Shown one piece after another: positions 1 to 44,068 of a stretch of 44,068 nt of DNA (positions are counted from its first letter, which is position 1; every line of letters starts with the position of its first letter). The position numbers and the translations under genes were made by a program. This DNA comes from a virus (taxonomy: Duplodnaviria > Caudoviricetes): positions 1-44,068 of IMG/VR virus record IMGVR_UViG_3300033434_000396; one strand, given 5' to 3'. A model generated the notes under the pieces. That model made no database searches. It saw nothing but the letters and a program-made list of their open reading frames with translations, and had not been told where the DNA came from.

Positions 1-285
1 CTACAACCCTAAGAGGTTAAACGCAGTATTCATCAGGCCGTAGACCGCCGCAATTACAATTCCGCACTCAGCGCACCGCACAATCATATCAATCCATTGA
101 CCAGAACCGCCGGTAATACTAATAACCGTTTTAATTATCCATCTTCCAACGGACAAGCCTATTAGCCAAATTACTGCGTGTGCTGGACCGCTGGGGCCGA
201 ATGTCTCGCCGATAACGGAGGCGAGCCCTGCAAATACAATATTGGGAATCAAAAGCACTGTGAGTACCATAATAACAACTCTCAT
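1..285 (-). CDS. Small membrane protein (signal-like N-terminus plus two hydrophobic helices; SpoIIIAC-like or pilin-like architecture)
   Basis: MRVVIMVLTVLLIPNIVFA leader; hydrophobic segments AVIWLIGLSVG and GIVIAAVYGLMNTAFNLLGL; ATGA overlap with upstream gene. Confidence 0.7.
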   Translation of the reverse strand: MRVVIMVLTVLLIPNIVFAGLASVIGETFGPSGPAHAVIWLIGLSVGRWIIKTVISITGGSGQWIDMIVRCAECGIVIAAVYGLMNTAFNLLGL

Positions 286-824
286 AATGTAAACGCCTCC
301 ATGATTTCGCTCATGGATAGGACACCGTTTTTCTTTACTTCGGCCACCAAAAGCCGTTTAATCTTTTCTTTTTCTTCCTTTATTACACTCCCGAAACTCC
401 ATGCACTTTCACCCTCATCTATAAACTTGCCGGCGGGATTATACTCAATGTTTAATTCCTGATATGTACCTTGCCATGTATTAAATACTCGAACTTGTGC
501 GGCATAGTTTTCTATGTCATATACCCAGTCCTGGTAAACTTGCCAAGACTTCTTATTCTTTACCAGCCAGAGGCGTATCCAATTTAAAGTTATATATCGC
601 TCTATCTCCTTTGGCTCTTTACCTACAAAATACCAACTAGGATTATCATATAGTCGAATAAAACTAACTTTCTTTCGCTGAGCTAAAATTGACATTCGTC
701 GCTGTGCGGGGAACAATGAAGGGAAAAACATTACTTGTATTTGCCTTGTCGATAGCGCTCTCCAGGACTCCAGCGTCTTAACAATCTCAAAATCCCTGGA
801 ACGGGAGAGCTGTTGGTGATTCAT
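282..824 (-). CDS. Replication-relaxation (Replic_Relax) family protein, wHTH plus apparently degenerate nuclease domain
   Basis: N-terminal RDxxIxxxL...LSTRQI..MFF...AQRRM..L pattern; directly downstream of an FtsK gene. Confidence 0.7.
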   Translation of the reverse strand: MNHQQLSRSRDFEIVKTLESWRALSTRQIQVMFFPSLFPAQRRMSILAQRKKVSFIRLYDNPSWYFVGKEPKEIERYITLNWIRLWLVKNKKSWQVYQDWVYDIENYAAQVRVFNTWQGTYQELNIEYNPAGKFIDEGESAWSFGSVIKEEKEKIKRLLVAEVKKNGVLSMSEIMEAFTL

Positions 825-1923
825 CGATTATCACCTGCCCCGGCATTACAGCTAAACGCCGTCTTACTTCGGATGATTCGGGATCTAGGTAAGGGGTTTG
901 TATCTCAGTAAACTTATTTCCTAATTTCCACATTGCCCGACCAGGTAAATCAGCCATATTTGCGGCCCTTGTATCATCTAAAATTATCTTACTATTGATG
1001 GTATCGGTTACACCCAGTGCTAGCCGTCCGCGCAAATTAGCCTTCAAGTCACCAAAACTTTTTTCAGCAAGAAATGTGCTGCTAGGTCTTTGCGTAGCCA
1101 GCACCATGCAAAATCCCGCCGACCGAGATAACCGGAGCAAACTATCTAAATGCCCAAGCGCTCGTTTATCGCCTAACTCGCCTAATTCGTCAATGACACA
1201 AACAACATGCCGCATAGGTTCATTCGGATAGTGACCATTATACTTTTTGATGTTGACCGTCAGTGTTTGCATGAATCGCTCTTGGCGGCGGCGCATTTCT
1301 CTGACCATACTTGCAAGCATATTCCTGGCATTGTCAGCATCAACAATTAATGCCAAATGATTTTTAAGGTATGCAAACTCAGACATTTTTAAATCGATAA
1401 CTACCATTAAGGGTGGGTCTGGCAAGTTGAGTAGTGAGTTAATCCAAACATGCAGCATATTGCTTTTACCGCCGCCAGTCGTTCCTGCTACAAGTACATG
1501 TGGTATATCAGCAAGATCTACAGTAACTAATCCTTGGTGAGAATACCCAATCGGGATTGGAAGTGTACCTTTTAGCTGATAATGCCAGTCAAACGAATAA
1601 TAATCTTGTAATGTATCCTCAATAAACCGGAGTAATATTCCTTTCCCTTGGCGCTTAATTTCGACGTTATCAATCCCAGTATGGTCCTTAAAGTAATCTA
1701 TCTTCTTTATAAAATCCTGGTGAGAGAGGGACGGAGGCAGAGTAATAACAAAGTCCCACCCTGCCTCTGTTTTCGTTTCCTTTTGAATCAACGGCCTCCG
1801 GTTTTCATCCCATAATGCTTCGATTACTTCACGAACAATCAATGGAGTTTCCCGTCCTAGCGCCTGTGCAAGTTTCTTTTTAGCTCTGTTGAATAGTGGT
1901 TGTAGGAGACTTGATTCGCTCAT
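787..1923 (-). CDS. FtsK/SpoIIIE-family ATPase
   Basis: PHVLVAGTTGGGKS Walker A, VIDLK, VVCVIDE Walker B, ATQRP, PGRA motifs. Confidence 0.93.
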   Translation of the reverse strand: MSESSLLQPLFNRAKKKLAQALGRETPLIVREVIEALWDENRRPLIQKETKTEAGWDFVITLPPSLSHQDFIKKIDYFKDHTGIDNVEIKRQGKGILLRFIEDTLQDYYSFDWHYQLKGTLPIPIGYSHQGLVTVDLADIPHVLVAGTTGGGKSNMLHVWINSLLNLPDPPLMVVIDLKMSEFAYLKNHLALIVDADNARNMLASMVREMRRRQERFMQTLTVNIKKYNGHYPNEPMRHVVCVIDELGELGDKRALGHLDSLLRLSRSAGFCMVLATQRPSSTFLAEKSFGDLKANLRGRLALGVTDTINSKIILDDTRAANMADLPGRAMWKLGNKFTEIQTPYLDPESSEVRRRLAVMPGQVIIDESPTALPFQGF

Positions 1924-2114
1924 TCGTCATCACCTACCGCATTGTTTACGCTCCGGCGGCGGCGTTTTGGCTCGTCGATGCCCATAAAATTCCGCGCGTT
2001 ATTCATTAGCATATCCTGAGTTACCAACGTCACCAAATGCTCCTCTGGGTCACCGGTCCGCATTAAATAAGCGTGAACCGCATCAGGAATTTTGATAGTA
2101 ATTTGTTGAGCCAT
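1920..2114 (-). CDS. Small ribbon-helix-helix-like DNA-binding protein
   Basis: QITIKIPDAVHAYL strand-helix start, basic C-terminus, strong AAGGAGG RBS. Confidence 0.55.
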   Translation of the reverse strand: MAQQITIKIPDAVHAYLMRTGDPEEHLVTLVTQDMLMNNARNFMGIDEPKRRRRSVNNAVGDDE

Positions 2115-2156
2115 AAATATATACCTCCTTCAATTCTTTGGTATATATTTATGGCT
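2109..2156. repeat. Perfect 17-bp inverted repeat with 14-nt loop overlapping RBS and start codon of the RHH-like gene
   Basis: AGCCATAAATATATACC (2109-2125) and GGTATATATTTATGGCT (2140-2156). Confidence 0.95.
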
Positions 2157-2209
2157 TAAGAGTATAAATGATGTATGTCCTAGGGAATAATAAGCATAAA
2201 AAAACCGAC

Positions 2210-2422
2210 CTATTCATAGTCAAATAAGTCGTCAACTTTACATCCTAATTTGCGGGATATTCGAAAAGCAGTTTCTATTTCGGGCTGTTGTTTTTGCATC
2301 TCATATCGATTATATTGTGACAATTTCACCCCTAAAAATTCAGCAAATTCTGTTTGCGGTACATCATGACCTTGCTTAACCGCATACTTTAATCGTATCT
2401 GTTTCAATTTATTTTTAAGCAT
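2210..2422 (-). CDS. XRE-family HTH transcriptional regulator
   Basis: LKNKLKQIR...QTEFAEFLGV...YNRYE...P.IETAFRISRKLGCKVDDLF. Confidence 0.9.
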   Translation of the reverse strand: MLKNKLKQIRLKYAVKQGHDVPQTEFAEFLGVKLSQYNRYEMQKQQPEIETAFRISRKLGCKVDDLFDYE

Positions 2423-2513
2423 ATCAATTCTCCTGCAGGAATATAATGGTAATTAATAGTAATTCTATATACTGTAAAATAATTCCTGTATAATATAATT
2501 TATGGAGGTTCAA

Positions 2514-3116
2514 ATGAAAAAAATTTTACTTATGTGCTTCCTGATCTTATCTTTTAATGCAGTATCATTCGCGTCAATTCTTGATCCAGATGAGAAACCA
2601 ACACCTTATATCAAAACCGTTGGAATCTTCCTAGATGCACCAATGTCATACGTTGATAATGAAACAGTTAGAACGTTAATACCAGAGAAAGCTAAAGAAC
2701 TTTTTCCAAGATTGAAATTTGATCTTCTGCCATTCGATAAAACAGAAATGGCTTTACGCACATACCGCGAAGATCATCGTATGATTGTTAATCAATACTT
2801 TTCACAACCCTTAAACCGAAATGACATTCAGGCAATCGGCAAAGACTTATCTTGTGATTATGCTTTATTTATCAAAATTTCAAATGGTCCGCCGCGAGTT
2901 AGCTCTGGTCTTTTATCAACCACGTTTAAAACAACAGTAATATGTGATGTACGTCTATTAGATATCGCAACCGGAAATTATATTATTAGTAAGCAAATAG
3001 TTAAAGACGGAAAAAGCACAGCGATTTATGCAGGTGTGCCATCCTTTGACAAGGCGTACAACGAAGCACTTGAAAAAACATTAAAAGAATTAACAATTGA
3101 TACCTCAACACTATAA
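2514..3116 (+). CDS. Secreted/periplasmic hypothetical protein (moron)
   Basis: Signal peptide MKKILLMCFLILSFNAVSFA; GGAGG RBS before ATG 2514; counter-oriented to phage late genes. Confidence 0.75.
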   Translation: MKKILLMCFLILSFNAVSFASILDPDEKPTPYIKTVGIFLDAPMSYVDNETVRTLIPEKAKELFPRLKFDLLPFDKTEMALRTYREDHRMIVNQYFSQPLNRNDIQAIGKDLSCDYALFIKISNGPPRVSSGLLSTTFKTTVICDVRLLDIATGNYIISKQIVKDGKSTAIYAGVPSFDKAYNEALEKTLKELTIDTSTL

Positions 3117-3123
3117 CCCAACA

Positions 3124-3160
3124 AAGCTCCTCAACCTAAACAGGCCGAGGAGCTTCTCTT
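3124..3160. terminator. Probable bidirectional intrinsic terminator between convergent genes
   Basis: AAGCTCCTC (3124-3132) / GAGGAGCTT (3147-3155) stem with T-rich flanks. Confidence 0.7.
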
Positions 3161-3236
3161 ATTTCCAACCAAACCATTTTCTTAATATCGGCATTATATT
3201 CACCGTAAATTTGAAATCAGGTATTGTAATCTTCAT
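3159..3236 (-). CDS. Putative 25-aa cationic peptide MKITIPDFKFTVNIMPILRKWFGWK (not in ORF track)
   Basis: ATGA overlap with upstream stop; ends immediately before the terminator. Confidence 0.4.
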   Translation of the reverse strand: MKITIPDFKFTVNIMPILRKWFGWK

Positions 3237-3694
3237 GCCGCCACCGCCCACAGCTGCAAAGCTTCCATCAGAGCCGCCGGTGTCACCCCATCAGCATATA
3301 TTCCCGGCAAAATATCCAAGCCCCCTGCCCTAAGTATCCGCGTTACTGCCTCAGAGCAATTTACTGTCACCTCACCATCACCAGGAATCTGCCGGCCTGT
3401 AATTTCACGAATACCACCGTTTATGCAATCCAAATACCCGTATGGTGTATTCAATAGGCGCTTTGCTTCTAACTCTGCATCGTCTATGTCAGGCACATCG
3501 ACAGTGATAATAGTCGTCTTGTGACCATCATAGGCGGTAAGTGGCGACTTAACAAAACCGTTGTCTAATGCCTCTAAAATTCCATCAAGCATAAATATAG
3601 CGGCATGACTTGGATCTGCTCCTGGGCCTTCAACGGCATCGATTATGCGACCAAATACCGTTTCTGGATAGCTAAATAAAATTTTCACTTCCAT
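3233..3694 (-). CDS. Permuted papain-like (YiiX/YaeF, NlpC/P60 superfamily) peptidase/amidase
   Basis: PSHAAI...LEA...PYG...NCSE order (His before Cys). Confidence 0.8.
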   Translation of the reverse strand: MEVKILFSYPETVFGRIIDAVEGPGADPSHAAIFMLDGILEALDNGFVKSPLTAYDGHKTTIITVDVPDIDDAELEAKRLLNTPYGYLDCINGGIREITGRQIPGDGEVTVNCSEAVTRILRAGGLDILPGIYADGVTPAALMEALQLWAVAA

Positions 3695-3716
3695 TATATA
3701 TACGCACCTCCTGACT

Positions 3717-3750
3717 AAAAATAAAAGGCCCGATCAATTAAGACCGGGCC
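3717..3750 (-). terminator. Intrinsic terminator
   Basis: Minus strand GGCCCGGTC-TTAATT-GATCGGGCC-TTTTATTTT. Confidence 0.75.
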
Positions 3751-3764
3751 GCCACCTTTAAATG

Positions 3765-4283
3765 TTACTTAATCTGATCTTTGAGCCAACTAGTGCCTTT
3801 TGCAATGCCAGTAGCGACTAAACCAATTTCGCCTATGTTGCGTATTTTCACCCAAATACTTTTAGTTGTCTTGGCCTCATTCAACAATTCCTCAACAATA
3901 CTGACTGATCCCGTAGACGTAGCATTTGTTATGATAGTTGTGGCAGCTTCGGCAACGGCATCGACAACATCGGAAAGCTCCGTGGCAGAAGCCGCAGAGG
4001 CAATAGCCGAATCTAGGGTACTGTCGAGAGTTGACGTATCGGTTGCGGTCGTGCTTTCGGTTGACTCAGTAGATTCGGTGTCCGTTTCTTCCGTGGATTC
4101 AGTTTCGTCAGTATCGAGATAATCTGGAATGCCGTCACTGTCAGCATCATCGCTGGTATCTGTCGTTTCCGTTGCAGCGGTAGCAGTTTCATTCACTTCT
4201 GTTGCTGTTTCGGTTGCCTCCGTGGCAGTAGTTGCCTCCGTGGCAGTAGTTTCCTCTGTAGTTACTGTGGTTTCGTCAGACAT
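3765..4283 (-). CDS. Thr/Glu/Asp-rich protein with DxDxDG motif and amphipathic/hydrophobic C-terminus, in lysis cassette
   Basis: Start re-called at 4283 (AAGGAG RBS); DADSDGIPDYLDTD; C-terminal SIWVKIRNIGEIGLVATGIAKG. Confidence 0.65.
   Translation of the reverse strand: MSDETTVTTEETTATEATTATEATETATEVNETATAATETTDTSDDADSDGIPDYLDTDETESTEETDTESTESTESTTATDTSTLDSTLDSAIASAASATELSDVVDAVAEAATTIITNATSTGSVSIVEELLNEAKTTKSIWVKIRNIGEIGLVATGIAKGTSWLKDQIK
4213..4248. repeat. 18-bp perfect tandem repeat (x2) within the Thr-rich gene
   Basis: GTTGCCTCCGTGGCAGTA at 4213-4230 and 4231-4248. Confidence 0.9.
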
Positions 4284-4357
4284 AAATAAACACGCTCCTT
4301 TAGTTTTATTAAAATAAATGGCCATCTGTTTTTATGACAGCAGCCAAAGTACCCATG

Positions 4358-4849
4358 TTATTCACTTGCGCTCACCTGCTCTATAATGTCAGGCAAACGC
4401 TCATACAACTTATCACCGGGGCAATCAGTCGCTAGGCCGGGATCACTAACTATTTCGGCAACTTCTCTGTGACCAATAATCTGAGCATCGGGCCAATTGT
4501 CTTTTAGATCAGCCAGCAGTTTAGGCAATACTTCAATCTGCTCCGCTGTCGGCTCGTTGTCCTGGCAGTTACCGGATAAAGAAATTCCCACGCTACAGTA
4601 ATTCAGTCCCTGCGCATGGGAACCAATTGCATCACGCGGCCTACCTCGTTCGATAGTACCGTCGAATCTAATTACATAGTGATAACCAATACCCGCCCAA
4701 CCTAAATTAAGATGTTGCCGGTGTACACGTTCTGCCCCAACATCACCGGCAGAGGCTTCATGATGAACAATAAGGTAATCTGTTTCGCCTCGATAAGATA
4801 GTGGTCTAGCAAAATTTAAGTCAGTTTCAATAACGGTAACTCGTCCCAT
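4358..4849 (-). CDS. Endolysin, N-acetylmuramoyl-L-alanine amidase (Amidase_2, T7-lysozyme-like), no cell-wall-binding domain
   Basis: LIVHH, GWAGIGYHYVI, GR....GSHA, IIGHRE, TDCPG. Confidence 0.93.
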   Translation of the reverse strand: MGRVTVIETDLNFARPLSYRGETDYLIVHHEASAGDVGAERVHRQHLNLGWAGIGYHYVIRFDGTIERGRPRDAIGSHAQGLNYCSVGISLSGNCQDNEPTAEQIEVLPKLLADLKDNWPDAQIIGHREVAEIVSDPGLATDCPGDKLYERLPDIIEQVSASE

Positions 4850-5035
4850 TTATATACTCCCCTTCGGTGTATTGAGCCAGGAATCAGCCGCATATTTCGC
4901 TATAATAAATACGCCAAACTCCCGCAGTTTGTCCAGGTCAAAAGGTCCGATTCCAAGAGAGTTAGCGATCCACGCCAGCACCCAAATCACAGCAAATGCG
5001 GCAGGCCAGCTTTTGGGATTATTGATGATATTCAT
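4850..5035 (-). CDS. Putative holin
   Basis: 61 aa, two hydrophobic segments, ...LNTP ending, directly upstream of endolysin. Confidence 0.65.
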   Translation of the reverse strand: MNIINNPKSWPAAFAVIWVLAWIANSLGIGPFDLDKLREFGVFIIAKYAADSWLNTPKGSI

Positions 5036-5039
5036 GTAA

Positions 5040-5273
5040 TCACCCTCTCAATAAAATAGCCGCTCCCCCGATGATCGTAGCCGCAAGTTGGGCCATAATC
5101 CAGTAGAGCAGCTTATCAAATTTAGCGTCGAATTTTTTGTCCATTTCTACAACATTGGCTTCGACTCTGTGTATAGCTCCATTTTGTGATTTTTGCCAAC
5201 CCGTCAGGTTATCAATGTCGGCTCGGCATTTTACGACTTCAGAACATTTAGTATCAGCAATACAATATTCCAC
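5040..5273 (-). CDS. XhlA-like/holin-associated membrane protein
   Basis: Coiled-coil N-region and single C-terminal TM; first gene of lysis cassette. Confidence 0.6.
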   Translation of the reverse strand: MEYCIADTKCSEVVKCRADIDNLTGWQKSQNGAIHRVEANVVEMDKKFDAKFDKLLYWIMAQLAATIIGGAAILLRG

Positions 5274-5287
5274 AAGTTAACCTCCCC

Positions 5288-6490
5288 CTAGATCAAATTA
5301 ACGCCCCAACTCGTCCCCGCTAACGCCGCAACCTCTGTACTGGATAACGCCCTGCCAAGACCAACCACGTTGTAGAGTTTACCATTTAAGAAATACTGTG
5401 TCCCTTGGTTGCTGCCGAAATAAATATTGGTCGGTAGTGATATACCCGGCGCTGTACTGGACGTTGCAGTATACACTGTACCTGCCGCAGAAGCGCAGCA
5501 ATATAAGGTTACGCCGCTGGACGACCAGGTCAGAAATGCATCGTAAACGGTGTCAGCGGTAACGGCAAGCGAACTGGTCACTGTGACCTGGGCTGAGCCG
5601 GAGCCATAAGATGCTTCAAGGTAACCACTGACATTGATATACAGGGCAAGGCCAGTATTAGAAATATCCGCTGGATCGGCAATCATCTGGATTGAGCCTG
5701 TAAGCGAATCGACAGAAAAACGGGCGGCTATTGTGCCCTTGGTTGCTGAAATGTACTGGTTTGGCGCGTAGAGGACTTCGGCGGCGCGGGTGGCGGCTCC
5801 GGTGATCCATGAGGTTGGAGCGGCCTTTTGTTCAACCTGAGCTAAAGTAAAAGTATAAGATGTACCAGATATAATACCTTTTGGAAAAGTAACCCGTGCA
5901 AAATTAGCAGCAATTACACTAGGGGATGTTACCGTTACCGTTTTACGACCACTAGTATTAAAAGTTTTTGCTGAAGAAGTATAAGTAGAACCGTTATAAA
6001 AGTATAGATAAATATATGGATGTACGGAACTATTTTCATCAGTTAAAACCTCAGCAGTAATACCATAAGTATATTTGGTTTCAACCGAGCCTATAGAGAA
6101 AGACCCATTTAAATAGGCTTCAGCAGTTAACGTCTCATTAGCGGTCATAGTCATACCGCCGTTGGTTGTATCGTAGGTAATTGTTAAAGAAGAAGAACTA
6201 CCACTAGCGCCCCAGCCACTTATTACCTTTGCCTGATTAGCAGTCAGCAGATTCGTCGTACTCTCCTCAACCTCAATATACTGCCCCCACGTGCTGTCAG
6301 TCCCCGTCCTCGCTACCCCCGACGCATATAACAAACTGCCTAAATATGCCGTACTCGCTCTCGAAAATGTAAATAAACTCGTATCAATCACGCTCCCCAC
6401 ATATGTATTGTTACTGCCACTGGAACTGCCCAATGGCGAAATTATTGCCGACCGTATAGGCGATATAATAGGTGATATTATCGCGCCCAT
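5288..6490 (-). CDS. Virion fibre/spike protein with LamG/ConA-like domain and carbohydrate-binding-like insert
   Basis: FSRASTAY...VEESTTNLL...AQVEQ...PTSWI...TRAAE pattern; beta-rich, S/T/G-rich. Confidence 0.7.
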   Translation of the reverse strand: MGAIISPIISPIRSAIISPLGSSSGSNNTYVGSVIDTSLFTFSRASTAYLGSLLYASGVARTGTDSTWGQYIEVEESTTNLLTANQAKVISGWGASGSSSSLTITYDTTNGGMTMTANETLTAEAYLNGSFSIGSVETKYTYGITAEVLTDENSSVHPYIYLYFYNGSTYTSSAKTFNTSGRKTVTVTSPSVIAANFARVTFPKGIISGTSYTFTLAQVEQKAAPTSWITGAATRAAEVLYAPNQYISATKGTIAARFSVDSLTGSIQMIADPADISNTGLALYINVSGYLEASYGSGSAQVTVTSSLAVTADTVYDAFLTWSSSGVTLYCCASAAGTVYTATSSTAPGISLPTNIYFGSNQGTQYFLNGKLYNVVGLGRALSSTEVAALAGTSWGVNLI

Positions 6491-6690
6491 TATGTTGTTG
6501 TCTCCGTCGTTTCTGCCGCCGCCACAATCGCCGCCTCTAACGCAGTAATATCATTCGAGATCCACTCGTAACCGTCAGCCAACGAAATTGTATTATCATC
6601 TGAATACCGATACGCTAGCGACGGTGTCACGGCTAAATCTGCTATTGTTTTTCCCGTAGGAACGGCCACATAACTCTGAGGATATCCCAT
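6490..6690 (-). CDS. Small hypothetical virion-associated protein
   Basis: Coupled to neighbours, GGGAGG RBS, Thr-rich tail. Confidence 0.6.
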   Translation of the reverse strand: MGYPQSYVAVPTGKTIADLAVTPSLAYRYSDDNTISLADGYEWISNDITALEAAIVAAAETTETTT

Positions 6691-7158
6691 TTAGTCCGCC
6701 TCCCTTACCGTGAAATACGCCGTAAACCCGCCTGAGCTGCCCAATGCTGTGTTATTACTCACAACTATATAAGCATCTGAAGCAATAAACATACCTTCGA
6801 CCAAATATCCGTATGTGTCAACGGTTGTGCCGCTTACTGTACTCGCAGCCGCAAAGGTCAGCGTGGTCAATAGTGAATAGCGAGTAGCACTATTTATCGT
6901 ACGCATGTTAAAAATTTTCATAGTCAGGGCCGCGGCTGTGCTGGGATTATAGGCATTTACCAAATAGGTTTTTCGCACATTATCAGGAGCAGTAATTGTA
7001 ATTGTTTTTTGCGTATTTGCCGATGCCGAGTTTGCAAACGTGGCAGATGACTCATCGCCTATGAGTGTTCCCGTGATGTATAGGCGGTCGGCTAGATTTA
7101 TTACCGTATCGTCTTCCCTCCGCATCCGACCACTAGCCGCCGCCATATTTTCGATCAT
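6691..7158 (-). CDS. Hypothetical beta-rich structural protein
   Basis: Start re-called at 7158 (AGGAGG RBS); T/S/A-rich composition. Confidence 0.6.
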   Translation of the reverse strand: MIENMAAASGRMRREDDTVINLADRLYITGTLIGDESSATFANSASANTQKTITITAPDNVRKTYLVNAYNPSTAAALTMKIFNMRTINSATRYSLLTTLTFAAASTVSGTTVDTYGYLVEGMFIASDAYIVVSNNTALGSSGGFTAYFTVREAD

Positions 7159-7171
7159 AATGTACCTCCTC

Positions 7172-7199
7172 AAAAAAATTAGACGCGCAATGCGTCTTA
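7172..7199 (-). terminator. Intrinsic terminator after tail fibre cluster
   Basis: Minus strand AGACGC-ATTGC-GCGTCT-AATTTTTTT. Confidence 0.65.
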
Positions 7200-7322
7200 G
7201 CTTGTAGTCGTGGTATCGGTTGTGGTCGTGCTGGCTACATACCGCGGACAACTACTATTTGTACATTTTCCGGTTGTTGTGTTATTAGTTCCGCCGCAGA
7301 TAAAACAATACTTAGCTGCCAC
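7197..7322 (-). CDS. 41-aa Cys-rich protein MAAKYCFICGG...KCTNSSCPRY...TTTTDTTTTS (not in ORF track)
   Basis: GTG start overlapping upstream gene end; CxxC...CxxxxC; stop at the terminator. Confidence 0.6.
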   Translation of the reverse strand: MAAKYCFICGGTNNTTTGKCTNSSCPRYVASTTTTDTTTTS

Positions 7323-7647
7323 TTTCGATCGTCTCCTTTGCTGTTTCGTATTCAGTCACAAGCGTTGTATAGTCCGTCTGGCGTTCGGTTGCAGTTGTAG
7401 TATCACCTGCCGTTAAGGCAGTTAGGTATGCCTGGGTTATCGCTGTAAATTGGGACTCATATTCTTCATCCAGTGCAGCAATCTTTTCTTCAGTGGTCAA
7501 TGTCGGCTCAGTATATTCCTGCCAGGAGGTTACGCCAGCCGACTTATACATTGGATAATACACTTCGTCAAATTCTGTTTGGGCGTTAATTACGCCGCTA
7601 ATTTTTGTAAATACCGATCCGTCCGAGATTAATAGTTCAATATCCAT
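7312..7647 (-). CDS. Putative tail fibre assembly/chaperone-like protein
   Basis: Directly downstream of fibre gene; acidic helical C-terminus. Confidence 0.55.
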   Translation of the reverse strand: MDIELLISDGSVFTKISGVINAQTEFDEVYYPMYKSAGVTSWQEYTEPTLTTEEKIAALDEEYESQFTAITQAYLTALTAGDTTTATERQTDYTTLVTEYETAKETIESGS

Positions 7648-7657
7648 GTGGCCCCTC

Positions 7658-8959
7658 CTATACTAATGTCAAGACTTTATACCATCCAGCGCCGCCTGCG
7701 CCGCCACTCCACGAGCTATATGTTGTATATGCACCGCCTGCGACTGTTATGGTTCCACTATTTGCAATCGTGTTACCGGCTAAAATTGCAACACCGCCGC
7801 CACCGCTACCGGCAACTATATTGTTTGTAGAATTAGATCCTCCGGCAGCCCCATTACAGTTTATAGTGCCGGTAAATATTATTTGTTTAGCTATAATTAT
7901 CACACAGCCACCGCCACCGCCGCTCGTGGCTGTAGTCGCAGCACCAGCTCCGCCAGCTGCTCCATAAGGATAAATTCCCATCTGTAAAAATCTTATGATA
8001 TTCGCACTACTCGGAGTTGCTCCATCGCTGGAAGAAGAGTGTCCAGTGCTTCCATTTAGTGATCCCCCCGAAGCCGCTACTAAAGGGTATTGAATATAAG
8101 TTGCGCCTCCAACGCCGCCAACCGTTGTTCCTACGCCACCACCGCCGCTGCCCGCGCAAAAGCCTATTGTACCACTGCCACTAGTTACTCCCGCACCACC
8201 CTTGCCAAGGCCATATATTGTACCACCAATTACAGCTGTACCAGTACATCGGATAACTAAATAATTACTACTCAGTGTAATTGTATGCTCAGACAACAAC
8301 ACAAAATTTGTGTAGTTATATTCCCCACCCATTGTGGTATCTGCGGTCGAATTAAACGAGCCATTCTCTCCTGTACCAAAATTATACAGCCAAGGCGGAT
8401 ACTTAAATTCCATAAACCTATCGTCAACAAGAGTGCCTAATCCGCTATAACTAACTGCAATCCATTTGCCCGCGTCACCCGAGTTAAATACAATTGTTCC
8501 AGTATTCCAGTTTGAATCATCCGTCACCGTACACGAATAATCTGGCCAGAATTGGCCACTTGTTGGTGTTGAGCTAACTTCAGCCATACTGTCTTCAATG
8601 AACACATAATCCCCTGAAGAATGGACGCTTGCCGTAGTGCTGTTGTATCCTCTAGTGACCGTCAGGGTTGAATCCGATATCGCAGAAACATAAAGCTGTT
8701 CAGAATTAATGGTGATTGTTTTGCCAACCGTAAACCAATCACCATTCGTAACAGTAATACTGGTGGCGCTAGTTGTCGATATCGCTGCCGATAGCATATC
8801 TACTATTCGCATTGACATTGACGACGGCGAAGCATTTTCCGGCACTTCGAGTAATTTTATTTCATAGGGAGTAACCGATGGTATTACATATATTTCGTCT
8901 GTAACAGTAAGAGCTTCTACACTATCAGAGTAAGGATCAAACCTGTAATTTGTCGACAC
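7658..8959 (-). CDS. Glycine-rich tail fibre/receptor-binding protein
   Basis: GGGGGG runs and LTVTRG motif; follows the hub gene. Confidence 0.75.
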   Translation of the reverse strand: MSTNYRFDPYSDSVEALTVTDEIYVIPSVTPYEIKLLEVPENASPSSMSMRIVDMLSAAISTTSATSITVTNGDWFTVGKTITINSEQLYVSAISDSTLTVTRGYNSTTASVHSSGDYVFIEDSMAEVSSTPTSGQFWPDYSCTVTDDSNWNTGTIVFNSGDAGKWIAVSYSGLGTLVDDRFMEFKYPPWLYNFGTGENGSFNSTADTTMGGEYNYTNFVLLSEHTITLSSNYLVIRCTGTAVIGGTIYGLGKGGAGVTSGSGTIGFCAGSGGGGVGTTVGGVGGATYIQYPLVAASGGSLNGSTGHSSSSDGATPSSANIIRFLQMGIYPYGAAGGAGAATTATSGGGGGCVIIIAKQIIFTGTINCNGAAGGSNSTNNIVAGSGGGGVAILAGNTIANSGTITVAGGAYTTYSSWSGGAGGAGWYKVLTLV

Positions 8960-8970
8960 TACTAATCACC

Positions 8971-10209
8971 TCATTCATCATCAGATGAGTCGCTTAAATC
9001 AGCAAAAGCGTCTGCATCATCTTGAGCTTTTATTAGTTGGCGAATATATTTATCCAGCCTGTCCGGCTTATTGCCAAGCGTTATTTCCATTGTTATGCCG
9101 TCATCGCCAGATATTTTATAGTCCACTTCGGTTACCTGGTATTCGTATTGCGTGCCATCTTCACAATTGATTACGGCCATACCTTCAGGCTTTATATTGC
9201 GTTTAATCACGTCCAGGGTAAAACCGCTCAACTTGGCTGAGAAAGTTGGATTCTTCGTATTCTCCAATTTGTTCTGAGCCCACCTAATGACGTCGGTCTC
9301 GGTAATCGCTGTTGGCATTGTAAAAACATCTTCGTAATAGCCGTATGTCTCAATGCTTTCAGAATCCGAAAATACAACCGGATTACTATCGTCATCCAAA
9401 TAATAATACGATCCATCATCCTGTTCCTCGCCATATTTAACGTAAAAGTAATTAACCAGGTCCGACATATCTTCCTCAGGTTCGAATGTTGTAAAGTGCG
9501 TTCCAACCCAAAGCCTTGTATCTTCGTTAACTGTAGTGTCACGGGGTTTCCAGAAGAAATCCATTAACTCGTCCACACCGTAGACATAATCATCGGCGTA
9601 ACCAGCTAAATCTTCCAGCACATCCGAAGCGGTTGCATAAGCGAACTGCTGCCCAGTCAGTGTAAAATCAGTCGATACCATCTTGCGGCTGTTATAGGAT
9701 ATTCCTGTTTTTCCTGCTATGTAATTTCGGATCAAATCCTTAACTGCTGAAGTAACTTCAATGTCTTCATAAGTTTTATTGATAATGATCTTCTCAAATT
9801 TGCCGTAATATCCATAACCGGCTATTTCTACAGTATCAGTCGTAGTACCAGATAAGCCCCTCTGATTAACATAGCCGCAGTAGCGCGGCGAAGTTTCACC
9901 AAAGAGATATATTTCGATCCTCTGATTAATAAATATCAGACTAGCATATTCCCGGCTAAGTGTTAGCGTAAAATCACTACAGCCGGTTTCTTCTAACTTA
10001 AATTCAACGGATACAAGCGGGCTATCGAAAATGTCACTGGACAGGTACTGCGAGATCTGGCCTGATGAATTATACAAAGCAATATAAAATGCATTATCTA
10101 TTGTCGGGTAAGTTATGCTAGTTTCTTCGCTGGTTGTCGTATTGGTTATTCCGGCTAATATATACTTACCCGCCAATGAACGCCCAGAAAGAATATTCAT
10201 TATAGCCAC
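8971..10209 (-). CDS. Tail tip hub/Tal-like protein
   Basis: Position after Dit, ~410 aa, hub-like motif pattern; start may be 10200. Confidence 0.65.
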   Translation of the reverse strand: MAIMNILSGRSLAGKYILAGITNTTTSEETSITYPTIDNAFYIALYNSSGQISQYLSSDIFDSPLVSVEFKLEETGCSDFTLTLSREYASLIFINQRIEIYLFGETSPRYCGYVNQRGLSGTTTDTVEIAGYGYYGKFEKIIINKTYEDIEVTSAVKDLIRNYIAGKTGISYNSRKMVSTDFTLTGQQFAYATASDVLEDLAGYADDYVYGVDELMDFFWKPRDTTVNEDTRLWVGTHFTTFEPEEDMSDLVNYFYVKYGEEQDDGSYYYLDDDSNPVVFSDSESIETYGYYEDVFTMPTAITETDVIRWAQNKLENTKNPTFSAKLSGFTLDVIKRNIKPEGMAVINCEDGTQYEYQVTEVDYKISGDDGITMEITLGNKPDRLDKYIRQLIKAQDDADAFADLSDSSDDE

Positions 10210-11585
10210 CTCACCGGATAATCAATTTTGATCGTGCAAGCTCCTCCGGTGTAAGTAAAAATGTTATCGCCAGGAACAAGGTGCATAAATGTACCGGTTA
10301 AGTAATTAATTGTATTATCGCCATTAAGCTCGACAGTACCATCCGTCGAATTAATGACCAACACCTTTCCGGCAGTAAAATCTGCATTGATATAACTTAA
10401 CGTCCGGCTGTTATCCGAGCTGTTAACCAGTGTTATTGAGGTACAGGCATCAGTGGCAGTGATTGTTATTTCAATTGGCGTGTCAATGCTGCCGGAATTG
10501 GTAACTGTAAACGATTGACCGGTTGCCGTGATTGTCGTCGTTGATGTGGCCGTGCCAGTGTACCAGAACGGATCGAGTGCCAAGAGAGTAATGGTTAATT
10601 CGGATTTTTTTAAATACCAGCCATCAACAAATGTTTCGGATATGCTGGATAGATTGGAAATATTAATATAGCGGTCACCGGTTATGTATAACTTATAATC
10701 TGCCTGTGCTAAATAGCGTTTCAATAAATCGACCACCGCAAAATAATTTGCCGTGGTCGTTTGGTCAATTTCAACTGTTATTTCGATTTCTCGGTAGTCA
10801 ACCTTGCCATCAGCGGTTAAAATACCGCCATGCTGGAACATCTTTGATGTAGCATCAACCCGCTGGCTCAGATCGGCAGCGGTCATAACAGCGTATTTAG
10901 GCAAAGCATACTCAATGTCAAGCAAGTCCGCCATAAGATCAGCGTAATAGATCGTATTTTTATCTGTTTCAATTGTCTTTTCAATCATTCCATTAACCGC
11001 TGCCCAATCGTCGGAGCGATATATGTTTGATATATTTAGGTTGGAAATTTGACCGCACGCCTGTAGGGTGCCATCCTGCTTTGAGCAAATATACGTGGTG
11101 CCTAGCGTCAAACTTGGCGCTGTTGAGGTTATGGTTATTGAGGTGCCGCTAATCCAATCCTGCATTACAGTAACGCCATTGACTAACAACGATACACCGC
11201 TAGAGCTATAGCGGAGAGTAAATCGGCTTTTGGCTGTTACTGTTTTATTGGCGGTTAGGGTTACCTCTGCTGATCCGGTGCCATAGACCAAAACGGGATA
11301 ATCATTTGGATCGAGATATAACAGTAGATTGGCATTAGTCGCACCGCCACCGTCAACCAAATAGCGCAACGTTCCTGTATCGCCTGGTGTAAAATCAAAT
11401 ACGATTGTGCCTTTGGTATTCAGCAATGTCCCGGACGGCAGTGTCAGCGTTTCAGAATCGGCATCAATGGTTAGACCGTCATCTTCAAACCTGGCTACCC
11501 CACTGGCCACTGCTGTACCATCTGTTTTATAGGCGATAGAGGTGCGGGTAAAAGTTGCTGTTTGCGTATCTGATTTTATATGCAT
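10200..11585 (-). CDS. Distal tail protein (Dit) with N-terminal LamG-like domain
   Basis: Follows TMP; ALDPFWY, NSGSIDTP, LVPGDN, YPVRWL motifs in C-terminal half. Confidence 0.8.
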   Translation of the reverse strand: MHIKSDTQTATFTRTSIAYKTDGTAVASGVARFEDDGLTIDADSETLTLPSGTLLNTKGTIVFDFTPGDTGTLRYLVDGGGATNANLLLYLDPNDYPVLVYGTGSAEVTLTANKTVTAKSRFTLRYSSSGVSLLVNGVTVMQDWISGTSITITSTAPSLTLGTTYICSKQDGTLQACGQISNLNISNIYRSDDWAAVNGMIEKTIETDKNTIYYADLMADLLDIEYALPKYAVMTAADLSQRVDATSKMFQHGGILTADGKVDYREIEITVEIDQTTTANYFAVVDLLKRYLAQADYKLYITGDRYINISNLSSISETFVDGWYLKKSELTITLLALDPFWYTGTATSTTTITATGQSFTVTNSGSIDTPIEITITATDACTSITLVNSSDNSRTLSYINADFTAGKVLVINSTDGTVELNGDNTINYLTGTFMHLVPGDNIFTYTGGACTIKIDYPVRWL

Positions 11586-11587
11586 AT

Positions 11588-14500
11588 TTACGACGCCCCC
11601 ATCAACCCATACTTAATTTTTTTGACAAGATTTTTATTAATTTTATCAAGGTCGGCTTCAGTGTTTATGTCACCGTAAATATTTTGAGTCGTGGTAATTG
11701 CTGTGCCGCCACCTGAGTTTGTCGGACTTACTGAATTACGCCGATCGATCGGCACGGTATTGGGGTAACGACCTTGGCCGATCTGAGCCAAAGTCGGAGT
11801 AGCAACAATGCCACCTGATGCTAATTTAGGCATTTGCCCATTATTAAGTGCATTAAAAAAGCCTACGCCGAATTTATCTACTGCCGCAGCCTTAATAACA
11901 TATTCGCCGTTCGATAACCAAGACAAAATACTATCAGAGGTTGACGTTCCATCGCCGGAAACTGATCCGCCAGTGGCCATTTTAGGCACTGCTAAAGCTG
12001 TTGCCGCTGCTACAGCCGCCGTCATACCCGCAATTGCAGATTCAGAATTTGCCCCCATAGTCGCTAAAGATACCATAGCCGCCGCTGGTGCCCAAGCCGC
12101 TGCAACCGCCGCCGCCATAACAGTAGATGCAGCCGTTAATGTTGCCATAACGGTTGTTGCTAAAGTCGTTTGGGTCGTCAAAGCTGCGGCCTGCGCAGCC
12201 GTTACCGCTGAATAATACGCTGTAGCCGCTGCCGTTCTAGCAGTATATGCTCCTACAGTTGCCGCCGTAGCCTGTGCTTGGGCCGTGGTAGTATTTGCAA
12301 CATCTGCGGCATTCTGGACTTTACCTGTTAAAGAAAATGCAATACGACTAGCATACATCTTAGCGTATACTCCAACTATTGTTTTAACTAAATTCTTTCC
12401 AAAATCGCTCCATGTACTTTTAATATCATCCGAAAAACTAATAGTATCTGTCAAAAATGTACTTAAATTATCTGTCATACCATCAACTGCGTTAGCCCAT
12501 AACTCCTGGGCTGTTTGAGTAGCCGATTTCCAAAGCTTTAAATAGGTATCCATATATGCCTTTTTGCCCTCTAAGCTTTGTTGTTCTAGCCCTCGTTGAT
12601 CGTTTACTAAAGTTTGGTAAGCTGTTATATTTCCGGTATTATAAGCTTTATCTAATTCCTCTTTATACTTGGTTTCTTCATACTTTAAGGCCTTTAACTT
12701 ATTATAGTGTGCGCCCGCTGCCGCCAAATTTTCAGCATTTATCTGTTCAGTAAAATCCAAATTCCCCTGCTCAGTCTTCTTATAAGCAATACTTTTTTCA
12801 CTCAGACTTTTTTCCATTGCCGCCTTTTCTACATCGGTAGAGCTTACATATTTAGCGGCTAACTCATCATATTTCTTTTCAATTTCATCAATCGTTTTTT
12901 CATATTTTAATTTAAGTTCAGCTAAATCTTTATCAACCCCATCAGGCATAATATCTATCTGCATTTCTTTAAAGTCGAAGGATAAATTACTAATACTCGA
13001 CTGAATGTTCCTGATTTTTTCTGCTGTTTCTTGTTCGATTTTTAACCTCTTAGCGGCATATGTCGCCTGCAGCATTGTTACATCTTGCTGATAATTTTCA
13101 TTAGCACTTTTGGTTTCTTCAAGAGATTTTGTTTGTTTTGCTTTCCACGCATCTAATTGTTGCAGACTGGTATTTGTGGTCTGAACCCATTCCTGGTAAA
13201 TTGATTTATGAACTTGCTCTGCTTTCTTTTTAAGTTCTTCTATTGCTTTTGCAGCTTTATTTGCGGCACTGCTCGCAGATGATCCAGCTCCAGAAGCAGC
13301 TGATCCAGCGGCAGCAGCAGCAGCACTAGCAGCCGAATGCAATCCTGTAAACGAATTGTAAACTTTTTTTACGCCATCGCCTAGGCTGCTAATGCCTTTA
13401 TTAAAAGCCCCAATACTGACGCCGGAGAACCCCTTAGATACAGTAGCCGCAGCCGCATTTAATTGCGCTCCAGCATCCTTTATGCTCTGACTAGCTGCGT
13501 CAACTTTAGCCTGTAGGCCATCAAGGTAAGAGCTAACCGCGGCTGATAACTCTCCACCGATTAAGTTTGCAAGTGGTTGCAACGTTGTAAGAATTGTTTG
13601 TACACCGGTATAAAACAAGGCTTTCGTTGATCCCCAAAATAACTGAAACGTCGCAGAAATACCACTCATTAAGCCACTAAACAGCGTTCCGAGCGGTTCC
13701 CAGTTTTTCCAAATTTCATAAGCCAAAAGCCCAACCGCCGCGCCTACCGCTAAAAAAGGAGCGAGCGGAGCTATTGCGGTCCATACTGATAAAGCAAAGG
13801 CAATCATCGCCGGTATGGCCGCTGCTATCAAAGCTCCGGATAAAGCAAATACTGCTGCAGTCAATTCTGCGGGTATTAAGTTTACTAATGCCTCTTTCAG
13901 TCCGTTGGTTTGGATATATGAAGCAAAATTACTTAGCGCATTTGAAACCGTTTGCAACTTAGCTTTTATATCCAAGCCTGCGATTATCTTATCCCCAATG
14001 TACCTAGCCGCAGTAGCCGCATTATCCTTTATAGTAGAAAATAACCCGGGGATCTCCTTCGACAGCCCTTCCATACCACCTTTGAATTTAGTCTGCATTC
14101 CTGTAACAATAGCGTTAATGCCAGTTACACCAGATACAGCGCCGTTTTCAGCCATTTTCATAGCAGTTGGAATGTCGGTGCCAATTGCGTCAGCAAGCAT
14201 CTGCCAAACTGGTATACCAGTTTCTGCCAATTGATTCATTTCTTCAGCGCTCACCTTGCCTTTGGCGTTCATCTGACCAAGGGCTAATGTTATCCTGTCT
14301 ATGCCCTCCTGGCCGACTCCTAGCAGTGCTGCAGCATCGCCAATTGCCGTCATAATCGGGATTATATCTTGAGCGGCAAAACCGAAAGCCAGCATTTTTT
14401 TCGACGCTGTTGTTAAGCCAGCAAGTTCAAAGGGAGTATCTGCTGCAAACTGGGCTAAGTCATTTAAAAATTGTTCGGCTAGCTGCGCATTACCCATCAA

Positions 14501-14734
14501 TGTTGTAAAGGATTTTTTTGTAACTGCCATATCACTAGCCATTTTTACAGATGCAACAGCAACAGCACCAAGCCCTGCGGCTAGTCCTGCGAAGCCAACA
14601 GCAAGGTCATTTGAAAGACTAAGCGCATCCGAGCCGAAGGCCGATTTTAGCTGTTTCTGAGCATGTTTAAGCTCCTTGTCAAGATCACTTGTATCCGCGC
14701 CAAGCTTAATCAGCAAGTCTGCCAATGTTGCCAA
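11588..14734 (-). CDS. Tail tape measure protein
   Basis: 1048 aa, Ala-rich helical; FAADTPFE, ALGQMNAKGKV, C-terminal ATGG..G.GTSTSDSI..WLSNGEYV. Confidence 0.95.
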   Translation of the reverse strand: MATLADLLIKLGADTSDLDKELKHAQKQLKSAFGSDALSLSNDLAVGFAGLAAGLGAVAVASVKMASDMAVTKKSFTTLMGNAQLAEQFLNDLAQFAADTPFELAGLTTASKKMLAFGFAAQDIIPIMTAIGDAAALLGVGQEGIDRITLALGQMNAKGKVSAEEMNQLAETGIPVWQMLADAIGTDIPTAMKMAENGAVSGVTGINAIVTGMQTKFKGGMEGLSKEIPGLFSTIKDNAATAARYIGDKIIAGLDIKAKLQTVSNALSNFASYIQTNGLKEALVNLIPAELTAAVFALSGALIAAAIPAMIAFALSVWTAIAPLAPFLAVGAAVGLLAYEIWKNWEPLGTLFSGLMSGISATFQLFWGSTKALFYTGVQTILTTLQPLANLIGGELSAAVSSYLDGLQAKVDAASQSIKDAGAQLNAAAATVSKGFSGVSIGAFNKGISSLGDGVKKVYNSFTGLHSAASAAAAAAGSAASGAGSSASSAANKAAKAIEELKKKAEQVHKSIYQEWVQTTNTSLQQLDAWKAKQTKSLEETKSANENYQQDVTMLQATYAAKRLKIEQETAEKIRNIQSSISNLSFDFKEMQIDIMPDGVDKDLAELKLKYEKTIDEIEKKYDELAAKYVSSTDVEKAAMEKSLSEKSIAYKKTEQGNLDFTEQINAENLAAAGAHYNKLKALKYEETKYKEELDKAYNTGNITAYQTLVNDQRGLEQQSLEGKKAYMDTYLKLWKSATQTAQELWANAVDGMTDNLSTFLTDTISFSDDIKSTWSDFGKNLVKTIVGVYAKMYASRIAFSLTGKVQNAADVANTTTAQAQATAATVGAYTARTAAATAYYSAVTAAQAAALTTQTTLATTVMATLTAASTVMAAAVAAAWAPAAAMVSLATMGANSESAIAGMTAAVAAATALAVPKMATGGSVSGDGTSTSDSILSWLSNGEYVIKAAAVDKFGVGFFNALNNGQMPKLASGGIVATPTLAQIGQGRYPNTVPIDRRNSVSPTNSGGGTAITTTQNIYGDINTEADLDKINKNLVKKIKYGLMGAS

Positions 14735-14735
14735 A

Positions 14736-15070
14736 TTACTTCACCTCCCCGAAGAGCCGCTTAACAGCTTCAAGTTCGCGCCGCTTTTCTTCCTTCGTTC
14801 GCGTATCCCGCTTTGGTTTTTTGCCTAACAATTTTGCTGGAGTTATCTTGCGTTTCAAATGTAGGTTCATCAAATTAGCGGCCAGCCATGCCGTTCTTTG
14901 ATACTCCATTTCCTGCCGGGTGTTAAACCCTTCCAGTATGTCAGCAAATTCCCCCGGTGTCAGTCGGTCAAATTCCCAAGGTTTTAATCCCAATATTCCG
15001 ATTGCTGCTTTTTTGTCATTCTCGTATTTTTCGCAGAAGGCAAGGGGCGCTAGTTCAGCACCCCCTCCAC
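14736..15070 (-). CDS. Tail assembly chaperone T segment (expressed by -1 frameshift as G-T fusion)
   Basis: Open -1 frame from slippery site into LGLKPWEFDRLTPGEF. Confidence 0.8.
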
Positions 15071-15077
15071 GTTTCCC
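15042..15077 (-). promoter_or_regulatory. Programmed -1 ribosomal frameshift signal
   Basis: G GGA AAC heptamer (15077-15071) in frame, followed by AGGGGGTGCT-GAACT-AGCGCCCCTT hairpin. Confidence 0.85.
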
Positions 15078-15412
15078 CCTGATTCGTCCCCAGCTTCATC
15101 ACTTTGCATCGGTTTACCAAACAGCCCACTAGCGTTAAGCGCTTCTGATATTTTTGCCATTAAATCACCGAGTGAACCACCATTACTCATATACTCAGAA
15201 AGCATTTGCCCCAACCGATCCATTGTTAAACCTCTATCCTGCCAAATTAGACCGCCGTATAACAGCGCCCGTACTGCCCCGAATCCGAGGTTGTCAGCAC
15301 TCATAAGTTGTATTACTGATTTCCCGGCCTTCGCCTCAACCTCACACAGAGCATTATAATCAAACTTCAGCTTGCGGGTTTTACCGCCAAGCTCAATTTC
15401 AACATAATTCAT
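15050..15412 (-). CDS. Tail assembly chaperone G
   Basis: IELGGKTRKLKFDYNALCEVE; between tail tube genes and TMP. Confidence 0.85.
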   Translation of the reverse strand: MNYVEIELGGKTRKLKFDYNALCEVEAKAGKSVIQLMSADNLGFGAVRALLYGGLIWQDRGLTMDRLGQMLSEYMSNGGSLGDLMAKISEALNASGLFGKPMQSDEAGDESGGNVEGVLN

Positions 15413-15433
15413 AATTTGCACCTCATTAAAAAT

Positions 15434-15763
15434 TTATGGTATTTCCACGACCGCAACAGTGACAGATGTTACTGCAGAGTAAGTTATATAGGCGTAGCCG
15501 TTGGCATCGTTATAGTACGCTGGTGGAAACGGCCCAATCAATACATCGCCAGCCGCAGCAACTGATACGGCTATATTATGGAGCGTGCCAAGCGGGCACG
15601 CTGTCTGAGCCGCTACTGTGACAGTAACAGCAGCCGAGCTGGCGTTTTTAACGCGCAACACAGATTTGCCGGTATTGACAAAATAGTCGCCGCCCGACAC
15701 TGCAGATGCCAACGTTGTTGTCAGTCCAGCCTTTGTAGTCTGTTGTTTGCTAATCAGTGACAT
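15434..15763 (-). CDS. Small beta-rich tail accessory protein
   Basis: Follows major tail gene; own GAGGAG RBS; IGPFP..YND motif. Confidence 0.65.
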   Translation of the reverse strand: MSLISKQQTTKAGLTTTLASAVSGGDYFVNTGKSVLRVKNASSAAVTVTVAAQTACPLGTLHNIAVSVAAAGDVLIGPFPPAYYNDANGYAYITYSAVTSVTVAVVEIP

Positions 15764-15776
15764 ATCACTCCTCCTC

Positions 15777-16184
15777 CTATACCTTCGTCAACGCGCCGCT
15801 ACCTGTCAGCGTGTATGATACCGTTGCCTCACTATCGTAAGAGGCATCATACGAAAAATCGGTCAGCGTGGCCAGACCAGTATAAGTATGAGCAGCAGGT
15901 GTATAGAGTTGGACGTATACCTGCGTATTGTTTATGTAACACGTTTCGAGTTGTACCATTCCTGTGTCCGTTTCCAAAATAAGCCCATCACCATCAATTG
16001 ACCAACTACGAATTGTCGGCAATCCCTCATGCCAACCACTTGATGATTTACTAGTAGTGTCAGCTTCATCCGTACTTAGATTAAGCGTAGCACTACGTTG
16101 ACCAGCGACAGTGGTATAGACCGGGGACGCGGTTGTCCCGGTATTAACTTTGATCAAAAAACCAACGCCTGTTACAGCAGCCAT
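15777..16184 (-). CDS. Major tail tube protein (TP901-1-like)
   Basis: VAGQRSATL...DTTSK..GW.E.LP.IRSWSI..DG...LTGSGAL. Confidence 0.9.
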   Translation of the reverse strand: MAAVTGVGFLIKVNTGTTASPVYTTVAGQRSATLNLSTDEADTTSKSSSGWHEGLPTIRSWSIDGDGLILETDTGMVQLETCYINNTQVYVQLYTPAAHTYTGLATLTDFSYDASYDSEATVSYTLTGSGALTKV

Positions 16185-16621
16185 TATTCATCCTCCTCTA
16201 TCTTTTTGATTTCGTAGTAATACACAAAAACTGACCTATCGGCAAAATATTGTTTATCGCCAATCGCATGGACTGTAGCCTTATAGCCAGTCGTTACTTC
16301 TAACGAACTTGCCGTTTGTGCCGCAATTACCGTGTCAGTAAAATCCCATACATCATCAGCATTGTAAGCAGTTATTGTCCCTTGAACAATTGCGCCATCT
16401 GTATATACCGGCTCATCGAATTCTAAAGAAAATGTCGATGAGTCAATCCCTGCGGTAGTCAAACAACTTGCGACAGCCGTTTTTAGTAAATTCGTTTCCG
16501 TCGTTGTGCTGTCATCAGTGCTGGTATCTGTCGTGCTGTCGGTTGTATCCGTCGACGTTGAGCTATCCGTTGTCGTACTGTCGTCGGTTGTTGTAGTAGT
16601 ATCGGTTGTTTCGTCAGCCAT
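16184..16621 (-). CDS. Hypothetical protein: Thr/Asp/Ser-rich N-terminus plus tail-terminator-like domain
   Basis: ~42-aa low-complexity leader; remainder aligns by eye with adjacent terminator gene. Confidence 0.55.
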   Translation of the reverse strand: MADETTDTTTTTDDSTTTDSSTSTDTTDSTTDTSTDDSTTTETNLLKTAVASCLTTAGIDSSTFSLEFDEPVYTDGAIVQGTITAYNADDVWDFTDTVIAAQTASSLEVTTGYKATVHAIGDKQYFADRSVFVYYYEIKKIEEDE

Positions 16622-16627
16622 CCTTCA

Positions 16628-17035
16628 TCACCCCATATCTTGTATTTTATATTTAAACGCTATCGATCCATATCGATAAACTAAGCCATCGCGCTCATAC
16701 CGAGCAATTTTGCCGGACTCCGTTTTTTTAGTAACAACAACCTTAAAATTATCTGCCGATAAGTCAGGCAAATAATCACTTAACGCTGCTGTCACCGCAT
16801 CAAGCATTGCACAAACCTCTTTTGTGCCACTGTATTTTGACCAGCAAAAAACGGTATGGGTTATCTCCATACCGCTCGTCGTCATGGTTGACCAGTCATT
16901 AAAATCAAATTCGCCAATTGTTATATAAGCATCCGGCTCATTGTCCGGTACTTTATCATAAATACCATAGTTACTAATTTGAGCTGTCAGCCGATCATAG
17001 ATAGCTACCTGCAAAGGCCATACTGACGATCTCAT
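16628..17035 (-). CDS. Tail terminator/completion protein (DUF3168-like)
   Basis: LQVAIYDRL...IYDKVP...YITIGE...WSKYSG.KE. Confidence 0.85.
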   Translation of the reverse strand: MRSSVWPLQVAIYDRLTAQISNYGIYDKVPDNEPDAYITIGEFDFNDWSTMTTSGMEITHTVFCWSKYSGTKEVCAMLDAVTAALSDYLPDLSADNFKVVVTKKTESGKIARYERDGLVYRYGSIAFKYKIQDMG

Positions 17036-17454
17036 CTAGCTGCCTCCTTAATTGCGCTCTTAACCCCTTCGACAAACTTGTCACGCTCAGCATCCCAAGC
17101 CGGTTCAATGTGCGGATACTCCCTACTGCCTGGGTGCCGGACTGTCACTTTTTTATTACCGTAGGGATGTATATCATGGGCTTTGGTCCCACGTTCCAAC
17201 AAATGAGCTATTGGATGCAGTTTGCCTCTTCTCGTCGGGCCAACCGTTGCCGTCAGATCTACTTTTTTAATTGTTCGCTTAATCGATTTCTTATACTTAC
17301 CCGTTCGAACTGGCGCGGCTTGACGCTCACGATTACGAATATCTTTCGAAGTGGTTTCGATTTGTTTCAGCACCCCCTTAAACACATCAACATTAAACCT
17401 GTTAATTTTGCCAATAGCCTCATCGGCACCCTTAACCTCAATATTAATTTTCAT
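17032..17454 (-). CDS. HK97 gp10-family neck protein
   Basis: APVRTGKYKKSI, AHLLERGT, HPG...P.IEPA. Confidence 0.85.
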   Translation of the reverse strand: MKINIEVKGADEAIGKINRFNVDVFKGVLKQIETTSKDIRNRERQAAPVRTGKYKKSIKRTIKKVDLTATVGPTRRGKLHPIAHLLERGTKAHDIHPYGNKKVTVRHPGSREYPHIEPAWDAERDKFVEGVKSAIKEAAR

Positions 17455-17776
17455 CAGCCCGCACCTCCTGGGCTAAAAGGGTCAACTCCCGCTTCTTTCC
17501 GTCATAATCCAAGATATTATTAATTTCAAATATCCGGTTATCAACCGTAACCCTCATATTCGTTGTTATGCCGGATAAATAACGGATCTTGATTTCACTA
17601 TCTACCATGCTTTCAATCTGCTGGGCATAATATAGCGTTTTGCCGGTTAGTGGCTTAATATTGGCCCATACCGTTGCGAAAGTGGTCCAGGTTTCAGCAG
17701 CACCTCCACCGGCATCAGTATTGTCAGTTAGTTCTTTGATTGTAACCCGCTGATTCAGCTTGCCAGCGCCAATCAT
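17444..17776 (-). CDS. Head closure protein (SPP1 gp16-like)
   Basis: GKLNQRVTI...W.TFATVWANIKPL.G...IRY..GIT..MRV. Confidence 0.9.
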   Translation of the reverse strand: MIGAGKLNQRVTIKELTDNTDAGGGAAETWTTFATVWANIKPLTGKTLYYAQQIESMVDSEIKIRYLSGITTNMRVTVDNRIFEINNILDYDGKKRELTLLAQEVRADEN

Positions 17777-18339
17777 GTCGGCCACACCCTATCAATATTC
17801 AGCAATGCTGCAACAGCAAACTCGATTTCCTTAGATATTGTCCCAGTAAGCACTGCCTCGCGGTTAATATACCAATGTCCAATCAGTAATAGCATGGCCT
17901 GCTTGACCGTCTGTGCTACGTCAGAGCCGCCAGCAGTATACCGAATTTTAACCCCGTTCGCTGGTCTGAGTGTGACAGTCGGCTTTGTTTTAGCATAATT
18001 TAGCGCCACCCGCCCCGGCTCGGAATCAGTATCCACAAAGTACTCAGTAGTGGCCCAAATGTATTCCTTGTCATTAGTGCCGTAATACTTGATGCTCTCC
18101 ACACTGACGAGCGGCGGATGTGGGATATCTACCGGAAAGCTGGGCCACCGATCAAGCGTTAACTCCAATGTCTGCGTTAAATATGCCCGGTTTTGACGCT
18201 GCTCACAATACTGCCGAGCGGCAACAATAAGCGCCGTGATCAGCTCGTCTTCATCGGTTCCATCTACCCTGCAGTGGGCTTTAGCTTCATCCAAAGTCAC
18301 CGGCTCCGTTGTCGGCCCAGTTATAATTTTTAAAGTCAT
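17773..18339 (-). CDS. Head-tail connector/adaptor
   Basis: EPVTLDEAKAHCRVD..DED.LI...KQAMLLLIGHWY.NRE. Confidence 0.9.
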   Translation of the reverse strand: MTLKIITGPTTEPVTLDEAKAHCRVDGTDEDELITALIVAARQYCEQRQNRAYLTQTLELTLDRWPSFPVDIPHPPLVSVESIKYYGTNDKEYIWATTEYFVDTDSEPGRVALNYAKTKPTVTLRPANGVKIRYTAGGSDVAQTVKQAMLLLIGHWYINREAVLTGTISKEIEFAVAALLNIDRVWPT

Positions 18340-18351
18340 ATAATCACCGCC

Positions 18352-18374
18352 AAAAGGGGACTTTTCCGTCCCCT
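18352..18374 (-). terminator. Intrinsic terminator after capsid genes
   Basis: Minus strand AGGGGAC-GGAAAA-GTCCCCT-TTT. Confidence 0.65.
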
Positions 18375-18378
18375 AACA

Positions 18379-18861
18379 TTAATCAGTAATCGCACTCGGC
18401 GGAGTAGATTTTTGAGTTTTCATATCAAGCAGATAAATTGCCGAGGTTATATTGGACGAACTTGACGCGCCGGTAACAATTGTGATGCAATCAAACTCAT
18501 TATCGATATCCAGTTTTTGCGGATCAATTTGAAATACAACTACCTTGCTTTTAATGCCGGAATCAGTGGTAAACGTCAAGGCGTCACTCTGTTTGGTCAA
18601 TGTGTCAGACGTTGCAGTGTCAGCATTAACCCAAATTGGAATATTATTAGTTAATGCCTTAACGCTGGTTCCGGCAACTGCAGTTGCTTGCTTGGGAGTT
18701 AAGGCAATAGTTGTAGCAACACCTTGTGTTATATTGCAAACAATGTACGCCCGATTAACATTTTTCAAACTTACATATGTACCGGTACGGCCTGATGCAT
18801 CAGTCGCCGGAGTAAGGGCCTGGACAATCTTATAGCTTTCGGGGATGCAAATCATAGACAT
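18379..18861 (-). CDS. Putative capsid decoration/cement protein
   Basis: Beta-rich 160-aa gene between capsid gene and terminator. Confidence 0.55.
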   Translation of the reverse strand: MSMICIPESYKIVQALTPATDASGRTGTYVSLKNVNRAYIVCNITQGVATTIALTPKQATAVAGTSVKALTNNIPIWVNADTATSDTLTKQSDALTFTTDSGIKSKVVVFQIDPQKLDIDNEFDCITIVTGASSSSNITSAIYLLDMKTQKSTPPSAITD

Positions 18862-18891
18862 ATTTAATACCTCCGTTATTTATTTCTTGGA

Positions 18892-20166
18892 TTACGCTCT
18901 TGTCGCCAATGCTACAAATGGCGAATATGTGCTACTTCCCTTATACGGCGTTACTGCAGTATCCCAAAGTGGCATACCGTTAACGCGATAAGTAAACCTC
19001 ATTACATTCTCATCATACAAAAACCTCACATGTACTGAGGACTGAGCATTTACGCCGCCTTTGTCGATTATCATGTATTGACTCATATCAGCCAATATGA
19101 TATCGCCAACAGTACCCAGCGCCGAGCATTGCTCAACCGGGATAACTGGCCGACCTTTAATAGTACCGCGCTCCATGTATTCCTTGGCGTATGGCGATAC
19201 TTCGCCGCCGGTACCAACAGTTATGGTCATGGTTTCAAGCTGCGGCTCGGTTTCTTGGTTAATAAACCATACAGCATTACCACGTGACCTGGAATACATG
19301 CGGTTATACATTTTTAAAATGTTCCAATGATTAATAGTATCAGCGTCTTGGCTAGTTTCTGCTGCCACCGTTACCAAAGCATCAGATTTCAATATACCTT
19401 GTGGAATACCGGTACCAGCGCCATTTAACACAGCATCATCCAATTTGAACGCCAGTTCTTCGGCGAACGCCTGACGAATTATTGCTTCAAGAGCAACAGC
19501 GTCTTCCATCAATTCATCAGTCAGATAGCAAAGCGCCATTAATTTATCCAAATTCAGCTCAATCTTTTTGAATTTCGGCTTACTAGAAGCAACCGTTTCA
19601 GCCTCTGAAGTCCAGTATGCCTGAACACCGCCCCAGCGGCTCCCATTCGCCCGGCTGGTTTCGTCTACGCCGTTCATCCGAATCCTATTTGCATTCGGGC
19701 CGATCGGTATCGACCGGCAGCGGCTAGCTATCGCCGAGGTATCATGCACTTTTGTTAATAACTCAGCAACATATTGCTCGTCAATTAAAAAACCACCGTC
19801 AGAATTTACGGCTTCACTACCACCGGAGGCCGACGCCTTTACTCCATACAGTAGGCGATTATCAATTATCCCGCCAGGCGTTCCAGCCGCGCGAACCGCC
19901 TGCAGAAAGTCCCCAAATTGATTCCATTTCTTTTCCTTGACTTCAATTGCCGGTGTTGGTTGGTTAACCGGCGTTGCCAGGGCAGCTTCTCTTGCCTCAA
20001 TCTGGGCTTGTGCCTCAATCGTAGCCTCAAGGTTTACAATTTCAATTTCCAAAGCGTCATATTGAGCCTTTTCCTCTGCAGTCATACCACGATTAGCCGC
20101 TATAGCGGCATTTACTATACCCGCCTGGGCATCCATTTTTTGTTTGAGCAATTTCTTAAAATCCAT
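18892..20166 (-). CDS. Major capsid protein (HK97 fold)
   Basis: Coiled-coil delta domain, DGGFLI, TDELMED, LNG.GTG.PQGIL, IKGRPV. Confidence 0.95.
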   Translation of the reverse strand: MDFKKLLKQKMDAQAGIVNAAIAANRGMTAEEKAQYDALEIEIVNLEATIEAQAQIEAREAALATPVNQPTPAIEVKEKKWNQFGDFLQAVRAAGTPGGIIDNRLLYGVKASASGGSEAVNSDGGFLIDEQYVAELLTKVHDTSAIASRCRSIPIGPNANRIRMNGVDETSRANGSRWGGVQAYWTSEAETVASSKPKFKKIELNLDKLMALCYLTDELMEDAVALEAIIRQAFAEELAFKLDDAVLNGAGTGIPQGILKSDALVTVAAETSQDADTINHWNILKMYNRMYSRSRGNAVWFINQETEPQLETMTITVGTGGEVSPYAKEYMERGTIKGRPVIPVEQCSALGTVGDIILADMSQYMIIDKGGVNAQSSVHVRFLYDENVMRFTYRVNGMPLWDTAVTPYKGSSTYSPFVALATRA

Positions 20167-20899
20167 GTTTTAATCTCCTTTCATTAATCCGGCATTTTTC
20201 TACATATATGTCAACCGGGTTAACCGGCGAATCCGGGGCTTTGGGTGGCATGTAAAACTGAATTTTTGCCATTGGTAAGTGCTTAAACCTTGATAAATCA
20301 AACGCCATACTGCCAAAAATAAGCTGTCCATCGCAAATCGAAGCAGAAACTTGTTTTCCGTCCTCGATTTCGTCAGCGAACCCCATCGCTACAGCATCCT
20401 CAGCTGTCATCCAGGTTTCGGCATCTAATAGGGCGATTATTTCTTCATCTTCCATGCCCGTTTTTTCACGATAGACCGCAATAGAGCTTTCGCGAATTTT
20501 ATCCAGCGTGTCGGCCATTGCCCGAAAATCGGTAGCGTTGCCCATCGCAACGGTCCAAGGATTATGTACCATCATCATTGCATTACTCGGCATGTAAACA
20601 TTATCACCAACCATAGCTATAACAGACGCCATGCTGGCCGCTAAGCCATCAATATAGACGTTTTTCTTTGCGGAGTGGCGTTTCAGCATAGAATAAATAG
20701 CTTGACCGGCGAATACATCCCCACCACCCGAGTTGATATAGATATTCAGGGCCGACATATCACCCAGGCCATCCAAATCTTTTTTGAACTGCTTCGGTGT
20801 TACTTCATCACCCCACCAGCTTGCATCACTGATTTCCCCATACAACAAAAGCTCCCCCGCGTTATCTGCTTGGGCCTTAAACTCCCAAAACTTTTTCAT
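20156..20899 (-). CDS. ClpP-type prohead protease
   Basis: INSGGGDVF, DGLAASMASVI, MMVHNPW, ETWMTAE.A...GFAD. Confidence 0.95.
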   Translation of the reverse strand: MKKFWEFKAQADNAGELLLYGEISDASWWGDEVTPKQFKKDLDGLGDMSALNIYINSGGGDVFAGQAIYSMLKRHSAKKNVYIDGLAASMASVIAMVGDNVYMPSNAMMMVHNPWTVAMGNATDFRAMADTLDKIRESSIAVYREKTGMEDEEIIALLDAETWMTAEDAVAMGFADEIEDGKQVSASICDGQLIFGSMAFDLSRFKHLPMAKIQFYMPPKAPDSPVNPVDIYVEKCRINERRLKHGF

Positions 20900-22152
20900 G
20901 CTCTGCCTCCTTTCCCTATCATTTCGGTAATTTTAGCGGTCATGGCACCAGCCTGGTCTAACTGCTGACCGGCTTCAATCATATTTGACGGCTGCAGATA
21001 TATATCGCCATTATCAACAGGCGGCATGTTCTCCAGCCGACGAATATCATTTACCGATAGCCACCCCCATTGACGGCCAGCGGCATAGGCTGCTGATCTT
21101 GTTGCCATGTCGCCACGCAGAAGCGAGTCCATTTTAAACTCAATATAATACCCAGCTTTGCGCTCTTTGGGCTTCAACAGCTGGGCGTTGGCGTTTTCTT
21201 CGTATCGCTTAAACCAGGGCAGCATGGTATACATGATAAATTCCAGGCTTTGATGCTCAATATTGTTGTTAGTGGCTTTATCTAAATTCTGAATAAGGTG
21301 TAGCGGCACTCTGTAACACCTGGCAACGTCTTCAAGCTGGAACTTTTTCGACTCCAGGAGCTGAGCGTCAACCGGCTTAATTGTAAGCTGATTAAATGTC
21401 CCACCAGACTCTAATAATATCGGTTTACCCGTGTTTGCTAAGCCTGTATAGTTTTTAGCCAGGTCTTTTTTTAGCCGTTCATATGCCACGTCACCTAATG
21501 CGCCAGGAAATGAAAAAACGCCGCTTGCATTCGCGCCGTTTTGATAGAATTTAACCCCAAATTTTTCGTAACTAAGCCCTAAAGTAATGGCACTTGCCAT
21601 ATATTCGATAGGTGAAAGGCCGATAACACCGTCAAAGCTGATCCCCGGTACATGAAAAACTTCACTCCGCGAGTATGTTTTTTCGATATTTTGAGTTGAA
21701 TCATCTCGATAATAATACAATAATTGGCCGTTTTTCCGTTCCATACGGAGTTTTTGCCACTCTAATGGATACAATCCGACGATATCATTGTATTTGTTGA
21801 CCAATTTTAGGCAAACCGAGTTACCGCCGGTGTTCAAACTCACCATTTGCGATTCTTTAAACCCGAATGGTGCCATTTCGTCGTTTGGCTGATTATGCAG
21901 GATATCGTAAATCTGTAAATCAGTCGAAATTTCCCGTGTTCCATCTTTGTTTTTCCGGTACAATTGGGCCGGACAGGTTGCGAACGTCTCCGACAAAACC
22001 CTGACGCAGGAGAACACCGCCGAATACTTCATTGCGACTTCGCGGTCAACACTCATAACCCCAATCCCAGAGTATTCGCTAACATCATCACCGGCAAGAA
22101 ACTTGCTTATATATTCGGCCAGCGAATTTTTAATATTTCTTATAAACCCCAA
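20896..22152 (-). CDS. Portal protein (HK97 family)
   Basis: SAVFSCVRVLSE, G.SPI, DAQLLESKKFQ, NNIEHQ, LLRGD. Confidence 0.95.
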   Translation of the reverse strand: MGFIRNIKNSLAEYISKFLAGDDVSEYSGIGVMSVDREVAMKYSAVFSCVRVLSETFATCPAQLYRKNKDGTREISTDLQIYDILHNQPNDEMAPFGFKESQMVSLNTGGNSVCLKLVNKYNDIVGLYPLEWQKLRMERKNGQLLYYYRDDSTQNIEKTYSRSEVFHVPGISFDGVIGLSPIEYMASAITLGLSYEKFGVKFYQNGANASGVFSFPGALGDVAYERLKKDLAKNYTGLANTGKPILLESGGTFNQLTIKPVDAQLLESKKFQLEDVARCYRVPLHLIQNLDKATNNNIEHQSLEFIMYTMLPWFKRYEENANAQLLKPKERKAGYYIEFKMDSLLRGDMATRSAAYAAGRQWGWLSVNDIRRLENMPPVDNGDIYLQPSNMIEAGQQLDQAGAMTAKITEMIGKGGRA

Positions 22153-22165
22153 TATCTCACCCCCT

Positions 22166-23842
22166 TTACAGGCTCCTCATGCCACGTTTTTCATAAACTG
22201 AAACTTCATCGTTTACAATTGCCCGGGTATGGGCATTGATTAGGCTGGCTATTGGGTCAATTCTTTCCGTCGATTTATCTTTATCCAGCATTATATTTCC
22301 GTTATGATCCATTCTAATTACGGCATTACTGACAGCCCACGCTAAAACAGGATTTCCATCGTGGATTACTTTCTGCTGATATACTGATTCACGGAATGAT
22401 TTTGTTGGCTCGGATAACGTTGGAATGCCTTGGCGAATTTCTACACACAAAAACCCGTCATCCTGCAGCTCCTGTGCAAACTGGCTACAATTGTACGGGT
22501 CAAAACATATTTCTTTAATTTTATACCCCAGGGACTGAATATACTCGCCAACAAAACGGTAATCGACCACTGCACCAGGCGTTGCGGTTATCCATCCCTG
22601 CTTAACCCATAAATCATAGGGGACCTTATCTGTCTTTCGCTTAGCAGCCAATGTATCTTCCGGCATAAACGAATGCGACAGCACCACATATTTACCATCG
22701 ACCACAAATTCAAAACTCACCGACGTCAAGTCGATCTTAGCTGATAAGTCAATGCCGACTATGCAATCAATACCTGATAATTTTGGTATATCGCCTCGGC
22801 ATAACGCCCATTTATCCATGTTCATATAGCCGTTTTCGCGCTGATTCACCCAAATATTCATGTTCTTGGTAAGGAAATCACGCATTTTTTCCGGTGCTTC
22901 AAGGGCTAATTTTAAGCGTTCGCGAATCGATTGTATGCCTTCCGGGTATGAGCAAGCAATGGGATTAGCCTTTATCCACTTTGATTCATCGCGGATATCA
23001 TCAATTAAATTACCTTCGTCATCCTTATCCATCTCATTTATCATTACAAAATATGAATCAACGTCGAAATCCATTGCCGGATTTAGTATTTTGGAGACTA
23101 GCTGGTACTCAATAGCATAACAGGGATTCGCAAGGTTAAAGCCTGCTGTAGTTATTATTGCCAGCAGCGGCTGTGTTCGAGCAATCATACCGCTGTCTAG
23201 TACGTCGTATAGTTCGCTGGTGTCGTGGGCGTGGTACTCGTCAACAATGCCGCATTGAGGGTTTAACCCATCGCCAGACTTGCGGTCTTCTTTACTAAGC
23301 GCCCGCATAAATGAGCCTGACTTTTTATGCTGTATCTTGCCGTATGATACATTATACCGGCCTTTCAGTTCAGAATTTCCAAGCATAGCAAAGGTTTCAT
23401 CCCAAACTATTTTAGCCTGTTCGCTTTTTACTGCTGCACAATATACCTCGCTGGCTCCTTCGCCTAACGCCATTAATTCATAGCTGCCAACCGCCGCCAG
23501 TGACTGCGACTTAGCATTCTTACGACCAACCTGCCAGTAAAATTTCCTAAACCGGCGATATCCGGTTTCACGATGTACCCAGCCGTAGACATTGCCGAAG
23601 ATAAATTTTTGAATGATATGCGGCTCAATATATTGCCCTTTAAGTACACCCTTACGATGCTTAAATAACCGCATCCAATCAAGAAAACGCTCGGCTTTTT
23701 CCTCATCGAACACATAGGGAAAATTCTCGTGTTCCAAGTCGCGCAGAAATCTCATGCAGGCCCATTTATGTTTTTGACAGGCAAGAATATTGCCGGCAAT
23801 GACATCTTCGGAATACTGAATTAATTCATCCAAGAGGCTCAT
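22166..23842 (-). CDS. terL: Terminase large subunit
   Basis: VGRKNAKS, IVDEYH, ITTAG, GIDLS, RIDP. Confidence 0.96.
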   Translation of the reverse strand: MSLLDELIQYSEDVIAGNILACQKHKWACMRFLRDLEHENFPYVFDEEKAERFLDWMRLFKHRKGVLKGQYIEPHIIQKFIFGNVYGWVHRETGYRRFRKFYWQVGRKNAKSQSLAAVGSYELMALGEGASEVYCAAVKSEQAKIVWDETFAMLGNSELKGRYNVSYGKIQHKKSGSFMRALSKEDRKSGDGLNPQCGIVDEYHAHDTSELYDVLDSGMIARTQPLLAIITTAGFNLANPCYAIEYQLVSKILNPAMDFDVDSYFVMINEMDKDDEGNLIDDIRDESKWIKANPIACSYPEGIQSIRERLKLALEAPEKMRDFLTKNMNIWVNQRENGYMNMDKWALCRGDIPKLSGIDCIVGIDLSAKIDLTSVSFEFVVDGKYVVLSHSFMPEDTLAAKRKTDKVPYDLWVKQGWITATPGAVVDYRFVGEYIQSLGYKIKEICFDPYNCSQFAQELQDDGFLCVEIRQGIPTLSEPTKSFRESVYQQKVIHDGNPVLAWAVSNAVIRMDHNGNIMLDKDKSTERIDPIASLINAHTRAIVNDEVSVYEKRGMRSL

Positions 23843-24405
23843 ACATTACCAAATCCCTTATTAGCAAGAGGGTCAATTTTTTCCGGCTCTTTCTTCGGGA
23901 CGTTTTTTACTTTGGCTAATGGATTAAGGAATAGGCGATCCTCCATTTTTACAAGCTGGTCCATTTTTTTATTAATGGCCGTATCAATTTTCAAGACTCC
24001 ATCAACAGATATAATATAATTTACCTTGTTAATCAAATCCTCGGCCAGATCTTCATCAATATAATGCTCCAGCTCTTCCCGCTCATCTGGCCCCATCATG
24101 TCGATATTATCGATTCGCTTTCGTTGTTCCAAGAGTTTTTGATATTCGCTAAAGGTCATGCAATAGCGTCCTAATAGCCCCGTATCGCCAGAAGAAACAA
24201 AGTCAATGTCTTTGTAAATCTTAACTATCTCTTTCCACTTGGCGTAGGCGTTGACGTCAGTCTTCACAAATTGCGGACACTTTAATTTTTGATCCCCCAG
24301 CTTAATTTCCGCTTTCTTACGCTGCTCAATCTCAGCTTTTGTCAAATGGCTGGGGTTTTTTTCTGCTAAGTGCAGCGTAATTGGTTTTGCATTTCGGCCT
24401 CCCAT
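23839..24405 (-). CDS. terS: Terminase small subunit (P27 family)
   Basis: GRNAKP..LH....NP.HLTKAEI; upstream of terL. Confidence 0.85.
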   Translation of the reverse strand: MGGRNAKPITLHLAEKNPSHLTKAEIEQRKKAEIKLGDQKLKCPQFVKTDVNAYAKWKEIVKIYKDIDFVSSGDTGLLGRYCMTFSEYQKLLEQRKRIDNIDMMGPDEREELEHYIDEDLAEDLINKVNYIISVDGVLKIDTAINKKMDQLVKMEDRLFLNPLAKVKNVPKKEPEKIDPLANKGFGNV

Positions 24406-24449
24406 ATCATCACCATATTTCTAAAAGTTTCAAAACCCGAAGTTTGTGC

Positions 24450-24512
24450 GCAGAAAGGGGCACACACGGTCTAGCGGCCAAAGGCCCCAGGGATTTCATA
24501 CCCCCTACCCTC
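24450..24512 (-). other. Putative cos region
   Basis: Intergenic between HNH and terS; minus strand GGGTAGGGGGTATGAAATCCCT...GACCGTGTGTGCCCCTTT resembles 3'-cos layouts. Confidence 0.5.
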
Positions 24513-24875
24513 CTAAAATTGTCGAATTATGTTACCAAAACCACCATCTTCGCGTGCTGTTTTACTATCATGGCACTGTTTGCATAGTGCTTGATGATTA
24601 GATGGCAACCAAAATAGTTTAGGATCTCCCTTATGAGGCTGGATATGATCGACCACTGTTGCAGGTGTAAGTCTACCTTGCTTATTACAGTCAACGCATA
24701 ACGGATGCTGTGTTAAGTATGATAAGCGATAACGTTGCCAACGCCAGTTATAACCACGCTTGCTTGATGATACTCGATTATCCTGCGTTGGTCGCTTATG
24801 CTTATCACAGTAGCCGTTATTAACCAATGCACTGCATCCTGGCTGCTTACATGGCTGTTGTAGTCTCACTGGCAT
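24513..24875 (-). CDS. Packaging-associated HNH endonuclease
   Basis: HPLCVDC...VVDHIQPH.GD..LFW...NHQALC..CH..KT. Confidence 0.93.
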   Translation of the reverse strand: MPVRLQQPCKQPGCSALVNNGYCDKHKRPTQDNRVSSSKRGYNWRWQRYRLSYLTQHPLCVDCNKQGRLTPATVVDHIQPHKGDPKLFWLPSNHQALCKQCHDSKTAREDGGFGNIIRQF

Positions 24876-25084
24876 TACTTCAGCACCCCAGTTACCTTAC
24901 TACTCTTGTACTTGCCGCCTTGCTTATAACAGCGTGAGTTAAACGGCTGATCTAGCATCTGCTTGCCTATCCTTGGCCGATACTCAGAACAAGCGCCATT
25001 CTCACTTAGCTTTATCCTTCTGGCTATGCAGATCTCAATGCCGTGTCTTTCGCAGTCCTTATGTTCGCATACAACTGTGGGCAT
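24875..25084 (-). CDS. Cys-rich small protein (DUF1540-like)
   Basis: Start re-called at 25084 (AAGGAGG RBS); VVCxxxxC...CIARRI...C pattern. Confidence 0.55.
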   Translation of the reverse strand: MPTVVCEHKDCERHGIEICIARRIKLSENGACSEYRPRIGKQMLDQPFNSRCYKQGGKYKSSKVTGVLK

Positions 25085-25111
25085 GGTGTTGACCTCCTTG
25101 ATTTTAGTCAT

Positions 25112-25140
25112 AAAGAAAGCGCCCTCGAAAGGACGCTGTG
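25112..25140 (-). terminator. Intrinsic terminator-like hairpin upstream of late region
   Basis: Minus strand AGCGTCCT-TTCG-AGGGCGCT-TTCTT; a second weaker hairpin at about 25158-25188. Confidence 0.6.
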
Positions 25141-25232
25141 ATATATATATATATACGAAAAGGACCGCCTTTATAAGACGGCCCCTTAAACACACTGCGA
25201 CAACTCAATTATAGCCCAAAGTCAAATATCTG

Positions 25233-25520
25233 TCAACATTTGCCTAATTCATTATTCAACTGATTAAGCGTCTTTTTCTTCATCAGTTGTTTCCGATTGC
25301 TCGATCCGCTCTTGCTCCCCCCTGGAGCCGTCGCCCCTCGCACCTCCGCCCGACTTATATAACTAGACATAGCATCCTTGGCTTGTGCATCTACTGATTT
25401 TTCAAAAGGCTTAATCCAAAATTCCGACTCGCATTCGGGGCATCGGTAGAAATCATATTTATCCGGTTTCATTTCTGCCCCGCAAAAATTACACTGGTTA
25501 GTTTTTAATTTTTCAATCAT
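25233..25520 (-). CDS. Zinc-ribbon protein
   Basis: CNFC...CPEC; basic C-terminus; start re-called at MIEKL. Confidence 0.6.
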   Translation of the reverse strand: MIEKLKTNQCNFCGAEMKPDKYDFYRCPECESEFWIKPFEKSVDAQAKDAMSSYISRAEVRGATAPGGSKSGSSNRKQLMKKKTLNQLNNELGKC

Positions 25521-25524
25521 CTTT

Positions 25525-25674
25525 TCAGCCCTCCATTTCATCGCTCAGCAGATCAATTATTGCTGATGCTTGCTCTCTTGTCATCAAATCAAAATCATAA
25601 TTCTCATGATCATATCCTAATTGCCTGGCCAAACTGCAAATATATTTTATCTGGCCTTCAGTTGCAAATACCAT
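25525..25674 (-). CDS. 49-aa protein MVFATEGQIKYICSLARQLG...MTREQASAIIDLL (not in ORF track)
   Basis: ATxxQxxYIxxL...TxxxASxxIDxL motif common in phage small proteins; fills the gap in the operon. Confidence 0.65.
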   Translation of the reverse strand: MVFATEGQIKYICSLARQLGYDHENYDFDLMTREQASAIIDLLSDEMEG

Positions 25675-27052
25675 TCCCAACTAAACCGCCTCCCCCTATC
25701 TCCCTAATCCTTGCTTTAACAGCCTCCATCAAAGCATTTTGGCCACAAGCTTTATTCTCAATAGCCAACATCACTTTTTCGTCGATTGTACCTTCAGCCA
25801 CTAAGTGATGCACGATTACGCTCTTTGTTTGACCTTGCCGATCTAATCTAGCGTTAGCCTGTTCATACAATTCCAGGCTCCATGTAAGGCCGAACCACAC
25901 TATGATATTTCCGCCAGCTTGTAAATTTAGTCCGTGGCCAGCGCTTGCCGGATGGGCCAAAAGTAACGGGATTTTACCAGCATTCCAGTCCTCCATATCC
26001 TCTGTTTTATCCAACGTCCTAGCTTCGGGGAACTGTTTTCTGATCCGTTCAATATCATGCTTGTACCAGTAGAACACTAATACTGGGTTTCCGTTTGCTG
26101 CCTCTATGATGTCCTCCAAAGCTTCTAGTTTCGCATTATGCAAAATTCTTACCGCTCCGTGTTCGTCATATGCAGCACCGTTTGCCATCTGTAAAAGCTT
26201 ATTGCTTAATACCGCTGCCGTATTGGCCACAATATCGCCTTCTACATGTGGCAGCAATAAATCCCGTTCCATCTGCTTGTACATTTTTTTCACTGGATCG
26301 GATAACGGGATTTTTATCACGTTGTTAATCCGCTCCGGCAGCGTCAGCCAGTCTTTTGCCTTCATGCTTACGCAGATATCATCAATTTTTGAATATATGG
26401 CTTTATCAGCATCAGCTTTTAGCTCCCAATTGAAAACAATATGGCCGTCACGCTTACCAGGGTTAAAGTAACGCTCCCGGAATCCGGTGATAGTTCTGCC
26501 TAATCTTTCTCCCCTATCCAGCAAATAAATCTGTGGCCAAAGATCTAACAAGTTGTTAGGTGCTGGTGTACCAGTTAATTCAACGATCCTTTTTACCAAT
26601 GGCCGCACTTTGCGAAGCGCTTTAAAGCGATGGGCCTTATGCGACTTAAAACTGCTGCTCTCATCAATCGCCACCATGTCGAACGGCCAGGCACTACCAT
26701 ACAGTTCCACTAGCCAAGGCACATTCTCACGGTTGATTACATAGATATCTGCATTTGATTTCAACGCCACCAGGCGCTGTTTCTCCGGCCCTAATACTTT
26801 AGCAATTGTTAAATACTTCGTGTGGTCCCACTTTGCCGCTTCAGTTGCCCAGGTGTACTTCGCTACGCGCAGCGGGGCAATTACAAGCACTTTGGCTATT
26901 TCGAAATAATTATGCAGTAGTTCAGTTATAGCTGTTAATGTGCTAATTGTCTTACCCATGCCTAGCCCTAAAAGTAATAAAAAAGCAGGATTGTCGATAA
27001 TACGTTGGACTGTATAATTTTGATAGCTGTGAAGTTGATCTCTACTTGGCAT
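25658..27052 (-). CDS. SNF2-family helicase
   Basis: MGKT, DESS, LTGTP, HPASAGHGLNLQ, QANARL.RQGQ. Confidence 0.93.
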   Translation of the reverse strand: MPSRDQLHSYQNYTVQRIIDNPAFLLLLGLGMGKTISTLTAITELLHNYFEIAKVLVIAPLRVAKYTWATEAAKWDHTKYLTIAKVLGPEKQRLVALKSNADIYVINRENVPWLVELYGSAWPFDMVAIDESSSFKSHKAHRFKALRKVRPLVKRIVELTGTPAPNNLLDLWPQIYLLDRGERLGRTITGFRERYFNPGKRDGHIVFNWELKADADKAIYSKIDDICVSMKAKDWLTLPERINNVIKIPLSDPVKKMYKQMERDLLLPHVEGDIVANTAAVLSNKLLQMANGAAYDEHGAVRILHNAKLEALEDIIEAANGNPVLVFYWYKHDIERIRKQFPEARTLDKTEDMEDWNAGKIPLLLAHPASAGHGLNLQAGGNIIVWFGLTWSLELYEQANARLDRQGQTKSVIVHHLVAEGTIDEKVMLAIENKACGQNALMEAVKARIREIGGGGLVGNGICN

Positions 27053-27339
27053 CAGAACACCTCTTCAATAAAATCCGCTATAGCCAGTGGCGAGTCCACA
27101 ACATACACCTTAAATCCTAACGTCTCAAACTCAGCTTTACGTTTCTCTTGCAGAGGCCCTAGTGCTTCTCCTGGCCGTTTCATCTCTACAAATAAGGCTT
27201 GGCCTCCCTGTTTAAGGACAAGGCGGTCAGGTACACCCCTAAGACCAGGAGAAACAAATTTGCAAAATAATGCCCCTTTAGCTTCCACCAATCTTTTTAA
27301 CCGCCTTTCTAAAAAACTTTCAGGGATATCTATCGCCAT
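27052..27339 (-). CDS. VRR-NUC domain nuclease
   Basis: KFVSPG..GVPDRL...FVEMK.PG...LQ. Confidence 0.92.
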   Translation of the reverse strand: MAIDIPESFLERRLKRLVEAKGALFCKFVSPGLRGVPDRLVLKQGGQALFVEMKRPGEALGPLQEKRKAEFETLGFKVYVVDSPLAIADFIEEVF

Positions 27340-27366
27340 TTCAAAATCTCCTCTCAAAATTTAGGG

Positions 27367-27633
27367 GGTTGCCGGGTTGCCTCTTACGCGCGTATATACG
27401 CTTTTACGCGTTATAGGGTATACGTGTATATATGTACTCTATATATTACATTTTTTATATTTATATAGATTTACTGGCAACCCTGGCAACCGTAAGTCTA
27501 TAAACCTTGCCATTATTGGGTTTTAGCCGGTTGCCGGTATGGTTGCCAGTAGCCCTTAACCGGCAACCCCGGCAACCCCTTCGCCCAATTTCCATTTTTT
27601 GCTACCGGCAACCGGCAACTCAAACCGGCAACC
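27367..27633. repeat. GGCAACC/GGTTGCC iteron-like cluster with AT-rich core; putative replication origin
   Basis: 11 copies in both orientations (27367, 27375, 27476, 27485, 27529, 27541, 27562, 27571, 27607, 27614, 27627) flanking an AT-rich tract at about 27425-27473. Confidence 0.75.
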
Positions 27634-30048
27634 CTAATTTTCTTTAATAAACCCTCTTTGGACACCATAAACTTTTCCGAATTTCATCTTTTTTTCAGCT
27701 TGTTTCCACCCCGGCATCCGGTACATAATATCTTTTATTTCTCGGGATTTTTGCATGTCGAAGTTTTTAGGATCCCCGTTAAAACACTCCACCCATATCT
27801 CCATCGCGCATACACGGCCTCTTTCGTTATCACCCTCTGGGGCTTCTCCAAAATCATCCCCATGTAAATATTGTCGCCGTTGGCTAATATCAATCTGACT
27901 CCAATTATCCGGTAGCCTACGCTCCAAAAATTCCTGCACTTGACCGAATTTATCCGACTCTTCCATATGCTCTTCCTGGGCTTCCTGGGCCATAGCCGCC
28001 AAACGCTCTTTCAAATACAGTGCTTCCCCCGCTTGCCAAACCACCACGGCTTCCGACCAAATCTGGTCAATTTCATATTCAGCTAAATCGGTAAATACGT
28101 TTTTGACTGGTGGCTGCACCATCGTTTTTACAGGCCAAAACCGTCGATTACCGGTGGCATCTCGGAGAAAATCAGCTCTGTTAGTGCTGCCGAAAAATAC
28201 GCATTGCCGGGGAAAATCTGAAACGTTACGGCCATAAGCAACGCGAAAGCTGTCTACCTGTTTAGATAAAAAGTGTTTTACCGCTTCAACTTCGGCCTTT
28301 CGCATAGCTGCCAATTCGCCCATTTCCAGTATCCATTTCCCCTGTAGCTGCTCATAGGCTTCCTTACCTTGCACCGTTGTCAATGAATCAGAAAACCATT
28401 CGCGCCCCAATTTTTTAAGTAAATAGCTTTTCCCCTGGCCTTGCTTGCCCACTAATACAAGCATATTATCGAATTTAATTCCTGGTATTTTCACGCGGGC
28501 AATAGCTGCAATAAACATTTTTCGGGTTACAGCCCTGACATATTCGTTGTCCTCCGCGCCCATATACTCTATAAGCAGCCGGTCAATTCGTTCCACCCCA
28601 TCCCACCACAGACTGTCGAGGTAATCTGTTACTGGATGGTAGTGGTTTTTAAATAACACTTCTCCTAGTGCATCAAGCACAATCCCTTTGCCGGTAATAC
28701 CATAAACCCGGCTGCAGTAGTTCCGCAGCCCTGCGTCATCACCATCTTGCCAGAAACGCCCCTGGGAGGCTTCGCGCCAGGGTAAATTATCCTTTACTAC
28801 AATACGGTGGGCAAAATCATCCATGGCCACCTTACCAGCAAGGTTTGGGTCGTGCTGCAGTATTAAGAGTACGTTCTCCGAAACGGATTGATATTTACCG
28901 CGCCGATCAGTCTTCATCCGTTTTAGCCAAGCTTTATCATCACTTGCGTCCTCTTCACTAAACTCAATTTGTGCATCTGCTAATCTCTCTTGGCCTAATG
29001 TTATTTTTACACTTGGGTCTTCTATCACGAAGTCCACCATGGCCAAATAAGATGGAAGTTTTATTGTTGGCGTACCTGTTACAGCGTCATTATCCAGTTC
29101 GCCGAACTTATGCAGCCGTACTAAGTCGAAGGCGTTAGCCAACTTCCCGCTGATCGGATCGGTGCCGTGATGGCTATAAGCAAATTTGTCTTCGTACAAC
29201 ACCAAACCGCCGCTACTCGTTCCCAGTGTATAGGTGTATCGTCCTTCCATCGCACACGGCTCATAAACATCGCTTAGAAATGCCTCGAGTACGTCCTGTA
29301 TGGTGTACGTCCGGCAGAAAGTTCCAACAATACCGGGCTTTTCTAATGGGTCGCCTTGCTTGTCCGCCAGCTTTTTACGGTTATTTTTCGTCCTCGAGCT
29401 TTCCGGCCAATACGACTGATCTTTCCAATCTTGGTACTCGGCTAGAATGTTATCAGGGTTTAACCATGGCCCGTCTTGTAGCTCAAAAACGAATTCACCA
29501 TCCGCTGACGTAGAAGGCCAGTACATTAGTCGGTGCGGCTGATACGTCGTATCGTCGAATAAATCCATCCCTATTCCGTCGGCAATCTTCCGGGCAATGG
29601 CTTGGTATTCATCTGGTGACACTGCCCGTTTCAGCGGTATGCAAAGCCGGACGCGTGGCTTTTCCGGCCTGTGCTTATGGGTTGAGTATATGCAGGCAGC
29701 GTAGTCGTTCAATAGAGTAACAGCGCCCCAGAAATCTTTGCCGGCAAAATCTGCGTCTAACGTTATCACTTGCCGCCAGGCGGCGGTTTGCACCGTCCGC
29801 CGCCCACCTTTTAATGTACCGCCTACAAAGCCGCCAACATCTTTGATTCGGTCCTGTTCCGTCTTAGGCATTGCGTCAAACTCAGCCAGTGTTTCCCGCG
29901 TTCTCGTCGTTTGACTCAACTTTTCGACGAGCTGCGACCACGACACGTTTTTGTTCTTCCATTCTTCCTCAAAGCGGCTCCGGCCAGTAGCAATCGTTAA
30001 TTCACCATCGTATTTAATTTTTATGATTGGTTCAACTTTAGGTTTCAT
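27634..30048 (-). CDS. Primase-helicase, virulence-associated protein E (VapE) family
   Basis: N-terminal primase-like LDAD/YSTHKH; GKQGQGKS Walker A; FLRDATGNRRFWP. Confidence 0.92.
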   Translation of the reverse strand: MKPKVEPIIKIKYDGELTIATGRSRFEEEWKNKNVSWSQLVEKLSQTTRTRETLAEFDAMPKTEQDRIKDVGGFVGGTLKGGRRTVQTAAWRQVITLDADFAGKDFWGAVTLLNDYAACIYSTHKHRPEKPRVRLCIPLKRAVSPDEYQAIARKIADGIGMDLFDDTTYQPHRLMYWPSTSADGEFVFELQDGPWLNPDNILAEYQDWKDQSYWPESSRTKNNRKKLADKQGDPLEKPGIVGTFCRTYTIQDVLEAFLSDVYEPCAMEGRYTYTLGTSSGGLVLYEDKFAYSHHGTDPISGKLANAFDLVRLHKFGELDNDAVTGTPTIKLPSYLAMVDFVIEDPSVKITLGQERLADAQIEFSEEDASDDKAWLKRMKTDRRGKYQSVSENVLLILQHDPNLAGKVAMDDFAHRIVVKDNLPWREASQGRFWQDGDDAGLRNYCSRVYGITGKGIVLDALGEVLFKNHYHPVTDYLDSLWWDGVERIDRLLIEYMGAEDNEYVRAVTRKMFIAAIARVKIPGIKFDNMLVLVGKQGQGKSYLLKKLGREWFSDSLTTVQGKEAYEQLQGKWILEMGELAAMRKAEVEAVKHFLSKQVDSFRVAYGRNVSDFPRQCVFFGSTNRADFLRDATGNRRFWPVKTMVQPPVKNVFTDLAEYEIDQIWSEAVVVWQAGEALYLKERLAAMAQEAQEEHMEESDKFGQVQEFLERRLPDNWSQIDISQRRQYLHGDDFGEAPEGDNERGRVCAMEIWVECFNGDPKNFDMQKSREIKDIMYRMPGWKQAEKKMKFGKVYGVQRGFIKEN

Positions 30049-30075
30049 TTAGACCCGCCCCTCTTGTCACCGGAT

Positions 30076-30399
30076 TCACGGTTTGGGTTCCTCGTAAAGC
30101 ACCCCGTTTTTAGCGTAATACCCACGAAATTTGTTTTTCTCTGTCATAATCTCAAAAGCTTTATCGACATCATAGCCATGCCGCCTGAAAACTTCGATAC
30201 CGGTAATACATGCTTGGTAAACATCCAACATCTCAATCAGCGCTGCAGATAAATTATTATCTGCAAGCTCGTCCAACATTTCGGTTGTTTCAGATCGTAT
30301 TTGTAACAGCTGGTTTTCAATAGTATTGTTGGCATAACGCCAGCAAGGCTGTATAATATTACGGCATGGCTCTGGTTCACACAAATTGCATTCGTTCAT
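30076..30399 (-). CDS. MazG-like nucleotide pyrophosphohydrolase-fold protein
   Basis: SETTEM...EMLDVYQA...KNKFRGYY acidic helix pattern. Confidence 0.55.
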   Translation of the reverse strand: MNECNLCEPEPCRNIIQPCWRYANNTIENQLLQIRSETTEMLDELADNNLSAALIEMLDVYQACITGIEVFRRHGYDVDKAFEIMTEKNKFRGYYAKNGVLYEEPKP

Positions 30400-30460
30400 G
30401 GTTAGACCTCCTTACCTGAATTTACATAATGTGTTAATATATAATAGAGGGAGTGATATA

Positions 30461-30679
30461 TTGCCATTAAATCTAAACACGAAAATTATGAGCCTAGTTG
30501 TCGATGAAATCGAAAGAACTATAACCCGCACTGGCAAGAGTTTCCGCGATATTAGCAATACTCTATCAAGTCTGCATCCTGAAATTTTGTTTACCCCCGA
30601 AGACTGGGAACAACTACCTCAAGACACCCAAGACGGCATCATCCATAGAATTAAAAAGACATTGGGGTCGTTAAGCTAA
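30461..30679 (+). CDS. Small counter-oriented hypothetical protein (moron)
   Basis: GAGGGAG RBS before TTG 30461; own terminator. Confidence 0.6.
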   Translation: MPLNLNTKIMSLVVDEIERTITRTGKSFRDISNTLSSLHPEILFTPEDWEQLPQDTQDGIIHRIKKTLGSLS

Positions 30680-30704
30680 TCACCGTTTAGGTGGTTATTT
30701 TTTT
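30678..30704 (+). terminator. Intrinsic terminator
   Basis: AATCACC-GTTTA-GGTGGTT-ATTTTTT. Confidence 0.7.
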
Positions 30705-30742
30705 CTCTTGGCAAGGGCAGCTTATTCAGCCGCCCCTTCTAC

Positions 30743-31240
30743 TTAACTTATATTTAATTTAAACGGACTAACTATAATCCGTGGCTCTACGTATACTGGT
30801 TTAACATCCTTGTCATTAGGGTCTTTTAGCATTATCCAAGTGCCCTCTGCTGATTGTGGAGAATATAGGCCATTGGGGTCAGCTTGCGGTAATACGTGCG
30901 AATTTGAACCACTCCGGTATTCTATTTGTTGTGGGTTAGTATATTGTGTAGCCGCCGGAATACCGTACCCTATTGTCTCGCCAAAGAATATCAGTTTCCC
31001 TGTATTTTCAGCCACTATATAGGTGTAAGTCGTCAGCCCTTCTTGATCTCTCATTTCGTAAATATCTTTGAGTAGTTTCTTTTCTCTAAAATTCTTGATC
31101 GCTGGCATTCCTGCCTGAGAAATACTTTCTTGTTGTATTTTTTCTTGCTGTTGTCTTTCTTTGTCTGAACTAGAATTGTCACATCCAGCAATAGACAAAG
31201 CCATAATCCCAATTGCCAACGCAATTAATATTTTTTTCAT
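30743..31240 (-). CDS. Lipoprotein of unknown function
   Basis: Signal peptide with IAGC lipobox; GYGIP..TQYTNP, PQADPNGLY. Confidence 0.85.
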   Translation of the reverse strand: MKKILIALAIGIMALSIAGCDNSSSDKERQQQEKIQQESISQAGMPAIKNFREKKLLKDIYEMRDQEGLTTYTYIVAENTGKLIFFGETIGYGIPAATQYTNPQQIEYRSGSNSHVLPQADPNGLYSPQSAEGTWIMLKDPNDKDVKPVYVEPRIIVSPFKLNIS

Positions 31241-31578
31241 TATCTTTCACCTCTCCGCAATTTTTGAATAAATTGTCTTAAATCAGTCGGCAAGTTATCC
31301 ATGTCATAGTCGGCGGCCCGATGTAATATAATTGCCGCCAGCGCATCTTTCTGGCTATCTGTAGCCTTAATGTACTCAAACTGCATATTTTGCAATTCTT
31401 GAATCATACCTTGGTTATAAGCCTTTGATTGTTCGAATGTTTCCCTACGCACCTGCTCCTGCGCAGGTGCGAATGTTTTATACAGGAAGAAGTCGTTTCC
31501 TTGAATCACCCATGTAATGCAACATATCACGAACAAAACCATAATGATGTTTAGAAAACCATAAAATAAGTCTTTCAT
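31240..31578 (-). CDS. N-terminally anchored membrane protein
   Basis: Start re-called at 31578 (GGAGGGG RBS); one TM then helical domain; stop/start overlap with lipoprotein gene. Confidence 0.75.
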   Translation of the reverse strand: MKDLFYGFLNIIMVLFVICCITWVIQGNDFFLYKTFAPAQEQVRRETFEQSKAYNQGMIQELQNMQFEYIKATDSQKDALAAIILHRAADYDMDNLPTDLRQFIQKLRRGER

Positions 31579-31580
31579 TT

Positions 31581-31703
31581 TTATCCCCTCCCCATTATCA
31601 CTGCCAGCACCCCGGCTCCGATCAGCACCAGCCAACCTACCGGAGTGCATAGCAGATTGTATAGTGTGTTAGTCAGTTTTTGTATTGTTGGCCGCCTCCT
31701 CAT
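31581..31703 (-). CDS. Putative 40-aa single-TM peptide (not in ORF track)
   Basis: ...LLCTPVGWLVLIGAGVLAVIMGRG; fills gap, stop adjacent to next start. Confidence 0.4.
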   Translation of the reverse strand: MRRRPTIQKLTNTLYNLLCTPVGWLVLIGAGVLAVIMGRG

Positions 31704-32205
31704 CAAATTTCTTTTTCAACCGCTCATATTCGGCCTTATCGTGTTCCTCTCTTTGCTTTTCCAACTGTTTGTGATATAAACGGCGTTCTTCAATTCTCGT
31801 GGCAATAAATTTATTTATATCCGCTTCCGTGCAAATATTATTTTTGATTAAATACTTTTTAGTTGTATTACTATTAAACACATGAGCTTCTACCATATGC
31901 GACTCGTAAATATCGGTTTCCATTCCCGAATATTCATCTGTACATGTTCTCCACGCCATAATGCCACCGTCAGTAGTAGTAAGTAATAGTGGGTCACAAA
32001 ATCTAGTCATTTCAATATGGGCTATTGTTTTTCCGATCAATCCTTCAGGTTTTTCAATTACATATAAATCTGGCATTATAACCACCGCCTTATAATCCAC
32101 ATTATTAACCCATCTGTTTTTATTTCTATATTGCCGCCAAACAACATAATCAGGATGGCGCTCCCTACAAAGACAATTCCAATTTCCAGTAAAACATACT
32201 CGCAT
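31669..32205 (-). CDS. Hypothetical protein (start may be 32076)
   Basis: ORF; C-terminal EYERLKKKF coiled coil. Confidence 0.6.
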   Translation of the reverse strand: MRVCFTGNWNCLCRERHPDYVVWRQYRNKNRWVNNVDYKAVVIMPDLYVIEKPEGLIGKTIAHIEMTRFCDPLLLTTTDGGIMAWRTCTDEYSGMETDIYESHMVEAHVFNSNTTKKYLIKNNICTEADINKFIATRIEERRLYHKQLEKQREEHDKAEYERLKKKFDEEAANNTKTD

Positions 32206-32215
32206 TTAGTCACCC

Positions 32216-32383
32216 TTACTCACCAGCCCTTCGCCACTTTCCCGTTAATTCATATCTTCTAGGTTGGGCCATCGGTTCTTCTAGCAAACACGAAGCCTCA
32301 ACTGGGGATATATCGTTTTCACGCAATAAACGCAATAACTTTGACTTCTTCGATTCGTAGGCAGGAATAAATTTAACTTTCAA
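32216..32383 (-). CDS. Hypothetical 55-aa protein MKVKFIPAYESKK... (not in ORF track)
   Basis: TTGA overlap with upstream stop; fills gap. Confidence 0.45.
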   Translation of the reverse strand: MKVKFIPAYESKKSKLLRLLRENDISPVEASCLLEEPMAQPRRYELTGKWRRAGE

Positions 32384-32802
32384 CCCTTACTCACCAGACT
32401 TTCCGCCATTTCCCAACTATCGCAAACATAATCTTTTGGCTTTATGCATGTTATATTTCCACAATTACCACAGCACCTTAACGCCTTATTCTCACGTTCC
32501 AACCGATCAATCTTGGCAAGCAGGTCGGCTCCGGCTGTATCTGATTGCAGGATGTCGGGTATTAAGTTTCGATAAACTGCTCTGTATTCGGCTAAATGTT
32601 CTTCCGTACCGTTATAGTTGTTAGGAATATTCAAAGGACAACGCGCTGCATGAAACGCCATTATAGATTGCGCTCTTCCCAACGCCCCACGTATCGCCGC
32701 GTTATCAGCCTGTGCCTTTTTCAGCTGGAATTTCATTTCAATATCTGCCGGGCATTCCGAATCATTATTTTCACATTGGCCACATAAACACTTAGCCATC
32801 AC
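32380..32802 (-). CDS. Cys-rich hypothetical protein
   Basis: CLCGQC and CCGNC motifs with coiled coils. Confidence 0.6.
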   Translation of the reverse strand: MMAKCLCGQCENNDSECPADIEMKFQLKKAQADNAAIRGALGRAQSIMAFHAARCPLNIPNNYNGTEEHLAEYRAVYRNLIPDILQSDTAGADLLAKIDRLERENKALRCCGNCGNITCIKPKDYVCDSWEMAESLVSKG

Positions 32803-32962
32803 TTACCGCCCCTTTCATCTGCTCTACGCATTTATCGCAAAATATAGGATTTATCGGCTTTGCCTGGCAAGCGCACATATAGCCATTACAGCAATATTTC
32901 GGCTCATAATCCCATTCAGTTTCCATTTCCTCATCACATCCAGCACAATACCACTTAGCCAT
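32792..32962 (-). CDS. Small Cys-rich hypothetical protein
   Basis: CAGC, CCNGYMCAC, CDKC. Confidence 0.6.
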   Translation of the reverse strand: MAKWYCAGCDEEMETEWDYEPKYCCNGYMCACQAKPINPIFCDKCVEQMKGAVSDG

Positions 32963-32964
32963 CG

Positions 32965-33135
32965 CTACCGCCCCTCGCTTTTGCACATAGCGTATTCTTT
33001 ACCGTTACGCTCGTCTTTCGCTATAACAATCAATTGACCGCTATATTCTTTGGCTCTCAACGATATTTCAGAGTTTAAGCAAATCTCGGTTATCAAATGC
33101 AAAGTAGCACTTATCTCGTCTTTTCTATCGCTCAT
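32965..33135 (-). CDS. Hypothetical 56-aa protein MSDRKDEIS... (not in ORF track)
   Basis: ATGA overlap with upstream gene; fills gap. Confidence 0.55.
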   Translation of the reverse strand: MSDRKDEISATLHLITEICLNSEISLRAKEYSGQLIVIAKDERNGKEYAMCKSEGR

Positions 33136-33290
33136 TTTTCATCCTCCGGCTCTGAATTTAAAGCCCACTTCCAGCATTTTAGACACCCATCATACGAACA
33201 ATCATCTCTATCTTTTAATCCCATATGGCTAGGGCAATCAGTATCAGTGATATATGCAACAACTTTTTCAATAGCCTTATCGTTATACAT
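33132..33290 (-). CDS. Small Cys-rich hypothetical protein
   Basis: CPS.MGL...C...CLKCW. Confidence 0.6.
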   Translation of the reverse strand: MYNDKAIEKVVAYITDTDCPSHMGLKDRDDCSYDGCLKCWKWALNSEPEDEK

Positions 33291-33371
33291 TACCCGCCCC
33301 CCTTTCACACACATAAAACCATTGACACAACTCCCCATCCGCTACACATGCTGCTTTGCAGTCTGTATCAA

Positions 33372-33569
33372 TCATGATGCTTGCCCCTTCTTCCTGCTGA
33401 ATTCTGCCTGAAGAAGATAATATTGCTCTGCACTAATTTCCTTAACTTCTTTTTCATTCCACTTCTGCCGAGAAGTAAATAACTCAACAAACAGTTCATA
33501 TGCCGGACACTCCGGTAAAATTTCAAAATACTTCACCGCTAACCCCTCCCCTATGTATAAACCCATCAT
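33372..33569 (-). CDS. Hypothetical protein
   Basis: ORF in operon direction; start uncertain. Confidence 0.45.
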   Translation of the reverse strand: MMGLYIGEGLAVKYFEILPECPAYELFVELFTSRQKWNEKEVKEISAEQYYLLQAEFSRKKGQAS

Positions 33570-33665
33570 TTACCGGGCATAATATTACTGAAGCATATAC
33601 TTATCTCCTACCCTTATTGAGCAAGGCCAATGGCTATGGCCTTGTTCTTTTTTGTTGCTGTCCCC

Positions 33666-33929
33666 TTAAAGCAAAAAATCAAATTCAGTATCTTCTGTCG
33701 GCATCTTTCGCCATTCGTTTATCAGTTCAACTCCTGGGCCATACGTTACTAGATATCCCACATAGCTTGGCTTATAGAATATTACCGGATCTAACTTACC
33801 TTTATAAAATCGAAACGTTTCAAGGTTGCATTCAAACAAATCACTGAATTCATAGCCTTTACTTGTCTCCATCCAAGTAGTGAATGCATCAACCTCACTG
33901 AGTTGCAGCATGTTCTGTACATCTGTCAT
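33666..33929 (-). CDS. Hypothetical protein
   Basis: ORF in operon direction. Confidence 0.55.
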   Translation of the reverse strand: MTDVQNMLQLSEVDAFTTWMETSKGYEFSDLFECNLETFRFYKGKLDPVIFYKPSYVGYLVTYGPGVELINEWRKMPTEDTEFDFLL

Positions 33930-33935
33930 ATCAAT

Positions 33936-34124
33936 TTACCCTTTCTGAAATAGCTCACAAGCAGGATTGTTCTTGGTCACCTTAACCGCTACCTTACTTG
34001 GCTCAACTACCCAATCCGGCGCAACAATCGGGCTTTCAGCCTGATAGCATACAGCAACTTTTACTTTGGAGCCCTTGTAAGTATCGGTATCAAAATGCAT
34101 GCATTCACCGCACTTTCTATCCAT
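33936..34124 (-). CDS. Small Cys-containing hypothetical protein
   Basis: KCGECMHF...AC..F; AAGGA RBS. Confidence 0.6.
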   Translation of the reverse strand: MDRKCGECMHFDTDTYKGSKVKVAVCYQAESPIVAPDWVVEPSKVAVKVTKNNPACELFQKG

Positions 34125-34126
34125 AG

Positions 34127-36091
34127 CTAATCATCCTTCTTATAATATCCGCACTCGAACCCATCTGCCCGAAGCGGTAAGCCTGGTGCCCAGGGAATGG
34201 TTTGTCCCATAATATCGCAAGCATTTTCTAACGAGCCCCATCCTTCGGGCGCTTCAATAATAACCTCGTCATGTACATGCATTACTGTTTTATATCCAGC
34301 ATAGTCCAACCGGATCATAGCGTCCCGTAAGCAATCTCGCGCTATTGCCTGCACAAGGTTTTCCACAAGTTTGCCACCGTAAGTATCTAAGCGCCTCCAC
34401 TGCTTGGTAGTTTGGTCCATCCCCTCATAACTAAGCGCTTCTCGGTCAAATTTACCTATCGCTAATCTTGGGCGTACATATGCCAATCGCCGCCCAGATG
34501 GCAGATGCGCGAACAACATACCACTTTCATATGAGAAATGGACGCCATGCCGTAAAGCAACCTTTGTTTTATCCTTAACCGCCTTTGTAGCAGCGTCTTC
34601 AGTATCGTGCCACAGCTTGGTAATGGCCGGATTAGCAGTACGCCAGGCGCTAACGATTCCGGGTAACTCTTCTTCTGTAAGCCCTTGCTTAAGTGCCCCC
34701 ATCTTCTCCATAGCCTTTGGTCCGCCCTGGTACCCAAGGGCCAATTCTGCAACCTTACCTTTTTGCCTAAGCGGCGAGTGCTTGTCAATTGACTCAATTG
34801 GCACTTTAAACATGGCCGCTGCCGAAGCTTCATAAATTTTGCCGTGAGTATTGAACACATCAAGTCGCCACTTTTCACCTGCCAACCAGGCAATTACCCT
34901 GGCCTCTATGGCACTAAAGTCGGCTACTATAAACCGATACCCCTCCTTAGGAACAAAAGCAGTCCGTATTAATTGCGATAAAACACTTTGCACGTTTCCG
35001 AATAGTAATTCAATTAATTCATAGTTACCTTCGTGAAGAAGCTGCCTGGCCAGATCCAAATCCGGTAAATGGTTTTGAGGTAGGTTCTGTACCTGGACTA
35101 ATCTTCCAGCCCATCTGCCGGTTCGGTTTGCCCCATAGAATTGCAGCAACCCCCGCACCCGGCCATCATTGCAAAGAGCGTTTTGCATAGCGGCATATTT
35201 TTTTACGCTGGTTTTGGATAGCTCTTGGCATAATTCCAGCACTCTTTTAACTGTCTCGCTATCCGTTTGCTTTAATAGCTCCGGCACTGTTTCTTTGGTC
35301 AAAGATTCCACTACCAGGCATTCTTCATCGAATAACCATTCTTTAAGTTGTACCCCGCTATTCGGATTATCCAAACCTGTAAGTTTTATAGCCTCCGCCA
35401 ATGTCCGGCCCTTGTGCTGCTCATCGCAGGTTATCGCGCGATTGACTAAAGCCGTATCCACTCGGACGCCTCGGTCATTGATTTGTTGATCGAGTAACCA
35501 CAACCGCCGTTCTTCCGGTACTGGCTGAAACCGTTCCAGTTTCTTTCTTATAGCTCGTTCCGCCTCAACGTCCTGGCGACAGTATTCTTTAAACTGTTCC
35601 CACTTGTCCGGCGCGTGTTCTGGCAAATTTCTGGTCCGGCCACCGTTCGTTTTAGTAGGTTTGCATGGAGTGCAAAAATATCTGATTAACGCTTTACCCG
35701 TCGCCAGCTTTTTTTTATCGCTGGCCAACCGCATCACATTCCCGACTTGCTCCAATGTGCCGGGTAATCCTAACGTAAGAGCCAGAACTGATGTACAAGC
35801 CCAACCGTCTGCGGGTAAAAATCCATTTGTCTTAAAATATTTTGATAAACATATCCGTTCGAATGCCGCATTGTAGGCCGTTTTTAGTATTTGGTCGTCA
35901 TGTATCGCTTTGATTACTTCCATAGGTAACTGTTCACCCTGTACTAGGTCAATAATTTGTACTGGATCGTCATTCCAGGCGTAGGCGAATAACAGTATTT
36001 CAAAATCGGAGTGGTTGGCATAAGCATAAGCGCCGACTTTTTTTATATCGAGCGGGGAATAGGTTTCTAGGTCAATCGCTAAGGTATCCAT
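34127..36091 (-). CDS. Phage DNA polymerase, family A, with 3'-5' exonuclease
   Basis: IDLET, AYNAAFE, RTGRWAG, DFSAIEAR, RQKGKVAELALGY, HVHDE. Confidence 0.96.
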   Translation of the reverse strand: MDTLAIDLETYSPLDIKKVGAYAYANHSDFEILLFAYAWNDDPVQIIDLVQGEQLPMEVIKAIHDDQILKTAYNAAFERICLSKYFKTNGFLPADGWACTSVLALTLGLPGTLEQVGNVMRLASDKKKLATGKALIRYFCTPCKPTKTNGGRTRNLPEHAPDKWEQFKEYCRQDVEAERAIRKKLERFQPVPEERRLWLLDQQINDRGVRVDTALVNRAITCDEQHKGRTLAEAIKLTGLDNPNSGVQLKEWLFDEECLVVESLTKETVPELLKQTDSETVKRVLELCQELSKTSVKKYAAMQNALCNDGRVRGLLQFYGANRTGRWAGRLVQVQNLPQNHLPDLDLARQLLHEGNYELIELLFGNVQSVLSQLIRTAFVPKEGYRFIVADFSAIEARVIAWLAGEKWRLDVFNTHGKIYEASAAAMFKVPIESIDKHSPLRQKGKVAELALGYQGGPKAMEKMGALKQGLTEEELPGIVSAWRTANPAITKLWHDTEDAATKAVKDKTKVALRHGVHFSYESGMLFAHLPSGRRLAYVRPRLAIGKFDREALSYEGMDQTTKQWRRLDTYGGKLVENLVQAIARDCLRDAMIRLDYAGYKTVMHVHDEVIIEAPEGWGSLENACDIMGQTIPWAPGLPLRADGFECGYYKKDD

Positions 36092-36093
36092 AA

Positions 36094-36393
36094 TTACAAC
36101 CAATCCAGCAAATCCGTTTGTTCAGCCTCTTTACGCTTTTTCTTATAACCAACCATATCTACCTTTTGAATAATCCACCCATTGACTGGTTCGCTATTTT
36201 CTTCTGGGTTTAATATTGACAGCACTCGACCAGCGCGCGGTTCTCGTTCCCTTATATCGCACACAACCAAATTACCCGGTACTAGATCGATATCCGAAAA
36301 GCAGTTATACAGTGATTCTTCTTTAATGTATTCCTCTTTGTACACAACGCCGGGAAAGGCTACGCGTACCACAACCATCGCTTTCACTCCCAT
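36094..36393 (-). CDS. Hypothetical protein
   Basis: ORF; L.PG.LVVC...WIIQKVD phage motif. Confidence 0.6.
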   Translation of the reverse strand: MGVKAMVVVRVAFPGVVYKEEYIKEESLYNCFSDIDLVPGNLVVCDIREREPRAGRVLSILNPEENSEPVNGWIIQKVDMVGYKKKRKEAEQTDLLDWL

Positions 36394-36401
36394 CCAGTAA
36401 A

Positions 36402-36428
36402 CAAAAGGGCGGTTTTTACGCCGCCCTA
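36402..36428 (-). terminator. Intrinsic terminator after SSB gene
   Basis: Minus strand AGGGCGG-CGTAAAAA-CCGCCCT-TTTG. Confidence 0.65.
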
Positions 36429-36443
36429 TGCAGTTCTTTTTTA

Positions 36444-37001
36444 TTAGCTTAGGAAATCGTCTTCCGGCAGATCGTCGCTAAAGTCATCTTCTGGTTTACT
36501 CCGTCCGCTGAGCGGCTCACCGTCAGCAAGCTTTTGCACGTTGTTAAGACCAACGCCGATTCCTTTATTTCCTTTTGAACTAAAGGCAAAGAAGTTGACA
36601 GCCACTCTAGCGTACATCCCGCTATAAATCTCGCTGGCATCCATGATTGGGTTTAAGTCTTTATCGACAATACCTGGTTTTTGTTTGCTGCTGCAATTGA
36701 AATAATAATGTCCAGCGTATTCCGGATGCTCATCTGCTTTTAGATCGCCATCCCGTAAAGGCAACTTCATTTCACCAGGAACCTTCCCTCCCCACTTTTC
36801 TACTGCTGCCGGATCTTTCTTTACAGCTTCAACTGCAGCTTTTACTTTTTGCAAGGTTGCTTTATCACTTTTAGGGATAAGTGCCGCCGTCGAGTATTTC
36901 ATGTCGCCTTTATCGTCAGCTTTCGGGGAAGTTAGATTTGCATAGCTCAGCCTTACTTTACCGGTTACTACCTTTGTAGGAGATTTTGTTTGATCACTCA
37001 T
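36444..37001 (-). CDS. ssDNA-binding protein (DUF2815, T7 gp2.5-like)
   Basis: VRLSYA, PLRDGD, YSGMYAR, GNKGI..GLNNVQK..DGEPL, acidic tail. Confidence 0.92.
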   Translation of the reverse strand: MSDQTKSPTKVVTGKVRLSYANLTSPKADDKGDMKYSTAALIPKSDKATLQKVKAAVEAVKKDPAAVEKWGGKVPGEMKLPLRDGDLKADEHPEYAGHYYFNCSSKQKPGIVDKDLNPIMDASEIYSGMYARVAVNFFAFSSKGNKGIGVGLNNVQKLADGEPLSGRSKPEDDFSDDLPEDDFLS

Positions 37002-37335
37002 GTTTAGGTTCCTCGCTCTCAATTTTTATGATTTCCTTTTTCATCGCTCTTGCGATTAACATATACACCGCTACATCTAGGCAGCGTTCTTCGAATTCAG
37101 GATCGTTAAGTATGGCATCAGATTTAGCCAAGGTAACTATATGCTTAGTCAAATATGCCATCAGTGTACGGAATTTCGTGTCATATGTTGCCTCGTCAAA
37201 TAACAATTCTGCTCCTTTGGTAAAGTTGTAAAAGGCATCATCATTAGCCCCATATGATTGGTTTTTCCGGGTAAACAGGCTTTCAATTAAAGCACAATCC
37301 CTTTTAATCGATTGAGCAAGTTGCTCTCGGGTCAT
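36994..37335 (-). CDS. DUF1599/nucleotide-modification-associated-domain-like protein
   Basis: F.RKNQSYG...D.F.NF...KH...D.AVY pattern. Confidence 0.55.
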   Translation of the reverse strand: MTREQLAQSIKRDCALIESLFTRKNQSYGANDDAFYNFTKGAELLFDEATYDTKFRTLMAYLTKHIVTLAKSDAILNDPEFEERCLDVAVYMLIARAMKKEIIKIESEEPKHE

Positions 37336-37351
37336 GTTTCTGCTCTCCTTT

Positions 37352-38509
37352 CTAACTAAAATCTGCTTGCGCTGAAGCAATCGAACAGATAGCTGACCGT
37401 TTATCACTCGCCGGCACCAATACCGGTTTCCCAGGTGGCTTAATAATGTACTCGGCTAGCAATGCGTTGAAAGATTTTTTACCGATCTTATCAGTCATTT
37501 TTGTAATACCATAAAGCGACTTTTCATAAATAACCTCATCTTTATAACCCGCTCCAACTAGAATATCCGCGACCTTTTTCTCGTCAGTATATTTGCGATT
37601 ACTGCGGCCTTCTACCAGTTTCCAGCCCGGCCAGTTTACACCGTGATTTTCTGCCTGATCTAAGGCGTAGGCTTTTAGATCACCGGCCCAAGCCGTTAGC
37701 TCATCAATCTTGCCCAGTATTTCGGCAATTTCATCAGCGTTTAAAAGAAAAGGCTCTTGAAAATCATAGGCTGCTAATTCGAGATTCTTTTCTGCTCTAG
37801 CCCGACAACTAAACCTAGCTTTGCAAAACTTACAATGATCACCGGCGCAAAAATCGCCTTTACCATCAAAAGCTAATCGGGCTTTAGGTTTAACCTCGTT
37901 TTCCCCCCAAGTCAGTAGTTCTTCGGCCTTTAATTCTTCACTGGATACACTATCTAGCCTGGGCTGTACAATAGTCATAGTTATGGCTTGTACATCATAA
38001 AGGCAATCAAATTGATTGATAGCGCCTAACCCGTAAAGCCTCATTTGTGTGTTTCCTTCAGCAGATACTGGGACGCCTTTTCCCAGCTTAAGGTCTATTA
38101 CTTCCACCAGACCATCGGCGATTATAATGGTATCCCCTGTACCAAACCCATCGGGTACCCAAGGACTGAAGTCCAATCTTTGCTCTAAAAGAATAACCGC
38201 ATCTTTACTAATTGCTTTCGCTGCATTAACTTTTTCAATGACTAAATCGACGTAAATTTGAATGCTATCAGTTAGTTCCTGTGTATAAAAAGAATTATTT
38301 TTCAAAAGTTTAATCTGTGCGTCGAATGCTTTGTTGCTTACCATTCCAAAGCATTTACGAAGGTAAAGTTCAGCAAGAGAATGTCCAAAACTACCTTCGG
38401 CAGCATAAGAGCTTTGCTCGTCAGGAAATTCTTTTTCTAGCTGAGCGCTGGGAGGGCAACTCATCCAGCGCTTACTTCCTGATGCACTTAATTTCGCATG
38501 TGCTGCCAT
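37352..38509 (-). CDS. DUF2800 Cas4-like PD-(D/E)xK nuclease
   Basis: HAKLSASG..RW..CP.S, FGTGD, VIDLKLG, Q.RLY, C.FC.....C. Confidence 0.9.
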   Translation of the reverse strand: MAAHAKLSASGSKRWMSCPPSAQLEKEFPDEQSSYAAEGSFGHSLAELYLRKCFGMVSNKAFDAQIKLLKNNSFYTQELTDSIQIYVDLVIEKVNAAKAISKDAVILLEQRLDFSPWVPDGFGTGDTIIIADGLVEVIDLKLGKGVPVSAEGNTQMRLYGLGAINQFDCLYDVQAITMTIVQPRLDSVSSEELKAEELLTWGENEVKPKARLAFDGKGDFCAGDHCKFCKARFSCRARAEKNLELAAYDFQEPFLLNADEIAEILGKIDELTAWAGDLKAYALDQAENHGVNWPGWKLVEGRSNRKYTDEKKVADILVGAGYKDEVIYEKSLYGITKMTDKIGKKSFNALLAEYIIKPPGKPVLVPASDKRSAICSIASAQADFS

Positions 38510-38934
38510 TATCCTAACTCCAAAGCGGAGGTCATCAGCTCGCCGTATTTTTCTTCTGGGACATCGGTCAGTTTGCTAAATCCTAAATTAGTAAGCAATC
38601 CTTTGACTTTTGCTTGCTTGCCGCTCTTGGCTAACTCCTGGAGTTTAGCCCGTACTTCCACAAGAGTATATGTAGGAGCTTTTGGCTCTTCCTGTTCTGG
38701 CTGCGGCTCTTCCACTGGTTCTGGTGCTATTTCAACAGGAGCAGTTGGTTCGGGCTCAAGTTCAGCTTTTTTTGATTGAACAGCTTTATTGCTACGGCTG
38801 CGGGTTGGTTTTTCGGGTTCTGGAACCGCTACAAGCTCCGCCGCATTTGTTACTGGCACAGCAGCCAGCTCCCGTGCTGCTCTTAATGCCTCCTCAGCGG
38901 AATCGGCTTCTATATTGATATAAACTTTTGTCAT
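38509..38934 (-). CDS. Hypothetical replication-module protein (P/E-rich linker, conserved C-terminal helical domain)
   Basis: TL.EVRAKL...G....VK.LL...G..KLTDV..EKY, typical upstream of DUF2800. Confidence 0.75.
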   Translation of the reverse strand: MTKVYINIEADSAEEALRAARELAAVPVTNAAELVAVPEPEKPTRSRSNKAVQSKKAELEPEPTAPVEIAPEPVEEPQPEQEEPKAPTYTLVEVRAKLQELAKSGKQAKVKGLLTNLGFSKLTDVPEEKYGELMTSALELG

Positions 38935-38981
38935 CTCTGTTCTCCTCCTAAATTTGACGGCATCAGTATGCCGTGATATTA

Positions 38982-39191
38982 TTAAATCGACATTTTTTTA
39001 GCAGCCGTTTTTACGGCTCCAAGTCGCCTGCCAGGGCGGCTTTTTATTTTTGCTATTTCTTTTTCGTACGTTCGAATTTTCCGTAAGTATTTTTTTATTG
39101 CCTGGATATCATCAACAACTGTAATTAACCATTTGTAACCTGCATATTGCCATTGCAGTCCTGCCAGTTTTAGCGCGTCGCGCTGGTTCAT
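38982..39191 (-). CDS. Basic hypothetical protein
   Basis: Start re-called at MNQRD (ATGA overlap). Confidence 0.5.
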   Translation of the reverse strand: MNQRDALKLAGLQWQYAGYKWLITVVDDIQAIKKYLRKIRTYEKEIAKIKSRPGRRLGAVKTAAKKMSI

Positions 39192-39331
39192 GGCAACCGC
39201 CCCAGCAAATACGCAAATAATAAATGCCCTGTAAAATACCAAGCTGCAAAAATAAATGTGCATACTGCTAATAAGTCAATTAACCCTTCCAGCGTCCAGC
39301 GCCGATCTTCATCGTCATTCATGGGTTTCAC
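39188..39331 (-). CDS. 47-aa membrane protein (not in ORF track)
   Basis: GAGGGAG RBS plus GTG; LIDLLAVCTFIFAAWYFTGHLLFAYLL. Confidence 0.55.
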   Translation of the reverse strand: MKPMNDDEDRRWTLEGLIDLLAVCTFIFAAWYFTGHLLFAYLLGRLP

Positions 39332-39505
39332 CTCCCTCTAAAAATTGTTGGTATAAAACCCTGCGGTATTGGATATACATAAACTGCAGAGGTTTATCCA
39401 TTTTTAAGTTTGACAGCGATTTTTTTACCAGGGCCGTTGCCCCGGTTACAGGAAATTATTTCCTCCCGTCGAAAATTGGGATTTGAGGGGAGGCGATTAA
39501 AAAAT

Positions 39506-40309
39506 ATGCAAATTGAAAGATATAAAGAGGCTTGTCAAATACTTGCAGAAATTCGTAAAAATCCTTCACACTATTTAATAATTCATTATTCATGTGAGAG
39601 CTTAGGTGATTTACCCAACGGATCTTCTCCAAGAATTACTTCTATCGCGATAAGATATGTTGAGAACGGACAAACCGATTCGTTTTCTATCCATAAAGCT
39701 GCCGAACGAAAGGGGATATCTTTAGACGAAATTAAGCAGCATTATAACGATTTGGAACTAGATATGCTGGAAGAATACATGGAATACATCGCGCAACATC
39801 ATAATTTCATTTTCATTCATTGGAATATGCGCGATATAGGGTATGGCTTTAAGGCAATTGAGCATCGCTTTATGGTTCTTCAAAATAAGAAAGGTAAAAC
39901 TGCTCTTCCACAAAAAATTCCTGATACTTGTAAAATTGATTTGTCACTTCTATTTGTAAAAAAATATGGTGGCCGATACATCGGAGATCCTAGAATAGTA
40001 AAATTGATTGAAAAGAATGATCTGAGACCAAAAGACTTCCTAACTGGAAAGAACGAAGCCGAGGCATTCGATAAACAAGAATACATTAAGTTACATTTAT
40101 CAACACTGAGTAAAACCCGCGTGTTTGATACTTTTCTATCGCTAGCAATCGACAACACCCTTAAAACTAATTCTTCATGGATTCAAACCCATGGTTATTC
40201 TCCACAAGCCCTTTGGTCATTAGCCAAGGAAAAATGGTATATGGCTATTGGGTTATCAATTATTACCATGATTCTCACTAAATTATGGGATAAGTTTTTT
40301 GGGCTATAA
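39506..40309 (+). CDS. RNase H/DnaQ-like exonuclease-fold protein with C-terminal TM helix (moron)
   Basis: IIHYSCE, RITSIA, E..ML..Y, IHWNMRD..YGF, IDL; C-terminal WYMAIGLSIITMILTKLW; AT-rich, counter-oriented. Confidence 0.6.
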   Translation: MQIERYKEACQILAEIRKNPSHYLIIHYSCESLGDLPNGSSPRITSIAIRYVENGQTDSFSIHKAAERKGISLDEIKQHYNDLELDMLEEYMEYIAQHHNFIFIHWNMRDIGYGFKAIEHRFMVLQNKKGKTALPQKIPDTCKIDLSLLFVKKYGGRYIGDPRIVKLIEKNDLRPKDFLTGKNEAEAFDKQEYIKLHLSTLSKTRVFDTFLSLAIDNTLKTNSSWIQTHGYSPQALWSLAKEKWYMAIGLSIITMILTKLWDKFFGL

Positions 40310-40450
40310 TAAACTAATTAGTTTACTGGCTAGCCATCCCATCAAACACAGCCTGACAGTTCTAATTAACTTTCCTTCATAAAAACCACCCGTAAACTCC
40401 AATAAAATATTTACACATACTACAGCAAGTATGATCTCGATATCAGACGT
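40304..40450 (-). pseudogene. 48-codon hydrophobic ORF with ACG in the start position
   Basis: GGGGGAGG RBS then ACG TCT GAT ATC..., open to TAG. Confidence 0.4.
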
Positions 40451-40493
40451 ATTTACCTCCCCCTCACGCGGCCCCTGAAATTACGCCTCTCAT

Positions 40494-40676
40494 CTATTTT
40501 GATTTTACAATCCCCTTTCTTGCCGCCATTCGTTTCTCAAGTCGCTGGTAATATCCGTTTTTGTCAAAACAATTCGGGCAGAACTTACGTCCATTCTCGC
40601 GGAATCGTTTTTCATCACCAGTTCCAATCGGCCAAAAGCACCCAGCACAGAATCCGGAATAACCTTGTATTTGCAT
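40494..40676 (-). CDS. Small zinc-finger-like protein
   Basis: CAGC...CPNC; GGGGAGG RBS. Confidence 0.65.
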   Translation of the reverse strand: MQIQGYSGFCAGCFWPIGTGDEKRFRENGRKFCPNCFDKNGYYQRLEKRMAARKGIVKSK

Positions 40677-40692
40677 CAGATTTCACCTCCCC

Positions 40693-41466
40693 TCACGCCG
40701 CCCCATACTTAATCGCCATTTCTTTCACTATCGCGACGTAGCCCTCAATCAGCTTCTTATCGTCGCCGATTACGTCCAGGGGATTAAGCTTGTCCCTCTT
40801 GGATTTGCAAACGCCCTCGCTTGCCAGCCGGTTGCGTTTGTTGGTTAACCGGGTTTCGACGCTTACCCCGAATCGTTTGTTAAGCAGATCATAACTTTCT
40901 TTACGCAAATCCCTGATATGATCGTTGCCACCTAATTTTTGAGCCATCTTGGTAATCAATAACGAGCTGTCCTTACGCCAGTCATGGGGATTAAGTGCCA
41001 CCACATCGCGGATGCCTTGCACCTCGCTAGATAACTTCAAAATTCTTTGTTCCTGGTCGGCTGCTTGCTGGGCCACTGCTGCAAGTATTTGGGCTTGGGT
41101 TAATGTGGGGAGTGGGCTAATACCGTATGTACCTGTCTTTCGAATTTCAGGAAGAATCTCGTCTGCAACTTTAGCTTGAAATGCTTCGGCAGCTTCATTT
41201 TTTGCTTTCATTGCCAGCCGGTAGAAGATATTTTCGGGGATGAAAACGTCTTTCCCAACTTGTTGGGAACCACCGTCGCAACTTGTTGCGATGAACCCAA
41301 AACCTTCTAAATATCCTTTTACTGTACGCCACCGAATTGTTTCATTACCGCTTGCGGCAATTTCAGTAAACCCTAGCCCCCTCGCCACATCTTCTAAATT
41401 CAAATGTGCCGTTCCGTGTTCGTCTATAAACCCTCGGACACCGGAAATCGTGATTAAGTCGCTCAT
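40693..41466 (-). CDS. BRO-N-type antirepressor
   Basis: LNLEDVARGLGF, FIPENIFYRLAMKA.N..AE.FQ..VA.EILP.IRKTG.Y; start re-called at 41466. Confidence 0.85.
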   Translation of the reverse strand: MSDLITISGVRGFIDEHGTAHLNLEDVARGLGFTEIAASGNETIRWRTVKGYLEGFGFIATSCDGGSQQVGKDVFIPENIFYRLAMKAKNEAAEAFQAKVADEILPEIRKTGTYGISPLPTLTQAQILAAVAQQAADQEQRILKLSSEVQGIRDVVALNPHDWRKDSSLLITKMAQKLGGNDHIRDLRKESYDLLNKRFGVSVETRLTNKRNRLASEGVCKSKRDKLNPLDVIGDDKKLIEGYVAIVKEMAIKYGAA

Positions 41467-41553
41467 CTTTTTTACACTCCTCTCCTCTAACCATTTTGTT
41501 AAGCTTGTCCAACTCTGCTGTGCCGGAAGGCTATCCGGCATTTGTTCTCCTTG

Positions 41554-41730
41554 TCAACCTTGCTTCTCTTCGTCTAACCATTTTGTTATTTGCCAGCCAA
41601 TGAAGCGGATTTGGCGGCGAATTTTTCGAAAAGGAATCTGGTTTTCACGTACCATCCTGTAGACCGTCTCGTCACTAACTTTTAGTATTTCGGTAAGATC
41701 TTGGACTGTTAACAGTCTTTCAACTGGCAT
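41554..41730 (-). CDS. Excisionase-like HTH_17 protein (58 aa, not in ORF track)
   Basis: MPVERLLTVQDLTEILKVSDETVYRMVRENQIPFRKIRRQIRF; AGGAGG RBS. Confidence 0.85.
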   Translation of the reverse strand: MPVERLLTVQDLTEILKVSDETVYRMVRENQIPFRKIRRQIRFIGWQITKWLDEEKQG

Positions 41731-41739
41731 AGCAACCTC

Positions 41740-41958
41740 CTATTTGGTATTTTGTGTCTTTTTATGACACGCAAATTCAAAAAAATTTTCATAGTCTACT
41801 TTAAATAGTTTGCTTAAAAGCATTATCTCATCAAGATAGAACCTTGTTTTTCCATTTTCTTTTTTCTGATAACCCGTTACAGATAAGTGTAATGCTTCAG
41901 CAGTTTCTTTCTGCGTCATATCTGCGTTAATTCGAGCCGCCTTAATAGTAATAGTCAT
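41740..41958 (-). CDS. Cro-like XRE HTH protein
   Basis: IKAARINADMTQKETAEAL; divergent from CI; start re-called at 41958. Confidence 0.88.
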   Translation of the reverse strand: MTITIKAARINADMTQKETAEALHLSVTGYQKKENGKTRFYLDEIMLLSKLFKVDYENFFEFACHKKTQNTK

Positions 41959-42087
41959 ATATTTTCTCCTCCCTTCCTGCGTGTCTTTAAATGACACCTA
42001 AATAATAACATACATTTTTTTCCTTAGTCAAGAACAAAAAAGACACAAATAAATATTTTTGTTGTTAAAAGTGTCTTTTTTGTGTAT
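41754..42087. promoter_or_regulatory. Repressor operators GTGTC-N7-GACAC and divergent promoters
   Basis: Full sites 41754-41770 and 41981-41997; half sites 42042-42046 and 42071-42075; leftward TTGACT (42031-42026)-18 nt-TATTAT with TG extension; rightward TGcTATAAA 42087-42095. Confidence 0.75.
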
Positions 42088-42113
42088 GCTATAAATGTAC
42101 AAATTAATAGGGT

Positions 42114-42776
42114 GTGGTGAGAAAGATGATTAGCAACAATGAATCTAAATTGTTTTATTTAGCTATTGGGAGAAACATAAAGAAGTATAGAGACCTAAGA
42201 AACTATAGTTTACAGATATTGGCTGAAAAGGTCGGTCTAACAAAGAAAACAATCCAACGATATGAAAATGGCGAGATAAAAATTGATATGGATCGCTTAT
42301 CCGAGATTACTCAAGCATTAAACGTCGATATGTCACAAATGTTAGAAGGCGCTCATGCTTTTTTGGGCATAGAAATATCTGACATCGAAACTGTTCGCGT
42401 TCCAATCGTCAAAAAAATGTCTTGCAATAATAACATCACAGCATACGAGGAAATCGAAAAATATGAACCAACGCCAAAGACCTGGCTGAGCGATGCCGAA
42501 TGCTTTTATTTAACCGCCCAAGGTGATAGCATGGTTAACGCCCGTATACAAGACGGCGACCTTGTTCTTGTTCGTAAACAGTTCGAAGTAAAAGATGGAG
42601 AAATAGGTGCTGTTATTATCGATAACACTATTTATCTAAAACGTATTTATAAAAGTAACGGAACTTTAATTCTACAATCAGAAAACCCCAAATATGCGCC
42701 TATTGTTGTTAATCTCAAAAATGAGAATAATGTTCACGTGATCGGCAAGCTAATAAAGATAATAATAAACGTCTAA
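42114..42776 (+). CDS. CI-like repressor (XRE HTH plus S24 peptidase)
   Basis: HTH at N-terminus; GDSM and LKR catalytic motifs. Confidence 0.92.
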   Translation: MVRKMISNNESKLFYLAIGRNIKKYRDLRNYSLQILAEKVGLTKKTIQRYENGEIKIDMDRLSEITQALNVDMSQMLEGAHAFLGIEISDIETVRVPIVKKMSCNNNITAYEEIEKYEPTPKTWLSDAECFYLTAQGDSMVNARIQDGDLVLVRKQFEVKDGEIGAVIIDNTIYLKRIYKSNGTLILQSENPKYAPIVVNLKNENNVHVIGKLIKIIINV

Positions 42777-42793
42777 CTGAAAGGAAGACAAAA

Positions 42794-44068
42794 ATGAGCA
42801 TTCAAAAGAAAGGTGACATTTATTATGTTGTATTGATGTATTACGACGAAAAAGGAAAAAAGAAGTACAAATGGCATAAGTCTGGAACTTCTAGTAAAGA
42901 AGCTGAAAAATTAGAAAGATCATTACGAACAGACATAGACCGCGGGGTTCTGATTTTATCAAATAAAACAACCCTGAAAGATTATTTAAATAAGTGGATC
43001 GACGTTGCTATTAGGCCAGAGCGCAGACCATCAACTGTCGCTAATTATGAAAGCCATATAAAGAACATCGTTAAAGGACTAGGCTCAGTAGATTTAGCAA
43101 AGTTGACACCAATAAAAATACAAGAATATTTGAATAGCGAACTTAAACGCCCTATTCAATCAAAAAGCAAACCTCCTGAAGAATTAAAACGAAAAAAGAA
43201 AGCGGTAAAAGAAAACTCTGACGAATCAAAGGCGAAAAAGCAAAAGCTGGTTTCTCCTACGACAGTCAGAGCACAATATAGTCTTTTATCCGATGCTCTT
43301 GGACGAGCTGTAAAATGGGGGATTATCGCAAAAAATCCTTGTGAAGCTGTTGATCCACCACAAAAAAATAAAGCCCATGCAAATGCCTACACTCCTGAAG
43401 AAGCAGACTTATTGATTAAGGCAATAGAAGACACGCACGTTAAATTGCCAGTCCTTCTCGGACTATTATGTGGTCTTCGGCGTGGCGAAGTTTGTGGGCT
43501 ACGATGGGAAGATATCGATCTAGATAAAAAAACCGCTAATATACGTCATAGCCTTGATAGAATGACTAAGGCATCTGCCATTGAGCTAGAAAAAAAGGAC
43601 ATTATTGTTTGGTGGGGTTGTGAATCTAAAGACAATAAATCAGTGTTAGCTCTTGGTCCAGTAAAAACAGATGAATCTGAAAGCGATATACCTTTACCAG
43701 GATTACTTATTCCGGTTTTAAAATCCGAGAAATTAGCCCAAAAGAAAAATAAGCTAGAATTGGGACAAGCTTACAACGATACTGGGTTTGTATGGTGCTG
43801 GGAAGATGGTTCACCCCATGATCCCGATTACCTGTACCACGAATTTATTAAATTGCTTGAGCGGTATGGTTTACGCAAAATCCGTTTTCATGATCTCCGG
43901 CATACACATGCAACATTATTGCTTCGCCAAAAGGTAGACATTAAAATAGTTAGTAAAAAGTTGCGGCATACTAAAGCGTCATTTACCGCAGATGTTTACC
44001 AGCACGTTCAGGAGGACATGCTTAGAGATACCGCCGATGCAATGGATGAGTTATTTAAAACCAAATGA
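42794..44068 (+). CDS. int: Tyrosine integrase
   Basis: GLRRGE, FHDLRHTHAT, LRH, VYQH. Confidence 0.96.
   Translation: MSIQKKGDIYYVVLMYYDEKGKKKYKWHKSGTSSKEAEKLERSLRTDIDRGVLILSNKTTLKDYLNKWIDVAIRPERRPSTVANYESHIKNIVKGLGSVDLAKLTPIKIQEYLNSELKRPIQSKSKPPEELKRKKKAVKENSDESKAKKQKLVSPTTVRAQYSLLSDALGRAVKWGIIAKNPCEAVDPPQKNKAHANAYTPEEADLLIKAIEDTHVKLPVLLGLLCGLRRGEVCGLRWEDIDLDKKTANIRHSLDRMTKASAIELEKKDIIVWWGCESKDNKSVLALGPVKTDESESDIPLPGLLIPVLKSEKLAQKKNKLELGQAYNDTGFVWCWEDGSPHDPDYLYHEFIKLLERYGLRKIRFHDLRHTHATLLLRQKVDIKIVSKKLRHTKASFTADVYQHVQEDMLRDTADAMDELFKTK

Follow-up and report, generated by a model that had tools for sequence, protein, structure and literature searches.

A prophage operon with a predicted mother-cell promoter may encode a system for export of phage DNA into the forespore

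The question raised by this locus is what a phage would do with a short operon, placed at one end of its prophage, that pairs an FtsK-type DNA motor with a Replic_Relax-derived protein and small membrane proteins. The window (the whole stretch of 44,068 nucleotides that was analysed) corresponds to the body of a complete prophage of the siphovirus type, with integrase, repressor, replication, terminase, portal, head, tail and amidase genes. An exact 48-bp repeat, just outside both window ends, brackets the whole element. By eye this repeat resembles a tRNA 3' end. An ARAGORN scan of the window and of L001 gave no tRNA. The host genome has spoIIIAC/AD, spoIIID, spoIVA and other sporulation genes. 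The features that the argument needs are as follows:

1 to 285, minus strand: gene for a 94-aa membrane protein (hydropathy)
282 to 824, minus strand: gene for a 180-aa Replic_Relax-derived protein (weak Replic_Relax match, winged-helix fold, alignment A5)
787 to 1923, minus strand: gene for a 378-aa alpha-beta motor of the FtsK/SpoIIIE/TcpA type (PF01580, E 7.7e-20)
1920 to 2114, minus strand: gene for a 64-aa probable ribbon-helix-helix (RHH) protein (sub-threshold structure matches)
2145 to 2182, minus strand: predicted mother-cell promoter (matrix score 17.5)
2210 to 2422, minus strand: XRE helix-turn-helix gene (PF01381, E 3.7e-10)
4358 to 5273, minus strand: lysis region with an amidase (PF01510, E 3.6e-19) and two small membrane or holin-like ORFs
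42794 to 44068, plus strand: integrase, at the opposite prophage end (phrog_1, E 1.9e-75)

The five ORFs between base 1 and base 2422, all on the minus strand, lie where the initial annotation had placed them. The 64-aa and FtsK genes, the FtsK and 180-aa genes, and the 180-aa and 94-aa genes overlap by 4, 38 and 4 bp, respectively. The description of these as coupled genes after the lysis cassette holds for the ORFs and their overlaps, but about 2 kb with three genes separates the operon from the lysis genes upstream, and the operon runs past base 1 to a fifth gene, for a 121-aa membrane protein, just outside the window. Beyond this gene lie a c-di-GMP-I riboswitch and then a further XRE gene. 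The two small ORFs of the lysis region have no family match, and their holin label comes from position alone. The XRE gene that had been reported upstream was confirmed; it is co-oriented with the operon, is followed by a hairpin and a T run (seen by eye), and likely forms a separate transcript. Against the closest relative, L002, dN/dS is 0.06 to 0.09 for five genes, namely XRE, 64-aa (0.09), 180-aa (0.057) and both membrane genes, while synonymous sites of the FtsK gene are saturated. The operon genes are under purifying selection and hence are not chance ORFs. A second prophage in the same genome (contig C68) carries an XRE gene, an FtsK gene (49% identical), a 152-aa winged-helix gene and a hairpin gene.

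In the motor, the Walker A and B motifs, the arginine finger and the ATQRP motif are all conserved, and its family consists of single-motor proteins of about 350 to 450 aa (alignment A1, 89 matches of suitable length and coverage from the 150 listed). The AlphaFold model (pLDDT 94) presents the alpha and beta domain fold of FtsK/SpoIIIE/TcpA motors, and Foldseek returned pCW3 TcpA as the top fold match (TM 0.75), with the FtsK motor at TM 0.71. No membrane anchor was detected, with no hydrophobic 19-mer above 1.14, and there is no gamma domain, as the model stops after the ATPase domain at helix 351-359. The PF01580 match, the hydropathy and the model thus agree with the original call of an FtsK ATPase with intact Walker motifs that lacks transmembrane and gamma domains. 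By its motifs and predicted fold the motor is intact, and it would be expected to translocate DNA as a hexamer. With SpoIIIE/FtsK it has in common the alpha-beta motor fold and the motifs, together with a predicted mother cell-to-forespore direction; unlike them, it has no transmembrane or gamma domain, its partners are separate genes, and it is phage-encoded.

The 180-aa protein had been described as a winged-helix Replic_Relax protein. The winged helix stands, with residues 2 to 71 having a wHTH fold (Z up to 10.1), whereas the family match is below the cut-off (E 0.029 over residues 17 to 56) and the nuclease residues are lost. Alignment A5 shows 12 long proteins that retain a histidine and the PD...ExD acidic pattern; these nuclease residues are missing in the window protein and in 10 other short rows. 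The failed catalytic test and the sequence relationship lead to the prediction of a nuclease-dead DNA binder that descends from Replic_Relax/MobC. Because the nuclease residues are absent, the protein cannot be termed a relaxase; an intact relaxase was rejected, and nicking by this copy is not supported. A homologue search with the 180-aa protein retrieved just 2 proteins, and a clostridial long form had no match among annotated phages. Foldseek of the 180-aa model gave no match at E 0.001 and barely covered the C-terminal part, and a PDB sequence search with the winged-helix profile returned nothing significant.

A TcpA-like motor beside a MobC-derived partner could also serve mobilisation to neighbouring cells, either alone or through the mating pore of another element. 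This idea corresponds to Pathria's proposal and to the second option of the initial annotation. The top fold match of the motor, a conjugation coupling protein, points this way on the strength of the model and is counted against export into the forespore; MobC-type residues are kept in the long forms, TrbC/VirB2-like features appear in the Atlas at 0.90, and PF13814 is the MobC of streptococcal IMEs in the available text of PMC5357655. In that same text the streptococcal IME MobC pairs with VirD4 and never with TcpA. Compared with pCW3 TcpA, the top fold match of the motor, and with MobC relaxases, to which the partner is related by its Replic_Relax descent, the present system has no membrane anchor, no catalytic residues and no mating-pore gene (or VirB4) among the 43 window ORFs, 31 of which were compared with PHROGs only. 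Thirteen short forms lack the nuclease residues and are under purifying selection where tested, and mobilisation would leave the mother-cell promoter and the tie to sporulators, both described below, unexplained. Movement to neighbouring cells is poorly supported, and we consider it quite improbable.

The 94-aa membrane protein was confirmed by hydropathy, which reveals an N-terminal hydrophobic segment followed by a two-helix hairpin. With a profile built from module hairpins only, the best non-module match among the 28,736 six-frame ORFs of this genome was host spoIIIAC (E 0.013, and E 0.006 with a larger hairpin alignment). The same gene was again the best non-module match in G251 (E 2e-4), G253 (E 4e-4) and G254 (E 2e-5), where its identity was confirmed by gene order and Pfam. 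In total, spoIIIAC came out as the best non-module match in four of five genomes with weak scores, G252 being left out of the scoring, and was missed in G255 though that genome has the gene. Comparison of the hairpin with SpoIIIAC by hhalign gave probabilities of 43% and 24%. No hairpin member passes the Pfam cut-off of PF06686 (best E 0.014, 16 bits versus 24), the window protein has no PF06686 match, and a PF06686 search of this genome did not find the module even at E 10. The second-hairpin profile M2 picked up no spoIIIA genes, and a PDB sequence search with the hairpin profile gave nothing significant. Atlas clusters matched by the 94-aa protein at 0.90 are TrbC/VirB2-like, and one of 22 hairpin members matches PF04956 (TrbC/VirB2; E 0.015). 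The SpoIIIAC resemblance is thus a weak, sequence-based lead that was replicated, not a family assignment, and TrbC/VirB2 is an alternative.

Hairpins of the relatives are often in tandem, and in seven loci (by eye; Pfam-confirmed for L031) a hairpin is fused to an M23 peptidase, a fusion reminiscent of SpoIIQ. The SpoIIIA-SpoIIQ channel is a close comparison for these proteins: the two-helix hairpin is weakly similar by profile to SpoIIIAC/AD, and the same sigma factor is predicted for spoIIIA and for the module. In contrast to that channel, the hairpin falls below the family cut-off, equivalents of SpoIIIAA and of SpoIIIAE to SpoIIIAH are lacking, and the proteins are tied to a DNA motor.

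The expectation that these genes travel together was supported by a neighbourhood survey of 47 FtsK loci, which were hand-picked, include some near duplicates and were mostly used in the training alignments: a Replic_Relax-like gene is nearby in 44 and a hairpin gene in 39. A regular-expression count of catalytic residues over these loci (28) is an undercount. Among 8 loci new to the profiles (L188 to L195), profile matches identified a Replic_Relax-like gene in 7 and a hairpin in 7. The expected link with endospore formers was also recovered. In a class sample of 251 genomes the motor occurs in 6 of 71 with SpoIIIAC versus 0 of 180 without, counts that include this genome and kin that are not independent, and that come from a profile built from the query's relatives. 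In a phylum sample the motor occurs in 10 of 401 genomes, nine with spoIIID and the tenth with spoIIIAC; this sample discriminates little, as spoIIID is present in 315 of the 401. In the sampled genomes the module was found only alongside sporulation genes.

From the 80 named loci kept, all 12 that match from the N-terminal domain onwards are Bacillota, including Desulfosporosinus, Pelosinus, Anaerospora and Dethiobacter. The Bacillus-type partner protein matched 26 records of annotated phages, 23 of them from Bacillus, Geobacillus or Cytobacillus, two from Staphylococcus phage SpaA1 (with a protein identical to that of BtCS33) and one labelled Stenotrophomonas. Phages of B. subtilis with the motor-partner pair include phi18-2 and 268TH007. 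The module is present in the temperate phage BtCS33 and in the Salasmaviridae phage DLc1. The motor alone also matches Mycobacterium, Listeria and other phages, mostly through the ATPase domain among the matches listed, and 214 plasmid records, mostly of Bacillus and Clostridium, with four labelled Prevotella or Bacteroides. Some of these phage and plasmid matches bear labels of non-sporulators.

The upstream regions of the operons share a two-block motif. In the window this consists of a −10 element (2153-2145), a 14-bp spacer and a −35 element (2174-2168), which a SpoIIID-like box (2182-2173) abuts. These elements between 2145 and 2182 were assigned from what we take to be the sigma-E and SpoIIID consensus letters, and letters matching that presumed sigma-E consensus, chosen by eye, served as the seed of the two-block fit. 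The training set held 30 upstream regions from other genomes, of which 21 were used (most Bacillus phage regions are among the nine unused ones), with the window, L002 and L015 held out. The window site (2145-2179, score 17.5) outscores every other site on both strands of the 44-kb window. An unseeded motif search gave the upstream terminator T-tract, common to many loci, and not the promoter.

Over 3,310 host upstream regions, the full matrix ranked the C68 module first, host spoIIID second and the window module third, with spoIIM at 87, spoIIP at 98 and spoIIIAA at 112; the core-only matrix ranked spoIIID first, spoIIIAA seventh and the window module 26th. Membership of the ranked host genes in the sigma-E regulon is presumed from B. 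subtilis. Forespore genes rank low (gpr 1,001, spoVAC 1,813, sspA 2,799; spoVT is outside the gene set), and the matrix missed spoIVA (1,127), spoIID (288) and a second spoIIP-family gene (2,609). None of 40 control fits, in which the seed was kept but the input came from other genes of these loci, placed C68, spoIIID or the window in the top three. Held-out new loci L190, L192 and L194 (3 of 6 orientable new loci) have sites scoring 13.5 to 17.7, while the regions directly upstream in L188, L189 and L195 reach no score above 8, and Bacillus phage copies have weak promoter scores. The matrix ranks point to control by mother-cell sigma-E, with expression being predicted from the sequence. Sigma-E is active solely after septation. 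Sigma-K may be the reader of the 2145-2182 site, and the compartment is the mother cell either way. The geometry of the site is compatible with the 12-bp gap between 8-nt and 10-nt elements given for sigma-E in the available text of PMC517825, which also describes SpoIIID sites that overlap the polymerase site as repressive in general.

The same promoter and the SpoIIIAC resemblance would also suit an operon that sabotages or retunes sporulation from the mother cell. Hairpins would poison the SpoIIIA-SpoIIQ channel, or the motor would disturb chromosome transfer, so that the cell stays usable for phage growth or the spore yield of lysogens changes. Such a role would account for expression from an integrated prophage and for the tolerated loss of the nuclease. 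It needs neither a conserved motor with a DNA-binding protein (44 of 47 loci) nor the ParM-like accessories of some relatives, and prophage-carrying hosts retain their sporulation genes. Sabotage or tuning of sporulation is unlikely, but it is the main rival.

The 64-aa protein bears on a further explanation. Its Atlas structure matches are RHH/CopG proteins at TM 0.54 to 0.65, on which the RHH-like call rests, but all are below the threshold. The RHH family profile gave weak NikR matches (E about 0.4), and a PDB sequence search with it gave nothing significant. The gene is absent from the C68 copy and from the BtCS33 and DLc1 annotations, so that an obligatory role for the DNA-binding adaptor of the initial annotation is rejected and the RHH gene is an optional part of the module. 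In several relatives a gene for a ParM-like actin (Pfam-confirmed as ALP_N for L026) accompanies the RHH gene upstream, and in some the RHH protein partners this actin. The arrangement in L026 resembles ParMRC, with an actin-like motor beside an RHH adaptor, whereas the window copy has no ParM-like actin. Together with the plasmid records matched by the motor, this arrangement favours plasmid-style partition of extrachromosomal phage DNA before or at septation, or a relic of it, which is Skorynina's reading, given in PMC9658697 as far as its available text goes. It would be surprising here. The window copy lacks ParM, the phage integrates, sigma-E acts after septation only, and purifying selection speaks against a relic. 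A decayed relic was rejected on that selection.

The position of the operon is that of a moron, and the ATPase gives generic matches to the PADLOC models SspH, mad8 and HerA, as might be expected of an anti-phage or superinfection-exclusion system made of an ATPase and a nuclease-fold protein. The partner proteins, long or short, have no PADLOC match, the nuclease residues are lost and the promoter is of the sporulation stage. This role is very improbable, and a known defence system was rejected, as the components do not all match one PADLOC system.

At this locus the motor is intact and its partner has lost the nuclease residues; the genes are co-conserved, tied to sporulators and preceded by a promoter motif common to host mother-cell genes. 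On an even balance, we find it plausible that a mother-cell-made FtsK-type motor exports non-integrated phage DNA across the sporulation septum into the forespore, and the predicted promoter backs the forespore option of the initial annotation. After asymmetric division, expression of the operon would be confined to a phage copy that lies in the mother cell, and the promoter would act as a sensor of the wrong compartment. The SpoIIID-like box at the −35 element could restrict expression to an early pulse. The SpoIIIAC-like hairpins, given their weak similarity, might bring the motor, which lacks an anchor of its own, to the septal or engulfing membrane. Loading of the motor onto phage DNA would fall to the winged-helix protein in place of the missing gamma domain; long Replic_Relax forms elsewhere may nick as well, which is not predicted for the window form. 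Translocation driven by ATP would then carry the phage genome into the spore, and in relatives ParM-like actins might position the DNA and hairpin-M23 peptidase fusions might open the septal wall.

The hardest objection to export is that an integrated prophage reaches the spore anyway. As it is already in the forespore chromosome and lysogen mother cells would express the operon, the benefit would have to arise upon new infection or on induction; otherwise the operon has another function. Nor was a cis loading site found, which also counts against export. Passive or partition-based entrapment in spores, as with phi29 parS and pLS32 AlfA, takes place at or before septation by segregation. Export would have the same outcome, extrachromosomal DNA in the spore, but is predicted to occur after septation and with a pump of its own. 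At slightly less than even odds, the module would be an active, phage-built, post-septation exporter with a mother-cell-only promoter and a split SpoIIIE-like pump, docked by SpoIIIAC mimics where mother cell and forespore meet, carried by temperate and lytic phages and spread from Bacilli to Negativicutes.

The gene set itself is already in print (PMC3357382, PMC9658697). A phage "DNA translocation operon" was described in 0305phi8-36, SPO1, GBSV1 and Gamma, with its function given as unknown (Pathria 2012, PMC3357382). In the available text of that paper the reason for the tie of the operon to phages is called unknown and transfer in biofilms is proposed, a related operon is dispensable for plaques, and the words spore, sporulat, promoter and sigma are absent. 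Unchanged plaques upon deletion are expected of a sporulation-stage function. As in that operon, which is peculiar to phages of Bacillaceae, a MobC-related gene (degenerate here) lies beside an anchorless ATPase and separate membrane genes in a phage. Whereas 0305phi8-36 has a VirD4/AAA_10-like ATPase and a VirB6-like protein, the present operon has an FtsK alpha-beta motor, SpoIIIAC-like hairpins and a nuclease-dead partner. The Bacillus pumilus phages Novomoskovsk and Bolokhovo have the same four gene types (TrbC/VirB2, Replic_Relax, FtsK and RHH), read as a plasmid-segregation relic with no sporulation link in the available part of PMC9658697; PMC7685451, in its available part, likewise reads such genes as plasmid segregation parts. 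The accessible text of PMC10294663 names spoIIIE as one of the homologues of sporulation genes that phages of spore formers carry, and it suggests entrapment in general terms. No paper linking the operon to a mother-cell promoter or to SpoIIIAC was found in the literature searched, which covered few subscription papers, and a prior description is possible. The conserved promoter, the SpoIIIAC resemblance of the hairpin and the co-occurrence of the module with sporulation genes were not found in print.

The route by which phage genomes get into spores is a long-standing question, for which a 2026 paper, in its available text, cites only host-derived segregation genes (PMC12991052). With the promoter and the parts that resemble a sporulation channel, an orphan operon can be assigned a stage and a compartment, and it becomes directly testable in B. 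subtilis phages. Should export be true, parts derived from conjugation would have been put to new use between two compartments of one cell. It would also explain the storage of phages in spores and would bear on phage persistence wherever spores survive.

The prophage spans about 45.3 kb between two exact copies of a 48-bp attachment repeat on contig C20 of its host genome, and its operon continues past window base 1 on locus L001, with the following features at the prophage ends and around the module.

C20:126922-126969 and 172240-172287, attachment repeat
Window 2502-3116, opposite strand, predicted exported protein (204 aa), between the lysis genes and the module
Window 3765-4325, Thr/Glu/Asp-rich protein (186 aa), after the amidase
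L001 6161-6526, outside the window, second membrane gene of the operon (121 aa)
L001 6621-6706, c-di-GMP-I riboswitch scoring 75.7 bits, 573 bases past window base 1

The second membrane gene is under purifying selection and is kept in the closest relative locus (L002) and in L020. The riboswitch separates the last XRE gene from the operon; a ribosome site follows it, immediately after which there is no open reading frame of at least 30 aa, and the riboswitch is missing from the corresponding stretch of L002. Neither the 204-aa nor the 186-aa protein has any family match; both are shared with L002, and the latter is also present on contig C68.

This contig carries a second prophage of the host genome with the same module (C68:212238-214321). 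It looks unrelated to the window prophage, with which it has in common the 153-aa and Thr/Glu-rich genes upstream, and its module has the strongest promoter site.

Several short-form modules are followed by a small protein of 67 to 69 aa, conserved just downstream of the hairpin gene in L016, L017, L019, L020, and C68. At L083 (identical to L060), a single 316-aa open frame (5007-5957) holds the Replic_Relax and hairpin genes, which are either fused or arranged in tandem in the same frame.

Upstream of the module in two Bacillus phages lie clusters of short palindromic TACC-NN-GGTA-like repeats.

L003 3040-3300, BtCS33
L006 about 3500-3610, DLc1

Such a cluster may be a site for loading or one that acts like a centromere, or it may be a very small repetitive open reading frame.
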